Shown here in pieces: positions 1 to 64,000 of a stretch of 64,000 nucleotides of DNA. The notes under the pieces were generated by a model that saw nothing but the letters and a program-made list of their open reading frames with translations, had not been told where the DNA came from and made no database searches. The position numbers and the translations under genes were made by a program. The DNA is from Candidatus Hydrogenedentota bacterium (GTDB taxonomy: Bacteria > Hydrogenedentota > Hydrogenedentia > Hydrogenedentales > SLHB01): positions 59,435-123,434 of the forward strand of contig JARKSN010000288.1 in NCBI GenBank assembly GCA_029974275.1, given 5' to 3'. The number at the start of each line of letters is the position of its first letter. The first letter of the stretch is position 1.

Positions 1-749
1 TCGGAATAGGAGGTCAATCGCACATTGACGCCAAGCCCAGTCCCCAGCGCGTCCGGACGTTCCGCATGCGCCAACTCGATGGCGTCATCGCCCGTAACCA
101 GCAGCCGTTCGCCGGGAACGCCGAGACGCTGCAGCAGATCGACGCCCCGGCGCCTTTCCCGCAACGCGATGAGGTCGGCGCGACGAAAAACCTGCCGGGC
201 TGTTTTACGCAGCGACACATTATCGAGGGGGCCAATGCCTTGGCCGAAAAAAGCCGTGGGTTTGCGTCGCTGTTGCGCCAAGCGCAGCGTGTGAAGCGTC
301 GCCGCGGCGTGAACGGCAAACACGTCCGTCAGATAACCGCCGCCGCTGGCGACCACGGCATCCGCGGCATCGATGGCTTCCAAGAAAGCGCGCATCGTAT
401 CGGTCTCGATTCCCCGGCGCGCCATGCGCGCTGAAATCACGCCGGCGCTGAATCGAGAGCCATTCACCCGAAGAAAATCCTCGCATGCGGCAAGCGCCGA
501 CTCGGCACACGCAAACAGCCGGAACAAGGGGCCGAGGATGTTGCGCTGTTGCAGCCATACGCGACGGCCTTGCGTCGAGAGCGGCGCAACGCCCGGACAC
601 TGCGCGGCCAACTTGTCCGGATTCGACGTCAACGCCGTGAATCGCGCGCCCGGAACCAACGCGCGAAAACGCGCGACCAGCGCCTGCAGCATGGCCGCGT
701 CGCCCACGTTGCGAAAATCATAGCTGCCGTTGTCAACGAGAATATGCAT
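1..749 (-). CDS. Polysaccharide pyruvyl transferase family protein (runs off window start)
   Basis: My translation from ATG 749: MHILVDNGSYDFRNVGDAAML...VVASGGGYLTD...FFGQGIGPL...IALRE...VTGDDA, with the family's NxGD, GGG, QGIGP and LRE motifs. Not in the ORF track because there is no stop in the window. Confidence 0.8.
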   Translation of the reverse strand, partial: MHILVDNGSYDFRNVGDAAMLQALVARFRALVPGARFTALTSNPDKLAAQCPGVAPLSTQGRRVWLQQRNILGPLFRLFACAESALAACEDFLRVNGSRFSAGVISARMARRGIETDTMRAFLEAIDAADAVVASGGGYLTDVFAVHAAATLHTLRLAQQRRKPTAFFGQGIGPLDNVSLRKTARQVFRRADLIALRERRRGVDLLQRLGVPGERLLVTGDDAIELAHAERPDALGTGLGVNVRLTSYS

Positions 750-933
750 CTTTCGTCCGCAAATCTTCCCCATGCACATCGGAACCTTGGCGATAGTGTG
801 GGGCCTGATGCCGGAAGAAAGCAAGAGCGGGGAGCGCCTTTCACAAGGCGATTTTGATTCGTTCCAGCGCCCGGCGGTACAATCCCCCTTTCGCGCGCGG
901 AATGGTCATGCGCGTCGAATACCCGGAGCGGCC

Positions 934-2328
934 ATGGCGATTCAGTTTTACAACACGTTGACGCGTCAAAAGGAAATTTTCGAGCCGATCGATCCGGGCA
1001 AGGTCGGGCTGTACACCTGCGGCCCGACGGTCTACAACTTCGCGCATATCGGCAACTTGCGAACGTTCACCTTCGAGGATTTGCTGCGCCGGCACCTAGA
1101 GTACCGCGGATATGCCGTCCGCCACGTCAAAAACATCACGGATGTGGAAGATAAAATCATTCGCACCTGCCGCGAAACCGGCGAATCGCTGAAGGCCCTG
1201 ACCACGCGCTTTTTCGACGCGTTCCTGCAGGACATCGACGCCATCGGCTTGTTGCGCGCCACGGAGTACCCGCGCGCCACGGATCACATCAACGACATCG
1301 TGGCGTTGATTCAAACGCTGCTTGAGAAAGGCTACGCGTATGAATCTGACGGCAGCGTCTATTTCCGGCTCGGGGCATTCAAGGATTACGGCAAGCTGAG
1401 CCACCACGATCTCGACGCCTTGAAGACGGGGGCGAGCGGCCGCGTGGATTCCGACGAGTATGCCACGGAAGACGCGCGCGACTTCGCGTTGTGGAAGGCA
1501 TGGGACGAAGAAGACGGCTCGGTCTTTTGGGAAACGGCCATTGGCAAGGGGCGGCCCGGTTGGCACATCGAGTGTTCGGCAATGAGCACGAAAAGCCTTG
1601 GCCCAACGTTCGATATCCATTCTGGCGGCATCGATCTGATGTTTCCGCATCACGAGAACGAGATCGCGCAGTCGGAAGCCGCGACGGGCAAGCCCTTCGT
1701 GCGGTACTGGCTGCATTGCGAGCACTTGATCGTCGAAGGCCGCAAAATGTCGAAGTCGCTCAATAACTTTTTCACGCTGCGCGACCTGCTCGATCGAGGC
1801 TACGACCCGACGGCCCTGCGATATGTCCTCATCTCGACCCATTACCGGCAGCGCCTCAACTTCTCGTTCGACGCCGTCGAGGCGGCGAAGGAAACCCTCA
1901 ATCGGGTGCGCGATTTCCGACTGCGCCTGCGCGCCGTGACGGGGGAAGGCCCCGATCTCATCGAAGAAACGACGCATTGCGAGGCAAAATTCGCGGCAGC
2001 GTTGGACGACGACCTGAATATCGCCGAGGCGATGGCCGCCGTGTTCGATTTCATTCGCGACACGAACAAGCTCATTGATCAGAATGGCGTGAGCCTGCAG
2101 GGCGCGGCCAACGCGGAAGCCATGTTGGATCGGCTCGACACGGTCGTGGGCGTTTTCGGCATGCCGGCAGAAGAAGCCCCGGAAGACGTGCAGGCGCTGG
2201 CCTTGGAACGGCAAGCGGCCCGCCGCGCAAAAGATTTCAAACGCGCCGATGCAATCCGGGACGAACTCGCCGCCAACGGCTGGATCATCGAAGACACGCC
2301 GGACGGGCCGCGGCTAAAACGATCGTAG
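934..2328 (+). CDS. cysS: Cysteine--tRNA ligase
   Basis: YTCGPTVY, HIGN, GRPGWHIECS and KMSKS motifs. Confidence 0.98.
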   Translation: MAIQFYNTLTRQKEIFEPIDPGKVGLYTCGPTVYNFAHIGNLRTFTFEDLLRRHLEYRGYAVRHVKNITDVEDKIIRTCRETGESLKALTTRFFDAFLQDIDAIGLLRATEYPRATDHINDIVALIQTLLEKGYAYESDGSVYFRLGAFKDYGKLSHHDLDALKTGASGRVDSDEYATEDARDFALWKAWDEEDGSVFWETAIGKGRPGWHIECSAMSTKSLGPTFDIHSGGIDLMFPHHENEIAQSEAATGKPFVRYWLHCEHLIVEGRKMSKSLNNFFTLRDLLDRGYDPTALRYVLISTHYRQRLNFSFDAVEAAKETLNRVRDFRLRLRAVTGEGPDLIEETTHCEAKFAAALDDDLNIAEAMAAVFDFIRDTNKLIDQNGVSLQGAANAEAMLDRLDTVVGVFGMPAEEAPEDVQALALERQAARRAKDFKRADAIRDELAANGWIIEDTPDGPRLKRS

Positions 2329-2333
2329 GAGAG

Positions 2334-2473
2334 GGAAAGCCTTTTTGAAAAAAGGTTTCCACCGGACCTCTTTCCAAAAACTTTTTATGGGTACGCAGCG
2401 CACGCACAAGACCTTGACAGAATTCTCAGAAAGGAGTCTGGGGGAGCTTTTCTTTTCCAAAAAGAATTTCTCC
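2334..2473. repeat. Two AT-rich palindromic intergenic elements
   Basis: GGAAAGCCTTTTTG-AAAAAAGGTTTCC (2334-2360) and GGGGAGCTTTTCTTTT-CC-AAAAAGAATTTCTCC (about 2441-2473). Confidence 0.55.
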
Positions 2474-2496
2474 GGCAGACGTTGCAAGGAGATCCC

Positions 2497-3687
2497 ATGA
2501 AAGCGATCTACTTCGACTGCTATTCGGGCGCGAGCGGCGACATGATCCTTGGCGCATTGATCGATGCGGGCGCTGATTTTCAACGCCTGCGCCAGGGGCT
2601 CGAATCGCTTAAGGTGCCAGGCTACACGATCGCGATCGAACATGTGGCGAGGAAGGGCGTCAAAGCCTGCCAATTCCGCGTCGTCATCGACGAGACCCAC
2701 GTGGCGCCACATCGGCGCCTGCGCCATATCCTCGAAATCATTGACGCCGGCGATCTGCCGCAGGAAGTGAAGACGGCGGCGGCGCGCACGTTCCAGCGCA
2801 TCGCGGAAGTCGAAGCGGCGATCCACGGCACGACCATCGAGAAGGTCCATTTCCACGAGATCGGCGCCATCGACTCTATCGTGGACGTTGTCGGGGCGCA
2901 TTTGGCCCTGCACGACTTGGGCGTTGATCGGGTCTATGCCTCGGCATTGCACGTGGGAAGCGGGACGGTGCAGTGCAACCACGGCTTAATGCCCGTGCCG
3001 GCGCCGGCGACCGCGGCATTGCTGGAGGGCATCCCGTGTTACGGCGGAGACGTGCCGGGCGAACTGGTTACCCCGACGGGCGCGGCGTTGCTGGCGCAGA
3101 TGGCAAAGCAATTCGGCCCAATGCCCGCAATGCGCATCGCAAAAATCGGCTATGGCGGCGGCACGCGCGATCTCCAAGATCGCCCCAATGTCCTGCGGGT
3201 GCTGGTCGGCGATCTCACCGAAGAAGCCGACCCGCACGATCGCATTGTGGTCATGGAGGCCATGGTTGACGACATGCAGCCGGAGCTTTTCCCGCCGTTT
3301 ATCGCGGACGTGTTGACGGCGGGCGCCCGCGACGCGTTTCTGACGCCCGTGATCGGCAAGAAAGGCCGCCCGGCGTATGTAGTCACAATCCTGTGCGATG
3401 AGGAAAAATCGAGCGACATCACGCGAGCCCTATTCCACGCCACGACCACGATTGGCGTGCGCATGCGGACCGAGCATCGCGTGTGCTTGCCGCGCGAGTT
3501 GCGCGCCGTGCGCACGCCATGGGGCGCCGTGCGCGTGAAGGTCACCATGCTGGAAGGCGAGACTCATACGGCCGCGCCGGAATTCGAAGATTGCCGCGCG
3601 CGCGCGGAAGAGGCGAAGGCGCCGGTGCGACGCGTGTACGAGGCGGCCTTGGCCGCGGCGCTGAAGGGGGAGTTCGAGCATGAGTAA
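2497..3687 (+). CDS. larC: Nickel pincer cofactor biosynthesis protein LarC
   Basis: YFDCYSGASGDM, VHFHEIGAIDSIVD, PVPAPAT, GELVTPTGA and KKGRP motifs. Confidence 0.93.
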   Translation: MKAIYFDCYSGASGDMILGALIDAGADFQRLRQGLESLKVPGYTIAIEHVARKGVKACQFRVVIDETHVAPHRRLRHILEIIDAGDLPQEVKTAAARTFQRIAEVEAAIHGTTIEKVHFHEIGAIDSIVDVVGAHLALHDLGVDRVYASALHVGSGTVQCNHGLMPVPAPATAALLEGIPCYGGDVPGELVTPTGAALLAQMAKQFGPMPAMRIAKIGYGGGTRDLQDRPNVLRVLVGDLTEEADPHDRIVVMEAMVDDMQPELFPPFIADVLTAGARDAFLTPVIGKKGRPAYVVTILCDEEKSSDITRALFHATTTIGVRMRTEHRVCLPRELRAVRTPWGAVRVKVTMLEGETHTAAPEFEDCRARAEEAKAPVRRVYEAALAAALKGEFEHE

Positions 3688-4168
3688 CCGCATCGCGATC
3701 TACCCTGGCAGTTTCGATCCGCCGACCAACGGCCATCTCGACCTGATCCATCGTGCGCACACGATGTTCAGCAAACTCATCGTGGCTGTCGCGCGCAATA
3801 ACGAAAAATCCTGCTTGTTCAGCGTGGAAGAGCGCATCGACATGCTGCACGCCATCACGCCGGATCTGCCGGACATCGAAGTGACCTCGTTCAGCGGCTT
3901 GACGGCGCAGTTTGCCCGCGAGCGTGGCGCGGTCGCGCTGGTGCGCGGCTTGCGCGTCGTGTCGGATTTCGAGTTTGAAATCACCATGGCAATCAATAAC
4001 CGCAAGCTCAATCCTGATATCGATACCGTATGCCTGATGCCAAGCGAGAAATACTTGCTCTTGAGTTCACGGCTTGTGCGGGAAGTCGCCCAATACGGCG
4101 GCGATTTGTCCGATTACGTGCCGCCAATCGTAGCCGAACGCCTGCTCAATAAACTCGGGCGATCGTGA
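3680..4168 (+). CDS. coaD: Pantetheine-phosphate adenylyltransferase
   Basis: IYPGSFDPPTNGHLDLI, RGLR and SSRLVRE motifs. Confidence 0.97.
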   Translation: MSNRIAIYPGSFDPPTNGHLDLIHRAHTMFSKLIVAVARNNEKSCLFSVEERIDMLHAITPDLPDIEVTSFSGLTAQFARERGAVALVRGLRVVSDFEFEITMAINNRKLNPDIDTVCLMPSEKYLLLSSRLVREVAQYGGDLSDYVPPIVAERLLNKLGRS

Positions 4169-4267
4169 GGAAACGGCCTCGCGCAAACGCCGGAGCAACT
4201 CGGCGGAAAATGGCGCGCGTCATTTTCCCTCGTGTCCATGGGTGAACCAGGAAGGAAAGACCCCGTT

Positions 4268-6799
4268 ATGTCGTCGCCGCGCATTCATTTGATCTGCAAT
4301 GCACACCTCGATCCTATCTGGCAGTGGAGTTGGGAAGAAGGGTTGACCGAAACCCTCGCAACATTCGAAGTCGCAGCAGACTTGCTGGATGAGTATCCCG
4401 AGTTCGTGTTCAACCACAACGAGTCGCTGTTGTATGAGTGGGTGCGCGACTATCGCCCCGCCCTCTTCAAGCGCATTCAGAAATGGGTGAAGGCCGGGCG
4501 CTGGATCATCTCCGGCGGATGGTACGTGCAGCCGGACTGCAACCTGCCGTCGGGCGAGTCCTTCGTGCGGCAAGCGCTTATGGGGCGTTTGTTCTTCAAG
4601 AAACACTTCGGGATCATGCCCAAGGTCGCATACAACCTCGATCCGTTCGGGCATCACGGCAATCTGCCGCAAATGTTGCGCAAGACCGGCTTCGAGACCT
4701 ATGTCCACTTCCGTCCCGGTCCCGCTGAATGCCCTATCGACGGATTTGCGTATCGCTGGCGCGGCGTCGACGGCAGCGAGGTGCCCGCGTTACGGCCTCC
4801 GTGCGGATGGTACAACACCATGTCGCCGACGCAAGTCAACGACAAGATAAACGCGATGCAGGCTCTCCTGCAGGAAAAAGGCGTCGACGTCACGCTGTTC
4901 TGGGGAGCCGGCGATCACGGCGGCGGCGCGACCCGCGCCGACCTGGACCTGATCCGCGCGCGACAAAAACAGCACCCCGGAATCGTGCATGGGTCGCTCG
5001 AAGAATATGCCCAACGCCACCTCAAGCGCCTCGCCGCCGACGGCCCGCTGAAGGAGGGCGAACTGCAAAAATGCTTCACCGGCTGCTACACCAGCGTCAT
5101 CGGCACGAAACAGCGCAACCGGCGCGGCGAAGGCCTTGCGCTGGCCGCGGAGCGCTATGCCGCGCTGGCGTGGTGGCTCTTGGGAAAACCCTATCCTGCC
5201 GAGAAGCTCGAGCGGGTGTGGAAACGCATCCTGTTCAACCAGTTTCATGACATTCTGCCCGGATCGTCGGTGCGCCCGGGCTTCCAAGGGTCCATCGAGA
5301 TGTATGGCCACGCCTTCACCGAAGCCCGCGAACTCTTGCTCGAATCCCACCTGGCGCTGCTGCAACGCCGCAAGAAACGCATCCCCATGCCGCTGTGCAT
5401 TTTCAATCCAATCGGCGAGAGACGTCGTCGCCCGGTCGAGGTGGAATTCATCGGCGCCACGCACCCGCATTTGCTCACCGGGAAATCGTTTCGTGTGCTC
5501 GACAGCAAGGGGCAACATGTGCCTTTCCAAAAGGTCGCGCCGATCAGCTATATCGGCGATTGGCAACCACGAATCCTTTTCGATGCCGACCTGCCCGCGA
5601 TGGGAATGGCCGAATACCGTTTGGATCTTGTTGAGGGGCCATTGCCGAAAGCCAAGGCAGGGATCCGCGCAACGCGCAAAGGACAGCAAACGGCCTTTGC
5701 GACGCCGTTCTACACGTTGACAATGAACATGCGCACCGGCCTCATCGATTCGCTGGCGGTGCGCCCTGCCGCCGGCGGCCGCCCCAAGGAACTTATCCGA
5801 AAAGGCGCAGGCGCGCTCATCCTGCGCGACGATATCGTGGACGCATGGGGCGGCGGACAACCGCATTACGGCAAAGTAGTCGGCAAATTCGCGTGCCCCT
5901 CCAAAACGGATCTGGCCGATGCCATCGGCGCCTACGACAGCCCCTGCGATGGCCCCGTGCGCATCATAGAAGAAGGCCCGCTGGCGACGCGTATCGAGGT
6001 GATCCAGACCTACAAGCGATCGGTGGCGCGCATTCGCTACACCCTGTACGCCACGCACCCGGAGATCGGCGTCGAACTGCTCTTGAACTGGTGCGAACGC
6101 AAACGCGCATTGCAGTGGGCATTCCCGACTACATTGGACGGAGACCAGTATGTGACGGAAATTCCGCACGCCGCCATCGAACGCCCCGTCGGCAACGGCG
6201 AGGAGCCGTGCGGACGCTGGACCGCTCTCCTTTCATCCGACGCGGCGACCGCGTTTGCGCTCGTAAACGACGGACCTGGCGGCGTGGACGTACGCAAAGG
6301 CGAATTGCGCCAGTCGCTGGTGCGCAGCGCCCTCTTCGGCAGCGGCGGATCCAGCGTCCCCTTTGATCGGTTGAGCGAACATATGGATCTCGGCGAACAT
6401 ATGTACAAGTTCTTCTTGCGCTTCGGCGACGCCCAAAACGTGCGCGCGGACCTGACAGGGCTGGCCGCGGATTTAACAATGCCCCCCGCGGCCTACATCC
6501 ATATTCCAATCGGCGCGGCGGACGTTGATGGGCTCGCGGCGGGAACCGACACGGTGCGAGTTGAAGGCGACAATGTGCATCTTGCGGCGCTCAAACAGAG
6601 CGAGGACGGAAAAGCCCTAATCGTTCGTCTGGTCGAAACGGCCGGCGGCACGGCGCGCGCGAAACTTCGTGTGCCGGGCATCAAGGGCGGCGCAACGCTC
6701 GCGTTCACCCGATACGAAATCAAGACCGTGCGCATCACGCGTCAAAAAGGCGCGTGTTCGTGGGTCGAATGCGATTTGTTGGAACGGCCCCTGCGGTAA
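4268..6799 (+). CDS. Glycoside hydrolase family 38 (alpha-mannosidase-like)
   Basis: AHLDPIWQW, PDCNLPSGES, DPFGH, GDHGGG and NQFHDILPGSS motifs. Confidence 0.9.
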   Translation: MSSPRIHLICNAHLDPIWQWSWEEGLTETLATFEVAADLLDEYPEFVFNHNESLLYEWVRDYRPALFKRIQKWVKAGRWIISGGWYVQPDCNLPSGESFVRQALMGRLFFKKHFGIMPKVAYNLDPFGHHGNLPQMLRKTGFETYVHFRPGPAECPIDGFAYRWRGVDGSEVPALRPPCGWYNTMSPTQVNDKINAMQALLQEKGVDVTLFWGAGDHGGGATRADLDLIRARQKQHPGIVHGSLEEYAQRHLKRLAADGPLKEGELQKCFTGCYTSVIGTKQRNRRGEGLALAAERYAALAWWLLGKPYPAEKLERVWKRILFNQFHDILPGSSVRPGFQGSIEMYGHAFTEARELLLESHLALLQRRKKRIPMPLCIFNPIGERRRRPVEVEFIGATHPHLLTGKSFRVLDSKGQHVPFQKVAPISYIGDWQPRILFDADLPAMGMAEYRLDLVEGPLPKAKAGIRATRKGQQTAFATPFYTLTMNMRTGLIDSLAVRPAAGGRPKELIRKGAGALILRDDIVDAWGGGQPHYGKVVGKFACPSKTDLADAIGAYDSPCDGPVRIIEEGPLATRIEVIQTYKRSVARIRYTLYATHPEIGVELLLNWCERKRALQWAFPTTLDGDQYVTEIPHAAIERPVGNGEEPCGRWTALLSSDAATAFALVNDGPGGVDVRKGELRQSLVRSALFGSGGSSVPFDRLSEHMDLGEHMYKFFLRFGDAQNVRADLTGLAADLTMPPAAYIHIPIGAADVDGLAAGTDTVRVEGDNVHLAALKQSEDGKALIVRLVETAGGTARAKLRVPGIKGGATLAFTRYEIKTVRITRQKGACSWVECDLLERPLR

Positions 6800-6851
6800 A
6801 GGCTAAGATACGACGCAGCGACTGCCCATCGAATCCAGGAAACGCCGAGAC

Positions 6852-8027
6852 GTGACAACAGCAAAGCGAAAACAAGCCGCCGGACGCGGCGAAACGCCCC
6901 CCCCTTTCTTTGGCAAGGAGGTGCGCACACTCGTCGTGAAAATCGGCACGGCCCTGCTCAGCAACCAGCAAGGCTTCGACGGCGCCGTAATGGAAGGCAT
7001 GGTCAAGGAACTGGCCGACCTCAAGAATAAACACGGCATCAACATCCTAATCGTGACCTCCGGAGCGGTCGGCTGCGGCATGCGCATACTCAACATGCAG
7101 CAACGCCCAAGAACCCTTCCGCTCAAACAAGCCACGGCGGCCATCGGCCAGTCGCGCCTCATGCACTACTACGAAACTCTCTTCGAAGCCTATGGCGACG
7201 GCATCAAGGTCGGTCAGGTGCTGCTCAGCGCGCGTGAACTCGACGAACGGCGCAGCTACCTGAACATCCGCAACACCGTGAAAGCCCTCTTCGATCTCGG
7301 ATGCGTGGTGCCCATCATCAACGAAAACGACTCCGTCGCCACCGACGAACTCTCCTTCGGCGACAACGATACGTTGGCCGCGCGCATCGCCGTCAAGATC
7401 GACGCCGACCTCTGCATCATCTTGAGCGATGTGGACGGGCTTTTCGACAAAAACCCCGCACGCCACGCCAACGCCAAACTCATCCGCCACGTCCCCTCGA
7501 TCACGCCGGAAATCGAAGCCCTCGCAGGCGGCGCGGCGGGCGAGCATTCCATCGGCGGCATGAAGACCAAACTCGATGCGGCGCGCATCGCGTGCGCGGC
7601 AGGCGTTCCCCTGGTGATCGCGAATGGCCGCCGCAAAGAAGTGATTCATTCCGTGCTCGAAAACGCCGGCCCCATGACGACCTTCGGCAAGCCGCATCAC
7701 TCAATGCCGCAACGCAAACGCTGGATCGCGTTTGGACGCACCGCGCGCGGCCAGCTCGTCATCGACGACGGCGCCTGCAAAGCCCTATTGACCCAAGGGC
7801 GCAGCCTGTTGGCGGCGGGCGTCAAAGCCGTGAACGGCGTCTTCGACATGGGCGACAGCGTCCAGATCATCGACGGGACGGGGCGCGCCATCGCGCGCGG
7901 CCTTGTGAATTACTCAAGCGAGGACATTGCTCGCATAAAAGGAAAAAAAAGCGCCGAAATCAAGGGCATTCTCGGCCGCCAAGATTTCGACGAACTCGTC
8001 CACCGCGACAATCTGGCGCTTTTATAG
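6852..8027 (+). CDS. proB: Glutamate 5-kinase with PUA domain
   Basis: VVKIGT, TSGAVG, PIINENDSV and FGDNDTLAA motifs; C-terminal PUA domain. Confidence 0.97.
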   Translation: MTTAKRKQAAGRGETPPPFFGKEVRTLVVKIGTALLSNQQGFDGAVMEGMVKELADLKNKHGINILIVTSGAVGCGMRILNMQQRPRTLPLKQATAAIGQSRLMHYYETLFEAYGDGIKVGQVLLSARELDERRSYLNIRNTVKALFDLGCVVPIINENDSVATDELSFGDNDTLAARIAVKIDADLCIILSDVDGLFDKNPARHANAKLIRHVPSITPEIEALAGGAAGEHSIGGMKTKLDAARIACAAGVPLVIANGRRKEVIHSVLENAGPMTTFGKPHHSMPQRKRWIAFGRTARGQLVIDDGACKALLTQGRSLLAAGVKAVNGVFDMGDSVQIIDGTGRAIARGLVNYSSEDIARIKGKKSAEIKGILGRQDFDELVHRDNLALL

Positions 8028-8188
8028 CCCTTTTTCCGCACGGACCGGATCGATCGCCCCCTCCCCGGAGAACGCACGATAAACGCGTCCGCGAATCAAA
8101 ACAACCGTTGCGTCATTGCCTGCAGGCTCTGTTTCGAGATACCCTGTACGCGAGACAGGAAGCGACAAGCTGCAAGGAAAGGTTCGCC

Positions 8189-8977
8189 ATGAATCTGCGT
8201 GATCTGGGACTCCGCATTCGGGCCCAACGCGAAAAGCGCGGCCTGAAACAGCAAGACGTCGCAAACGCGCTCGGCATCAGCCCGCAGGCGGTGTCGAAAT
8301 GGGAACGCGGCGAAAACGCGCCGGACATTGCCGTGCTATCACCGTTGGCGCGGTTGCTGGGCGTGTCGGCGGATTGGTTGCTGGACGATGCGACGGATCG
8401 GAAGGACGTGTTCGAAGCGACGGTGCTGGCGTCGAGTGTGCACGGAGCATACGAGCGGTCGTTGCATATGGAGCCGCGCGATTTCGCGGCGTGGGCGAAC
8501 GGGTTGTTCTTCACGCTGACGGACACGACGCAACGGTATGGCGGTGTGCCGATCAAGTATATGGGTGATCAATTCCTCTGCTTCTTCTCGGGACACGACC
8601 ATGCGTCGCGCGCGGTGCAGACGGCCCTGCGCGCGAAGAGCATCATCGCCGAGGACCTTAAGATCGGTCTGAGCACCGGGCAAGTCTATCTCGGTTCGGT
8701 GGGCCACCCGGATTACGCGCGCCCAGACATCATGGGCGAGGTCGTGAACATCGCGTTCCTCACCCTCGGTTGGGCGGAAAACGAAACGAAGAGCGGCATT
8801 GCCGCCATGCAGGCCGTCCTCGACGCGGCGGACACGACTACTATCACGACCGTACGATCCAAAAAAGTGAGTTTCCGCTGCATCGAAAGACCGGTAGCCG
8901 TTTGCGAGATTGATCTAGCAACGCAAAGCAAAAAAAGTTTTGCCACAAAGACGCAAAGGAACAAAGGCGCAAAATAA
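8189..8977 (+). CDS. XRE-family HTH fused to a class III nucleotidyl-cyclase-like domain
   Basis: N-terminal LKQQDVANALGISPQAVSKWERG (HTH_3), followed by YGGVPIKYMGD, KIGLSTG and MGEVVNIA. The true start lies inside track ORF 7301..8977, after a GGAAAGG RBS. Confidence 0.8.
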   Translation: MNLRDLGLRIRAQREKRGLKQQDVANALGISPQAVSKWERGENAPDIAVLSPLARLLGVSADWLLDDATDRKDVFEATVLASSVHGAYERSLHMEPRDFAAWANGLFFTLTDTTQRYGGVPIKYMGDQFLCFFSGHDHASRAVQTALRAKSIIAEDLKIGLSTGQVYLGSVGHPDYARPDIMGEVVNIAFLTLGWAENETKSGIAAMQAVLDAADTTTITTVRSKKVSFRCIERPVAVCEIDLATQSKKSFATKTQRNKGAK

Positions 8978-9120
8978 GAAGGACTCTTGTTTGCATTATC
9001 TCTGCGAGGCTCTGCGTCCTCCGCGACTTTGCGTTGGGATATTGAACGCAGAGTTGCAGAGGACGCAGAGCCTCGCAGAGAAAGAGATATTGTTCTTCTT
9101 CTCCGTGTCTCCGTGGTGAA
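8941..9120. repeat. Cluster of roughly 9-nt-period CGCAGAG/CACAGAG-type repeats with a 36-bp inverted repeat
   Basis: CTCTGCGAGGCTCTGCGTCCTCCGCGACTTTGCGTT (9000-9035) pairs with AACGCAGAGTTGCAGAGGACGCAGAGCCTCGCAGAG (9045-9080); also CTCCGTGTCTCCGTGGTGAA. Confidence 0.75.
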
Positions 9121-9146
9121 TCTTAACCGTAAGAGGGAGAATGAAC

Positions 9147-10586
9147 ATGTCAGTCACGGTCGAAAAAAGTTTGAAGCACAAAGTCGCGGACATGAGCCTG
9201 GCCGAGTGGGGCCGCAAAGAGATCGACATGGCCGAAAAGGAGATGCCGGGACTCATGGCGATCCGCGAACGCTATGCCGCAAAGAAACCGTTGAAGGGTG
9301 CGCGGGTATCGGGGTCGTTGCACATGACCATCCAGACGGCCGTGTTGATCGAGACACTCGTCGATCTCGGCGCGGATGTGCGTTGGGCAAGCTGCAACAT
9401 CTACTCGACGCAGGATCACGCCGCCGCCGCGATTGCTGCCGCGGGCGTGCCGGTGTTTGCGTGGAAGGGTGAGACGCTCGAAGAATATTGGTGGTGCACT
9501 GACCAGGCCCTGTGCTGGCCGGACGGTTCGGGCCCGAATTTGATCGTCGACGATGGCGGCGATGCGACGTTGCTGATCCATCGTGGCTGCGAGTTCGAGG
9601 AGCACTTCGCGAAGCACGGCAAGCTGCCGGAAGTCTGCCGCGACAACAAGGAAGTCACGATCATTGACGAACTGCTCCACAGCATCCACGCGCAAACGCC
9701 GAACCGCTGGCACAATGTCGTGAAGGGATGGGTAGGCGTGTCGGAAGAGACGACCACCGGCGTGCACCGCCTCTACCAGATGATGCAGAAAGGTAGCCTG
9801 CGGACGCGCGCGATCAACGTCAACGATTCCGTCACGAAGTCGAAGTTCGACAACCTCTACGGCTGCCGCGAATCGCTGGCGGACGGCATCAAGCGCGCCA
9901 CCGACGTCATGATGGCCGGCAAGGTCGTCGTCGTCGCGGGCTATGGCGACGTCGGCAAGGGCTGCGCCCAGGCCATGCGCGGTCTCGGCGCGCGCGTGAT
10001 CATCACCGAGATCGACCCCATCTGCGCGTTGCAGGCGTGCATGGAAGGCTACCAAGTCACGACGATGGAAGAGGCCGCGCCGCTCGGCGACATCTTCGTC
10101 ACGACGACCGGTTGCTGCGACGTCATTCGCGGCGAGCACATGCAAGCGATGAAGGACGAGGCGATCGTGTGCAACATCGGCCACTTCGATTCCGAGATCG
10201 ACGTCGCGTGGCTCGAAGCGCAACCGGGCGTCACGGAACTCAACATCAAGCCGCAAGTCGACAAATTCATCTTCCCCGACGGCCATTGCATCATCATGCT
10301 CGCGCGCGGGCGTTTGGTGAACCTCGGCTGCGCGACGGGCCACCCGTCCTTCGTAATGTCCAACAGCTTCTCGAACCAGACCCTCGCCCAGATCTCGCTG
10401 TGGACCGAAAAAGAAAACTACGAAGTCGGCAAGGTCTACACGCTGTCGAAGAAGCTCGACGAAGAAGTGGCCGCGCTGCACCTCGGCAAACTCGGCGCGA
10501 AACTCACTCAGCTCAGCGAGAAGCAGGCCGCATATCTTGGCATTCCGGTCGAAGGACCCTTCAAGCCGGAACACTACCGCTATTGA
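9147..10586 (+). CDS. ahcY: Adenosylhomocysteinase
   Basis: [33 protein letters not shown] and GHPSFVMS motifs. Confidence 0.98.
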
Positions 10587-10601
10587 AACCCCGGCGCTGC
10601 G

Positions 10602-11873
10602 TCACCGAAATGCAATGCCCCGAGCCTGACCCGTGCGCACGAGCCACTGACGGGCTTGGCCCGCGGTGAAAACAGAGCCCGTGATAAGCAGCGGCGTTTC
10701 GGGGCCGGCGCAATCGAGACCGAGACGAATCGCAGCGGCAAGGTCTTCTGCGTGACGATGGGGGTGGCAGCCCGCGACCGCGCGCAGCCTCTCGATCGCC
10801 ATGGCGCGAGCGCCCTCAAACTGGGTGAGGATAAGCGGCGCGGCAATGGGCGCAAGGGCGTCAATCATGGCGCCCGCGTCCTTGTCAGCGGCGACGGCAA
10901 GGACGACAACGGCGCGCGCAAACTCCTGGGCTAGCCGTTGCGCGCCCGCCGCGTTGTGGGCGACATCAATGATGACCGGCGGATCGTCCAAGACCCGCTC
11001 CAGACGGCATGGCCATTTCGCGGTCCGCAATCCTTCGACGATCGCGTCTTGCGTGATGCGCGGAAATCCGGCGCGCAACCCCTCCAGCGCGGCCGCCGCC
11101 ACCGCCGCATTCTCGCCCTGGAAACGCCCGGCAAGACCCAATGGGCTCGCCTCGATCCGCAATCCGGCGCTCTCGTAGCAAAACGACTGGGCAAACGGCG
11201 GACCGGTCACGCGGCAATCGAAATCCCGACCGATCGCCTTGACAGGGGCGCGGCATTCTCCGGCGCGGCTCAGGATGACGCTGCGCGGTCCGGGTTTGCG
11301 TTCTCCCACGACAAGCGGAACCCCGGGCTTGATAATTCCGGCTTTTTCGAAGGCGATTTTTTCAAGCGTGTCGCCAAGATACTGAAGATGGTCGAGATCG
11401 ATGGTGGTGATGACGGTCTCGATGGGCGCGATTACGTTGGTCGAATCAAAACGCCCGCCCATGCCCACTTCGATCACCGCGACATCGACCTCGCGGACAT
11501 CAAACCAGCGGAATGCGACTGCGGTGAGCAATTCAAAATACGTCGGCGGATGGCGAAGCCCTTGGGCGACATCGCGAAAAAAGGCGATATGCGCGTCCAG
11601 CTCTTCCGCGCCAATGGGCTGCCCATCAATCAAAAAACGCTCGGAAACGTCGACAAGATGAGGGCTCGTGTACCGGCCCGTGCGGTACCCCGCCGCGCCC
11701 AACGCCGCGCTCAAAAACGCCGCGACGCTTCCCTTGCCGTTTGTTCCGGCGACGTGCACATGCAACCGCCGGCTTTCGGGGCGTCCAGCCGCCGCCAGCA
11801 AAAAACGGATGTTCTCGAGCCCGAGCTTGATGCCGTGGAATTCAAGCCCGGCGAGATACTCGCGGGGCGTCAC
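10602..11873 (-). CDS. folC: Folylpolyglutamate synthase/dihydrofolate synthase
   Basis: HVAGTNGKGS, YTSPHL, EVGMGGRFDSTN and DVAHN motifs. Confidence 0.96.
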   Translation of the reverse strand: MTPREYLAGLEFHGIKLGLENIRFLLAAAGRPESRRLHVHVAGTNGKGSVAAFLSAALGAAGYRTGRYTSPHLVDVSERFLIDGQPIGAEELDAHIAFFRDVAQGLRHPPTYFELLTAVAFRWFDVREVDVAVIEVGMGGRFDSTNVIAPIETVITTIDLDHLQYLGDTLEKIAFEKAGIIKPGVPLVVGERKPGPRSVILSRAGECRAPVKAIGRDFDCRVTGPPFAQSFCYESAGLRIEASPLGLAGRFQGENAAVAAAALEGLRAGFPRITQDAIVEGLRTAKWPCRLERVLDDPPVIIDVAHNAAGAQRLAQEFARAVVVLAVAADKDAGAMIDALAPIAAPLILTQFEGARAMAIERLRAVAGCHPHRHAEDLAAAIRLGLDCAGPETPLLITGSVFTAGQARQWLVRTGQARGIAFR

Positions 11874-12721
11874 TGCGGCGTCAAATACCGAAGGAGCTTG
11901 CCAAGCAAGGGCCGCAATTCCGAGCGCTTGACGATTTGATCGATGAACCCGTTGGCAAATTGGTATTCAGCGCTCTGAAAGCCTTCGGGAAGTTTCACCT
12001 TCAAAGCGCCCTCGATGAGCCGAGGCCCCGCAAAACCGATATGCGCATTGGGCTCGGCCAACGTAATATCGCCCAGACTGGCAAAACTCGCATACACGCC
12101 CCCCGTAGTCGGATCGGTGAGCACGACAATATACGGAACGCCCGCCTCGTTCATCTCCAAAACGGCGTCCGCCGTCTTGGCCATCTGCATCAGGCTCAAA
12201 ATGCCCTCTTCCATGCGCGCGCCGCCCGATGAGGTAAGCGTGATCAGGGGAACCCGCTCCCGAACCGCATCCGACGCGGCGCGGCAAAATTTCTCGCCCA
12301 CCGCCGATCCCATGCTGCCGCCGCGAAACGTGAAATCCATGGCGGCCAACACCGTGCGCGACCCTTCCACGGCGGCAAAACCCGTCACCATAGCCTCATT
12401 CATCAAGGACTTCTGCTTGGCCTGGACCACCTTGTCGCGGTACGAATAATTCACCTCGCCGATGGAAAAACCCAACGGATCGTCGCTCTCAACGTCGGCA
12501 TGGGTTTCCGCGAAAGTGCCCGGATCCGCAATCGTCTCGATGCGCTGCCGGGCGGACAGACGGCTGTGGTGCCCGCACAAAGGACAGACGGACAGGTTCT
12601 GCTCGACCTCCGCGCGGTACACCGCCTTTTTGCAGGCGGGACACTTCATCCAGAGACCGTCTGGAACGGCGCTCTTGCGCCCAATAACCGAAACGAAACG
12701 GCGGCGGCTCAAAAACGACAT
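11870..12721 (-). CDS. accD: Acetyl-CoA carboxylase carboxyltransferase beta subunit
   Basis: LWMKCPAC zinc finger, GGSMGS, SGGARM and GFAGPR motifs. Confidence 0.97.
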   Translation of the reverse strand: MSFLSRRRFVSVIGRKSAVPDGLWMKCPACKKAVYRAEVEQNLSVCPLCGHHSRLSARQRIETIADPGTFAETHADVESDDPLGFSIGEVNYSYRDKVVQAKQKSLMNEAMVTGFAAVEGSRTVLAAMDFTFRGGSMGSAVGEKFCRAASDAVRERVPLITLTSSGGARMEEGILSLMQMAKTADAVLEMNEAGVPYIVVLTDPTTGGVYASFASLGDITLAEPNAHIGFAGPRLIEGALKVKLPEGFQSAEYQFANGFIDQIVKRSELRPLLGKLLRYLTPQ

Positions 12722-12736
12722 GGCGATTCCCGTCTC

Positions 12737-13465
12737 CTATGCGATCGGCGCGTTGACCGCGCCGGTCCCGTGAAACTCGGGGCAATACAGCAAGCGGCCG
12801 CAAAAATTGCACCCGTGCACGCGCCCGCCCAACACTTCGTTCACGATCTGCGCCGGCACGGCCATGTTGCAGCCAGAACAGTGATCGCCCCGAAGCGGCA
12901 CCGCCGCGGGCCCCGTCTTCTTGCTGGCCCGAATGCGCTTGTACCGGTGCATCAACGCCGGCTCGACCTGCGCCGCAAGGGGAACGCGCCGGGTCTCAAG
13001 CGCCCCGCGTTGCCGGACGGCCTCGGCCAACTCCTCATCGATTGCCGCGCATTGGGCCGCAATCGATTTCATGTCGGACTCGATGCGCTTGCGATTCTCG
13101 GCCAAACTCACCTTGCCGTCATCAAGCTCCACCATGATGGAGATGACGCGCTCTTCCTGAATGGATATCTGCTTCTTAATCAGATCCATCTCGTGCAACA
13201 GCGCCTGGTATTCCTCGTTTTTCTTGACGCCCAGCAACTGCTGCTCGTACTTGGCCACTTGGCCCTTGTGCTTCTCGATCTCCCCTTCCGCCGCCCGCTG
13301 GGCCAACGTCAAATCGCGATACCCCTTCTCGCGCTCCTCAAGCTCGGAAGCAAGGCGCTTTCGCTGAATATCGAACTTGTTCTTCTGCTTAGGAATCTCC
13401 AGCTCGCGCAACTTGCACGCCTCGATCTGCAAATCCAACTCTTGAAGCTCTAACAGCGTTTTCAA
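12737..13465 (-). CDS. Coiled-coil protein with C-terminal C4 zinc ribbon (DUF164/CT398-like)
   Basis: LLELQELD start, KKNEEYQAL, CSGC...CNFCGRLLY. Start is uncertain (TTG 13465 follows GAGGAG). Confidence 0.88.
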   Translation of the reverse strand: MKTLLELQELDLQIEACKLRELEIPKQKNKFDIQRKRLASELEEREKGYRDLTLAQRAAEGEIEKHKGQVAKYEQQLLGVKKNEEYQALLHEMDLIKKQISIQEERVISIMVELDDGKVSLAENRKRIESDMKSIAAQCAAIDEELAEAVRQRGALETRRVPLAAQVEPALMHRYKRIRASKKTGPAAVPLRGDHCSGCNMAVPAQIVNEVLGGRVHGCNFCGRLLYCPEFHGTGAVNAPIA

Positions 13466-13534
13466 CCGCGTGGTCTCCTCATCTCCGAATTCAACGAAAG
13501 CCCAACCCGGCAAATCCGTCCCGCGATTCAAATG

Positions 13535-13560
13535 AAAAGGCCGCAGCCAAAGCTGCGGCC
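13535..13560 (-). terminator. Intrinsic terminator after ilvC
   Basis: GGCCGCAGC-TTTG-GCTGCGGCC-TTTT on the minus strand. Confidence 0.75.
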
Positions 13561-13567
13561 CGGAACG

Positions 13568-14563
13568 TCACTTAATCCAGGGCATCATCTTACGAAGCCT
13601 GGCCCCCACCTCTTCAATGGGGTGGGCCGCATCGGCCGCCCGCAACTTCTTGAAGTTCTCGCCGCCAGCAGCATACTCGGCAAGCCACTCCTTCGCAAAC
13701 TCGCCCGATTGAATGCGCTGAAGCGCGGCCCGCATGGCGTTTTTGGTCTCTTCGGTGACGATCTTCGGACCGACCGTCAAGCCGCCGTACTCGGCCGTGT
13801 CGCTCACGGAATAATTCATGAAGGCCAGACCGCCGCGGTAGTACAGATCAACGATCAGCTTGAGCTCGTGCATGATCTCGAAATACGCAATCTCCGGCTG
13901 ATACCCCGCCTCGATCAGAACCTCAAAACCCGCCTTGATAAGCGCCGCCGAGCCGCCGCACAAAACCGTCTGCTCGCCAAACAAATCCGTCTCCGTCTCT
14001 TCCTTGAACGTCGTCTCGAGAATGCCCGCGCGACCGCCGCCCAACGCCTTGCCATACGCCAAGGCGATCTGCATCGCATTGCCCGTGGCATCCTGATGAA
14101 TCGCGACCAGACACGGCACGCCGCCGCCCCGCGCATACTCGTCGCGCACAAGGTGACCGGGGCCCTTCGGGGCGATCATGAACACGTCAGTCTTCGCGTC
14201 CGGCTGGATGCACTTGAAGTGAATGTTGAACCCATGGGCGAACATCAGCGCGCTGCCCGGCTTCAGGTTCGGCTGGATGAACTTCTCGTAAATCGGCTTC
14301 TGCACGGTGTCGGGAACCAAAATGACGATGATGTCGCCGCGCTTGGCCGCCTCGGCAGCGTCAACGACTTCAAAACCCGCCTCGGTCGCAGCCACGTAAT
14401 TCTTGTTGTTCGGATCCTTGAGCTCAGCGACGATCACGTTGACGCCGCTGTCGCGCAGGTTCATCGCGTGCGCATGACCCTGACTTCCATAGCCAACGAT
14501 GCTGACGGTCTTGCCCGACAACACCGAAAGGTCCGCATCCGCATCGTAGAACATCTTACTCAT
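13568..14563 (-). CDS. ilvC: Ketol-acid reductoisomerase
   Basis: [17 protein letters not shown] and ETDLFGEQ motifs. Confidence 0.98.
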
Positions 14564-15068
14564 CGTCTTCGTTTCCTTTCTCTATCCGTTTCGGAGAGCG
14601 CCCAATGGCGATCTTGCCTGTCCTCACCAACTCGCGAATGCCAAAAGGCCGCAGCATGTCGATAAACGCCGCAAGCTTTCCCTCGGACCCCGTCGCCTCA
14701 ATGGTCATCGCATCCGATCCCATGTCGATAACCTTGGCGCGAAAAATGTCGGCAAGCTCCACGGCCTCGCCGCGCTTCCTTCCGGAAACGCCCACCTTGA
14801 CCATCACCAGCTCGCGCTCGACATGGTCCTCGCGCGTGAGATCCTTCACCTCGATCGTGTCCGCAAGCTTGTTCAACTGCTTGATGATCTGCTCCAGCAC
14901 GCGATCATCGCCCCGCACCACCACCGTCATCCGCGACACCGCGGGGTCCTCCGTCGTGCCCACGCACAAGCTATCGATGTTGTAGCCCCGTGCGCTGAAC
15001 AGCCCCGAAACCCGGGCCAGCACGCCAAAATGATTCTCGACGAGGATGCTGATCGTGTGCTTTTTCAT
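14556..15068 (-). CDS. ilvN: Acetolactate synthase small subunit
   Basis: [29 protein letters not shown] and ERELVMVKV motifs. Confidence 0.96.
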
Positions 15069-15096
15069 GTCGCGTCCATTCATTCCCGCGCCGGTT

Positions 15097-15654
15097 TCAA
15101 TGGAACCGGTTCATCGCCTTGTCCATCCCCTCGGTCACAAAGGCCAACACCGCATCCGCCGCGCGCGCAATCGATTCCGCCATGACAACCCGCTCCTCGG
15201 GGGTGAACACGCCGAGGACATGGTCGGCCAAATCAGCCTCTGCCCTATTCTCACCTACGCCTATGCGCAGTCGGGAAAACTCCTGCGTGCCTACGCGCTC
15301 AATGATCGACTTCAATCCGTTGTGACCGCCCGCACTGCCTTCCCTGCGAAAGCGAAGCCGACCCAAAGGCAAATTCACGTCGTCCGCGACCACGAGCAGA
15401 TCGGCAAGACTGTCCACGGCGTTGCGAACCGCCTGAGCCACCGCCTGACCGCTCAAATTCATATAGGTCATCGGCTTGAGCAGCAACACCTTCGCGCCCT
15501 GCCATTGCCCCTGTGCGACAAGCCCCTGATACTTCTCGCGATCAAACGCGACCGCAAGACGCGCCGCCACCTCGTCCACCGTCATAAACCCGACATTGTG
15601 CCGCGTGCCTCGGTAGCGCGGCCCCGGATTTCCCAATCCCACAATCACCTTCAC
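15097..15654 (-). CDS. pth: Peptidyl-tRNA hydrolase
   Basis: VGLGNPG, TRHNVGF, KPMTYMNLSG and GGHNGLKS motifs. Confidence 0.98.
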   Translation of the reverse strand: MKVIVGLGNPGPRYRGTRHNVGFMTVDEVAARLAVAFDREKYQGLVAQGQWQGAKVLLLKPMTYMNLSGQAVAQAVRNAVDSLADLLVVADDVNLPLGRLRFRREGSAGGHNGLKSIIERVGTQEFSRLRIGVGENRAEADLADHVLGVFTPEERVVMAESIARAADAVLAFVTEGMDKAMNRFH

Positions 15655-15733
15655 GCGGACCGCCTTTCACGCAACGGCAAGACTATCGACGGCGCGAAAA
15701 TGCGTCTTCTCATCCCATGCCCAACCCGCCGCG

Positions 15734-16396
15734 CTATTTCTTCGACTCGGTCTTGGCCTCGGCCTTGCCTTCAACCTTGGCTTCGCCCTCGCCCTCGCCT
15801 TCCTTGGCGGCGGTTTCCTCGCCGGACGTCAAACTGCGCGGCACATGCACCGCCGCGACCGTGCGATCGGGATCCGTGATAATGGCGACGCCCCGAGCCG
15901 TCTGCACCGCCGACACGTGGATGCTGTCGCCCAGATTAAGCTGCGACACATCCACCTCGATTTTTTCGGGAACTTCCAGGGCCAAGCATTCCACTTCAAG
16001 CTCGCGGAGCTGCTGGTCCAACACGCCCCCCGCCACCACGCCCGGCGATTGCCCCACCAACACGACCTGCACCAGCGTCGTGATGCGTTCGTCCAGCCGG
16101 ATGCGCTGAAAATCGGCATGCAGCACCTGGCCCTTCAACGGATGATGCTGCACCTCCTTGATCATCGCCGGGCCGCTCAGCTCGGGCTTGTCCACGACGG
16201 CCAACTGCAACACGGCGTGCTCGCCGCCGCGCCCGTGGAGCACCTTCAGCAGCTCCTTCTTGTTCACCGCCAGCGACACCGAATCCTGCCCGCCTCCATA
16301 CAGCACCGTCGGCACCGACTCGCCGCACCGCGTTTGATGCGCCGCGCCCTTGCCGCTCGCGGACCGCGTCCTTACGTTCAGGGTCTGCAATTCCAT
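15734..16396 (-). CDS. rplY: 50S ribosomal protein L25/Ctc
   Basis: VPTVLYG and IKEVQHHP...HADF motifs; conserved prs-rplY-pth synteny. Confidence 0.95.
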   Translation of the reverse strand: MELQTLNVRTRSASGKGAAHQTRCGESVPTVLYGGGQDSVSLAVNKKELLKVLHGRGGEHAVLQLAVVDKPELSGPAMIKEVQHHPLKGQVLHADFQRIRLDERITTLVQVVLVGQSPGVVAGGVLDQQLRELEVECLALEVPEKIEVDVSQLNLGDSIHVSAVQTARGVAIITDPDRTVAAVHVPRSLTSGEETAAKEGEGEGEAKVEGKAEAKTESKK

Positions 16397-16418
16397 GATA
16401 TCCACGCCTCCGTTTCTG

Positions 16419-17366
16419 CTACTGGAACAATATGCTCACCGACTCCTCGTGATGAATGCGCCGGATGGCCTCGCCGATCAGCGGCGCAAACGACAACGTC
16501 TTGACCTTGGCGCACGACGCCGCGCACAGCGCCAACGAAATCGTGTCGCTCACGAACACCTCGCTCAGCGCCGACTCCTCAATCCGTTCAATGGCCTCGC
16601 CGCTGAACACCGGGTGCGTCGCGCACGCAACGACATCGGTCGCGCCGTGCTCCTTAACCGCCGCCGCCGCCTTGACCAACGTGCCCGCCGTATCGATCAT
16701 GTCATCAAAAATGATCGCCTGCTTGCCGCTCACGTCGCCAATGACATTCATCACTTCCGAAACGTTGGCCTTCGGGCGACGCTTATCCACAATGGCCAGA
16801 CGCGCCTCGATCCGATTGGCGAAATCCCGCGCCCGATGCACGCTGCCCGTGTCCGGCGACACGACCACCGCATTCGAAACGCCGCGATCCATAAAATGCT
16901 TCGCGAACACCACCTGACCGTTCAGATGATCCACCGGAATGTCGAAAAACCCTTGAATCTGCCCGCAATGCAAATCCGCCGTCAATACGCGATCCACCCC
17001 CGCCGCCACAATCAAGTTCGACACCAGTTTCGCCGTGATCGGCACGCGAGGCCGATCCTTGCGATCCTGTCGCGCATAGCCGAAATACGGCAACACCGCC
17101 GTGACGCGCGCCGCCGAAGCGCGACGGGCCGCATCGATCAAAATCAACAATTCGAGCAAATGATCATTCACCGGCGTCGACGTGCTATTGATGATGAACA
17201 CGTCCTTGCCGCGAATGTTTTCGCCTATCTGAACCTGAATTTCACTGTCGCTGAACTGGTCCACCGTCGCGCGGCCCAGCTCAATGCCGAGATGGTCGCA
17301 CACGCCCCGCGCCAAGTTGCGCGACGCATTGCCCGTAAACACCCTCATCTCTTTGCTGTACGCCAC
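16419..17366 (-). CDS. prs: Ribose-phosphate pyrophosphokinase
   Basis: FSDSEI, YFGYARQDRK, VVSPD and DDMIDTAGT motifs. The track ORF is over-extended through the tRNA. Confidence 0.97.
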   Translation of the reverse strand: MAYSKEMRVFTGNASRNLARGVCDHLGIELGRATVDQFSDSEIQVQIGENIRGKDVFIINSTSTPVNDHLLELLILIDAARRASAARVTAVLPYFGYARQDRKDRPRVPITAKLVSNLIVAAGVDRVLTADLHCGQIQGFFDIPVDHLNGQVVFAKHFMDRGVSNAVVVSPDTGSVHRARDFANRIEARLAIVDKRRPKANVSEVMNVIGDVSGKQAIIFDDMIDTAGTLVKAAAAVKEHGATDVVACATHPVFSGEAIERIEESALSEVFVSDTISLALCAASCAKVKTLSFAPLIGEAIRRIHHEESVSILFQ

Positions 17367-17400
17367 GTCGCCACCACCCCTCGTTGCTCCCATGATGTCT

Positions 17401-17475
17401 TGGCTGGGGCGGTAGGATTCGAACCTACGAATGTCGGCTCCAAAGGCCGATGCCTTACCACTTGGCGACGCCCCA
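17401..17475 (-). tRNA. tRNA-Gln(TTG)
   Basis: TGGGGCGTCGCCAAGTGGTAAGGCATCGGCC-TTTGGA-GCCGACATTCGTAGGTTCGAATCCTACCGCCCCAGCCA: D-loop, anticodon TTG, TTCGAAT T-loop and encoded CCA; usual position upstream of prs. Confidence 0.97.
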
Positions 17476-17868
17476 CCACGCAGTCCCGCGGACCACAACG
17501 CGTTGCAACCATGATCGCGACGAACAAGGCCTCGGCCCAGTCGCCGCAACACCGCCGCAGCGCACCGCGCCTGGCGCTTGTCCTGCGCCAAAAACGCCGC
17601 CGCTCCGCGTCCAGACAAGTCCTGGAGTATAGCAACCGCCCAAACCTCAAGTCAAAAGCCCTGCCAGCCGCCCAACCGCGACGATCCGGGACCGGTTCCG
17701 GGCCAGGAAATGCGCCGGAAAAAACAGACACGCACGCCGCAAAACGGCCCCCACGCCCACGCCGGACATTCCCGCCAGGCATTTCCAGACACGCAACCGG
17801 CGCAGCAAGAGGGAAACGCCCCCGGCTGCGCCGCTGCGATCACACGAATTCTCCGAACATCCGCCGCC

Positions 17869-20800
17869 TCACGACTGGATATCGGCGTGGTACTCCTGCA
17901 ACGCGCGCACCGCACACCTGTCCCGACGATGCGCCGCAATGCCTTTCGCCGCGGCCAACGCCGCCGCAATGGTCGTCACATACGGTATCCGATGCTTGAT
18001 CGCGGCTTTCCGGATGTACGAATCGTCGCTATCCCCCTGCTTTCCCGAAGGCGAATTGACGACAAGCGTAATCTCGCCATTCGTGATCGCGTCCACAATG
18101 TCCGGACGGCCTTCCTGCATCTTGTTGATGCGCGCACATTCGACGCCGTTCTCCGCGAGAAACGCGTGCGTGCCCTTGGTCGCATGGATCGCAAACCCCA
18201 ATTCGGCCAAACGCTGGGCCACCTCGACCGCGGCAGCCTTGTCCGCGTCGGCGACGGTCATCAACACGGCCCCGTGCAACGGCAACCGCTGCTGCGCGGC
18301 CTCCTGCGACTTGTAAAACGCCATGCCAAAACTCCGCGCCATGCCCAACACCTCGCCCGTGGACCGCATCTCCGGACCCAGCACGGGATCCACCTCGGGG
18401 AACATATTGAACGGAAACACCGACTCCTTCACGCCGTAATGCGGAATCGCGCTGTGCTTGAGGTTCATATCCGCGAGCTTCTTGCCGAGCATGACCTGCG
18501 TCGCGATGCGCGCCATGGGAATGTTGCACACCTTCGACACCAGCGGCACCGTGCGCGACGCGCGCGGATTGGCCTCGAGCACGTACACGCGGTCATTCGC
18601 GATCGCGTACTGCATGTTCATCAACCCCACGACGCCCAACTCGATGGCGATCTTCTTGGTGTACTCGCCAATCGTGTCGAGATGCTTCGCGGGGATGCTG
18701 ATCGGCGGAATCACGCACGCCGAATCGCCGGAATGAATCCCCGCGCGCTCAATGTGCTCCATAATCGCCGGCACAAACGCATCGGAGCCGTCGGCAATGG
18801 CGTCCGCCTCCACCTCGATGGCATTCTCCAAAAACTTGTCAATAAGAATCGGTCGGTCCGGCGTGACATCCACCGCCGCCGCGACGTAGCGACGCAGCAT
18901 CTGCTCATCGTGGACGACTTCCATTCCGCGGCCGCCCAATACATACGAAGGACGCACCATCAACGGGTAGCCAATCTCGTCCGCAATGGCCAACGCCTGC
19001 TCCAGCGTGCTGGCCATGCCCGATTTCGGCATGGGAATCCCAAGACGCTCCATGACCTTGCGGAACCGGTCGCGATCCTCGGCAAGATCAATCGTGTCCG
19101 GCGACGTGCCAACGATGGGGACGCCGAGGGCGGCCAATTCCCCCGCAATGTTCAACGGCGTTTGCCCCCCAAACTGCACGATGACCCCGTCCGGCTTCTC
19201 TTTCAGATAAATGCTATACACGTCCTCGACGGTCAGCGGCTCGAAATACAGCTTGTTCGACGTGTCATAGTCCGTCGAAACGGTTTCGGGATTGCAATTC
19301 ACCATGACCGACTCGAGCCCCTCATCGCGGATCGCGAACGCGGCATGCACGCAGCAATAGTCGAACTCGATGCCCTGCCCGATGCGATCGGGTCCGCCCC
19401 CAAGCACCATGATTTTGCGATTCGGCGACACCGACACGGAATCGGACGCGTTGTACGTCGAGAAATAGTATGCCGCGTTCTCGACGCCGCTCACGGGAAC
19501 GGCCTCCCACGCCTCCACGACGCCCAAACGCGTGCGCCGATCGCGAATGTCCCGCTCGGGCACGCCCAGGATTTTGGCGAGATACTTGTCCGCAAACCCA
19601 TCCTGCTTCGCCTGAACCAGCAACGCATCCGGAACGGTCCCGCCCTTGCATGCGAGGATTTTCTCCTCCAACTCGACGAGTTCCTTCATCTGCTGAATAA
19701 ACCACTCCTTGATGTGCGTCCGGCGATGCAGATCCGCGACGTCCGCGCCTTTGCGCAACGCCTCATACATCAAGAATTGACGCTCGCTCGTAGGCGTGTT
19801 CAGCAACTTGAGCAACTGGTCGAGCGATTTCTCATGGAAATCCTTGGCGAACCCCAAGCCATGCCGCCCCGATTCAAGCGACCGGATAGCCTTCTGCAAG
19901 GCCTCCTTATAGTTCTTGCCAATGCTCATCACTTCGCCGACGGCCCGCATCTGCGTGCCGAGCCTGTCCTCGACGCCCTTGAACTTCTCGAAGGCCCAGC
20001 GCGCGAATTTCACCACCACGTACTCGCCGGACGGCGTATACCTCTCCAACGTCCCGTCGCGCCAATACGGAATCTCATCCAGCGTAACGCCGCTCGCCAG
20101 CATGGCCGACACCATCGCAATCGGGAAGCCCGTCGCCTTGGAAGCCAACGCCGACGACCGCGACGTGCGCGGATTGATCTCGATCACGACGACCCGGCCG
20201 GTCTTGGGATCATGCGCAAATTGAATGTTCGTGCCGCCGATAACCTCGATCGCCTCGACAATGTCGTAGGAATATCGCTGCAACCGCTTCTGCAGCTCCG
20301 GCCCGATCGTCAACATCGGAGCCGTGCAATACGAGTCGCCGGTGTGAACCCCCATCGCATCGACATTCTCGATGAAACACACCGTAATCATCTGATTCTT
20401 CGCGTCGCGCACGACCTCGAGTTCCAGTTCCTCCCACCCAAGAACCGACTCTTCGACCAAAACCTGATGCACCAAGCTCACCGCCAGCCCGCGCGCGGCG
20501 ACCGTCCGCAATTCCTCGACGTTGTAAACCATGCCGCCGCCCGTGCCACCCATCGTATACGCCGGCCGCAGCACCACCGGATACCCCAGGCCTTCCGCGA
20601 TGCGCTCCGCCTCTTCCACGGTATAGGCCAACTCGCTCTTGGGCATCTCGATGCCCAAACGGTTCATCGTTTCCTTGAACGCCGCCCGATCCTCGCCGCG
20701 CTCGATGGCGTCCAACTGCACCCCAATCACCTTGACCCCGAACGCGTCCAGCACGCCCGTCTTCGCGAGCTCCGAGGAAAGATTCAGCCCGGATTGGCCG

Positions 20801-21072
20801 CCCAGATTCGGCAACAACGCATCCGGACGCTCCTTCTCGATGATCCGGGCGATCGTTTCGACGTTGAGCGGCTCGATGTACGTGACATCGGCCATGCCCG
20901 GATCCGTCATGATCGTGGCCGGATTCGAATTCACCAGCACAATCTCATACCCCAATTTACGCAAGGCCTTGCACGCCTGCGTCCCCGAGTAATCAAACTC
21001 GCAGGCTTGCCCAATCACGATTGGCCCCGACCCGATGATCATGACTTTCCGGATATCGTTTCTGCGTGGCAT
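17869..21072 (-). CDS. carB: Carbamoyl-phosphate synthase large subunit
   Basis: GSGPIVIGQACEFDYSG motif, two ATP-grasp domains and an MGS domain. Confidence 0.98.
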   Translation of the reverse strand: MPRRNDIRKVMIIGSGPIVIGQACEFDYSGTQACKALRKLGYEIVLVNSNPATIMTDPGMADVTYIEPLNVETIARIIEKERPDALLPNLGGQSGLNLSSELAKTGVLDAFGVKVIGVQLDAIERGEDRAAFKETMNRLGIEMPKSELAYTVEEAERIAEGLGYPVVLRPAYTMGGTGGGMVYNVEELRTVAARGLAVSLVHQVLVEESVLGWEELELEVVRDAKNQMITVCFIENVDAMGVHTGDSYCTAPMLTIGPELQKRLQRYSYDIVEAIEVIGGTNIQFAHDPKTGRVVVIEINPRTSRSSALASKATGFPIAMVSAMLASGVTLDEIPYWRDGTLERYTPSGEYVVVKFARWAFEKFKGVEDRLGTQMRAVGEVMSIGKNYKEALQKAIRSLESGRHGLGFAKDFHEKSLDQLLKLLNTPTSERQFLMYEALRKGADVADLHRRTHIKEWFIQQMKELVELEEKILACKGGTVPDALLVQAKQDGFADKYLAKILGVPERDIRDRRTRLGVVEAWEAVPVSGVENAAYYFSTYNASDSVSVSPNRKIMVLGGGPDRIGQGIEFDYCCVHAAFAIRDEGLESVMVNCNPETVSTDYDTSNKLYFEPLTVEDVYSIYLKEKPDGVIVQFGGQTPLNIAGELAALGVPIVGTSPDTIDLAEDRDRFRKVMERLGIPMPKSGMASTLEQALAIADEIGYPLMVRPSYVLGGRGMEVVHDEQMLRRYVAAAVDVTPDRPILIDKFLENAIEVEADAIADGSDAFVPAIMEHIERAGIHSGDSACVIPPISIPAKHLDTIGEYTKKIAIELGVVGLMNMQYAIANDRVYVLEANPRASRTVPLVSKVCNIPMARIATQVMLGKKLADMNLKHSAIPHYGVKESVFPFNMFPEVDPVLGPEMRSTGEVLGMARSFGMAFYKSQEAAQQRLPLHGAVLMTVADADKAAAVEVAQRLAELGFAIHATKGTHAFLAENGVECARINKMQEGRPDIVDAITNGEITLVVNSPSGKQGDSDDSYIRKAAIKHRIPYVTTIAAALAAAKGIAAHRRDRCAVRALQEYHADIQS

Positions 21073-21490
21073 ACGGCTCCCTCTTCGTGTGTTCGCGCCG
21101 CCCAGAACGAAACGGCGCAGGATGGATGGACGCCCCAAGCAGGGCGCTGCACGGACGGTGCCCGGTGTCGTGTGCAGCGCCACCATTTAAGGCGAAACGA
21201 CCCGCCCGTTTCAAGAAGGAAGAGCATCGGCCTCGGCGCCCCCAGATAGGCAAGCCCGGGTTGTTTTTTGGGGGGGGGACCATCCTGGGTTCACGGCGCG
21301 AGACCAGGCGATTTCTTGACGCGCCCCGAACCGCCAAGGTAAGCTAGCGTGGCGGATCGCCATGCCTGCAGGGCGTTCTGGCCACAAGGCTGTGTTTGGG
21401 ATCGTTGTTGCGTGGAGCAACGCGAGGCGCGACCACGGAGACGCGCATAACCATCCTGTTCAGGGCGCAAGGATAGCGACGTTGCCATAC

Positions 21491-22909
21491 ATGAAACGAT
21501 ATGCCGGTTACCTTACGGCGGGACTGGCGGTGTGCGACACGATGTGCGCGGCGGCGGGTTTCATGCTCGCCGTGCACCTCAGCCACCCTTCGAATTCTTT
21601 TCCGGCGTTTTTAGAGCAGTGCTGGACGCGCATCGGGTATTTGCTGGTGTTTGTCGCGTTCTGGTACGGCGCGGCGGCGGATCAAGGCTTGTTCTTGTCG
21701 CATCGCGACGATCGGCTCCTGAAACAATTGCTCGCCGTGGTGAAGGCGGCGGCGGTATCGATCGTGTTCAGCTTGTTTGTGGTCGTTTTCTTTACGCGAA
21801 AAGGCCTCGATCGCGAGTTTCTTCTTTACTTCGGGACCAGCGTATTCGCGGCCATCTTGATCTTTCGGCTGGCGTTGCGCTTGTTTCTCTGGAACATCCG
21901 GCGCCGCGGATTCAACTTCCGGCAGGCGCTCGTGGTGGGGGCGAATCGGCGATCGCGGCGCCTGGTCGAGGTCTTCACGGTGTTTGGCCGGTACGGGTAT
22001 CAGATCATCGGCATTGTGGACGATGACCCTGCGCGCATGGAGGTGTTCGGCGAAAAGCCGGTGAAGTATCTGGGCACGTGTGCGTCGCTCGAAACGTTTT
22101 TGGCGAACCATGTGGTGGACGAACTGTATATCACGCTGCCGGTCCGATCGTTTTATGAGGAGATTCGCAATATCGCCCACTTATGCGAAAGCGTCGGCAT
22201 ACCGGTCCGAATGGTCGCGGATTTGTTCCCGTTGCAGATCGCAACGAGCCGCGTGACGCGCATCGAGGACATTCCGTTGCTTTCGTTGGCGACGGGGCCC
22301 GAAGTGCACGGGCAGCTTTTGCTGAAACGCGTATTCGATTTTGCGGCATCGAGCGTTTTGCTCGCGTTGTTTGCCCCGCTGTTCTTTGTGGTGGGCATTC
22401 TGATCAAGGCGGAGTCGCCGGGACCGGTCTTTTTCAAGCAGGAGCGCGTGGGACTGAACCAGCGACGCTTCAAGATATTCAAGTTCCGTTCGATGCGGGC
22501 GGACGCCGAAAAGCTGCGCAAGGAGCTGGAAGAACAAAACGAGGCCGACGGCCCTGTCTTCAAAATCCGCAACGATCCGCGCGTCACGCGCATCGGACGC
22601 TTCATCCGCAAATACAGCATTGACGAACTGCCGCAGTTGATCAATGTGTGGCTGGGGCACATGAGCCTCGTTGGGCCGCGTCCGCCGATCCCTGCGGAGG
22701 TCGAGCAATACACGTGGGACCAGCGCCGGCGGTTGAGCGTGAAACCCGGCATGACCGGACTCTGGCAAGTCAGCGGGCGCAGCGACGTCAATTTTCAGGA
22801 TTGGGTGGATATGGATCTCGCCTACATCGATTCCTGGACCTTTCTGCAAGACATCCGCATTCTCATCAAAACCGTGCAGGTCGTGTTGCAGGGCAAAGGC
22901 GCCGCGTGA
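21491..22909 (+). CDS. Polyprenyl-phosphate sugar phosphotransferase (WcaJ/WbaP family)
   Basis: N-terminal TM helices; KFRSM, DPRVT, DELPQL, MSLVGPRP and KPGMTGLWQV motifs. Confidence 0.93.
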   Translation: MKRYAGYLTAGLAVCDTMCAAAGFMLAVHLSHPSNSFPAFLEQCWTRIGYLLVFVAFWYGAAADQGLFLSHRDDRLLKQLLAVVKAAAVSIVFSLFVVVFFTRKGLDREFLLYFGTSVFAAILIFRLALRLFLWNIRRRGFNFRQALVVGANRRSRRLVEVFTVFGRYGYQIIGIVDDDPARMEVFGEKPVKYLGTCASLETFLANHVVDELYITLPVRSFYEEIRNIAHLCESVGIPVRMVADLFPLQIATSRVTRIEDIPLLSLATGPEVHGQLLLKRVFDFAASSVLLALFAPLFFVVGILIKAESPGPVFFKQERVGLNQRRFKIFKFRSMRADAEKLRKELEEQNEADGPVFKIRNDPRVTRIGRFIRKYSIDELPQLINVWLGHMSLVGPRPPIPAEVEQYTWDQRRRLSVKPGMTGLWQVSGRSDVNFQDWVDMDLAYIDSWTFLQDIRILIKTVQVVLQGKGAA

Positions 22910-22963
22910 GAACCTGACGGATAGTCTTTTCACCGGACGGCGCATTCCAGTGGGAAACCCGCC

Positions 22964-23896
22964 ATGAACGACGCCTCCTTACAACGCCTGTGGGATCATC
23001 TCGAGACGGAGCGCGGCGTTTCCCCGCATACGCTTCGCGCGTACGCCGGCGATATTGCGCAATTTTGCGATTTCGTGATGAACGGCGCTGCGGCGTTTCG
23101 CCGGGAGCCGGAAGAGGAACGCCCCGCGCCCACAACCGAAGCCCTGCGCCGGGCGGACCGGCAAGCGCTTCGATCGTTTCTAGCCCACGTCCAGACGTCG
23201 GGAGCCGTCGCCCGAACCGCTGCACGCAAATTGGCCGCGTTGCGCACGGCATATGCCTTTTATGTTCGACTGGGGGAACTTTCCACGAATCCCGCCGCCG
23301 AAGTGAAGGCGCCGCGTTTGGGACGCGACCTGCCGCACGTTCTCAGCATTTCGGAAGTCACGGCCTTGGTCGAGGCTCCGGACGCATCCAATCCGGCGGG
23401 CGCGCGCGATCGAGCCCTTCTCGAGACGCTATACTCGAGCGGCATCCGCGCGGCGGAACTGGCCGGACTTTGTTTGCGCGACGTGGACTTAATCGGAGGA
23501 ACGATCCTGGTTCTGGGCAAGCGCAAAAAACAGCGCCTCGCGCACCTGGGATCGTATGCCGTGGACGCCATGCGGCGGTATTGGGCCGTGCGCGGACAAT
23601 TGGGCAATCCGGGCCATGAGCGCGTGTTCGTGAACCAACGCGGCGGCCCGCTCACCACGCGCAGCGTGCAGCGGATCGTCGAAAAATACGTGCGCGCGAC
23701 GTTGCCGGGCCGTGCGGAGGTCTCGCCACATACGTTGCGCCACACGTTCGCGACGCACATGCTCGACGCCGGCGCGGATTTGCGCGTGGTGCAGGAAATG
23801 CTAGGACATGAAAGCCTTTCCAGCACGCAACGGTACACGCACGTCAGCATCGAACGCCTGCGGGCGGCGTATCGCGCGCATCATCCCCACGCCTAG
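22964..23896 (+). CDS. xerC: Tyrosine recombinase XerC-like
   Basis: SPHTLRAY, LYSSGIR, GKRKKQR, HTLRHTFATH and LGHESLSSTQRY motifs. Confidence 0.85.
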   Translation: MNDASLQRLWDHLETERGVSPHTLRAYAGDIAQFCDFVMNGAAAFRREPEEERPAPTTEALRRADRQALRSFLAHVQTSGAVARTAARKLAALRTAYAFYVRLGELSTNPAAEVKAPRLGRDLPHVLSISEVTALVEAPDASNPAGARDRALLETLYSSGIRAAELAGLCLRDVDLIGGTILVLGKRKKQRLAHLGSYAVDAMRRYWAVRGQLGNPGHERVFVNQRGGPLTTRSVQRIVEKYVRATLPGRAEVSPHTLRHTFATHMLDAGADLRVVQEMLGHESLSSTQRYTHVSIERLRAAYRAHHPHA

Positions 23897-23930
23897 CAAA
23901 GCCATGGGATCGGGGCGCGATCGGGCCGGG

Positions 23931-24584
23931 TCACCGTTCGCCATCTTGCCGCACAACGCGGACAACTTCCTTGGGGCGGCGATACGTGGCAAACTGCGCC
24001 AGCGCCCCGGCGAAGGCCAGCACCGCCCACGAGGCCACGAGGGTCCAGTCTTGGCTGTCGGCGCGAGGGTGCAGGGCCGCTTCGGCCACGTCGGCGCCGA
24101 GAAAGAAAAAGCCGATGCCGCCAATGACCATGCAGGCGCCGATAGCGGCGGTGGCAAGCGTTACGATAGGCCGCTCGATCACAATGGCGACCAGCCCGCC
24201 CGCGATCCCCGATCCCACAATCGCCCACGGAACCCAGGACTCGGGATGATCCGTCAACGCGATATGCGCCACCAACGCCGCGCCAAGCAATCCCACGCAA
24301 AACACGCCTGTCTTATAGAGAAAAAGCATGGCAAACGCGCCCGCAACGCCGCCAATGGCGGCGGCGATGCCCGCGCCCGCGAGATTGCCGTGGCTCAGCC
24401 ATGCCCCAAGCGCGCCCGCGACAGGGGCCGCCAAACAAAAACCCGTGAACACGATGATGAATCGCAGGGCGCGATAGCCAAGAAAACAATACAGCGTGCC
24501 GATGGCGATGAGAATGGCCACGCCCGCATTGGCGGTGGACGCGTTCCAAACGTCGAGCGAAGCTGGCTGGGGCAAAGCGCTCAT
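23931..24584 (-). CDS. Multi-pass membrane protein (DUF4203/TMEM198-like)
   Basis: YCFLGYR motif and about 7 Gly/Ala-rich TM segments. Confidence 0.7.
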   Translation of the reverse strand: MSALPQPASLDVWNASTANAGVAILIAIGTLYCFLGYRALRFIIVFTGFCLAAPVAGALGAWLSHGNLAGAGIAAAIGGVAGAFAMLFLYKTGVFCVGLLGAALVAHIALTDHPESWVPWAIVGSGIAGGLVAIVIERPIVTLATAAIGACMVIGGIGFFFLGADVAEAALHPRADSQDWTLVASWAVLAFAGALAQFATYRRPKEVVRVVRQDGER

Positions 24585-24585
24585 G

Positions 24586-25746
24586 TCACGGGGGGGTTAT
24601 CACGCCCAGCACGACGCGATGCCGCGCGCCCGTCGCCTGAGGCACATTGGCGGGCGTTCCGCAAAGGGTCTCGTTGCCGAGAATGGCGATATCCGCCGCG
24701 ACGCGGGCCGCGTGCGGAATGCCGTAATCGTCGCTGGTGCGCACGACGACATCGCCGAATCCGCGTTTGAGGTGACGCATCAACGTTTTGTTCATGGCCC
24801 CGCCCCCGCCGACAATGATGCGGGCGATGTCGTATTGCGGCTTCAAAAAACGGCTGTAGGCGCGGATGATGTTGATGGCAATGGATTCCGTGACCGTCGC
24901 CACGATATCTTCGTTGGGATATTCGCGCCGACCCGCAATCGCGTCGCGCAGATAAATCTCCGGCGCGAATTCTTCGCGGCTTGTGCTTTTGGGGGGAACG
25001 CGCCCGAAAAAGGGATGATCGAGCAGGTAGTCGATGAACTCCCCGATGATCTCGCCTTTTGCCGCGAGCGATCCGTCCGCGTCCATCTCTTGCTCGCCAG
25101 CCGTGAGCAACCGCATGGCCCCGTCGATGGCGATGTTGCAGGGGCCAACGTCAAACGCGAGGATTTCCTTGAATTCCGGCGTCACCACGGTGTAACTCGC
25201 GATGCCGCCCAAGGTCAAACATGCCACCGTGCGGTCTTCGCGCGAAAAGAGAAGCCAATCGGCGTAAGTGCCCAGCGGCCATCCTTGACCGCCCGCCGCC
25301 ATGTCGCGCATCCGAAACTGAGAAACGACCGGCACATGCGCCCGCTCGGCAATCACCGCGGGTTGACCGATCTGCAAGGCGCCGCAAGGATTCGCGTCGC
25401 GCGGCGGGATATGCGCCACCGCATGGCCATGCGAAGCGACGAAATCGACCCCCCCAATGCCTTCGTCCTTGGCGGCCTGCATCATGTCGAGCGCGGCCTC
25501 GGCCAGACGTTCGCCCAATTCAAAATCCAGCAAGGCCAATTCATGGGCGTCGAGACGCGGGGCCTGCAATCGCAGGCGAAATGCGGGCGTATAAGGAAAC
25601 GTTTTGTGCCGGATGAGTTTGAACAAGAGCCCGGAGCTTGTCCCCTTGATGCGGGCGAGCACGGCATCAATGCCCTCGCAGGAAGCCCCCGACATCAAGC
25701 CGATTCCAAAGCGCACCGGCTTGTGACGCAGTTCTGTCCAGTCCAT
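24586..25746 (-). CDS. anmK: Anhydro-N-acetylmuramic acid kinase
   Basis: IGLMSG, SHGH, DMAAGGQG, LGGIA, FDVGPCN, PKSTSRE and GGGAMN motifs (somewhat divergent). Confidence 0.9.
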   Translation of the reverse strand: MDWTELRHKPVRFGIGLMSGASCEGIDAVLARIKGTSSGLLFKLIRHKTFPYTPAFRLRLQAPRLDAHELALLDFELGERLAEAALDMMQAAKDEGIGGVDFVASHGHAVAHIPPRDANPCGALQIGQPAVIAERAHVPVVSQFRMRDMAAGGQGWPLGTYADWLLFSREDRTVACLTLGGIASYTVVTPEFKEILAFDVGPCNIAIDGAMRLLTAGEQEMDADGSLAAKGEIIGEFIDYLLDHPFFGRVPPKSTSREEFAPEIYLRDAIAGRREYPNEDIVATVTESIAINIIRAYSRFLKPQYDIARIIVGGGGAMNKTLMRHLKRGFGDVVVRTSDDYGIPHAARVAADIAILGNETLCGTPANVPQATGARHRVVLGVITPP

Positions 25747-25747
25747 G

Positions 25748-27373
25748 TCAGCGGATCCTTTCCACCGTCGAACCCGAAAAATAATGGGCCACAATCTCCC
25801 GATACAACGCGCCTTCCAGGGCGCGGGCGCGCGCGCCGCACTGGCTCAGGCCCACGCCGTGGCCGCGACCGCCCCCCGTAAACACGAAGGCGATCGCCCC
25901 CCCCGGGCCCTGAACCGGCTCCGCCATAAACATTGCACTCGGAAGTCCTCCAAATGCAAGCCGTATGGCCGGGTCGCGGTCGATAACGGCCGACCCTCGC
26001 GTTCCCACCACCGTCACGGAACGCAATCGCCCGCCAGGTCCGCGATCGCCCAATACGATTTGCTTGATTCGACCCACGGGATATTTTTTGTTCACGGATT
26101 CGGAAAGTTCGAGAACCCCAATGCGGCGCGTCCAGCGAAAATCGGGCGCGTCCGTCGCCAAGGCCGGGGTCGTCGACCGCAGCCAGCGTTCGATGCCCAT
26201 CTCCGTCGGGGTCTGCGCAGGAGCCTTTCCAGGCGAGAAATCGGGCCTCGCCCGCAGCGCCGGATCGGGCGGCGCGGACCAGACAACCTCGTTGTTCTCG
26301 GTCCACCCGCCAGAATTGGCATGGAACACCGCCGGGACGAGACGTCCGCTCTGGACAATGACCTCGTTTGCCGTGGCGAAAACCGCCGCATCCGTCGCCG
26401 CGTGGCGCGCCGCAATCCCCTTATACGCGCGGCAGTGTTCGTCGGCACAGTAGTCGAATCCTTCAAGACAGTGTTTCATGCCGATGTTCGCAAGGATTTC
26501 GCTGCGCGCCGCCACCGTCTGCGCCTTGAGCGCTTCGGCGGGCCATCCCGCGGGCATCTCCGACGGCACCACGCCGCGCAGGTATTCATCGACCTGCGGC
26601 GTCTCGATAACATCCATTTGCCCGGAACCGTTCACGGCAAGTTCGAGGTTTCCGCCGCACGTGCGCATCATGCCGGACACGCCCGTCACCCGCACCGGGC
26701 CCGCGCTTTCGATCGTGAGCGGCGCGAAGACCATCGGCGGCGCGCCGGCGCCTTGGAGGAGCAGCTTGCCCGTTCCCGGCGCGATGGTTTGCAGGCGAAT
26801 CCAACCCCAGACGCCTTGCGGTTCGAGACGTTTCTTGAGCGATTCCGCCTCGGTCTCCGTGTCAAGCCGCGCCAAGGATATCCAGATGATCCGAGCGTCG
26901 TAGGGCTTTCCGCCGGCGCCTTCGAAACAAAGGCCCAGCGTTTCGGGCTCCGGATCGTAGCCAGCGGCGCGCCATTGCTCGACATAGGCATCCTGCGCCT
27001 CGCGATCGGAAGGCTTGAACGATTTGGTGAAAAGACGATAGGCGCGCTTGGCGGGGATCGCCTGCGTGAGACACACCGCGTATTCGCCCGCCGGCGCGGC
27101 ATGACGCCCGCGAGCATCGACGAAGGTCAAGGGCTGCGCTGCGGCAACGCGCACTTCCTGCATCCCGGTCATCACCCGCACCCGCACCCGCAGCGCCTCC
27201 AGCGATGTCGCCGTTTCCGGTTTGGCGGACGGGGCGACCGCGGGCGCTTCGGCGGCGGGAGAAGGTTTCGACGTGCGTACGGCGACGGGGCGGCGTGCGG
27301 GAAAGAGACACCCCGAAAAACCCATGAACAACAACACGGCTACTGCCGCGACGCGCGTCGCGCTGCGTCCCAT
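25748..27373 (-). CDS. SpoIID/LytB-domain lipoprotein (lytic transglycosylase-like)
   Basis: Lipobox FSGC; EYLRGVVPSEM, EALKAQTVAAR and GHGVGLSQ motifs. Confidence 0.88.
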   Translation of the reverse strand: MGRSATRVAAVAVLLFMGFSGCLFPARRPVAVRTSKPSPAAEAPAVAPSAKPETATSLEALRVRVRVMTGMQEVRVAAAQPLTFVDARGRHAAPAGEYAVCLTQAIPAKRAYRLFTKSFKPSDREAQDAYVEQWRAAGYDPEPETLGLCFEGAGGKPYDARIIWISLARLDTETEAESLKKRLEPQGVWGWIRLQTIAPGTGKLLLQGAGAPPMVFAPLTIESAGPVRVTGVSGMMRTCGGNLELAVNGSGQMDVIETPQVDEYLRGVVPSEMPAGWPAEALKAQTVAARSEILANIGMKHCLEGFDYCADEHCRAYKGIAARHAATDAAVFATANEVIVQSGRLVPAVFHANSGGWTENNEVVWSAPPDPALRARPDFSPGKAPAQTPTEMGIERWLRSTTPALATDAPDFRWTRRIGVLELSESVNKKYPVGRIKQIVLGDRGPGGRLRSVTVVGTRGSAVIDRDPAIRLAFGGLPSAMFMAEPVQGPGGAIAFVFTGGGRGHGVGLSQCGARARALEGALYREIVAHYFSGSTVERIR

Positions 27374-27560
27374 TATTGTTCTCCGCACCGGCTCGCCTCT
27401 CTTCCTGACAACGCAAAATCCATCCCGCTGTTATTGTACCTCGGAATAGGCAACGCGTTCCTTCGTCCCCGCTTGGGCGCCGAACCTCATGTCAAAACCG
27501 TCATCACGAAAAGCCCATGCCCCATGCGGCTACTCAGGCCGCACGCGCCACGGATTGCGT

Positions 27561-28616
27561 TCACGGAGCCGCCAATCTCTCGAACGCGGGCGATGCCTTT
27601 GCGACAAATCCGCCCGGAGCCGCATCGTCGTGGATGAGAAACAGCGCGGCGATGTCATTTTGGACAGCGAAGTCGTACGCGCGCTCCGGGCCCATCACCA
27701 TGAAGGCGGTCGCGTAGCCATCGGTGAAGGCGCATTCCTGGGCGACGACGCTTGCCGAAGCGAGGCGGTGCGAGATGGGCCGGCCTGTCTTGGGATCGAT
27801 TTCGTGGGAGAGGCGGACGCCGTTTTCCTCGTAATAATTCCGGTAATCGCCCGACGTGGAAATGGATAGGCCGCTGAGGGAAAGAACCGTCTGGATCGCG
27901 CGCCCTTCCGCGATGGGCTTTTCAATGGCGATCTTCCAGGGCGCGTCGTCCGCGTTGAATCCGCGCGTGCGCACTTCGCCGCCCACATCGACCATGTAGC
28001 GGGCAAAGCCCTGCGCCTCGAGAAGCAGGGACACTTTGTCCACGCTATACCCTATGGCGATGGCCGATAGATCGCACTGAATGTCGGGCCGCGCTTTGCG
28101 GACAGTCTTCGCGGCAGGATCGAGGGTCAGCATGGCATAACCGACGCGTTCGCGCAGCGGATCGAGGTCGGCGTCGGTCAGGACGCGGGTCGGCCGTTTT
28201 TGCGGCCCAAAGCCCCACGCGTTGACCAGCGGCCCCACCGTGATATCGAGCGCGCCATCGGTCGCCTTGCTGATGCGCTGCGCGAACTGAATCAGGAAAA
28301 AGACGTCGTCCGAGAAAACGAAGGGCTCCGTGCTTTGCAGCCGGTTGAACGCCGACAATTCCGAATCCTGCCGGTAGGTGGACATTTTTGCGTCGATGTC
28401 CCGCAAAACCGCGTCCGCGGCGGCAAAGGCGTCGCGGACAACGCGTTTTTCCGCAGGGGGCGCGACGATCTTGATCGTGTATTTCGTGCCCATGGTCTGG
28501 CCGGAAACCGCATACAGATCGGGACGAAACCAACAGCCCTTCGCCGCCGCAACGGCCGCCGCCATTACGATCGCCGCCATGGCCAAACCGGCCGCGCGCT
28601 TATGGAGCATGTTCAT
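27561..28616 (-). CDS. apbE: FAD:protein FMN transferase
   Basis: TMGT, DITVGPLVNAWGF, GGEV, STSGDY and SHEIDP motifs. Confidence 0.93.
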   Translation of the reverse strand: MNMLHKRAAGLAMAAIVMAAAVAAAKGCWFRPDLYAVSGQTMGTKYTIKIVAPPAEKRVVRDAFAAADAVLRDIDAKMSTYRQDSELSAFNRLQSTEPFVFSDDVFFLIQFAQRISKATDGALDITVGPLVNAWGFGPQKRPTRVLTDADLDPLRERVGYAMLTLDPAAKTVRKARPDIQCDLSAIAIGYSVDKVSLLLEAQGFARYMVDVGGEVRTRGFNADDAPWKIAIEKPIAEGRAIQTVLSLSGLSISTSGDYRNYYEENGVRLSHEIDPKTGRPISHRLASASVVAQECAFTDGYATAFMVMGPERAYDFAVQNDIAALFLIHDDAAPGGFVAKASPAFERLAAP

Positions 28617-28645
28617 GAGGATCCCTCTCGCCCTTCGATCGCCCC

Positions 28646-30136
28646 CTACGCGAGCGCGATAGTCAGCGTCGTCAAGGAACACGGAGGAAGGACGCACGTG
28701 AATCCGCCGCCGCTCGCTTCGACCTTCACGCGTTTAGGCGTCACGGTTTTAGGCGCGGCAATGGTGTTTGCATCGCGCGGAGAAGCGGAAGTCAGAACGC
28801 GACCGCTAACGGCGGCAATGCCCGCCCCGCGCAGATCGATCGGGGTTTCGATGGGTTGATCGACGCTGGGGTTGACCACGGAGAGAAAAACCTTTTTCCC
28901 GGCAATGCTGGCGCTGGCGTTCAGCAGCGGCACGGCCTGCTTGGCATGCAATCCGACGGGATGCGCCTCGAACGTCGGCGTCTCCACCTCGCTTGTCAAC
29001 AGACGCGCTCCCATATGCGGGCGCATCATGTCGTAGACGTGGTAGGTGGGGGTCAAGGCCATGCGATCCTCTTCGGTGATGGCCAAACACTGCAAGACGT
29101 TGATGGTCTGCGCGATGTTGGCCATGACAATGCGGCGGGCATGACGATGGAACAGGTTCAAGCACGACGCCGCGAACAAAGCGTCCCGCAGGGTGTTGGG
29201 CTGTTCCAGGCCGTTGTCGACGGTCGCCTCCGGATGCCACACGCCCCATTCGTCAATGATAAGCCCCACGCGCTTGTGCGGATAAAAATACCCCAACACG
29301 TGATCGGCGCGCTCTATCTCGCGCTCGAACGTCACCAGATCGCCAAACAAGGCGTAATGCTCGGCATCGTGAAACTCGGCGCCCTTGCCGCGCGCAAAAT
29401 ACGCGTGCATCGCCAAATGATCAATCAGGTGGGCGTGCGGCATGGCCGCGCAAAAATCATGGTTCCATCGCATCAAAATCGGGTTGGCAAGATCCATCCC
29501 CGCCCCGGAAGCCACCAACTCGATGACGGGATCGACGGCGCGCAAATAAACGCTGAAACGAGCGAATTCCTGCGCGTACTGTTCCGGCGAAAACCCGCCG
29601 CCGCAACCCCAGTTTTCGTTGCCCACGCCCCAATGCCGCACCCCGTAAGGCGCAGGATGGCCGTTGGCGGCCCGCAACGCCGTCAGCGTCGTGTCGCCCC
29701 CGAAATTGCAATACTCGAGCCATGCGCGCGCCTCCTGGGGCGTGCCCGAACCGACATTCGCGCAAAGATACGGATCGCATCCAACGGCCCGGCAGAACCG
29801 CAGGAATTCATCGGTGCCGAATTCGTTGGGCTCGGTCTGCTGCCACCAAATGTTCATGGTCTTGGGACGCGTGTCGCGAGGACCGACGCCGTCGCGCCAA
29901 TGGTAATCGTCGGCAAAACAGCCCCCCGGCCATCGCACGACCGGGGCCCGAAGCTGCTTCAAGGCCGCCAACACGTCGAGTCGAAGCCCGTTCTCGTTGG
30001 GAATGCGCGAGGCGGGACCAACCCATATGCCTTCGTAGATGCAGCGGCCTAGGTGCTCCGCGAAATGGCCGTACAGATTTGCGGCGATGGTCGCCTGGGG
30101 CAAATCGACCCAAACGCGGATGGAAGCGCGGCTCAT
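28646..30136 (-). CDS. Alpha-L-arabinofuranosidase (GH51)
   Basis: YGHFAEHLG, RWPGGCFADDYHW, GNENWGCGG, DEWG and MANIAQ motifs. Confidence 0.93.
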   Translation of the reverse strand: MSRASIRVWVDLPQATIAANLYGHFAEHLGRCIYEGIWVGPASRIPNENGLRLDVLAALKQLRAPVVRWPGGCFADDYHWRDGVGPRDTRPKTMNIWWQQTEPNEFGTDEFLRFCRAVGCDPYLCANVGSGTPQEARAWLEYCNFGGDTTLTALRAANGHPAPYGVRHWGVGNENWGCGGGFSPEQYAQEFARFSVYLRAVDPVIELVASGAGMDLANPILMRWNHDFCAAMPHAHLIDHLAMHAYFARGKGAEFHDAEHYALFGDLVTFEREIERADHVLGYFYPHKRVGLIIDEWGVWHPEATVDNGLEQPNTLRDALFAASCLNLFHRHARRIVMANIAQTINVLQCLAITEEDRMALTPTYHVYDMMRPHMGARLLTSEVETPTFEAHPVGLHAKQAVPLLNASASIAGKKVFLSVVNPSVDQPIETPIDLRGAGIAAVSGRVLTSASPRDANTIAAPKTVTPKRVKVEASGGGFTCVLPPCSLTTLTIALA

Positions 30137-30834
30137 GGCGTATGGGTTTCCTGCGGCGCGTCGTATTGACTCAGGTACGAATACACGTTGTCCCCGATGA
30201 ACGAACAGAGGCTCCGGATGTTGGCGCAAGCCGCCTCGGGAGCGTCGCAAGAGAACGGATCCTGTCCGTATACCCCTTTCACCTCGACATACACCTCTTG
30301 CAGACTTTCGCGGTAGGACTCGATCACGACCGTAAGCGTTCCCTTGTGCTCCGGCGTTTCCGGCAAAACGAAACGCAGACCGCCTATCGAGACGGGACGC
30401 CCGAAATGCGGCGAAATGCGGCCTGCCTGATTGCAGGCGTGGTCCATCAGAAAGACGCGCGCGTCGGGATAATGCGTCAGGGCGAACGTCGTGCGAATCG
30501 TGGCCGTATGCGCGATGAAGCCCTGCACGCCCGCGGCTCCGGGCAGGCGCAGCGTGATCGTCCGAATTTTCTCCAAAAAATCGGAGAGCGCGATGTCGAC
30601 CCATTCCTCGATAAGGACGACGCGATCCGGCAAGAACAACGCAATCGACTGCGTCCGCGCGCCGCGTTTGCTATAAAACCGGGGCGGGCCCGGCTGGCTG
30701 AAATCCGTGCTTTCGTACGCGGCCTTCGTTTGCGACAGATCAAAATACAGCCGCTGCAGCGCCGGCACCGAATACGCATGCGGCACGTGGATCAGTTCCG
30801 TTGAAAAATGAATCGGTCTGTCTTCGCGTTGCAT
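30133..30834 (-). CDS. Hypothetical protein
   Basis: 233-aa ORF with GAGGG RBS; 4-bp overlap with the GH51 start. Confidence 0.7.
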   Translation of the reverse strand: MQREDRPIHFSTELIHVPHAYSVPALQRLYFDLSQTKAAYESTDFSQPGPPRFYSKRGARTQSIALFLPDRVVLIEEWVDIALSDFLEKIRTITLRLPGAAGVQGFIAHTATIRTTFALTHYPDARVFLMDHACNQAGRISPHFGRPVSIGGLRFVLPETPEHKGTLTVVIESYRESLQEVYVEVKGVYGQDPFSCDAPEAACANIRSLCSFIGDNVYSYLSQYDAPQETHTP

Positions 30835-31016
30835 GAATCGCCCATCCCTCAAGAAAGACGTAGTATAGAAACTAGCGTTCCGCATGTAAAGCGGCCCATC
30901 CCCGCCGGCATAACGCGCCTTCGATCGAGGCCTCAGGCTTGGAAGTCGTGCGCCATTTGGAGTACATTTCCGGATGCGTCGCGAAGACCCGTCGGCCGCC
31001 CAAAAAAGGAAACAAC

Positions 31017-33866
31017 ATGAAAAAACAACACGGCGGAAAAAGCAAACGCATCGGACACGTCGTGTCCCACACCCACTGGGACCGCGAATGGCGCTATCCC
31101 ATTTGGGAAACGCGCCTGATGCTGATCGAGTTCATGGACGAATTGATCGAGGTGCTCGAAACGGGCAAGTACCCCGGATTCCTGCTCGATGGCCAAGTCT
31201 CGCCCGTGATCGACTATCTAGACGTGCGCCCGGAAATGGCCCCGCGCATCAAGGCCCTCGTCGCGGCGGGCAAACTCCAGATTGGCCCGTGGCTCATCCT
31301 GCCCGACGAATACCCCATCGACGGCGAATCGATGATTCGCAATCTGCTATGGGGCCGGCGCCGTTGCCAGACCCTTGGCGGCGTATTCGACGTCGGCTAC
31401 ACATCCTTCGGATGGGGTCAGACCGCGCAACTCGCCCAAATCTACGCGGGTTTCGGCATGGACGTCGCCATGATCGGCAAAAAGGTGAGCAAGGAGCGCG
31501 CGCCGTTCTCGGAATTCCTCTGGCGTTCCCCCGATGGCAGCGAACTCCTCACCACGCGCTTCGGCGCGCTGGGCCGCCAAAACTTCTACTTCAAGGTCCA
31601 CCTCTCGGCCCTGGCAGGCACGCACCACGAAGGCCTGGGATGGCGCTACGAATGGGCGAAGGGCAGGGTCGCCTACCATCGCGCGGACGCCGAGGGCAAG
31701 GAACGCGACCATTACATGCTCGACGCGCCACAGACGTTCTGCCGGGAGATCATCACGCAGGAGATGCTCGAGGAAACCTGGGCCACCACCGATGAAAGCC
31801 TTCTTCCCAACGACCGCCTCATGCTGAACGGGTGCGACTACACCGCCAGTCAACCCATGTTCCCGGACATGCTCCAGCGCGTGAACGAGGCCGACCAAGC
31901 CCCCGACCGCGAGTGGGTCCACACGACAATGCCGGCGTTCGTCGATCTCATGCGGCGCCAGATCGACCGCAAGAAATTGCCGGTCGTGGACGGCGAATTG
32001 CGCGACGGCCCCGCGGCGGCATGCACGGGCAACGCGTTGCCGACGCGGCTCTATCTCAAGCGGATCAACCGTCGCGCCCAGGACTTGCTCATCCGATTCG
32101 CGGAACCGATGAGCGCCGTGGCAGCGTTGGCGGGCGCGGAATATCCGCAGACGTTGATCACGCGCGCATGGCAATTCCTGATGGAATCGCACCCGCACGA
32201 CAGCGTCAACGGCGTCACGCAGGACAAAACCGTGCTCGACGTCGAAAACCGCTTGCGGCAGGTCATCGAATTGGGCGAGGCGCTCGGCGATCGGGCCTTG
32301 CGCGAACTGACCCTGCGCACCGACATGTCCGCGTTCCGCGACGAGGACATCCTCATCACCGTCTACAACCCGACGCCGTATCCGCGCCGCGAAGTGGTCG
32401 AGGCGTGGGTAAACGTGCCCGACGACATGCCCAAGAATCCCTTCTGGCCGCCCGCGCCGGAAGGACTTCAGATGTTCGACGCAAAAGGCAAGCCCGTCTC
32501 CACACAAGCGCAAGGCCGCAGCGCCGAAGCCTATTGCGTCGCGGAATTGCACACCCGCGCGTTTCCATACAACTGCCAGCGCCATCGCGTGTTCTTTGAC
32601 GCCGGCGAGGTGCCTGCGGGCGGCTACAAAATCTTCCGCGCAGGCTCGCTCGCCGAAGCGACCGAAAAGGGCATCGAACGGTCGGACTCGCTCGTGCGCA
32701 CAAGCACGCTGCTCAAGACGCCGAACATCATGGAAAACGAATTCCTGCGCGTCGAGATGAACCCGAACGGCGCCTTCAACCTCACCGCGAAACGCCTGAA
32801 TCGCACGTTCTCAAACTTGAACTACTTCGAGGACGCCGGCGACCTCGGCGACTATTGGATTCGCGACTATCCGACGTACAACCAAATCCACACGTCGCTG
32901 GGCTGTTCTGCGCGCATCTGGAGCGAGGAATCCGGCCCGTTGCGCGCAACGCTCGTCAGCGAAATCACGATGCGCCTGCCAAAACGCGCAAACCGCGAAC
33001 ACCGCTATCGCGTCGAGGAACTCGAAGACCTCACCATCCGCACCGCCGTCACGCTGTGCGCCGGCGCAGAGCAAGTCGAAGTCAACGTCTCGTTCGACAA
33101 CCGCATCGAAGACCATTACCTCCGCGCCATGTTCCCAACCGGCCTGACAAACGCCACCCACGCGGACGCCGCCGGGCACTTCATCGTCGACCGACGCCCG
33201 ATCCGCCCGCAAGGACCATCGCCCGAAGCCGTTTGGTCGGACATGGGCACGTTGCCGCAAAATAATTTCGTGGACGTCAGCGACGGCAAGACGGGACTGG
33301 CGTTCCTCAACGACAGCCTCGCCGAATACGAAGTGCTCGACAACGAAGAACGGACGATGGCGCTGGCGCTGTTGCGCGCCGTGCGCGTGTGGATCTGCAC
33401 CGAGACCCGAGTCAGCGCGGACTTCCCCTCGCAGAAAGGCGCACAATGCCTTGGCCGTCACGAGATACGCTACGCGATCCGTCCGCACGCGGGCGATTGG
33501 CAAACGGCAAACATCCCGCTCGAAGCCGAACGCTTCTGCAGCGCGCTGCGCCTGGTCCAAACGCGCAAGCACAAAGGCTCCTTGCCCGCACAGCAGACTT
33601 CCCTCTTCGAAATCGACAACCGGATATTGCGTTTTGCCGCCATCAAAAAGGCGGAAGACCGCGACACGTTTATTGTGCGCCTGTACAACCCCACCGGCAA
33701 GAAGACGAAAGGAAACCTGCGTTTCCGCGCGCCGGTGAAGAAGGCTTGGCGGACAAACCTCAACGAGGACCGCGTGGCGCCCATCGCCGTGGCAAAGCCC
33801 GGCGTGATTCCAGTGGAAGCCGATGCATACAAAATCGTGACCATCGAGTTTTCGAACGGCTCGTAA
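31017..33866 (+). CDS. Glycoside hydrolase family 38 (MngB-like alpha-mannosidase)
   Basis: SHTHWDREW, LDGQ, IGPW, FGW and HPHDS motifs. Confidence 0.9.
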   Translation: MKKQHGGKSKRIGHVVSHTHWDREWRYPIWETRLMLIEFMDELIEVLETGKYPGFLLDGQVSPVIDYLDVRPEMAPRIKALVAAGKLQIGPWLILPDEYPIDGESMIRNLLWGRRRCQTLGGVFDVGYTSFGWGQTAQLAQIYAGFGMDVAMIGKKVSKERAPFSEFLWRSPDGSELLTTRFGALGRQNFYFKVHLSALAGTHHEGLGWRYEWAKGRVAYHRADAEGKERDHYMLDAPQTFCREIITQEMLEETWATTDESLLPNDRLMLNGCDYTASQPMFPDMLQRVNEADQAPDREWVHTTMPAFVDLMRRQIDRKKLPVVDGELRDGPAAACTGNALPTRLYLKRINRRAQDLLIRFAEPMSAVAALAGAEYPQTLITRAWQFLMESHPHDSVNGVTQDKTVLDVENRLRQVIELGEALGDRALRELTLRTDMSAFRDEDILITVYNPTPYPRREVVEAWVNVPDDMPKNPFWPPAPEGLQMFDAKGKPVSTQAQGRSAEAYCVAELHTRAFPYNCQRHRVFFDAGEVPAGGYKIFRAGSLAEATEKGIERSDSLVRTSTLLKTPNIMENEFLRVEMNPNGAFNLTAKRLNRTFSNLNYFEDAGDLGDYWIRDYPTYNQIHTSLGCSARIWSEESGPLRATLVSEITMRLPKRANREHRYRVEELEDLTIRTAVTLCAGAEQVEVNVSFDNRIEDHYLRAMFPTGLTNATHADAAGHFIVDRRPIRPQGPSPEAVWSDMGTLPQNNFVDVSDGKTGLAFLNDSLAEYEVLDNEERTMALALLRAVRVWICTETRVSADFPSQKGAQCLGRHEIRYAIRPHAGDWQTANIPLEAERFCSALRLVQTRKHKGSLPAQQTSLFEIDNRILRFAAIKKAEDRDTFIVRLYNPTGKKTKGNLRFRAPVKKAWRTNLNEDRVAPIAVAKPGVIPVEADAYKIVTIEFSNGS

Positions 33867-33935
33867 AAAAGTGGATCAAGTCCAGCGCGCCCGCGAACGA
33901 TTTCTTGCGGACGCCATGCAACGTGCGGGGTGATC

Positions 33936-35117
33936 ATGCGCATTCTCAAAGTCATCACGTGGTTTCCGCCGGCGTATACGGGCCAAGGATATCAAGTAAA
34001 GACGCTGGTTCCCTTTCTGCAACGAGAAGGGGCGCAGGTCGTCGTGCTCACTTCCAGCGCCGCCAAAACCGACGCCCGCGAGATAATGGACGGCTTCGAG
34101 GTGCACCGGCTCCGGCGCGGACGCGGACGCATAGGCGCCATCGGCTTCGCGGCGCGCGTGTTTTTCTGGGCCTTTCGCCGGCGCAAACACTGGGACATCA
34201 TCCATCTCCACGGCGCGGAATGGTCGGCGCTAGGGGGCGTGTTGGCGGCACGGGCGCTGGGCAAAAAAAGCATCGTCGTCCTCACGCTGATGGGAGCCGA
34301 CGACCCGCAATCGATCAAAGCCACGCGATTAGGCCGCATGAAAATCGCCGTTCTGGGCATGGCGGACCGTTTCGTGGCGTTGTCCACCGCGCTGGTCCGC
34401 AGCGTGGAACAATCGGAATGGGACAGCGCGAAAACCGTCCAATTGCCTGAAGGCGTCGACGAAAAACGTTTCGCTCCCCTTTCCGCCGAGGAACGCCTCG
34501 CCGCCAAAACAGCGCTTTGTTCGCAATGGGGATGGGACCCCAACGCGCCCTTGGCCGTTTTCGTGGGAGCGATCATCCGGCGCAAGGGCGTGGACATCGT
34601 GGCCCAGGCATGGCCCTCAATTCTTGCCGCCGCGCCGACAGCGCGTCTCCTATTCGTGGGACCGCTGAAAGGACAGGCGGACAATCACGAATTCTCGGAC
34701 ACGTTCGTCGCATCGATCCGCGCACGCTTCGACCGGGAAGACCTCGCAGGAACGGCTGTGTTTACGGACGCCGTGTCCGATCCAGAGCGTTTCTTGCGGG
34801 CGGCGGACGTTTTTGTGTTCCCGTCGCGCAACGAGGGGCTTCCCAATGCGTTGATCGAGGCCCAAACCGCCGGGGTTCCCACGGTTGTCGCCGACATGCC
34901 CGGCATCGCCTCGGACATTGTCGAAGACGGCAAAACCGGCTTCATTGTTCCCCAGGACGACCCTGCCGCCGTGGCCTCCGCCGTGACCCGCATCCTGCAA
35001 GACCCCGCCTTGGCCGCATCCATGCGCGAGGCGGCGCGCCTTCGAAGCGTTCGCGAATTCAACATAACCAGCGTGGCGCGGCGAACGATGGAAATGTATC
35101 GTCGGCTGCTCGACTGA
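33936..35117 (+). CDS. Glycosyltransferase family 4
   Basis: RKG and FPSRNEGLPNALIEA motifs. Confidence 0.9.
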   Translation: MRILKVITWFPPAYTGQGYQVKTLVPFLQREGAQVVVLTSSAAKTDAREIMDGFEVHRLRRGRGRIGAIGFAARVFFWAFRRRKHWDIIHLHGAEWSALGGVLAARALGKKSIVVLTLMGADDPQSIKATRLGRMKIAVLGMADRFVALSTALVRSVEQSEWDSAKTVQLPEGVDEKRFAPLSAEERLAAKTALCSQWGWDPNAPLAVFVGAIIRRKGVDIVAQAWPSILAAAPTARLLFVGPLKGQADNHEFSDTFVASIRARFDREDLAGTAVFTDAVSDPERFLRAADVFVFPSRNEGLPNALIEAQTAGVPTVVADMPGIASDIVEDGKTGFIVPQDDPAAVASAVTRILQDPALAASMREAARLRSVREFNITSVARRTMEMYRRLLD

Positions 35118-35145
35118 TTCGGCAACGCCGAGGCGACCGTCCGGG

Positions 35146-35988
35146 CTACATGAAATTCGAGACCAACACCTCGCTGACGGCTCCGCGCCGGTCGGCTTTG
35201 CTGTTGATGGCGCGCGTGGCGAAGACTTCCCGGAGGGTGAATGCGCGGTAGAGTTCTTCGATAAACGGCGTTTTCGAGTTCGAAAGCAACGCCTTGACGC
35301 CGCGCCGATCGAGCTCGGCGAAAACTTCGGCAAGACGTCGCTGTTGGTCCTCGCCAAAACCGCCCTTGTCGTAACTAGTGAAAGACGCGGTCTTCGACAC
35401 AGGATGATAGGGCGGATCAAAATAAACAAAATCGCCCTTCGCGGCGCGCTCGATCACGGTCTCGAACGGACGCTGCTCGATGCGAGCGTCTTTCAACGCC
35501 GCGGCCACCGCGCGCAGGTTTTCTTCGTCGCAAATCAGCGGGTTCTTATACCGGCCAAACGGCGTATTGAACAACCCCTTGCTGTTCTCGCGATAGAGTC
35601 CGTTGAAACACGTCTTGTTGAGGTAAATGACGCGCGCCGCACGCGCGATGGCATCGGACGGCACCTCCGCGCGCATCGCGTAAAAATACGCTTCGCAATG
35701 CTTCTCCTTGTGCCCATGCAACAACGCGATGATCGCCTCGGCATTTTCCTGGACGCCCTTGTAGGCCTCGATAAGCCCCGCGTTGTTGTCGGAAAGACAA
35801 GCCTTGCGCCCCCTCATCCGCCCCAGCCGCGACAACTCGAAAAAAAGCGCGCCGCCCCCTACAAACGGCTCATGATACTTCCCGAACGCCCCAGCCGCCT
35901 CGACCGCCTTCAGCAGGTCCGGCAACAATTGCCCCTTCCCGCCAACCCATTTGAGAAAGGGCCGCGGCGTAACGGTCGGACGCCCCAT
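35146..35988 (-). CDS. DNA adenine methyltransferase (Dam/D12 class)
   Basis: FLKWVGGK, EPFVGGGAL, FNGLYREN, YFDPPY and LSNS motifs. Confidence 0.94.
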   Translation of the reverse strand: MGRPTVTPRPFLKWVGGKGQLLPDLLKAVEAAGAFGKYHEPFVGGGALFFELSRLGRMRGRKACLSDNNAGLIEAYKGVQENAEAIIALLHGHKEKHCEAYFYAMRAEVPSDAIARAARVIYLNKTCFNGLYRENSKGLFNTPFGRYKNPLICDEENLRAVAAALKDARIEQRPFETVIERAAKGDFVYFDPPYHPVSKTASFTSYDKGGFGEDQQRRLAEVFAELDRRGVKALLSNSKTPFIEELYRAFTLREVFATRAINSKADRRGAVSEVLVSNFM

Positions 35989-35993
35989 GCGTC

Positions 35994-36383
35994 TTACAGT
36001 CCGAAGTACAGTTCGAGCCATGCTTGCAAGTCGCCCAACTCGACGGCGGATCCCGTCGAGAGTAGATACGATTCCATGTTCTGCGAAAAACCCGCGCCGC
36101 TATACACCACGATGCCGCGAATCGGCCACGCCTTGATGTCCTCGATGGTCGCCGGTATCTTCTCCTCGGCGCTGCCCGAACCGCCTTGAAACTTGCACTC
36201 GATCCCGAGACTGACGCGCGTCACGGGGTGCTTCAACACGATATCGATAAAGCGTTTCGCGCCCCAAATGCGCCGCCCCACGCCAACCTGCCGGGTCACG
36301 TTCAACCCCAAGGCCTCGCCCAACGCCGCGACGCGCGCCTCGAGGTCTTTGCCGGAATCAACAGCGACGGCTTTGCCCGGCAT
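35994..36383 (-). CDS. Small PD-(D/E)XK nuclease (restriction-endonuclease-like)
   Basis: SGKDLE...FIDIV...IECKFQ...GSAEEK, 129 aa, immediately upstream of the methylase. Confidence 0.75.
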   Translation of the reverse strand: MPGKAVAVDSGKDLEARVAALGEALGLNVTRQVGVGRRIWGAKRFIDIVLKHPVTRVSLGIECKFQGGSGSAEEKIPATIEDIKAWPIRGIVVYSGAGFSQNMESYLLSTGSAVELGDLQAWLELYFGL

Positions 36384-37132
36384 CAGGGCTCCTCCCGATT
36401 CTTGGGCGCGCGCGGCAACGCGCCGGCCCACGACAACGCGCGGTAGCGCAGGATCATCCGAATCATCTGAAGCCCCAGAAAAAAGGCCTTCACCTTGCTG
36501 CCGGTCACGCTGGACTCCCCAACGCGCTTGCGATAGTTCACAGGCACTTCGATGAACGGGACGCCGTTGAGGATCGTCAACAGCATCAAATGCGGCCCAA
36601 ACGCCGAGCCGCCCTCGGCGAACTGCGGGCGAATCTTCTCATACGCGGCGCGATGAAACAAGCGCATCGAGCAACCGACGTCCGTGAGCAGCGTGGTGTT
36701 GAACAAAAACTCCATGAGTTTGCCAACCGCCCAGTTGCCCCACTTGAGAAAGAGGCCCATGTTGGCCCCTTCCCACACGAGCTCACGCTGGGTGCGGGTG
36801 CCGAACACCACCGGAACATCATCGCAATAGGCAAGAAGCTTGATGACGTCATGACCGGAGAACGTGCCATCGGGCTCTGCGATGATCAGGATGTCGCCAA
36901 CGGCCTCCCGCAAGCCGCGCCGGATCGCGTACCCATAACCTTGGCGCGTCTCATACACAAGGCGCGCCCGAGTGGGACGGACCTCGTCGTCCGTCCCGGG
37001 GGCGGCGTTATTGTTGACGACGACAATCTCGTCAACGTGACCAGAATCGAAAAAATCTTCGATCGCCGCCCGTATCGAATCCTTCTCGTTATACGTCGGA
37101 AAAACCACCGACACGGTTTTATCGCGCCACAC
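36383..37132 (-). CDS. Glycosyltransferase family 2 (polyprenol-phosphate glycosyltransferase-like)
   Basis: VSVVFPTYNE, GYGYAIRRG, EPDG and EVPVNYRKR motifs. Confidence 0.88.
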   Translation of the reverse strand: MWRDKTVSVVFPTYNEKDSIRAAIEDFFDSGHVDEIVVVNNNAAPGTDDEVRPTRARLVYETRQGYGYAIRRGLREAVGDILIIAEPDGTFSGHDVIKLLAYCDDVPVVFGTRTQRELVWEGANMGLFLKWGNWAVGKLMEFLFNTTLLTDVGCSMRLFHRAAYEKIRPQFAEGGSAFGPHLMLLTILNGVPFIEVPVNYRKRVGESSVTGSKVKAFFLGLQMIRMILRYRALSWAGALPRAPKNREEP

Positions 37133-37161
37133 GTCTCGCGCCCCAATCGACCTTGTTGGCT

Positions 37162-38796
37162 CTACCAGTATGTATTGAACAACGACTCCGTAAACCAGCA
37201 TTGCAGCCCCAGAAAGCTGCACGCCGCCACGATCGGCCCCAGCGACCGCGCCTGCTGCGTCTTGTGATCAAGCATCTGCGCCGCCGGAATCACGAAGAAT
37301 ATCATGACATACATCGCGCTGCGCTCGCCCTCGCCGCGCGCAAGATACAAAAAATTCAGCGCGACCAGCGTCAACAGAAACGTCAGGAACAGAGCCTTCG
37401 TCTGCGCTTCAGGCCTACTCCAACGGCGAAGGCACAACACCGACGTCGGGATTCCCGCAAAATACAACCAGCACATCGGATTCAAAATCCAATAGGTCCA
37501 CGCCGGCAACCGCGGCGTCAGCGCGTCGAGGTGCGTCTGGTCTAGCCTGAACTGATCGTGGCACGCCCGGAAACAAGCGACGACGTCGAACCCCGACCAA
37601 AAATACACGAGGGCGTGCGTGGCGAGAAACGAAGCGCCCATGACAACGGCCGTTCGGATGACCGAAAGCCGGCCCTCCGGACGCAGCATGCGCCACAGGC
37701 CGACAAATCCGAAAAAAGCCCCAACGCTTACCAACGAGAACGAAGTCAACGACATCGCGGCGTACAACACTCCCGCGCCGCAAGCATAGCCGATGGAGGC
37801 CCGATGCATGGCGCGCCAGAACAGGAACAGCGTCGTCAACGTGAGCGGCATGAACAAAATATCCGCGCTGGTCGCCGTAAACAGCACAACCGACGGCATC
37901 AGCGCGAACAACAAACAACACGTCAACGCAACACGCCGATCGAACAAGTCACGCACCCAATAATACAACGGAACCACGCTCAAACTGCCGACGGCCATCG
38001 TCGCCAAGGACAACCCAAGAGAACCGCGCCCCGCTACGTACGACAACAACCACAACATCGCGATGGGACCAGGCGGATGCACCTTGGCGTGCATCGAAAG
38101 ATAGGGGTGCAACGTCAGATAGTCGCGAAACAGGCCGCGAATCGACATGCCGCGCCCAATGTCGCCGATATACTCGCTGGCATGACGATCATAGGCCATT
38201 GTGATGCCGCCGATCCCGTCGCGCAACAAGGCGATCGACGCCGAAAAAACAAAAACGAAAAATACAATCGCGACCAGCATCCACCCCGCGGCTCGTTCGG
38301 ATGGAATGCCGTCGCGCCAACCCAAGCGCTGAGCCGCCGCAATCCAGGCAATAAGCCCCCCCGAAAAAACAACCACGGCCAAAACATTCCAGCGGAACGC
38401 GGCCCACTTCGACGCCAGCGCGGCGGCAACGGTCACGCCGTTTTGCCGCGCTTCCAAAGGGATGGCCGACGCCACGATCAGGACCGCAAACAGCCACACA
38501 GCCGCGGACGCGCCGGTCTTCCGCCAAGAGACGCGCTCTCGCGGCCAGACCCATCGCCGGACGACAAATACGACAGCGCCCATGAGCAAAAGGGCAGCGG
38601 CGGGAACGAGGAGCGAATCAAAAACCGGACTGAGATACGCATAGAACGGCGTCGCGTTGAGGTAGATGCCTTCCACGCCGATCACCCACAACGCGGCCAT
38701 GCCCAATAGATATCCGATCATGCAGCGCAAGCACAGATCAAACAATTTGCGTCCTGCGCGCGATTCGCCGGACGGTTCTAGGATGTTGGCGGACAT
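37162..38796 (-). CDS. Multi-TM GT-C (PMT/ArnT-like) membrane glycosyltransferase
   Basis: About 12 TM segments; HPPG and ER motifs; adjacent to the GT2 lipid-donor enzyme. Confidence 0.7.
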   Translation of the reverse strand: MSANILEPSGESRAGRKLFDLCLRCMIGYLLGMAALWVIGVEGIYLNATPFYAYLSPVFDSLLVPAAALLLMGAVVFVVRRWVWPRERVSWRKTGASAAVWLFAVLIVASAIPLEARQNGVTVAAALASKWAAFRWNVLAVVVFSGGLIAWIAAAQRLGWRDGIPSERAAGWMLVAIVFFVFVFSASIALLRDGIGGITMAYDRHASEYIGDIGRGMSIRGLFRDYLTLHPYLSMHAKVHPPGPIAMLWLLSYVAGRGSLGLSLATMAVGSLSVVPLYYWVRDLFDRRVALTCCLLFALMPSVVLFTATSADILFMPLTLTTLFLFWRAMHRASIGYACGAGVLYAAMSLTSFSLVSVGAFFGFVGLWRMLRPEGRLSVIRTAVVMGASFLATHALVYFWSGFDVVACFRACHDQFRLDQTHLDALTPRLPAWTYWILNPMCWLYFAGIPTSVLCLRRWSRPEAQTKALFLTFLLTLVALNFLYLARGEGERSAMYVMIFFVIPAAQMLDHKTQQARSLGPIVAACSFLGLQCWFTESLFNTYW

Positions 38797-38901
38797 GCGC
38801 GGTATTGTAACGATCGCCACCCCGACGTTCTATAGAGCCATGGAGCCTGCGCCGCAATCAAAAAACAACCCGCGCCCGTGCTTCCCGGTCGTCTGCGCGC
38901 C

Positions 38902-40062
38902 TCACTGCGTCTGCCGGGCGGCGCACGTCTCCAAGGAAGCAATCAGTTTTTGAAGCATCGACAGCGCCCCCGTGTCGGGAAGCTCCTTTTTGATGGCAAG
39001 GATTTTCTCCTCACGGGCGAGAAACGCGTCGACCACGTCCGGATCAAACTGAGAACCGCGCCCTTCCAACAGGATGCCGCGCGACGCCTCGTGCGAAAAA
39101 GCGTCTTTGTAGGGACGTTTCGACGACAGCGCGTCGTATACGTCGGCAAGCGCCACGATGCGCGCCGACAGGGGAATGTCCTCCTCCTTCAAGCCGGAAG
39201 GATACCCTGCGCCGTCCCATCGCTCGTGGTGAAAATACGCGATGTCACGACCCATCGCCAAGAACGTGATCCGCCCCGCCTCTTTGTCGGCCGCCTCGAG
39301 CGTGTCGCCGCCGATGTTGGCATGGGTCTTCATGATATCGAATTCTTGCGGCGTCAACTTGCCAGGCTTCAGGAGAATGCGATCGGGAATGCCCACTTTG
39401 CCAATGTCGTGCAGGGGACTCGCATGGTACAACTCATCGATAAAAACGCTATCAAGCGCATGCCGATATTTGGGATGCGTCGAAAGCTCCACGGCGATTT
39501 CCCGGGCGTAGGCGCGCATCCTTCCCAGGTGTTCCCCGGTCTCCGGATCGCGTGATTCCGCCAGCCGGGCCAGCGAAAAGGCGGTGACGTGCTGAGAACG
39601 TTCAACCTGCTCCGTCCGCTCCCGGATGCGCGTTTCCAAGCGCTCCTGATATTCGATAAGCTGGTCTTGCATTCGCTTGACCCGAAGCGAATTGCGGATG
39701 CGCGCTTCCAGGAGTACGCTATCGAACGGCTTGACAAGCAGATCGTCGGCCCCGGCTTCAAGCGCCTTGATATTGGCCTCGTGGTCGGAAATGCCGGTTA
39801 TGATAATCACCGGGATATGACGCGTGCGAAAATCACGCTTCAACCGTTCGCAGACCTGGAAACCGTTCATTTGCGGCAACACGAGATCAAGGAGCACAAT
39901 GTCCGGCAGCGAAGCCTCTATCATGGAAAGGGCCTCCTCTCCCGACAGAGCGAAGCGCACCTCAAACCCCCGATGGCCCAGGAACCCCTGCATGAGGACA
40001 AGGTTCTCTTCAGCATCATCGACAACGAGCACCACGGCGTTGGTTTCGGGTCTCATGGACAT
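38902..40062 (-). CDS. Response regulator with HD-GYP domain (RpfG-like c-di-GMP phosphodiesterase)
   Basis: Receiver domain (LVVDD, LLD, KP) plus HDIGK and HHERWDGAGYP. Confidence 0.93.
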   Translation of the reverse strand: MSMRPETNAVVLVVDDAEENLVLMQGFLGHRGFEVRFALSGEEALSMIEASLPDIVLLDLVLPQMNGFQVCERLKRDFRTRHIPVIIITGISDHEANIKALEAGADDLLVKPFDSVLLEARIRNSLRVKRMQDQLIEYQERLETRIRERTEQVERSQHVTAFSLARLAESRDPETGEHLGRMRAYAREIAVELSTHPKYRHALDSVFIDELYHASPLHDIGKVGIPDRILLKPGKLTPQEFDIMKTHANIGGDTLEAADKEAGRITFLAMGRDIAYFHHERWDGAGYPSGLKEEDIPLSARIVALADVYDALSSKRPYKDAFSHEASRGILLEGRGSQFDPDVVDAFLAREEKILAIKKELPDTGALSMLQKLIASLETCAARQTQ

Positions 40063-40388
40063 GGCACGCTCCTTACGCTGTCAACGTTCACTACCCCGCC
40101 GACGGTATGGTCATGGCCCGCTACTTCTCCTACATGACCAAGTTTTTCATTTGACGCCTTTTTCATATTACCATAAAAATACGAAACCCGCAATAACGGC
40201 AAGTTATTCCCGTAAAACAAATATGAAGGTTGTCGTGTATCAAATGCGCCCCGGATCGGCCCGCGTTTCGCCGGGCGCCTTCCGTCCCCTTTGCCAGGAG
40301 GAAAACCCGAGTGCCGCCTAACGCCCCCTACGAAGAACCGCCTTTCTTTCTCCAACGCCATGGGCGTCGGGCGATCCGGGGTTTCCGG

Positions 40389-41234
40389 ATGACCCTGAAA
40401 CGGCTCATGGGCCGTCCCATAAGCATTCTCGTGGATGTCCGATGGCGTCTGGGAGACGAAATCATGGCGCTGCCCATCTATGCGGCGCTGAAACGGCGCT
40501 ATCGGGCAAGCACGGTGTGCGTGGCGTGCGCCTATCCCGAATTGCTTCTGGATAACCCCTATGTGGACGCCGTCAACCCGTGCGACGGCGCAACGGATTG
40601 GCTTCTTTCGTTGCGAGGCGCGCCCCGCACGGTCAATCGCTTGATGCATCTGGCGCGCATGGCGCATGTGGCCGTGCCGGAAGAAACCCCGCGACTTTAT
40701 TACGAAGATTGGAACACCCCCCTTCTCGAGGGCATCCCGGATGCAGACAAAGGATTTGTGGCGGTGGCGGCGGGGGCGTCGTGGCCAACCAAACGGTGGC
40801 CGCTGGAATGCTGGCGGGAACTGGCGCGGGCGCTCGAGAAACAGGGATATCCCGTCGTGGAACTGGGGATGGGGCATACGCCGATAGGGACGGGAACGAA
40901 CCTGGCGGGCCGCACGACGGTGCGGGAAGCGGCATGCGTGCTGCACGCCGCGCGCTTGCTGATAAGCGGCGATTCGGGACTGATGCACCTGGCCCTCGCG
41001 GCGGGAACGCCCGTGGTCGCCTTGTTCGGCCCTACGCGCCCGGATATACTGTTCCGTCACGAGCCGCGCCTGACGGCCGTACGAAATGGGCGGGCATGTC
41101 AGGGCTGTTGGAACGCCTCCGAACGGAACGCCGTTCCGGGCGAGTGCCCGCGCGGCATTCCGGACTGTCTGGGGTCGATTGGGGTCGAGACCGTGCTGAC
41201 CCGGGCGATGGAGCGGCTGGAAGGTGGGGCGTAA
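40389..41234 (+). CDS. Glycosyltransferase family 9 (heptosyltransferase-like)
   Basis: LGD, KRWP, DSGLMHLA and VALFGPT motifs. Confidence 0.9.
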   Translation: MTLKRLMGRPISILVDVRWRLGDEIMALPIYAALKRRYRASTVCVACAYPELLLDNPYVDAVNPCDGATDWLLSLRGAPRTVNRLMHLARMAHVAVPEETPRLYYEDWNTPLLEGIPDADKGFVAVAAGASWPTKRWPLECWRELARALEKQGYPVVELGMGHTPIGTGTNLAGRTTVREAACVLHAARLLISGDSGLMHLALAAGTPVVALFGPTRPDILFRHEPRLTAVRNGRACQGCWNASERNAVPGECPRGIPDCLGSIGVETVLTRAMERLEGGA

Positions 41235-42291
41235 TCCGTTACGGATTCTGTTTTTGACGCTATACCCGCGAACGGCGGCGAGTTCGCGGTATCGCGTGGA
41301 ACAGTTTCTGCCGTATCTGCGGGCCCATGGCGTGGCGTGCACGCTGGCAAGTCCGCTCACCGAAGCCGAGTATGCGGTTTTCACGGGACCAGGCCGCCGG
41401 ACGCGCCCGATGTGGTATCACCTGCGAGAAACGCGCCGACGCATCATCCAAATTCTTGCCGCGCGGCGCTACGACATCGTGGTGGTTCAGAAATCCATCA
41501 TGACGGCGTATCTGGCCGGCATGGCGGCGCTGCTCCGGCGCTGCGCGCGGTGCATCGTGTATGATATCGACGACGCCGTTCACTTGGCCCCGCCCCATCC
41601 TTTGCGGGGCGTGTGGCGGCTGGCCGAAAACCGCGCGCAAATCGAGGACTTGATGGGAGCGGCCTCGCTGGTCTTGGCGGGCAATGCGTGGCTCGCCGAA
41701 GCGGCCCGGCGAAACGGCGCGCGAACAGAGGTTTTCCCGACGGTGGTCGACACGGACCGGTTCGTCCCCGCGAAACGGGCCCCGGAACGCTTTTGCGTTG
41801 GGTGGATTGGCAATCCGAGCACAACGGCTCATTTGGGCGAGGCATTGCCCATCTTGGCAGGTTTGCGGAATGCCGACGTACGGTTGGTCGGGGCAGACTC
41901 GAGTCGGCTGGGACCGCTTCCGGAAGCGGCAAGGCCGTGGACGCTCGAGACGGAAGTCTCGGAGATTCAAAGTTTTTCCGTGGGCATCATGCCGTTGCCC
42001 GATACGGATTGGGCGCGCGGCAAATGCGCCTTGAAGGCATTGCAGTACATGGCCTGCGGCGTGCCGGCGGCGGTGTCGCCCGTGGGGGCGGCGCGTGATA
42101 TGATAGAGCACCTGCGCAACGGCATGGTGGCGAACAGCTCGACGGAGTGGGCGGCGGCGCTCGATGCGCTTCGCGATCCATCGTTGCGCCGGGAGTTGGG
42201 AGAAGCAGGACGCGCGACCGTGGAGGCGCGGTATGCATTGAATCGGGCGGCGCCGCGCCTGCTGGAATTGTTGGAGTCCGCCGCACGGTGA
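41224..42291 (+). CDS. Glycosyltransferase family 4
   Basis: ASSRYR, YDIDDA, GWIG and KCALKALQYMA motifs. Confidence 0.88.
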   Translation: MGRNPLRILFLTLYPRTAASSRYRVEQFLPYLRAHGVACTLASPLTEAEYAVFTGPGRRTRPMWYHLRETRRRIIQILAARRYDIVVVQKSIMTAYLAGMAALLRRCARCIVYDIDDAVHLAPPHPLRGVWRLAENRAQIEDLMGAASLVLAGNAWLAEAARRNGARTEVFPTVVDTDRFVPAKRAPERFCVGWIGNPSTTAHLGEALPILAGLRNADVRLVGADSSRLGPLPEAARPWTLETEVSEIQSFSVGIMPLPDTDWARGKCALKALQYMACGVPAAVSPVGAARDMIEHLRNGMVANSSTEWAAALDALRDPSLRRELGEAGRATVEARYALNRAAPRLLELLESAAR

Positions 42292-42337
42292 CAGGGGGTC
42301 GCGTCGGCGTGACCAGAAAGTCTCATAGAGCCTAATC

Positions 42338-43456
42338 GTGATTCGGATTTGTTACATAATTCCTTCGCTGCGTATCGGAGGAACCGAGCGGCAGCTGCTG
42401 TATTTGGTCCGCCACTTGGTTCGCGACCATGAAATCACCGTGATATGCACGGACCACGACGGAACGTTGGCAGGCGATGCGCGGCGTCTGGGCGCCTATG
42501 TGCGCGTGTTGAGGCTGTGGAGCGGGTGGGATCCCAGGCTTCGCCGGAAATTGCGCCATTGTTTCCGGTTGCATCGGCCAGACATTGTGCATACGTTCCT
42601 TTCCGGATTTGACTATGCGGCCAATCGCGCCGCACGCGAAACCGGGGTGCCGGTTGTCATATCGAGCCGACGCGAACTGGCGGCATGGAAAAAACCGCGC
42701 CATCTGCGCCTTCAGAACGCGGCCAATCAGCTGGTTGACGCTGTCGTCGCCAACAGCCAGGCGGTGGCGGATTTCGCGATCCGGCAGGAAGGACTCGACG
42801 CGCACCGCATCCACATAATCCCCAACGGCTGCGACGCCGACGACTTCGTCAGTCGCCTCGATGCCCGGCAGATTCGGCAACGCTTCAAGATTCCGTTCAA
42901 CACCCATGTCATTGGAATGGTTGCGAACTTCAGCCCCGTCAAAGACCACGCGCTTTTTCTCGATATCGCCCAAGAACTGTTCCGCCGACGGCCAGACGTG
43001 CATTTTTTGCTGGTTGGAGCAGGGCCGCTTCAGCGGGACATCGAGCGCCGCATTCGGCAACGAAACCTGGAAAACGCCTTCACGCGCGCAGCGACGATCG
43101 AAGAAATCCGCGATCTATACAGCATCATGTCGGTGTCGGTGTTGTGTTCGAAAGCCGAGGGATTCCCCAACGCCATCATGGAATCCATGGCCGCAGGAAC
43201 GCCTGTCATTGCCGCCGACGTTGGCGGCATCCCCGAACTGGTGCGCGACGGCGTCACCGGAAAACTCGTTGATTCGCGCGAGCCCACAGCCTTCGCCGAC
43301 GCAATCGAAGATTGTCTTGCCCACCCCGAACAGGCCGCCCATCGCGCCCAACAAGCCGCCCGACATCTTCGCGAAGCGTTCAGCGTTCCCGCCATGGCAG
43401 CGCGACACCGGGCGCTCTACCGCGACCTCCTTGTCCACAACACCCACGGCGCGTAA
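42338..43456 (+). CDS. Glycosyltransferase family 4
   Basis: GGTERQL and EGFPNAIMESMA motifs. Confidence 0.9.
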   Translation: MIRICYIIPSLRIGGTERQLLYLVRHLVRDHEITVICTDHDGTLAGDARRLGAYVRVLRLWSGWDPRLRRKLRHCFRLHRPDIVHTFLSGFDYAANRAARETGVPVVISSRRELAAWKKPRHLRLQNAANQLVDAVVANSQAVADFAIRQEGLDAHRIHIIPNGCDADDFVSRLDARQIRQRFKIPFNTHVIGMVANFSPVKDHALFLDIAQELFRRRPDVHFLLVGAGPLQRDIERRIRQRNLENAFTRAATIEEIRDLYSIMSVSVLCSKAEGFPNAIMESMAAGTPVIAADVGGIPELVRDGVTGKLVDSREPTAFADAIEDCLAHPEQAAHRAQQAARHLREAFSVPAMAARHRALYRDLLVHNTHGA

Positions 43457-43491
43457 AAATCCGCCCCCCCTTCTCACGACTCGCCATCCGG

Positions 43492-44028
43492 TCACATGGC
43501 GGCGCGCGCCGCGACGTCTTCGAGCAGATGGCGCAATTCCTCAAGGGAATGATACCCTTCGCGCCGGACAATGGATTTTCCGTCGCGCAGCACGATCGTC
43601 AACGGAATGGACTCCACCCGAAACATGCGAACAATATCTTGGTTATTGGGATCATCGATGTCCACTACGGCGACGCGCACCCCTTCCCCGGCGAGCCGGT
43701 TGAACGATGGAACCATCCGGCGACAAGGGGGACACCACGGGGCGTAAAAATCGATCACAACGGGCTCAGGACTCGCCGCAACCGCCTCGAAGGCCTGCCG
43801 CGAGGCGATGGGAACGATTTCCGGAGCCCACGGCAACGGCGCGGCGCGCGGAGAACCAAACAAGAGATACGCGAGAATCAGAGCCAACGCCCCGCCCCAA
43901 AAACTTCCCGCAAAAGGCGAAAAGGAACCTGCCGCGACGCTGCGCTGCCCACGCCGCCGGCGCCACGCGATCGCTGCGACATACCCCGCGACCGCCCCCA
44001 AAAGGACGGCCAGATAATGCTGGAGCAT
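43492..44028 (-). CDS. Membrane-anchored thioredoxin-family protein
   Basis: Two N-terminal TM segments and FYAPWCPPC. Confidence 0.85.
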   Translation of the reverse strand: MLQHYLAVLLGAVAGYVAAIAWRRRRGQRSVAAGSFSPFAGSFWGGALALILAYLLFGSPRAAPLPWAPEIVPIASRQAFEAVAASPEPVVIDFYAPWCPPCRRMVPSFNRLAGEGVRVAVVDIDDPNNQDIVRMFRVESIPLTIVLRDGKSIVRREGYHSLEELRHLLEDVAARAAM

Positions 44029-44094
44029 CGGACCAATTCCTTATAGCGCGCCGCGCACGAGCGCCGCAGGATTTTCGCCCAAACGCCGCCGGAA

Positions 44095-44415
44095 CTACGC
44101 CAGTGCCTTATCAAGAGCCTTGGCAAGTTCGCCCTTCGCGGTCACGCCGACAAATCGCGCCGAAACGCTCCCCTCCTTGAAAACCAACAGCGTCGGAATG
44201 CTCTGGACGTCGAATTTCCGGGCCAGGTCTTGCTCGTTATCGACGTTGATCTTGCCCACGGCCACTTTGCCTTGATAATCCTTTGCCAGATCGTCGATAA
44301 CCGGGCCCATCATGCGACAAGGGCCGCACCACTCCGCCCAGAAATCCACCAACGCTATCCCGGCGCCCGCAACGGAATCGAAGTTTGCGCTCGTCACGTC
44401 TTGTGCACTGCTCAT
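44095..44415 (-). CDS. trxA: Thioredoxin
   Basis: DFWAEWCGPC and SIPT motifs. Confidence 0.96.
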   Translation of the reverse strand: MSSAQDVTSANFDSVAGAGIALVDFWAEWCGPCRMMGPVIDDLAKDYQGKVAVGKINVDNEQDLARKFDVQSIPTLLVFKEGSVSARFVGVTAKGELAKALDKALA

Positions 44416-44716
44416 CCGGAAACCTCCTTCGTCTCGAACCTGCTGCCCACGCCCCCTGCATAGGGCGACGCTACCGTAAAGAAAGGGATGGCCGCGCGAG
44501 ATTATTCCCCCCCCTCCGGGGCCTGGGCAAACACCCGCACGCTCGAAGTGAATTATAGCCCGGCCAAGCACAGACCGCAATGCCATGCAGGAGCCCTGCG
44601 ATTGTCCGGGTTATGGGAATACGGTATAGTCTTTTCGGGCTTTCTATTGTAACGGCGTATAGCGCAATGCGGCGACGCGAAGCCCCTTGCTGCGCTGAAA
44701 GAACCGAGGTGGCGCG

Positions 44717-45850
44717 ATGGATTTAACGGTGATCACGACGTACCGGTGCAATTCCCGGTGCTCGATGTGCCATATATGGAAATATCCGACCAAGCCCGCC
44801 GAAGAAGTGGACGCGGAAGTGTTGCGCGGGTTGCCGGGCGGTTTTGACAATCTGAATATCACCGGCGGCGAACCGACGTTGCGCACAGACTTGGCCGACC
44901 TGGTCGATGTATTGTATCCAAAATGCCGAATCCTCGAAATCAGTTCCAACGGCCTGCATCCGGAGCGTTTGGAGCCGATCATCCGGAAACGCCCGAACAT
45001 CAAGGTGCGCTTCAGCTTGGAGGGCTTCGACGATCGCAACAATCTCATCCGCGGCGAAACGGACGGCTTCCGGAAAAAGGTCGAAGGTTTGATGCGCCTC
45101 AAGGAAGCGGGCGGCACGGACCTTGGCTTCGGCTCCGTGATTCAGGACGACAACATCGACCAGATCGTCGATCTGTATCGATTTGCCCAGGAACGAGACG
45201 TGGAATACGCAACCTCGACCTTGCACAACGCCTTTCAGTTCCACAAAAACGACAACGTGATGTACGATCGCGTGCGCGTCGCCAAGGAAGTCGAGAAACT
45301 GATCGCCGAAATGCTGCGATCGAACAGCATCAAAAACTGGTTCCGCGCGTACCTGAACCTGGGGCTTATCGAAAACATCCTGGGGCATGATCGGCTGATT
45401 CCCTGCACGGCGGCGACCGACTTCGCCTTTATCGACCCGTGGTGCGACGTATACGCCTGCAATGTGCGGCCCGACTTGTGGATGGGCAATTTACGGAAAC
45501 AGTCCTGGGAAGAAATCATGGACAGCCCCAAAGCGGACGAGATCCGGGCCAAAGTGAGGACATGCACGCAAAATTGCTGGATGGTGACGACGGCGCGCAC
45601 GGCCATGCGCAACCCGCGGGCGCCGCAGTTGCCCAAGGCGCGCCCCTTCTGGTGGGTGGTCGCGAATAAGCTGCGCGTCAGCCTGGGAATGCCCATCCCC
45701 TTTGACAAATACATCGACTATGCGACGTTCGTGAAGGACGAGAGCGCAGTGAAACGGGAATTTCATCTGGACGACAAACCCGCCAAGCGCATCGTCCAGA
45801 ATGCGGACGACGAGCACTATACGTTTGTCGGGCCATACTTCAACCGGTAG
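44717..45850 (+). CDS. Radical SAM protein with SPASM/twitch domain
   Basis: CNSRCSMC and TGGEP motifs; C-terminal CTAA...IDPWCDVYAC...MGNL...CTQNCW. Confidence 0.88.
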   Translation: MDLTVITTYRCNSRCSMCHIWKYPTKPAEEVDAEVLRGLPGGFDNLNITGGEPTLRTDLADLVDVLYPKCRILEISSNGLHPERLEPIIRKRPNIKVRFSLEGFDDRNNLIRGETDGFRKKVEGLMRLKEAGGTDLGFGSVIQDDNIDQIVDLYRFAQERDVEYATSTLHNAFQFHKNDNVMYDRVRVAKEVEKLIAEMLRSNSIKNWFRAYLNLGLIENILGHDRLIPCTAATDFAFIDPWCDVYACNVRPDLWMGNLRKQSWEEIMDSPKADEIRAKVRTCTQNCWMVTTARTAMRNPRAPQLPKARPFWWVVANKLRVSLGMPIPFDKYIDYATFVKDESAVKREFHLDDKPAKRIVQNADDEHYTFVGPYFNR

Positions 45851-45870
45851 ACCCATTCACGGCGTTGCAA

Positions 45871-46335
45871 TCACCACTGGCTGAAAGGACAGACGCTGAG
45901 ATGCGTGTTGAGGTAACGGGGATCGCCCGACACTTCCGCGCCGATCCAGGGAGGAGGCGCGAAAGCCTGGTCCGCGGAAGCAAGTTCGATCTCGGCGAGA
46001 ACCAACGGCGCGTTCGCGCCCTCGAACACGTCCACCTCCCACATAAAGCCCTCATACGGAACCCGGTAGCGCGTCTTCACGACCGGCGCGCCCACGCACA
46101 AGGAAACGAGCATGGCTTCGGCATCGGCGAGGGGGATCGGATAGTCGAACTCCGCGCGCGTTATCGCGAGGGTCGATTGCTTGACGTTCAAAAACGCGCG
46201 GGATCCTTCAATGCGCACGCGCACCGACGACGGCGGACCTAGACACAAATACCCTTGCCGCATGGACGCGCCCGCGGCTCCCTCGCGCCAAGCGTCGCCC
46301 ATCACCAAAAACTTCCGCTCTATCTCGTAGCCCAT
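45871..46335 (-). CDS. CYTH domain protein
   Basis: EIERKF, QGYL, KTRY, WEVD and AEIEL motifs. Confidence 0.92.
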   Translation of the reverse strand: MGYEIERKFLVMGDAWREGAAGASMRQGYLCLGPPSSVRVRIEGSRAFLNVKQSTLAITRAEFDYPIPLADAEAMLVSLCVGAPVVKTRYRVPYEGFMWEVDVFEGANAPLVLAEIELASADQAFAPPPWIGAEVSGDPRYLNTHLSVCPFSQW

Positions 46336-46351
46336 GCATTCCGCCCGCGCT

Positions 46352-47761
46352 TCACTCAAGGCCGTATTTTTTGATTTTGTATTGCAGCGTGGTGCGCTTG
46401 ATGCCAAGATGTTCGGCGGCCTTGGTCTTGTTCCACCGAAACCGCTGCAGCGCTTCGGCGATCATTTCGCATTCGAGACGATCGGTCCGTTCGGACAACG
46501 ACGGCGGCTCCGGCGCGGCGCGCGGAGCCGGCGTGACTCCGGGATCGATATCCGGCTCTTGCGGCGCGAAAAGCATGTCCTGCGGAACTTCACCCCGCGA
46601 GACAATGGCATCTTCGGCGAGAACCACGGCGCGCTCCAGCACATTTTCGAGTTCGCGCACATTGCCGGGCCATGGATAGCGCATGAACAGCGTCATCACG
46701 TCATCATCGACGCCCACGACGTTTTTCCCGGTTTCCGCGCTGAATTTCCGCAGAAAATGATCAATGAGCGCGGGGATGTCGTCCGGCCGCGCCCGCAACG
46801 GCTCCACCCGCAGCGAGAAAACGTTCAGACGATAGTAAAAATCCTCGCGGAATCGCCCTTCCAGGATGGCCTCACGCAGGTCCGCGTTGGTCGCGGCCAC
46901 GATCCGCACGTCCACCTTGATCGTCTGCGCGCTGCCGACGCGCTCGATCTCGCCTTCTTGCAGGGCGCGCAGCAACTTGGTCTGGATATTCGGATCGATC
47001 TCGCCCACTTCATCCAGGAACAAGGTTCCCGTGTGCGCTTGCTCGAAACGGCCCACGCGCCGCGACACCGCGCCCGTGAACGATCCTTTCTCATGACCGA
47101 ACAATTCGCTTTCAAGAATGCCCGGGGCCAGCGCCGCGCAGTTCAGCGCCACAAAAGGGCGGTGTCTGCGAGGGCTTGCGTCATGAATGGCCCGCGCGAC
47201 AAGCTCCTTGCCGGTGCCGGTTGGCCCGGTGATCAGCACCGAACTGCGGCTGGGGCCGATCTTGTCGATCATTTTCAGCAGCGTGCGCGTGTCCTGGCTG
47301 TCGCCGATGATGTACCGTTCCCGTGAACCCGGAACATGCGGCGCGGATGTGCGCGGAGCCGCCACGGGCCGCGCATCCAGGCCCTTGTGCACCTTCATCT
47401 CGATTTGCTGCAGCTTGAAGGGCTTGGTGATGAAATCGAACGCGCCCAAGCGCATCGCCTCGACGGACATTTCGATCGTGCCGTACGCGCTGACGACGAT
47501 CACCACGGTGTCCAGCGATCGATCCTTGGCGGCGCGCAGCACGGCAAGACCGTCGCGTCCGGGCATTCGCAAATCCGTGATGACCACGTCATACGTCTGC
47601 TGCTGGATCAACTCGACGGCCTTGTCGCCGTTCGAGGCGGTCGTCACATCGAACGACAAATCGCGAAACGCGGCGGCCAGCAGTTGACGCATGCCCGGCT
47701 CATCGTCCACCACGAGCATGTGACGCAGCCCGTCCGGCGTGTGTGCAGGAGTTTCGACCAA
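46352..47761 (-). CDS. Sigma-54-dependent response regulator (NtrC family)
   Basis: Receiver domain, GPTGTGKE, GSFTGA, LFLDE, WPGNVREL and a Fis HTH. Start is uncertain (47761 or 47719). Confidence 0.93.
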   Translation of the reverse strand: MVETPAHTPDGLRHMLVVDDEPGMRQLLAAAFRDLSFDVTTASNGDKAVELIQQQTYDVVITDLRMPGRDGLAVLRAAKDRSLDTVVIVVSAYGTIEMSVEAMRLGAFDFITKPFKLQQIEMKVHKGLDARPVAAPRTSAPHVPGSRERYIIGDSQDTRTLLKMIDKIGPSRSSVLITGPTGTGKELVARAIHDASPRRHRPFVALNCAALAPGILESELFGHEKGSFTGAVSRRVGRFEQAHTGTLFLDEVGEIDPNIQTKLLRALQEGEIERVGSAQTIKVDVRIVAATNADLREAILEGRFREDFYYRLNVFSLRVEPLRARPDDIPALIDHFLRKFSAETGKNVVGVDDDVMTLFMRYPWPGNVRELENVLERAVVLAEDAIVSRGEVPQDMLFAPQEPDIDPGVTPAPRAAPEPPSLSERTDRLECEMIAEALQRFRWNKTKAAEHLGIKRTTLQYKIKKYGLE

Positions 47762-47883
47762 ACCAACCGTTCCTTTTGAGAAGCCGGGGCGTTTTGCGGC
47801 GCTCTCGGTCCTGTTCCGGCGCGCATGCGTAACTCTACCACCAACGAAACAGACCGTCAAACGCGCCGGCGGCGGCATCGAAG

Positions 47884-48735
47884 TTGACCGCGTTCCCCGG
47901 GGATGGCACAATCGCCTTTCGCAGCGCCAACAACGCCCTGCACTACGCACGAGGATGTCTTGCCATTCATGCTGCGCGACCGATAGACCGCCCAGACCTG
48001 CACGGCGCCGATGGAGGCGTCGTCACGTCCGTGATTTTATGCGGCGGACGGGGCATGCGCTTGCAGTCCTTGCTGGGATCAATCCCCAAGGCGCTTGCAA
48101 ACGTCGCGGGACGTCCCTTCCTCGATCATCTGTTGACCCGTCTGCATGGCCAAGGCATACGGGACGTTGTGTTATGCACGGGCGTGGGCGCCGACCACAT
48201 CCAAGCGCACTGCCGCGACGGTCAGCCGTGGGGGCTTGCCATCCGCTACTCGCGCGAGGAAAGCCCCCTGGACACCGCCGGGGCTCTCAAGCGCGCCGCG
48301 CCGTTGATCGCGTCGAGTCCGTTCCTGGTCATGAACGGAGACTCCATGGTCCGCGTGGACCTGGCCGCGTTGCTGGCGGCGCACATCCGCGCCGGAGCCC
48401 ACATCACGATCGTGGCGGTCAACGTGTCCGATCGCGCCCGATACGGTTCGTTGCGCCTGGAAGCGGATGACCAGATCGCGGGATTCGAGGAGAAGGGAGT
48501 CGCGACAGGACCGGGGCCTGTCAGCGCCGGGACGTACGTGATCAACCGCGATGTTCTGGAAACGATTCCGGCGGACAGAGCAGTCTCCCTCGAGCACGAC
48601 GTATTTCCTCGGTATGCGCGCCGGGGGCTTTTGGGATTCCAAACGCCGGGGCCTTTGCTAGACATTGGCACGCCCGCATCCTACCGGACCGCCCCGGACA
48701 TCCTCGCCAAAATCATGGAGGAAACCGCGTCATGA
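47884..48735 (+). CDS. Sugar-1-phosphate nucleotidyltransferase (HddC-like heptose-1-P guanylyltransferase)
   Basis: ILCGGRGMRL, PK, PLDTAGAL, NGD and DIGTP motifs. Start may be later (about 48031). Confidence 0.82.
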   Translation: MTAFPGDGTIAFRSANNALHYARGCLAIHAARPIDRPDLHGADGGVVTSVILCGGRGMRLQSLLGSIPKALANVAGRPFLDHLLTRLHGQGIRDVVLCTGVGADHIQAHCRDGQPWGLAIRYSREESPLDTAGALKRAAPLIASSPFLVMNGDSMVRVDLAALLAAHIRAGAHITIVAVNVSDRARYGSLRLEADDQIAGFEEKGVATGPGPVSAGTYVINRDVLETIPADRAVSLEHDVFPRYARRGLLGFQTPGPLLDIGTPASYRTAPDILAKIMEETAS

Positions 48736-49712
48736 TCATCACCCGGGCTCCTCTTCGCGTAAGTTTTCTGGGCGGCGGGACGGATTATCCCGAGTATTTT
48801 CTCCGCCACGGGGGAGCGATCCTGGGAACCGCCATCGACAAGTTCTCCTACATCACGGCGAGCGCCTTTTATGGCCGGCTGTTCGATTACGCCATCCGGC
48901 TTTCCTACCGGAAACCGGAGATCGTCAACCGAATCGACGAGATCGAACATCCGGTGTTTCGCGAAAGCCTGCGCTACTGCGGCATTGACCGCGATATTGA
49001 GCTGCATACCGTTGCGGACTTGCCCGCCTTTACAGGCCTGGGCTCCTCCTCGTCCTTCACGGTCGCCTTGCTGCACGCGTTGCACGCGTTTCGCGGCGAA
49101 TTCAGAACGCCGCAACAACTGATGTACGAGGCCATCCATGTCGAACGCCATTTGTTGCAAGACCCGGTCGGCTGCCAGGACCAAGCCTTGGCGGCGTTTG
49201 GGGGATTCAACCTGATCGAGTTCCATGCCGAAGACGACATCCGGGTGCATCGGGCCCCGATCGCCCCGGAACGGCTGCGTGAGCTGGAGCAGCATTTGTT
49301 TCTGGTGTTCACAGGCATCCGCCGACGCGCCGCCGACGTGGTCGTCGGCCAACTCGCGCGCCTCGACGAAAATCGATCCGTTCTTGCCGACATGCGCCGC
49401 ATGGTCGATCAGGGTTGGGATATCTTGGTCGGAGCCCGGCCATGGCAGGAATTTGGGCAATTGCTCCACAAAACCTGGCTTGCCAAACAAAGTCTCGACG
49501 CGGGCGTATCGAATCCCGCCATTGACGCCCTATGCCGGCGCGGTCTCGATGCGGGGGCATGGGCGGCCAAACTGCTGGGGGCGGGCGGCGGCGGCTTCAT
49601 TTTGTTTTTCGCCCCACCCGAACTGCGGCCCGCCCTCGAACGCGCCTTTGCCAGCCACCCATGTCTTTCCGTCGCCGTCAATGCGCCCGGTTCAGAAGTG
49701 ATTTTTTCGTAA
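48732..49712 (+). CDS. GHMP kinase (HddA-like heptose-7-phosphate kinase)
   Basis: RAPLRVSFLGGGTD, GLGSSS, GCQDQ and KLLGAGGGG motifs. Confidence 0.88.
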   Translation: MIITRAPLRVSFLGGGTDYPEYFLRHGGAILGTAIDKFSYITASAFYGRLFDYAIRLSYRKPEIVNRIDEIEHPVFRESLRYCGIDRDIELHTVADLPAFTGLGSSSSFTVALLHALHAFRGEFRTPQQLMYEAIHVERHLLQDPVGCQDQALAAFGGFNLIEFHAEDDIRVHRAPIAPERLRELEQHLFLVFTGIRRRAADVVVGQLARLDENRSVLADMRRMVDQGWDILVGARPWQEFGQLLHKTWLAKQSLDAGVSNPAIDALCRRGLDAGAWAAKLLGAGGGGFILFFAPPELRPALERAFASHPCLSVAVNAPGSEVIFS

Positions 49713-49793
49713 CGATCAGCGGCCGTTCTTTTCCCGAAACGTCTTCGTCAAACATTCGCCATGCGCCCATGTGGACGAATGGGCGGAAATGCT

Positions 49794-50453
49794 CTATAGG
49801 CCGGCGTAAAGAAAAGCGGGGCGCAACAAGTCTTTGGATTCGGGTTGCAACGCGCTTTCCTTGCGAAACGCGTCAAACAAGGCCTTCGCATGCGTCTTGG
49901 CCTTTTCCTTGGGAATATCCAGCGCTTGATATTGCCACGCCCGCGTCAACACGTAGACGCCGCCGCGATCCTGAAGCGACACCTCCACCGCATACAAACG
50001 CCCCCCGGCGAGAAAATAGACGTTTCCCGTCGCCGCACGGACAGGTTCGGCGGCGGTTTTCAAGCGGGCATACACCCCCCCGAACGCAACCGGCGCGGCG
50101 TCGCCAAGCGAAACGCCCGACCGGACAAGTTCCTCCCGGAAATCCGAAAGAGCCTGAAGCGGCGGATCGTCATGGGCTGCCGCCACCGCGTTGATTCGGT
50201 CATAGGATCCCGTGCGCAAACCTTCAACAATCCCGCGAGCCGTCTCGGCGACCGCTCCCGCGGGCCGAGACCACCCGAACCATGAATACGCCCCAATCGC
50301 CGCGCCGCCCGTCGCCAACAACACCACCACGATGCCCGCCAGGCGATGCGCCCTGACGCGCCATGCCGCGGCGCGAGTCGCATGCCACTCCAGCGGACGC
50401 ATGACTTCCGTCAACACTTCCTTGTCGAATTCCAATCGCCTGGCGGTTTGCAC
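49794..50453 (-). CDS. Hypothetical single-pass membrane protein
   Basis: One TM segment (LAGIVVVLLATGGAAIGAY); AAGGGA RBS. Confidence 0.65.
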   Translation of the reverse strand: MQTARRLEFDKEVLTEVMRPLEWHATRAAAWRVRAHRLAGIVVVLLATGGAAIGAYSWFGWSRPAGAVAETARGIVEGLRTGSYDRINAVAAAHDDPPLQALSDFREELVRSGVSLGDAAPVAFGGVYARLKTAAEPVRAATGNVYFLAGGRLYAVEVSLQDRGGVYVLTRAWQYQALDIPKEKAKTHAKALFDAFRKESALQPESKDLLRPAFLYAGL

Positions 50454-50562
50454 GCGTGGCGTCCCTTAATTTCGAAAAAGCCCCTTGGGGCGGCCTCGTT
50501 TTCTGTGCGACGCGGAACGGATCGTCCGCTTGCTTTTCCCGGACTTTCGAGCCGTCGGCGCA

Positions 50563-51891
50563 TCACGGCGATCCGCCATCGGCGGTTATACCATAAACCG
50601 TCGCCTGATTCATGCTGATTCGAAGACGGCAGCGAACGAGGGGCAGGTCCGAAAGCAAAAGGCCGTCCCAATCCAAACGGATCCGATCGCTGTCGACGGC
50701 ACGCGCCCGGCAAGGATTGACGCCGCCCAGGGGAAGGCCCGCTTCGTCCAGCGGCTCGACATCGATCCAGCCCTGCGAAGCGTCTGCGTCAAGATATACA
50801 GGCGAACCCGGAACAGAAAATGGCGGGGTGACGAAACGGCCCGATGCGTGCGAGACCACGCCCGTCAGCCGACGCGTGCGATAGGCCGCTTGTTCGAGGG
50901 AGCGGTTGCGCGCCACGAGGAACATCCGGCGGTTGCCGCTTGGATACGGCTCCGCAAACGACCATATTCCCAGATCCGCGTCGCGAAAGGGCCGTTCCCA
51001 TTGGCGCCCGTCGGAACTGACCATCAGTTCCGTGGCGAGTTTCCGGCTGAGTTGTCCGGGCCGGGCCGGATCGGCCCAGTATTTCAGCAACAACGCCAGG
51101 CAACGGCCTTCGTGAAAAAATGGGCGCATGGCGTAGAATTCCGTGTTGGGCGGATCGCGATCATCCGGCTGAAGCATTTGTTCCGGCAGGGTCCACTCGA
51201 GCAGATGAGCAGACGACCTTCGGGCAATCACGCGCCGCTGCCGGCCAACCAAGTCGGGATGCGGCTTGTCGGGCCATGGCACAAGAACCGTCTGGTATAC
51301 GTCATACCCTTCCTCGCGCGCCAGCAGCGAAAATATCCCCGAACCGCCCGAAAACACCGGATTTTCCGCCACGGGACTCCAATCCGTGCCTTTGTCCGAC
51401 ACCGCCGCATAGGCCCCTTCGCCGCCGGGAGAACGCCGATCCCAATACAGCGCCCACAATTTCCCCTCCTTAACAACCACCTGAAAAGCGCTGAGCGGCG
51501 CATTGCCGTCGCTGCGGGAAAAGGGCGCGGCAAGCATGGCGATGTTGTTGGGGCCTCCCCAGGGGACAGGTTCCTGCCGCAACGCAGGGACGGTCCACCG
51601 TCCTTCCCGGATGGTTCCCAGACACACGGCCCGCCTTTCTGGATCGCTGCGTAAATACCAAACCAGGACGCCCTGGGGCGACGCCAGCGCCGCGAATGGG
51701 AGATACGACGTCGCCGCATGAGCGGGATCCGCGGGAATCAATAAGGAGGCCGTCTCCGGGCGTTGCGCCTCGATCGTCACCCCTTCGGCGTCTTTCAGGT
51801 CCAGAGGAGAGAAAAACGAAAAAGGCAGCCCCACACTGAACGCCAATGCGACTGTCACATGGAGCCAACACGCTGTCATGCCGTGGTTCAT
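50563..51891 (-). CDS. Secreted protein, probable beta-propeller glycoside-hydrolase-like fold
   Basis: N-terminal hydrophobic signal; Asp-box-like SDKGTDW and SSDGRQW; EFYAM motif. Confidence 0.6.
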   Translation of the reverse strand: MNHGMTACWLHVTVALAFSVGLPFSFFSPLDLKDAEGVTIEAQRPETASLLIPADPAHAATSYLPFAALASPQGVLVWYLRSDPERRAVCLGTIREGRWTVPALRQEPVPWGGPNNIAMLAAPFSRSDGNAPLSAFQVVVKEGKLWALYWDRRSPGGEGAYAAVSDKGTDWSPVAENPVFSGGSGIFSLLAREEGYDVYQTVLVPWPDKPHPDLVGRQRRVIARRSSAHLLEWTLPEQMLQPDDRDPPNTEFYAMRPFFHEGRCLALLLKYWADPARPGQLSRKLATELMVSSDGRQWERPFRDADLGIWSFAEPYPSGNRRMFLVARNRSLEQAAYRTRRLTGVVSHASGRFVTPPFSVPGSPVYLDADASQGWIDVEPLDEAGLPLGGVNPCRARAVDSDRIRLDWDGLLLSDLPLVRCRLRISMNQATVYGITADGGSP

Positions 51892-51923
51892 TCCGCTGAC
51901 GCGTGCGCCGCGGTCCTCTTGCT

Positions 51924-51986
51924 AGAGCATTTTCGCCAATTATGCCTACGCCATGTACGCTCAAGAAACGTTGGCGAAAATGCTCT
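51924..51986. repeat. Perfect 16-bp inverted repeat
   Basis: AGAGCATTTTCGCCAA (51924-51939) and TTGGCGAAAATGCTCT (51971-51986), 31-nt spacer. Confidence 0.8.
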
Positions 51987-52055
51987 CACAAGACTGATCG
52001 TAGGCACAAAAAGTTAAACTGCTCAGCGCTTCGTCAGGCTGGGAGGCCTGACATG

Positions 52056-52087
52056 AAAAAAGCCGCAGAGCGAAATTCTCCACGGCT
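52056..52087 (-). terminator. Intrinsic terminator closing the small-peptide array
   Basis: AGCCGTGGAG-AATTTCG-CTCTGCGGCT-TTTTT on the minus strand, 25 nt after the peptide 3 stop; a second hairpin at 52033-52052. Confidence 0.75.
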
Positions 52088-52111
52088 GCACAGAATTCTT
52101 GTACGATTCGA

Positions 52112-52309
52112 TTACACGGTTTGGGTTTTGCCCAACACGGGGTACACGCGGTAGAGGCCCCACGCTACAAGGCTGCCCCAGTTCGTGAGGGGGCCAACGC
52201 CGTTCACGGTGATGCCGGGAACGCCGCCCGACTGCTTGCCCCAATCCCAACCAATCGTGCTGTCGGAAACGGCCGACGCCGGCTTCGAGACACGCGCAAT
52301 GTGTTTCAT
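52112..52309 (-). CDS. Small leader-bearing peptide 3 (65 aa) MKHIARVSKPASAVSDSTIGWDWGKQSGGVPGITVNGVGPLTNWGSLVAWGLYRVYPVLGKTQTV
   Basis: GAGGAGAAGGA RBS; shares the MKH..PAxA leader with two upstream ORFs; alternative ATG at 52318. Confidence 0.8.
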   Translation of the reverse strand: MKHIARVSKPASAVSDSTIGWDWGKQSGGVPGITVNGVGPLTNWGSLVAWGLYRVYPVLGKTQTV

Positions 52310-52390
52310 GTATGTCATCCTTCTCCTCGGAGCCCTACGTAGCGTTCGCACATGCGTGAACGTCGGCCCCGGTCGTGTGTTAGTCGTTAA

Positions 52391-52519
52391 CTAGACGGAC
52401 CAGTAATACTGTTGCTTCGGGCTCGGATTCCCGGTCTTGAAATAGCTCGGCCAGTTCCAGATCGGCCCAGACTCCGCCTTCGCCGGGGCGTCTTTCGTTA
52501 CAACCGTCAAGTGCTTCAT
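52391..52519 (-). CDS. Small leader-bearing peptide 2 (42 aa) MKHLTVVTKDAPAKAESGPIWNWPSYFKTGNPSPKQQYYWSV
   Basis: Translated by hand (below the track cutoff); GAGAGGG RBS, ATGATG start, shared leader. Confidence 0.8.
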   Translation of the reverse strand: MKHLTVVTKDAPAKAESGPIWNWPSYFKTGNPSPKQQYYWSV

Positions 52520-52698
52520 CATTCCAACCCTCTCGTGTATATGCCACCCGCCGCGCTCACGACTCGCAGGCCGCCGCCACGACTTTTGGCCGTTTGTGTT
52601 GCCCTTCCCGGCATCCGCTATGTGTCCGGGAAGTCGTCCGGGAAAGGCCTTCGTCTTTCCGAAGGCCCCCCGCCCGTCTCCCTACGGGAAAATGTTCC

Positions 52699-52851
52699 TT
52701 ACTTCGTCAGGAACTGGTTGACTTCACCCAACACCCAATTGGTCTGCTGAGTCGTCAACGGCGTCTTGCCAGTCAAGTTCCGCCATTCCACCAACGAGAA
52801 CCACGCGGCCCCAGCCGGCTTCTCCATCGAACGAACCTGGACATGCTTCAT
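52699..52851 (-). CDS. Small leader-bearing peptide 1 (50 aa) MKHVQVRSMEKPAGAAWFSLVEWRNLTGKTPLTTQQTNWVLGEVNQFLTK
   Basis: Translated by hand; full-consensus RBS AAAGGAGGTGA 7 nt before ATG; shared leader. Confidence 0.85.
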   Translation of the reverse strand: MKHVQVRSMEKPAGAAWFSLVEWRNLTGKTPLTTQQTNWVLGEVNQFLTK

Positions 52852-53018
52852 GTGGCTTTCACCTCCTTTCTCCTTCCGTCTTGGTCATACGCCATCTAGT
52901 CAACGCCACCTCGCGAGACCTGCGCCTCGCCAGGTTGTGGCCCTATTGTGGACTATCCCTCGGGGATTCGCAACTTTATTGTCCCCATCCGGAACAGTTC
53001 CCCTGCTTCCCAGACACA

Positions 53019-54587
53019 TCAAGGGCTCTCGAACAACCCCAAATCGCCTCCCTGCAAAATGGCCTGCGCGATAAGACCCAACACAGAATCGTCATTCGCG
53101 CCGAAAAACAACTTGTCCACCGCCGAAAGCAACTGGCCCAGTCCTTCCATTTCGCCGCACAACTGACGCGTCTGACGCGTCAACGCCTCCGTCTCCGAAG
53201 CGTCCAGCGGAAGCCCTGCAAGCCCTTCTATCGCCCACTGCTGCAATTCATACGCGGCCAATCGATCCTGACTATAGGTGGCGCCTTCGTTGAGCTGCTC
53301 ACCCAGCCGTTGTAGGGCCTCGAACACGTGCCGCGCCGCAACGGGGTTTTCTGCCGCTGCGTATTGGTGGCCATATTGTAACAAATCTTTTCCCAGATCG
53401 CAAAGAAAATTGCGCTCGTTCTGGCCAGCGTTCAGCGCGACCACCATCTGGGCCACCGGCAGCGACACGCCGGCGTCCAGCAGCGCCTTGAGGCGGGCGT
53501 CCGCAAAATCCTGGGTGTGTATGGATGCGCTTGTCAACGGTTTTGCGGCTTCGAGGGCCGTCAGGAGGTCATCCCATTTCCCCTGCTTGGCATATTCACG
53601 GGCTTCGAGATAAGACCAAATGGCGTTTTCCGGGTCCTGTTCCCGCAGCCGCCGATACAGCGCGATGGCCGTTTCGGCGGGAGCGCTGTCGTCGTTGCTG
53701 TAGCGCAGGGCAAGGGCGCGTTTGGCGGTCGCGTTGTCAGGATAACGCCCTACGGCCTGCACAAGCGCCTGTTCCGCTTCGGCATCGGATATCGACGCGC
53801 AGGCTCCCACGATGGCTTCGGCCGTGGAGTGTTCGTTGGCCACGATGTCTTTCGCCTGGCTTTCCATGACGCGCGCCCATTGCGCCAAACGCATGCGGGC
53901 GCCCTCGTCGGTCAAGGCAGCCCGGCGAGTTTCGATGATTTCCTGCAATGAGAGTTGGTTGAGGTTGACGGGATGCGTGGCCTCGAACGATTCACCGGCG
54001 GGAGGAAGAGGCGTCCGCGCATGGTGCGCAAGACCGTCCCGCAGGGCTTTCATCTCGGGAATATCGATGGAAGAAGCCGACGTGGCGTGCGGCGACGGGT
54101 CCGGCGAGGTCATTGCCGTTCGAATGTCGTTTTCAGACGCGTTCCGGAAGGCCTTGTGGTCGCGCCAGTCGGGAATACGCCCTAGCCAAACCGCCAGCGC
54201 GATCACTGCGGCAGCGGCGATGCCGCTCGCCCATTTTCCCCATGCCCGGGAAAAACTGCGGACGGCGCGGCGGCGCTCCGGGAAAGCGACAACGCGTTCC
54301 GGCGCGGCGTGCGGCGATTCGTTTTGATCCACGCCTGCAAGCACTGCGGCGACCAAATCCACGGCGGGGGCCTTGTGCGCCAATTCTTCGCCCATTGCCG
54401 CAAGATCGGCGTAGATCGCGCGCATGTGGTCGTATTCACGGCGATAGATGTCGCCGGCGGCGATGCGTTCACGGACGGACATCGCCGCCGCGCCTTCGAG
54501 TTCGCCCTCGAGCAACGCGATCACTTCGTCCAGCGCTATGGGGTCCGTTTCCTGTTTCACGCTACCGGCACTCTCTCGTTCCCGCAC
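53019..54587 (-). CDS. Putative anti-sigma factor with large extracytoplasmic TPR-like domain
   Basis: N-terminal anti-sigma-like helix (ALLEGEL...), one TM segment (GIAAAAVIALAVWL) and TPR-like repeats (DPENA); abuts the ECF sigma gene. Confidence 0.7.
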   Translation of the reverse strand: MRERESAGSVKQETDPIALDEVIALLEGELEGAAAMSVRERIAAGDIYRREYDHMRAIYADLAAMGEELAHKAPAVDLVAAVLAGVDQNESPHAAPERVVAFPERRRAVRSFSRAWGKWASGIAAAAVIALAVWLGRIPDWRDHKAFRNASENDIRTAMTSPDPSPHATSASSIDIPEMKALRDGLAHHARTPLPPAGESFEATHPVNLNQLSLQEIIETRRAALTDEGARMRLAQWARVMESQAKDIVANEHSTAEAIVGACASISDAEAEQALVQAVGRYPDNATAKRALALRYSNDDSAPAETAIALYRRLREQDPENAIWSYLEAREYAKQGKWDDLLTALEAAKPLTSASIHTQDFADARLKALLDAGVSLPVAQMVVALNAGQNERNFLCDLGKDLLQYGHQYAAAENPVAARHVFEALQRLGEQLNEGATYSQDRLAAYELQQWAIEGLAGLPLDASETEALTRQTRQLCGEMEGLGQLLSAVDKLFFGANDDSVLGLIAQAILQGGDLGLFESP

Positions 54588-55183
54588 TACAATGCATCAC
54601 GCACCGAACCATACCGTTCCCGCAACATGCGCAGAATCCGGTGGAGCCGCGTCCGGACGGCTCCTTCCGTGCTTCCGACAATGTCCGCGATGTCCCGAGC
54701 CTGCATATGCTCGAAAAATCGCAACATGACTATTTCCCGCGATTCGTCGTCTAACCCTTCGAGCGCCTGAGTCACGAAGGCGCGGCGATCAGCGGCTATC
54801 AACTGTTCCTCCGCTCCGTCCGCCGACGAGCGGAATAGTTCTCCCGAATCGGCGCGGGCCGAACTCGCGTAGGTTTCGATGGACTCCATCGGCACGGCGC
54901 GTTTGTGCTTGATGGCGTTCAAACACAAATTTCGCGCGATGCACAGCACCCACGGACGAAAGACCCGTTTCTCGTCAAAACGGTCTCGGGCTTTGTACAC
55001 CCGAATAAACGCTTCCTGGGCCATATCTTTCGCCTGCTCCACGTCCCGGAGGTAATGGAGGCAAAAGCGGAAAATATCCGCCTGGTATCGATGCACCAAC
55101 TCGGCCAAGGCTTGGCGTTGCCCCTGGTCGAGCAGGACCATCAATTCTTCATCTGTCTTTGCGTTCAGGTCCACGCAGCGCAT
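54587..55183 (-). CDS. ECF-type RNA polymerase sigma factor
   Basis: DEELM, AKDMAQEAF, FRPWVLCIARN and DIADIVGSTEGAVRTRLHR motifs. Confidence 0.92.
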   Translation of the reverse strand: MRCVDLNAKTDEELMVLLDQGQRQALAELVHRYQADIFRFCLHYLRDVEQAKDMAQEAFIRVYKARDRFDEKRVFRPWVLCIARNLCLNAIKHKRAVPMESIETYASSARADSGELFRSSADGAEEQLIAADRRAFVTQALEGLDDESREIVMLRFFEHMQARDIADIVGSTEGAVRTRLHRILRMLRERYGSVRDAL

Positions 55184-55487
55184 CCACGCTTCCCCTCGTC
55201 TCCCGTGCCGGTCCCGCCGCCGAGCGAAGGCCGTCGCGGAAACCGCGTGTTTCCTCCGGGCCTGTCTCGTGGTTCCGGCCTTCCAAGCGGGGAGGCGGGA
55301 ATGTTTCGCCTCCGCTGCGGCACGAGCGCGGTCCATGAGCGCGTCAATGTATACCACCGAAGCGGCGGAACATCACACATGCGGCGATTTTCGCATTTTG
55401 CCGCCGCCGCGCCCTTCCACTCGCGCGCCCGGAATCTGATAGAGTATGAGGGTGTTGCTTCCATTACAGAACGAAAGGAACCCAATC

Positions 55488-55982
55488 ATGTCTATCATGA
55501 CAAGCTTGCGGGAAGAGTTCAACCAAGAGTCCGCCGTCACGCGTCGCATCCTCGCGTACCTCCCCGAACACCGCTTTGGCTGGAAGCCCCATCCGAAATC
55601 GATGTCGTTGGGGCATCTGGCGAACCACATCGTGGATATTGTGGGGTGGACCGGGGTCATTGTGCGGCGCGAAAGTTTTGAATTCGACAGCGCCCACTAT
55701 GTCCCGACCCAGCACGACCGTCTTTCGGCCCTGCTCGAGGCGTATGACGTTGCGGCGGCGGATGCCGCGGCCGCCTTGACCGAATTGTCCGACAACCAAC
55801 TGGGCGCGCCGTGGCGGTTGGTGGATGCGGGCCGGACGATTTTCGAGCTTCCCCGGCTCACGGTGCTCCGGTCGTGGATGTTCCATCATACCGTGCATCA
55901 CCGCGCGCAGCTCACCGTTTATCTCCGCCTGAACGACATTCCCGTGCCTTCGGTATACGGCCCAAGCGCCGATACGCAGTAA
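55488..55982 (+). CDS. DinB family protein
   Basis: WKPHPKSMSLGHLANH and HTVHHRAQLTVYLR motifs. Confidence 0.9.
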   Translation: MSIMTSLREEFNQESAVTRRILAYLPEHRFGWKPHPKSMSLGHLANHIVDIVGWTGVIVRRESFEFDSAHYVPTQHDRLSALLEAYDVAAADAAAALTELSDNQLGAPWRLVDAGRTIFELPRLTVLRSWMFHHTVHHRAQLTVYLRLNDIPVPSVYGPSADTQ

Positions 55983-56042
55983 GGGGAGCATGCGGCGACG
56001 TTGCTTTGGGGCGCGGGGCGCTCGATGGGGCGACCTTCGTTC

Positions 56043-57509
56043 TCACGACAAGTCCGGCCGGGTGAGAAGTTCGTCTTTTTGCACGCCGATGCGCCGGGAC
56101 AGCATGACGCGGTAGATTTCCGGATTGCGAAGGCGCTTGAATTCTTCGGGCAGCGACGCTATTTGCGTTTGGGCAAAATCACGAATCTTGTGAATGGGAG
56201 GGGTCTGGGCGATGCGGCGGCCGTTCGCGAACGCGATCTGCAGCAACGGCTCGGCGGAGACGGCGTCGCGCAGGCGCGATTCGAGATGGGGCTGCGTTCT
56301 GCGCCGCCCGACAATTGTCCCGCTGCTTGGCCAATCCTCGTCCATGTCATAGAGGACGTCGCCGACCGGGCGTCCTGCGGCGTCGAAATGCCGCACAACC
56401 TGTTTGCGGCCCGGGTCCGTGGCTTTTTCGACGTTGGACGATATTTTGATGCGGGGCTGCCATGCGTCGCCGTTGGCGATGGCCACCAGCTTGTATACGC
56501 CGCTAAAAGACGGGCAGTCCCACGACGTCACCAACCGCGTGCCAACGCCCCATGCATTGATCTTGGCGCCTTGGCGTTTCAGATCGGCGATGAGATCTTC
56601 CTCCAAATCGTTGGAGGCGACAATCAAAGGATTTTCGAGTCCCGCTTCCGTGATCATCCGGTGCGCCTGTTTGCTGAGCTTGGCCAAATCGCCCGAGTCA
56701 AGACGGATTGCGGCGCGGGCGTTGACGCCCTTCTCGCGCAGTTCCTTGAAGACGGCGATGGCGTTGGGAACGCCGCTCTCGATGGTGTCGTAGGTGTCGA
56801 CCAGCAAGACGCACCGTTCGGGATAATTGCGGGCGAAGGCGCGAAAGGCTTCCAGTTCGCTCTCGAAACTCATCACCCAGCTGTGTGCGTGGGTCCCCGA
56901 GACGGGTATGCCGTAGACCCGGCCCGCGAGCACATTCGACGTCGAGGTGCAACCGCCGATGTGAGCCGCGCGCGATGCACTGATGGCGCCGTCCGGTCCG
57001 TGGGCGCGACGCAACCCGAACTCGAGCACGGGCTCGCCGTCCGCGGCAAGACAGATGCGCGCCGCCTTGGTCGCGATCAACGTTTGAAAGTTGAGCATGT
57101 TGAGCAGGGCCGATTCGACAAGTTGCGCTTCAAAGATGGTTCCTTCGACTTGGACAATCGGCTCGTGTGGAAACGCGAGCGTTCCCTCGGCCATCGCGCG
57201 CACGGTGCACGAGGGACGGAATGCGCGCAGCATGTCAAAGAATTCCTCGGAGAACAGATCCAAGGTGCGCAAATACGCGATGTCGTCATCCGAAAAACGG
57301 AGATGTTCCAGATAGTCCAGAAACGAATCGAGGCCCGCGACGATCGCAAAACCATTGTGTGGCGGCAGCGTGCGGAAAAAATACTCGAACGACACGCGCC
57401 GGTCCGGACGATGTTCGCGCAGGTACCCGGCCATCATCGTCAGTTCATACAGGTCGGTGAGCAGGGCGATTCCCTCTCTCTGAAACCACGGGGCAAACGG
57501 CGCATTCAT
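56043..57509 (-). CDS. pncB: Nicotinate phosphoribosyltransferase
   Basis: LLTDLYELTM, EFGLRRAH, GTHAHS, LVDTYD and RLDSGD motifs. Confidence 0.96.
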   Translation of the reverse strand: MNAPFAPWFQREGIALLTDLYELTMMAGYLREHRPDRRVSFEYFFRTLPPHNGFAIVAGLDSFLDYLEHLRFSDDDIAYLRTLDLFSEEFFDMLRAFRPSCTVRAMAEGTLAFPHEPIVQVEGTIFEAQLVESALLNMLNFQTLIATKAARICLAADGEPVLEFGLRRAHGPDGAISASRAAHIGGCTSTSNVLAGRVYGIPVSGTHAHSWVMSFESELEAFRAFARNYPERCVLLVDTYDTIESGVPNAIAVFKELREKGVNARAAIRLDSGDLAKLSKQAHRMITEAGLENPLIVASNDLEEDLIADLKRQGAKINAWGVGTRLVTSWDCPSFSGVYKLVAIANGDAWQPRIKISSNVEKATDPGRKQVVRHFDAAGRPVGDVLYDMDEDWPSSGTIVGRRRTQPHLESRLRDAVSAEPLLQIAFANGRRIAQTPPIHKIRDFAQTQIASLPEEFKRLRNPEIYRVMLSRRIGVQKDELLTRPDLS

Positions 57510-58081
57510 GGAAGATCCCCTGACTGCACAAAAGCAATGCCTGCCTGTTTCATTTCGTCCATCGCCGCCGCCCCCGCGCCCGGAGGAACGTCCACCGCGC
57601 GGATGGCGTCTTCCAGCACGACGGTCTCAAACCCGGCGCGAACGGCATCGATCGCCGTGTGCTTCACGCAATAATCAGTCGCGAGACCGCACACGAAGAC
57701 ACGCGAAACGCCGCGTTTTTCGAGGTCCTCCGCGAGCGTCGTCCCCTGGAATCCGCTGTACGCCTCGCGCGCCGCGTCCGTTCCCTTGCTCACCACGAGA
57801 GCGTTGGCGGGCACGCGGAGATCGGGATGAAAAGCCGCGCCGGAAGAACCGGCGACACAATGCGCGGGCCAGCTCTTGTCCATGAATTGCGGCGCGGCGC
57901 TGAAACTGCAATGCGCCGCCGGGTGCCAATCGCGCGTGAATACGACCGTGTCAAAACGCGTTGACAGGGCGTTGACGACAGGCACAATGGCATCGCCGCC
58001 ATTGACAGGCAGGGCGCCGCCCGGACAAAAATCGCTTTGAATATCCACAACGATCAGGGCGTCGGTGGGGTTGCGTTTCAC
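57506..58081 (-). CDS. pncA: Nicotinamidase
   Basis: VVDIQSDFCPGGAL, DWHP, WPAHC and GLATDYCV motifs; GTG start at 58081. Confidence 0.94.
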   Translation of the reverse strand: MKRNPTDALIVVDIQSDFCPGGALPVNGGDAIVPVVNALSTRFDTVVFTRDWHPAAHCSFSAAPQFMDKSWPAHCVAGSSGAAFHPDLRVPANALVVSKGTDAAREAYSGFQGTTLAEDLEKRGVSRVFVCGLATDYCVKHTAIDAVRAGFETVVLEDAIRAVDVPPGAGAAAMDEMKQAGIAFVQSGDLP

Positions 58082-58118
58082 GTCGGAACACCTCTTTCCA
58101 GAGACCTTTGTCGATGCG

Positions 58119-58772
58119 TTAGAACGCCGCGACGCGTCCGGGAACGAACCGGAGCCATACCGCGCCTTCGTCTTCGCCGACGCGTTCGATGATCTTGAGC
58201 GAGTCGACGGCCGCCTCGAATTTGGCGGCATTGAGCGGTCCGGCAAGGATCGCCTCGTACACGTCCCGCAGCGCTTCCATCGTGAAAGGCTCGGCCAAAC
58301 ACTGCGCCCCAACGCCGATATGGCGAATGGCGATGCCCAGATAATCCCATGCGCGGTCGACGATGTGCGCGTGATCAAACGCCAGTTCAGGCAGCGACAT
58401 CACAGGGAACCAGCCCACCGCGGAAGCGTCGTCGTTGGGTTTTAGGTTGAAGCGCGCCGCATCGATCAACGCCAGATAGGCCACCGTGACGCTTCTGCCG
58501 CGCGGATCACGACCGGGATCGCCAAAGGCGTGAAACTGCTCGAGCATGATTCCGCCCACGCCCGTCTCTTCTTCGAGTTCTCGCGCTGCGGCCTCTTCCA
58601 ACGGCTCGTCCATCTCGACGAAACCGCCCGGCAATGCCCATGCGTCGGCGAAGGGATCGTTCTTGCGGCGCACCAACAACACATGCAAGTGCGCCCCCAG
58701 GATGCCAAACACCACGGAATCCACCGTCAGCATCGGCCGCGGATACTCATACGTATAGCGCGCTTCACTCAT
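58119..58772 (-). CDS. NUDIX protein, NrtR-like regulator of NAD salvage
   Basis: WALPGGF...RELEEETG, RDPRG and LAFDH motifs; C-terminal FTMEALRDVYEAIL (wHTH-like); heads pncA-pncB. Confidence 0.8.
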   Translation of the reverse strand: MSEARYTYEYPRPMLTVDSVVFGILGAHLHVLLVRRKNDPFADAWALPGGFVEMDEPLEEAAARELEEETGVGGIMLEQFHAFGDPGRDPRGRSVTVAYLALIDAARFNLKPNDDASAVGWFPVMSLPELAFDHAHIVDRAWDYLGIAIRHIGVGAQCLAEPFTMEALRDVYEAILAGPLNAAKFEAAVDSLKIIERVGEDEGAVWLRFVPGRVAAF

Positions 58773-59147
58773 ACCTCTGGTCTACCGCATCCCGTGCGAG
58801 AAGTCAACCCGGCGTTTTCCGCGGACCGGCCCAAGAAAGGAGGAGCGAGGCGGGCCCTGCGCATCTGGCAAAACATCCGTGAAAAATCAAGCCAAACTGA
58901 TCCCCACAATGCCGCAGTCGCGCCAGGTCCCGCTTCGATCCCTCCGTCCGCATGCAACATCCTTCCGCCTGCCCGAATGCAGTATTCGGCAAAACTGTCA
59001 ACAGAATATTCGGCAGGGGCGAAGATGGGGGAAAATCAGCATGCCTGCCAGCCCACAGGGCAAAAAAAAGAGCGCTGAATCTCGAAAACTGTATGCGAAA
59101 ATCAACGGAAACAAGTAAATGCGTCCCTTTCTCATATTCCCTGAAAT

Positions 59148-59195
59148 ACAATGTATTTTGTGTTGACAGAACCCAGATACCACTATATAATGGGG
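59148..59195 (+). promoter_or_regulatory. Consensus sigma70 promoter with two NrdR-box-like sites
   Basis: TTGACA (59163-68), 17-bp spacer, TATAAT (59186-91). ACAATGTATTTTGTGT (59148) and CCACTATATAATGGGG (59180) are 32 bp apart and resemble the consensus acaCwAtATaTwGtgt. Confidence 0.8.
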
Positions 59196-59664
59196 GTTGC
59201 GGGGCCTGATGGCTCAAATTCAGTTGAAAAAATGGGGGGTAGCCCGGGTTTTTCACAAGCGCGCGGCGCGGAGACGGAAGCTGCATTTCTGCGCGGGTTA
59301 CGCGCATGAAAGAATGCTCCATTCGAGCAGCGCGGTGGTGAAAAATCTTTCCGATGCAACGCGAACGGATGGAGCATGCGTTTTTCTCCATCCCGAGCGA
59401 ACGGCGTGAAAGAGGCGGGCGAGGCCCCCGTTTTTCGTTTTTTTACGTATCGCGGATTTCGCAGGAGAGGAAATACTTCCGTGGGCATGCGGAGCCTGCG
59501 GAAAGATGTGCGGCAAGGAGAATTGGGGACGCGGAGGATGGGGGTGACGCCTGACCTACAGCAGGACCGTTTCGGGGGATACGGGGCCGCTGCTGGACCC
59601 GCCTTGCTCTGTTCCCGCACGGCATCGGCGAAGCCAAACTGGAACGCCGGAAGGAGATCGGGCG

Positions 59665-61770
59665 ATGTTTGACCGCATACGCAAACGTGACGGCCGTGTT
59701 GAAAAGTTCCACTCCGAGAAGATCACCTGGGCCATTTTCAAGGCCGCCGCAGCGTGCGGCGGCGACGATTTCACCCGCGCCGAACTGCTGTGCAAGGAGG
59801 TGCTGGCCCTTGCTGAACAGAAATACGCCGATCGCGTGCCAGAAGTCGAGCAAATCCAGGACCTCGTCGAGAAAGTCCTGATCGAGAACGGGCACGCAAA
59901 GACTGCCAAGGCCTACATCCTCTACCGCGAGAAACGCTCCGGCGCGCGCAACATGAACGCGCTGATCGGCGCGACCATCCAGATGTTCTCCGACTACCTT
60001 GGCGATAAGGATTGGCGCATCAAGGAAAACGCCAATACCCAGAAGAGCATCAATGGCCTGAACAACTACGTGCGCGAGTTCTTCACGAAGAACTACTGGT
60101 TGCACGAAATCTACCCCGCGGAAGTGCGCGAGGCCCACGAAAGCGGCGACGCGCACATCCACGACCTCGGGTTCCTCGGGCCGTACTGCGCGGGCTGGGA
60201 CCTGCGCCAACTCCTGATGGAAGGCTTCGGCGGCGTGCCCGGCAAGGTCGAGAGTCGCCCCGCAAAACACCTGCGTTCGTTTCTCGGTCAGATCGTCAAC
60301 AGCACCTTCACCACCCAAGGCGAGTGCGCCGGCGCGCAAGCGTGGTCGAGCTTCGACACCTACTGCGCGCCGTTCATTCGCTACGACAACCTCACCTACG
60401 AGCAGGTGCGGCAGTCGTTGCAGGAGTTCATTTTCAATATCAACGTGCCGACACGCGTCGGCTTCCAGTGCCCGTTCTCGAACCTGACCTTCGACCTCAC
60501 GGTCCCGAAGATTCTCGGCGATCAGAACGTCATCATCGGCGGACAGGTGATGGACGCCAAATACCGCGACTTCCAGGCCGAGATGGATCTCTTCAACAAA
60601 GCCTTCTGCGATGTCATGATGGCCGGCGACGCGAAGGGCCGAGTCTTCACGTTCCCGATCCCGACGATCAACGTCACGAAAGACTTCGATTGGAACTCGC
60701 CGTCGGTCGACGCCTTCATGCAGACCACCTGCAAATACGGCATCCCCTATTTCGCGAACTACGTCAACTCCGACCTGTCGCCCGAGGACGCCGTGTCGAT
60801 GTGCTGCCGCCTGCGGCTCGACACGAAACAACTTCGCCAACGCGGCGGCGGCCTCTTCGGCAGCAACCCGCTGACCGGTTCCGTTGGCGTGTTCACGATC
60901 AACCTGCCGCGCATCGGGTATCTGTCGGCGTCGAAACAAGAGTTCAAGGCGCGCTTGTGGCGCATGGTGCAGGTCGGCAAGACCTCGCTCGAGATCAAGC
61001 GCAAGGTCATTGAAAAACAGACTGAGCAAGGGCTCTACCCCTACTCCGCCCGTTACCTGCGCGACGTCAAACGCCGCACCGGCGAGTACTGGCACAACCA
61101 TTTCAGCACGATTGGCATCGTGGGTATGAACGAGGCCCTGCTAAACTTCATGGAAAAGGACATCGGCACGCCCGAAGGTCAGGAATTCGCCAACGAGATC
61201 CTCAACTACCTGCGCGATATGCTTGTCGAGATTCAGGACGAGACCCAGCACGTCTACAACCTCGAAGCGACGCCCGCCGAAGGCACCGCGTTCCGTCTCG
61301 CGCGCCTCGACAAGACGCGTTATCCCGACATGATTGCCGCCGGCAACGACGCGGCCTACTACACGAACTCGACGCAGTTGCCGGTCGGCTACTCCGACGA
61401 TATTTTCGAGGTGCTCGAACTGCAAGACGAACTTCAATCGCTGTACACCGGCGGCACCGTGTTGCACCTCTACCTTGGCGAGAGCATCGACGACATCGAG
61501 ACCTGCAAGAAGCTGATCCAACGCGTGTTCGCGCGGTTCAAACTGCCGTACATCTCAATCACGCCGACCTTCAGCGTGTGCGACGAGCACGGCTACATCC
61601 GCGGCGAACAGTTCACCTGCCCGAACTGCGGCAGCGAGACCGAAGTGTGGTCGCGCGTGACCGGCTACCTGAGGCCCGTCGCGAACTATAACGACGGCAA
61701 AAAAGAAGAGTATTACGGCCGCAAGAAGTATCGCTTGCCCGAAGCCGCCCCGATGCTCGAGGCGAAGTAA
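59665..61770 (+). CDS. nrdD: Anaerobic (class III) ribonucleoside-triphosphate reductase with ATP cone
   Basis: IRKRDG ATP cone, HIHDL, SMCCRL, EATPAE, C-terminal CxxH/CxxC and RVTGY glycyl-radical loop. Confidence 0.96.
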   Translation: MFDRIRKRDGRVEKFHSEKITWAIFKAAAACGGDDFTRAELLCKEVLALAEQKYADRVPEVEQIQDLVEKVLIENGHAKTAKAYILYREKRSGARNMNALIGATIQMFSDYLGDKDWRIKENANTQKSINGLNNYVREFFTKNYWLHEIYPAEVREAHESGDAHIHDLGFLGPYCAGWDLRQLLMEGFGGVPGKVESRPAKHLRSFLGQIVNSTFTTQGECAGAQAWSSFDTYCAPFIRYDNLTYEQVRQSLQEFIFNINVPTRVGFQCPFSNLTFDLTVPKILGDQNVIIGGQVMDAKYRDFQAEMDLFNKAFCDVMMAGDAKGRVFTFPIPTINVTKDFDWNSPSVDAFMQTTCKYGIPYFANYVNSDLSPEDAVSMCCRLRLDTKQLRQRGGGLFGSNPLTGSVGVFTINLPRIGYLSASKQEFKARLWRMVQVGKTSLEIKRKVIEKQTEQGLYPYSARYLRDVKRRTGEYWHNHFSTIGIVGMNEALLNFMEKDIGTPEGQEFANEILNYLRDMLVEIQDETQHVYNLEATPAEGTAFRLARLDKTRYPDMIAAGNDAAYYTNSTQLPVGYSDDIFEVLELQDELQSLYTGGTVLHLYLGESIDDIETCKKLIQRVFARFKLPYISITPTFSVCDEHGYIRGEQFTCPNCGSETEVWSRVTGYLRPVANYNDGKKEEYYGRKKYRLPEAAPMLEAK

Positions 61771-61772
61771 CG

Positions 61773-62510
61773 ATGCGGATCGCGGGCCTCGAGAAATGTT
61801 CGCTCGTCGACTGGCCAGGCCACATGGCTGCCGTCGTGTTCGCCCCCGGCTGCAACTACGACTGCTTCTACTGCCATAACCGCAACCTGCTCCATGCCGA
61901 CGCGCACGTTCATGGCCCCAGCGAAGAGACCGTGCTCGCGTGGCTCAAAACCCGCCGCGACTACCTCGACGGCGTCGTCGTTTCCGGCGGCGAAGCAACG
62001 CTGCAGCCGGGTCTGCGCACGTTCATCGGACGCGTCCGCGACCTCGGCTTCCCCATCAAACTCGACACCAACGGCAGCCGCCCAACGGTCGTGTCGCGGT
62101 TGATCGACGACGGCCTCATCGACTACGTCGCCATGGACCTCAAAGCCCCCGCCGAACAATACAAATGGGTATGCGGCCCCAACGCCGACATCATTGCCGT
62201 CGACGAGAGCATCGACCTGCTCCTCCGCGAAACCGCCGACTACGAGTTCCGCACCACCGTCGTGCCCCAACTCACCAAAAGCGACATTGTAGCCATGGCG
62301 CGACGCATCCAAGGCGCCCGCCGCTACGTCCTTCAACAATACCGCCCCCAGAAACCCACCCACACCAACGACCATACCCCCAACCCACACCTCATTGATC
62401 CCCCCCACCCCCCAACCTGGTTCACCACCGTCATGAATGAGATCAGTGACTACGTGCAAGTCTGCGAGACGAGAGGGGTCGACACCGCAAAAGCCACCTG
62501 CGCCGCATAA
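61773..62510 (+). CDS. nrdG: Anaerobic RNR activating protein
   Basis: SLVDWPG, CNYDCFYC, SGGE, KLDTNG and YEFRTT motifs. Confidence 0.93.
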   Translation: MRIAGLEKCSLVDWPGHMAAVVFAPGCNYDCFYCHNRNLLHADAHVHGPSEETVLAWLKTRRDYLDGVVVSGGEATLQPGLRTFIGRVRDLGFPIKLDTNGSRPTVVSRLIDDGLIDYVAMDLKAPAEQYKWVCGPNADIIAVDESIDLLLRETADYEFRTTVVPQLTKSDIVAMARRIQGARRYVLQQYRPQKPTHTNDHTPNPHLIDPPHPPTWFTTVMNEISDYVQVCETRGVDTAKATCAA

Positions 62511-62526
62511 GACCAAGATAAAGACT

Positions 62527-62563
62527 CACCACAGAGACACAAAGGACACAGAGACCACACAAA
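62527..62563. repeat. CACAGAG-type short-period repeat
   Basis: CACCACAGAGACACAAAGGACACAGAGACCACACAAAG; same family as 8941-9120. Confidence 0.6.
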
Positions 62564-62584
62564 GAAAACCGCAAATCCCTCTTC

Positions 62585-62758
62585 GTAGCGCCCGGTCTCC
62601 GTGCCGGGCGGTCTTCGGGAGATGACCAATACGTATGGCACAGAACTGGCCAAGGCGAACAGAAATCAGAAAATTCGCGGCCATCGCGATCCGGGTCGTT
62701 GCCAATGACGCCAAGGCGCTTGCCGTAAAACGCGCCCGGCACAGAGACCGGGCGCTAC
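62585..62758. repeat. REPIN left (two inverted GTAG-REPs)
   Basis: GTAG-CGCCCGGTCTCCGTGCCGGGCG ... CGCCCGGCACAGAGACCGGGCG-CTAC. Confidence 0.9.
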
Positions 62759-62828
62759 AAAGACCATGCCATCCTGTGCTATATCTGTGGACGCATGATC
62801 GATCGGTAAACGAGCCACAGGGAGGTGC

Positions 62829-63335
62829 GTGGTGGACCACCAACCGGTTTCGAAGCGGGACCTGTACAGGACCTATGGTCGCGGGCGTTCCGTCCGGATC
62901 GGCGAGGACAACTACCGCGTCATCGGTGCGACGTATTTTGTGACGGCCTGCTGCAAAGGCAGGCATCCGTATCTCGCTGAACCGACTGTTGCGGAAATTG
63001 TTTTCCGAACCTGGCGTGAAGTGGCGGAGAACCATGCATTTCGCGTGTGGGGACTCTGCGTGATGCCCGACCACCTGCACCTGCTCGCCGAATGCGTCGG
63101 CGGGACACATGCACTATCCGATCTCATCCGCGACGCCAAGAGCATTTCGCTTACACGCGTCCGCGGCATCGCGCCGCTATACTGGCAAGCCAAGGCCTAC
63201 GACCACATCCTCCGCAACGACGAAGACCCCCACGCCTGCCTCCACTACACCATCAACAACCCCGTCCGCAAAGGCCTAACCGACGACTCCCGCACCTGGC
63301 CTTGGACCTACACCGACCCCGAAGCAGACCTATAA
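62829..63335 (+). mobile_element. REP-associated tyrosine transposase (RAYT, IS200-like HUH)
   Basis: YFVT, VMPDHLH, WQ..YDH.LR and Y..NNP motifs; GGAGG RBS; flanked by REPs. Confidence 0.92.
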
Positions 63336-63370
63336 AGTGGAACCGCAGAAGACCGAACATCTTTGACTTT

Positions 63371-63544
63371 GTAGCGCCCGGTCTCCGTGCCGGGCGCGTT
63401 TTACGGCAAGCGCCTTGACGTCATTGGCAACGACCCGGATCGCGGTGGCCGCGAATTTTCTGATTTCTGGTCGCCTTGGCTAGTTCTGTGCCATACTTAT
63501 TGGTCATCTCCCGAAACCCGCCCGTCACGGAGACCGGGCGCTAC
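63371..63544. repeat. REPIN right (inverted near-identical copy of 62585-62758)
   Basis: 174 bp; reverse complement of the left copy with roughly ten differences. Confidence 0.9.
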
Positions 63545-63559
63545 GAAGAGTGATCGGAG

Positions 63560-63715
63560 TGTTTTACGTTGTGCATCGTGGTGGTCGTGGAGGTTCAACT
63601 CCGATCGGAGATTTCACCACGACGGGCACAACGAGTCACGACGGAAGAGCGTGAAGCGGGTGTGGATGTCTTTCTCTGCGCTATCTCTGCGTGCTTTGCA
63701 TCTCTGCGTTGAAAA
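63560..63715. repeat. Short-period CACGAC/CTCTGCG repeats
   Basis: TTTCACCACGACGGGCACAACGAGTCACGACGG and CTCTGCGCTATCTCTGCGTGCTTTGCATCTCTGCGTT. Confidence 0.6.
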
Positions 63716-64000
63716 TCTTCTGCCGCGAACAGCAGAAGGCTTGGAGCTGGGATAAAGAACCACCCCGCCCGGCACGGAAACCCGGCGCGAAATCGAAGGG
63801 GCTGGCTCACTGCTATCTGCCCCCTCTCGCCTCAACAAAAAACCGTCTGAAAGGCGCCGCCCCAGGGCTATCGCATTAAAATCTGAGTTCCGGGCAGACC
63901 TTGGCTCGTTTGTGATTTGCTTCCCCTTTTCGTTTGGTCGTTGGCGCCCCGCCCCACATACCCCATAAAGAAGAAGGGAGATTCGTGTGTTTTTCAGTAG

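Follow-up and report, generated by a model that had tools for sequence, protein, structure and literature searches.

The maturase CteB binds its own precursor peptide through its RRE region, and precursors of the SCIFF type may begin much like the Met-Lys-His (MKH) leader treated here. Signal peptidase I follows a specificity rule of small residues at positions -3 and -1, and a free Met-Lys-His amino terminus can bind Cu(II) or Ni(II) in an ATCUN-type site. General background on SCIFF peptides, or ranthipeptides, is given in PMC8172795. According to PMC4973701, MibX/MibW is an ECF sigma/anti-sigma pair that controls production of the lantibiotic microbisporicin.

We compared with these systems three small genes, P1, P2 and P3, which an earlier note had singled out as a candidate peptide family with a conserved leader and divergent, Trp-rich cores. 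The genes lie in a window (the whole stretch of DNA analysed, 64,000 nucleotides) on a 123-kb contig of a Candidatus Hydrogenedentota assembly (4,376,879 bases, 60.6% G+C, 342 contigs, 100% complete). Hydrogenedentota are common in wastewater and digester communities. The leader of these peptides marks hundreds of small peptides in the phylum; its probable reader is a conserved gene set for processing and export, located elsewhere in the genome. A full-text literature search, with subscription journals outside its coverage, returned no relevant title or abstract describing this leader system.

Three small-protein genes and the neighbouring ECF pair

The three co-oriented small ORFs of the earlier note were found again with the same coordinates and sequences, all on the minus strand (Table 1). 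The full ribosome-binding site claimed for P1 is also present; this extended Shine-Dalgarno box, GGAAGGAGAAAGGAGGTGA, is near-invariant over 25 aligned loci and has a single occurrence in this genome. The terminator that was said to close the array corresponds to a hairpin with a T-run after the P3 stop. An alternative ATG one codon 5' of the P2 start would give a peptide beginning MMKH. P1 and P2 contain three Trp each and P3 contains four, Cys is absent, and Trp23 occurs in 3/3; the Trp and Cys claim holds in this form for the trio, but both the Trp count and Trp23 are lost in the orthologues.

A six-frame scan of the 4,376,879 bases with the pattern MKH[ILVMFATQ]x3-14 P[ASG]xA, restricted to ORFs with an ATG start and a length of up to 120 aa, yielded exactly three ORFs, namely P1, P2 and P3, all inside 740 bases. 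As these are the sole ATG-started matches genome-wide and lie so close together, their arrangement is not due to chance. An Rfam search of 51900-53200 gave a chance snoRNA match only (E 0.38), and RNAalifold found no structure in the alignment of the P1-P2 spacer; single-sequence folds of this spacer do give structure.

Table 1. Features of the peptide array and its surroundings (window coordinates).
Feature	Coordinates	Strand	Description
ECF sigma factor	54587..55183	-	Sigma70_r2/r4, TIGR02937; ORF open to 55357; start placed at Met59 from orthologue N-termini
Anti-sigma factor	53019..54587	-	522 aa; N-terminal anti-sigma domain; one predicted TM helix at about 118-137; C-terminal TPR-like all-alpha domain predicted at about 210-520
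Sigma-70-like promoter candidate of P1	52945..52973	-	TTGCGA, 17 nt, CACAAT; consensus match only
Extended Shine-Dalgarno box of P1	52859..52877	-	GGAAGGAGAAAGGAGGTGA
P1	52699..52851	-	50 aa; leader, residues 1-15 (MKHVQVRSMEKPAGA); best conserved of the three classes; predicted two-helix core
P2	52391..52519	-	42 aa; leader, residues 1-15 (MKHLTVVTKDAPAKA); W-x-W-P / WWFGWF class
P3	52112..52309	-	65 aa; leader, residues 1-13 (MKHIARVSKPASA); third class
Terminator-like hairpin and T-run	52061..52087	-	just 3' of the P3 stop; closes the array
orf219	49794..50453	-	single-pass membrane protein, alpha+beta ectodomain

P1, P2 and P3 are real genes for small proteins. When 41 genomes were searched with P1 by a tblastn-type method, full-length, stop-free orthologues were found in relatives of the same family, and profile A1, built from ten P1 orthologues, had matches at E<=0.01 in 36 of the 135 Hydrogenedentota genomes. 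The P1 cassette was found in 33/53 genomes of the window's family, and other families gave two weak matches. Against 5.8 billion proteins, the P1 profile gathered 53 clusters, every one unnamed or 'hypothetical'; the few source names with an organism were mostly Candidatus Hydrogenedentota or Hydrogenedentes (two were vaguer, 'FCB group bacterium' and 'bacterium'). An ESM Atlas search with P1 returned unnamed clusters only, and P3 had a single match among the 5.8 billion proteins, 68 aa long and 95% identical. Contigs carrying P1 loci were labelled Hydrogenedentota in 9/11 cases, the remaining labels being one uncultured Nitrospiraceae MAG and one uncultured bacterium.

The earlier note had left the reality of the genes to frame conservation, selection and transcription, and all three speak for it. 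Besides the open orthologues in relatives, pooled pairwise pN/pS lay between 0.10 and 0.31: it was 0.12-0.31 for P1 (within four genera), 0.17-0.28 for P2 (where divergence was measurable) and 0.10-0.13 for P3 (within genera). The purifying constraint covers leader and core alike, and synonymous divergence is lower in leader codons than in core codons (for example, 0.11 vs 0.45 in genus g6). RNA-library contigs from four metatranscriptome runs in three studies align to 52101-53024 with 0-1 mismatches, so that P1, P2 and P3 are all covered, one of the contigs running over 52214-52793; they are read for presence only, as level, strand and ends are not readable from contigs. The sigma and anti-sigma genes are represented by four short RNA-library contigs only, and nothing is concluded on their expression relative to that of the trio because contigs cannot rank expression.

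Related loci repeat the array in the same order (P1 type, P2 type, P3 type), and the cores of the trio are three ortholog classes under purifying selection, not free-running divergent paralogues. Thus, of the earlier description as a conserved leader with divergent cores, the architecture is real and reaches far beyond this locus, but the notion of freely diverging paralogues did not survive. The P1-type core is a conserved pair of predicted helices behind the leader. P2-type cores carry W-W-F-G-W-F or I-W-x-W-P and often terminate in L-D-P-R/T-D-hydrophobic; orthologues were found at L013, L018, L045, L052-L055 and other loci, and P2 of this genome belongs with the I-W-x-W-P forms found at L013, L018 and L052-L055. 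In relatives, the P3-type core combines a hydrophobic stretch with an N-E-L/I-G-D or W-T-D-I-V-V (W-T-D-I-V) motif. A high Trp content does not characterise the family, and Trp positions vary among orthologues.

Directly upstream of the trio, on the same strand, lie the genes of an ECF sigma factor and an anti-sigma factor. Of the 31 genomes with a strong P1 match, 27 have P1 no more than about 170-340 nt away from the anti-sigma stop; the remaining ones comprise genus g9 (three genomes), in which P1-P2 stand apart from the pair, and one genome in which both genes are at contig ends. The anti-sigma protein was found in 132/135 genomes of the phylum, families without P1 included, and the sigma gene adjoins the anti-sigma gene in 20/20 loci examined from other families, none of which has a leader peptide downstream of the pair. 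The pair is thus part of the phylum core and the trio a family-level addition.

The anti-sigma factor gave no match in Pfam and weak matches in a profile search of PDB sequences (TPR proteins, E 4.5e-4; RsiW, E 0.11). Its AF2 model, built from 12 sequences (mean pLDDT 71.7, pTM 0.60), featured an all-helical C-terminal domain behind a disordered linker, with pLDDT >90 for the greater part of residues 240-460. The best Foldseek matches were TPR solenoids (CTPR, Pex5 and OGT; E 9e-4), with low TM scores and no specific relative. On the basis of the model, the ectodomain is confidently predicted to be a TPR-like solenoid.

The position and hexamers of the P1 promoter candidate are kept across genera (TTGCnT, 17 nt, CACAAT in 25 aligned upstream regions). 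RNA-library contigs extend 20-85 nt further upstream, and for this reason the transcription start of P1 is not fixed. The sigma gene carries another conserved upstream motif, which is unlike the P1 promoter candidate; therefore, ECF control of the trio is not evident. No regulon emerged from a genome-wide search with the sigma-gene and P1 promoter motifs.

On the other side of the array, orf219 lies directly 3' of the peptide genes in several relatives; here, a 442-aa ORF (50563..51891) intervenes. Homologues of orf219 were detected at L009, L015, L016 and L018 by tblastn and at L012 and L066 by alignment, and the protein was not found in the 20 sigma/anti-sigma loci of other families. Its AF2 model reached a pTM of 0.70, and Foldseek gave no significant fold match, the hits being weak and NTF2-like (best E 0.1).

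The leader family in the Hydrogenedentota

The leader defines a family of Hydrogenedentota-specific, precursor-like peptides of 31-94 aa with unrelated cores. Its consensus covers 13-16 residues and reads M-K-H-hydrophobic-x-x-hydrophobic-S/T-x1-4-P-A/V-x-A. When the 135 genomes were scanned with a degenerate DNA pattern of the leader, 270 matches were obtained in 87 of them (at most 14 per genome), and the reversed pattern, used as a control on the same genomes, gave three. The pattern occurred in 49/53 genomes of the window's family and, among other families, in 6/6 of f10, 14/23 of f11 and 0/10 of f13; it is strict and undercounts, missing GTG starts and variant c-regions. Twenty scattered leader loci away from the trio, which are pattern matches on large contigs, encode peptides of 31-64 aa whose cores include hydrophobic helices, Lys/Pro-rich tails, Cys pairs and a D-H-P-G class.

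Profile A3, built from 46 mixed leader peptides, returned 88 matches at E<=1e-3 from 1.84 billion representative proteins, all of 39-94 aa. His3 was present in 88/88 and Ser/Thr8 in 87/88. In the c-region, Pro occupied position -4 in 87/88, Ala occupied -1 in 85/87, and -3 held Ala in 72 and Val in 11 (83/87); Gln followed at +1 in 38/87. The conservation boundary is sharp and falls after A-x-A; from this boundary and the residues at -3 and -1, we infer cleavage after AxA. The source names of the family that name a phylum give Hydrogenedentota, and two are vaguer ('FCB group bacterium' and 'bacterium'). A word-based search with the mixed leader alignment produced 109 candidates and 18 matches. 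Homologues with the same leader, on which the earlier proposal depended, are therefore found phylum-wide, as 270 pattern matches and 88 profile matches.

Across 117 leaders, the best 8-residue Kyte-Doolittle window had a median of 0.29, that is, no hydrophobic stretch, in agreement with the earlier view that the leader has no h-region and is not a Sec signal. Cys was present in 11/117 cores of the family. NCBIfam models gave no match at E<=10 to 25 leader peptides, P1-P3 included, Pfam gave none at E<=1 to 46 leader peptides, and a PDB profile search with the leader alignment gave 0 matches. The leader had been set apart from the double-Gly, Nif11/NHLP, lanthipeptide and lasso types, and this distinction was sustained, there being no match in any model tried.

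Candidate readers of the leader

Tabulation of the genes that co-occur with the leader yielded no universal neighbour for the 20 scattered loci and, on the positive side, one operon type. At L077, L078 and L081, which belong to three families, leader peptides stand beside two GNATs, a CPBP/Rce1-like protease, and an ABC ATPase with its permease. A porin gene is directly upstream in 4/20 scattered loci, and Type II secretion ATPase or platform genes are near 3/20. The absence of a universal neighbour fits a reader acting in trans, without proving such action.

Within the 64-kb window, no exporter or peptidase was found. Two candidates were rejected: a C39 peptidase as trans factor (PF03412 has 0 matches in this genome and is present in 66/135 genomes of the phylum, unrelated to leader presence), and the radical-SAM/SPASM gene 44717..45850 as partner, which neighbours the trio in 0/12 related loci. 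The PqqD model had no match in this genome; the CteB-like N-terminus described below is too divergent for it.

When the proteins of L077 and L078 were used in tblastn, GNATa, GNATb, CPBP, the ABC ATPase and the permease were recovered in order on contig C174 of this genome, at 45-64% identity. Just upstream are three leader-type ORFs, which the first scan missed because two are GTG-started and two lack the Pro. Just downstream is a 642-aa ORF, whose product aligns to CteB (PDB 5WGG) over residues 6-196 and 343-432. C174 thus carries a seven-gene cassette in which leader peptides are accompanied by two GNATs, a CPBP protease, an ABC-2 exporter and a CteB-like protein that has a further GNAT fused to it, which makes three GNAT domains in the cassette. 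The 642-aa protein has no Cys at the C-x3-C-x2-C position of CteB (the radical-SAM CxxxCxxC is gone), and the SCIFF maturase model TIGR03974 matched its SPASM part only, with 56 bits against a cutoff of 425. Judging from these alignments, the N-terminal leader-binding (RRE) region and the SPASM domain persist in the fusion protein, but the radical-SAM motif has been lost.

The fusion protein is present in 123/135 genomes, 53/53 in the window's family, and is mostly single-copy; in genomes G015, G035 and G033, its gene adjoins the ABC-2 permease of leader-peptide loci. A leader-pattern match was found in 86/123 genomes with the fusion protein vs 1/12 without it, and 37/123 fusion-bearing genomes, including all 10 of f13, have no such match. 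As the genomes are kin, this co-distribution is a pattern and not a statistical test. The trans-encoded recogniser proposed in the earlier note now has a candidate set for recognition, cleavage and export on C174; as for the modifying enzyme proposed with it, no active one linked to the trio was found, and P1-P3 are therefore at most putative RiPP precursors if the term is reserved for modified peptides.

Proposed function, alternatives and comparison with known systems

On balance, and with modest confidence, we regard P1-P3 as trans-encoded substrates of a leader-reading processing and export set, with a role in the envelope that is linked to the ECF pair. The RRE region of the CteB-like protein would bind MKH leaders wherever in the genome the peptides are encoded, those of the trio included; one or more of the GNATs may acetylate the peptide; removal of the leader after A-x-A would fall to the CPBP protease or to another enzyme; and the ABC-2 pump would export the core. 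In one family, the trio has been placed behind the phylum core ECF pair and would most likely act in the cell envelope with the ECF system. Gene position suggests this tie, for which MibX/MibW is the nearest precedent. Against a reading based on the C174 cassette, the trio lies on another contig, and its cores resemble conserved small proteins, not bacteriocin-like cores; against the ECF link within it, P1-P2 are away from the pair in the three genomes of genus g9. A bolder version, which we consider rather unlikely, would have a catalytically dead maturase, retained purely for reading the leader and fused to its acetyltransferase, feed dozens of scattered MKH peptides to the CPBP/ABC-2 line, with the trio in one family as extracellular ligands of the TPR ectodomain in an ECF peptide-sensing circuit. 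Exported trio peptides would then serve ECF-based quorum or envelope-state sensing.

It is conceivable, if doubtful, that the trio represents accessory parts or ligands of the ECF system, in which exported P1, perhaps with the C-terminus of P2, binds the anti-sigma TPR ectodomain and tunes sigma release, either in an auto-inducing peptide loop or as a fixed subunit. This would conflict with the C174 reading on purpose only, not on maturation. The closeness of P1 to the anti-sigma stop in 27/31 genomes argues for such a ligand, as do the TPR-like ectodomain, whose best folds include peptide-binding TPRs such as Pex5, the acidic L-D-P-R/T-D-hydrophobic tail shared by many P2 orthologues, and the existence of pairs that answer to their own peptide product (MibX/MibW, PMC4973701). 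However, the pair is found in 132/135 genomes and the P1 cassette in 33/53 of one family plus two weak matches, the leader peptide is downstream in 0/20 loci of other families, genus g9 keeps P1-P2 away from the pair, P2 of this genome is without the acidic tail, and no ECF-type promoter was seen before P1. We consider it unlikely that C174 is uninvolved and that the peptides are unmodified, class-II-bacteriocin-like or pheromone-like products cut by signal peptidase I or another Ala-X-Ala protease. Ala/Val at -3, Ala at -1 and Pro at -4 would suit signal peptidase I, the genome has no fewer than four S26 genes, of which two carry tandem domains, and many cores of the family are amphipathic or hydrophobic helices, but there is no h-region to carry the site across the membrane, no C39 peptidase in the 100%-complete genome and no exporter within the 64-kb window.

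The N-terminal 15 residues could also be a permanent, working part of the mature protein, an ATCUN-type site for Cu(II)/Ni(II) or a docking epitope, as the invariance of His3 (88/88 profile matches) and the occurrence of some members next to genes for a CDF or a ZIP transporter or next to a ferritin-like gene would allow. This is very unlikely: three residues would suffice for an X-X-His site, but conservation extends over 13-16 and stops sharply after A-x-A, and the neighbours are mostly unrelated to metals. We give hardly any credence to the trio being classical radical-SAM RiPP precursors whose Trp residues are cross-linked by the radical-SAM/SPASM gene 44717..45850. Although the cores are Trp-rich and this SPASM enzyme, weakly similar to peptide maturases, is encoded 6.3 kb off, its gene is on the opposite strand with five unrelated genes between, it scores far under every family cutoff, and the Trp positions are unconserved.

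If the preferred reading, processing by the C174 set, is true, the trio is one part, now in view, of a hitherto undescribed system for peptide maturation and export in a whole uncultured phylum. It would comprise a new leader type, a reader derived from a radical-SAM enzyme with its chemistry lost, and precursors dispersed over sites next to genes for porins, transporters and a core stress sigma factor. One cassette with many substrates would offer a handle on leader recognition that outlives catalysis, and also on the roles of small exported peptides in a diderm candidate phylum.

With Sec signal peptides, the leader shares a positive N-terminus, a Pro/Ala-x-Ala c-region and small residues at -3 and -1, but it is without any hydrophobic h-region, which spans ~7-15 residues in Sec. 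As in double-Gly/C39 systems (class II bacteriocins, microcins, Nif11/NHLP), one short leader precedes many unrelated cores; in those systems, too, precursor genes can lie at a distance from the exporter and be present several times in one genome. However, the leader here ends in P-A/V-x-A, not G-G/A, and the genome has no C39 domain. The locus resembles that of MibX/MibW in that peptide-precursor genes are physically tied to an ECF sigma factor and a membrane anti-sigma factor; in contrast, the pair here is a phylum-wide core, biosynthetic genes are missing from its immediate surroundings, and an ECF-type promoter was not recognised before the peptide genes. The SCIFF/ranthipeptide system (CteA and CteB) is similar in having a small precursor with an N-terminal leader, and the 642-aa protein aligns to the leader-binding region and SPASM domain of CteB. 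The likeness of the leader itself to SCIFF precursors had no support in NCBIfam, Pfam or PDB profile searches, and the trio matches neither model of the SCIFF precursor (TIGR03973, PF13165). SCIFF cores are Cys-rich, with about six Cys, whereas P1-P3 have none. The CteB-like protein here has no radical-SAM cysteine motif and carries a fused GNAT, and, unlike in SCIFF systems, the precursors are scattered over the genome and the set is enlarged by further GNATs, a CPBP protease and an ABC-2 exporter.

Nucleotide-level features around the leader-peptide trio and the sigma gene

In all three genes of the leader-peptide trio (P1, P2 and P3), the synonymous divergence of the leader codons was 2- to 4-fold below that of the core codons (genera g6, g12, g4, and g9), a hint that their 5′ ends are constrained at the level of the nucleotide sequence. 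A hairpin of 55-65 nt was found in the P1-P2 spacer of loci L030, L033, L035, L038, L040, L042, L052, L054, and L055, among others. Its base is invariant (GCGGAAG...CUUCCGC), pairing is kept in the inner stems despite sequence differences among genera, and GGAAGGAGA of the P1 ribosome-binding box recurs in its 5′ arm. This hairpin may act in RNA processing or attenuation between P1 and P2. The window's own P1-P2 spacer (52520..52698) is without the hairpin of the related loci.

Upstream of the sigma gene, which encodes the ECF sigma factor of the phylum core pair, a conserved motif was present in 7/7 other loci with a readable motif, and L013 was without it. It is unlike the P1 promoter candidate and may serve the core ECF operon as promoter or operator.

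Features of the window and of a second contig of the same genome (G000)
Feature	Location	Strand	Remarks
Sigma-gene upstream motif	window about 55348-55375	(-)	conserved GTGATGTT(T), ~16 nt, GTAnnAT
442-aa ORF	window 50563..51891	(-)	between the trio and orf219, a single-pass membrane protein gene
Phage-type integrase gene	window 22964..23893
D12 N6-adenine methyltransferase and adjoining PD-(D/E)XK nuclease-fold gene	window 35149..36431		likely a restriction-modification pair
Radical-SAM/SPASM gene	window 44717..45850	(+)	similarity to peptide maturases weak, sub-threshold
Seven-gene leader-peptide cassette, G000 copy	contig C174, locus L123 2400-8912

Neighboring genes and candidate enzymes

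No family was matched by the 442-aa ORF, whose insertion at this position was seen only in G000 among the loci compared. The radical-SAM/SPASM gene was rejected as a partner of the trio, given the absence of synteny with it in the 12 related loci compared and the level of its maturase similarity. At least four signal-peptidase-I (S26) genes were found in G000, on contigs C170, C156, and C123, and two neighboring ORFs of this genome, of 510 and 422 aa, gave two S26 matches apiece.

Leader peptides at scattered loci and in the C174 cassette

Porin genes (Porin_O_P or Porin_5) lie directly upstream of same-strand leader-peptide genes at 4 of the 20 scattered loci (L070, L073, L080, and L087), and at L073 a PhoU gene comes next after the two. 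The cores at L059 and L060, and also those at L058, L063, L076, and L085, form one class, marked by the conserved pattern D/E-H-P-G/S...D-S...D-P-x-G...L-H. At L059 and L060, the peptide gene of this class sits just 5′ of a putative transporter gene, the N-terminus of whose product we take, by eye only, to resemble a cation-diffusion-facilitator transporter.

The cassette on contig C174 carries three peptide ORFs with variant leaders, two of them GTG-started, together with a 642-aa protein, devoid of the radical-SAM cysteines, in which a GNAT part is fused to one resembling CteB, the SCIFF maturase (PDB 5WGG).
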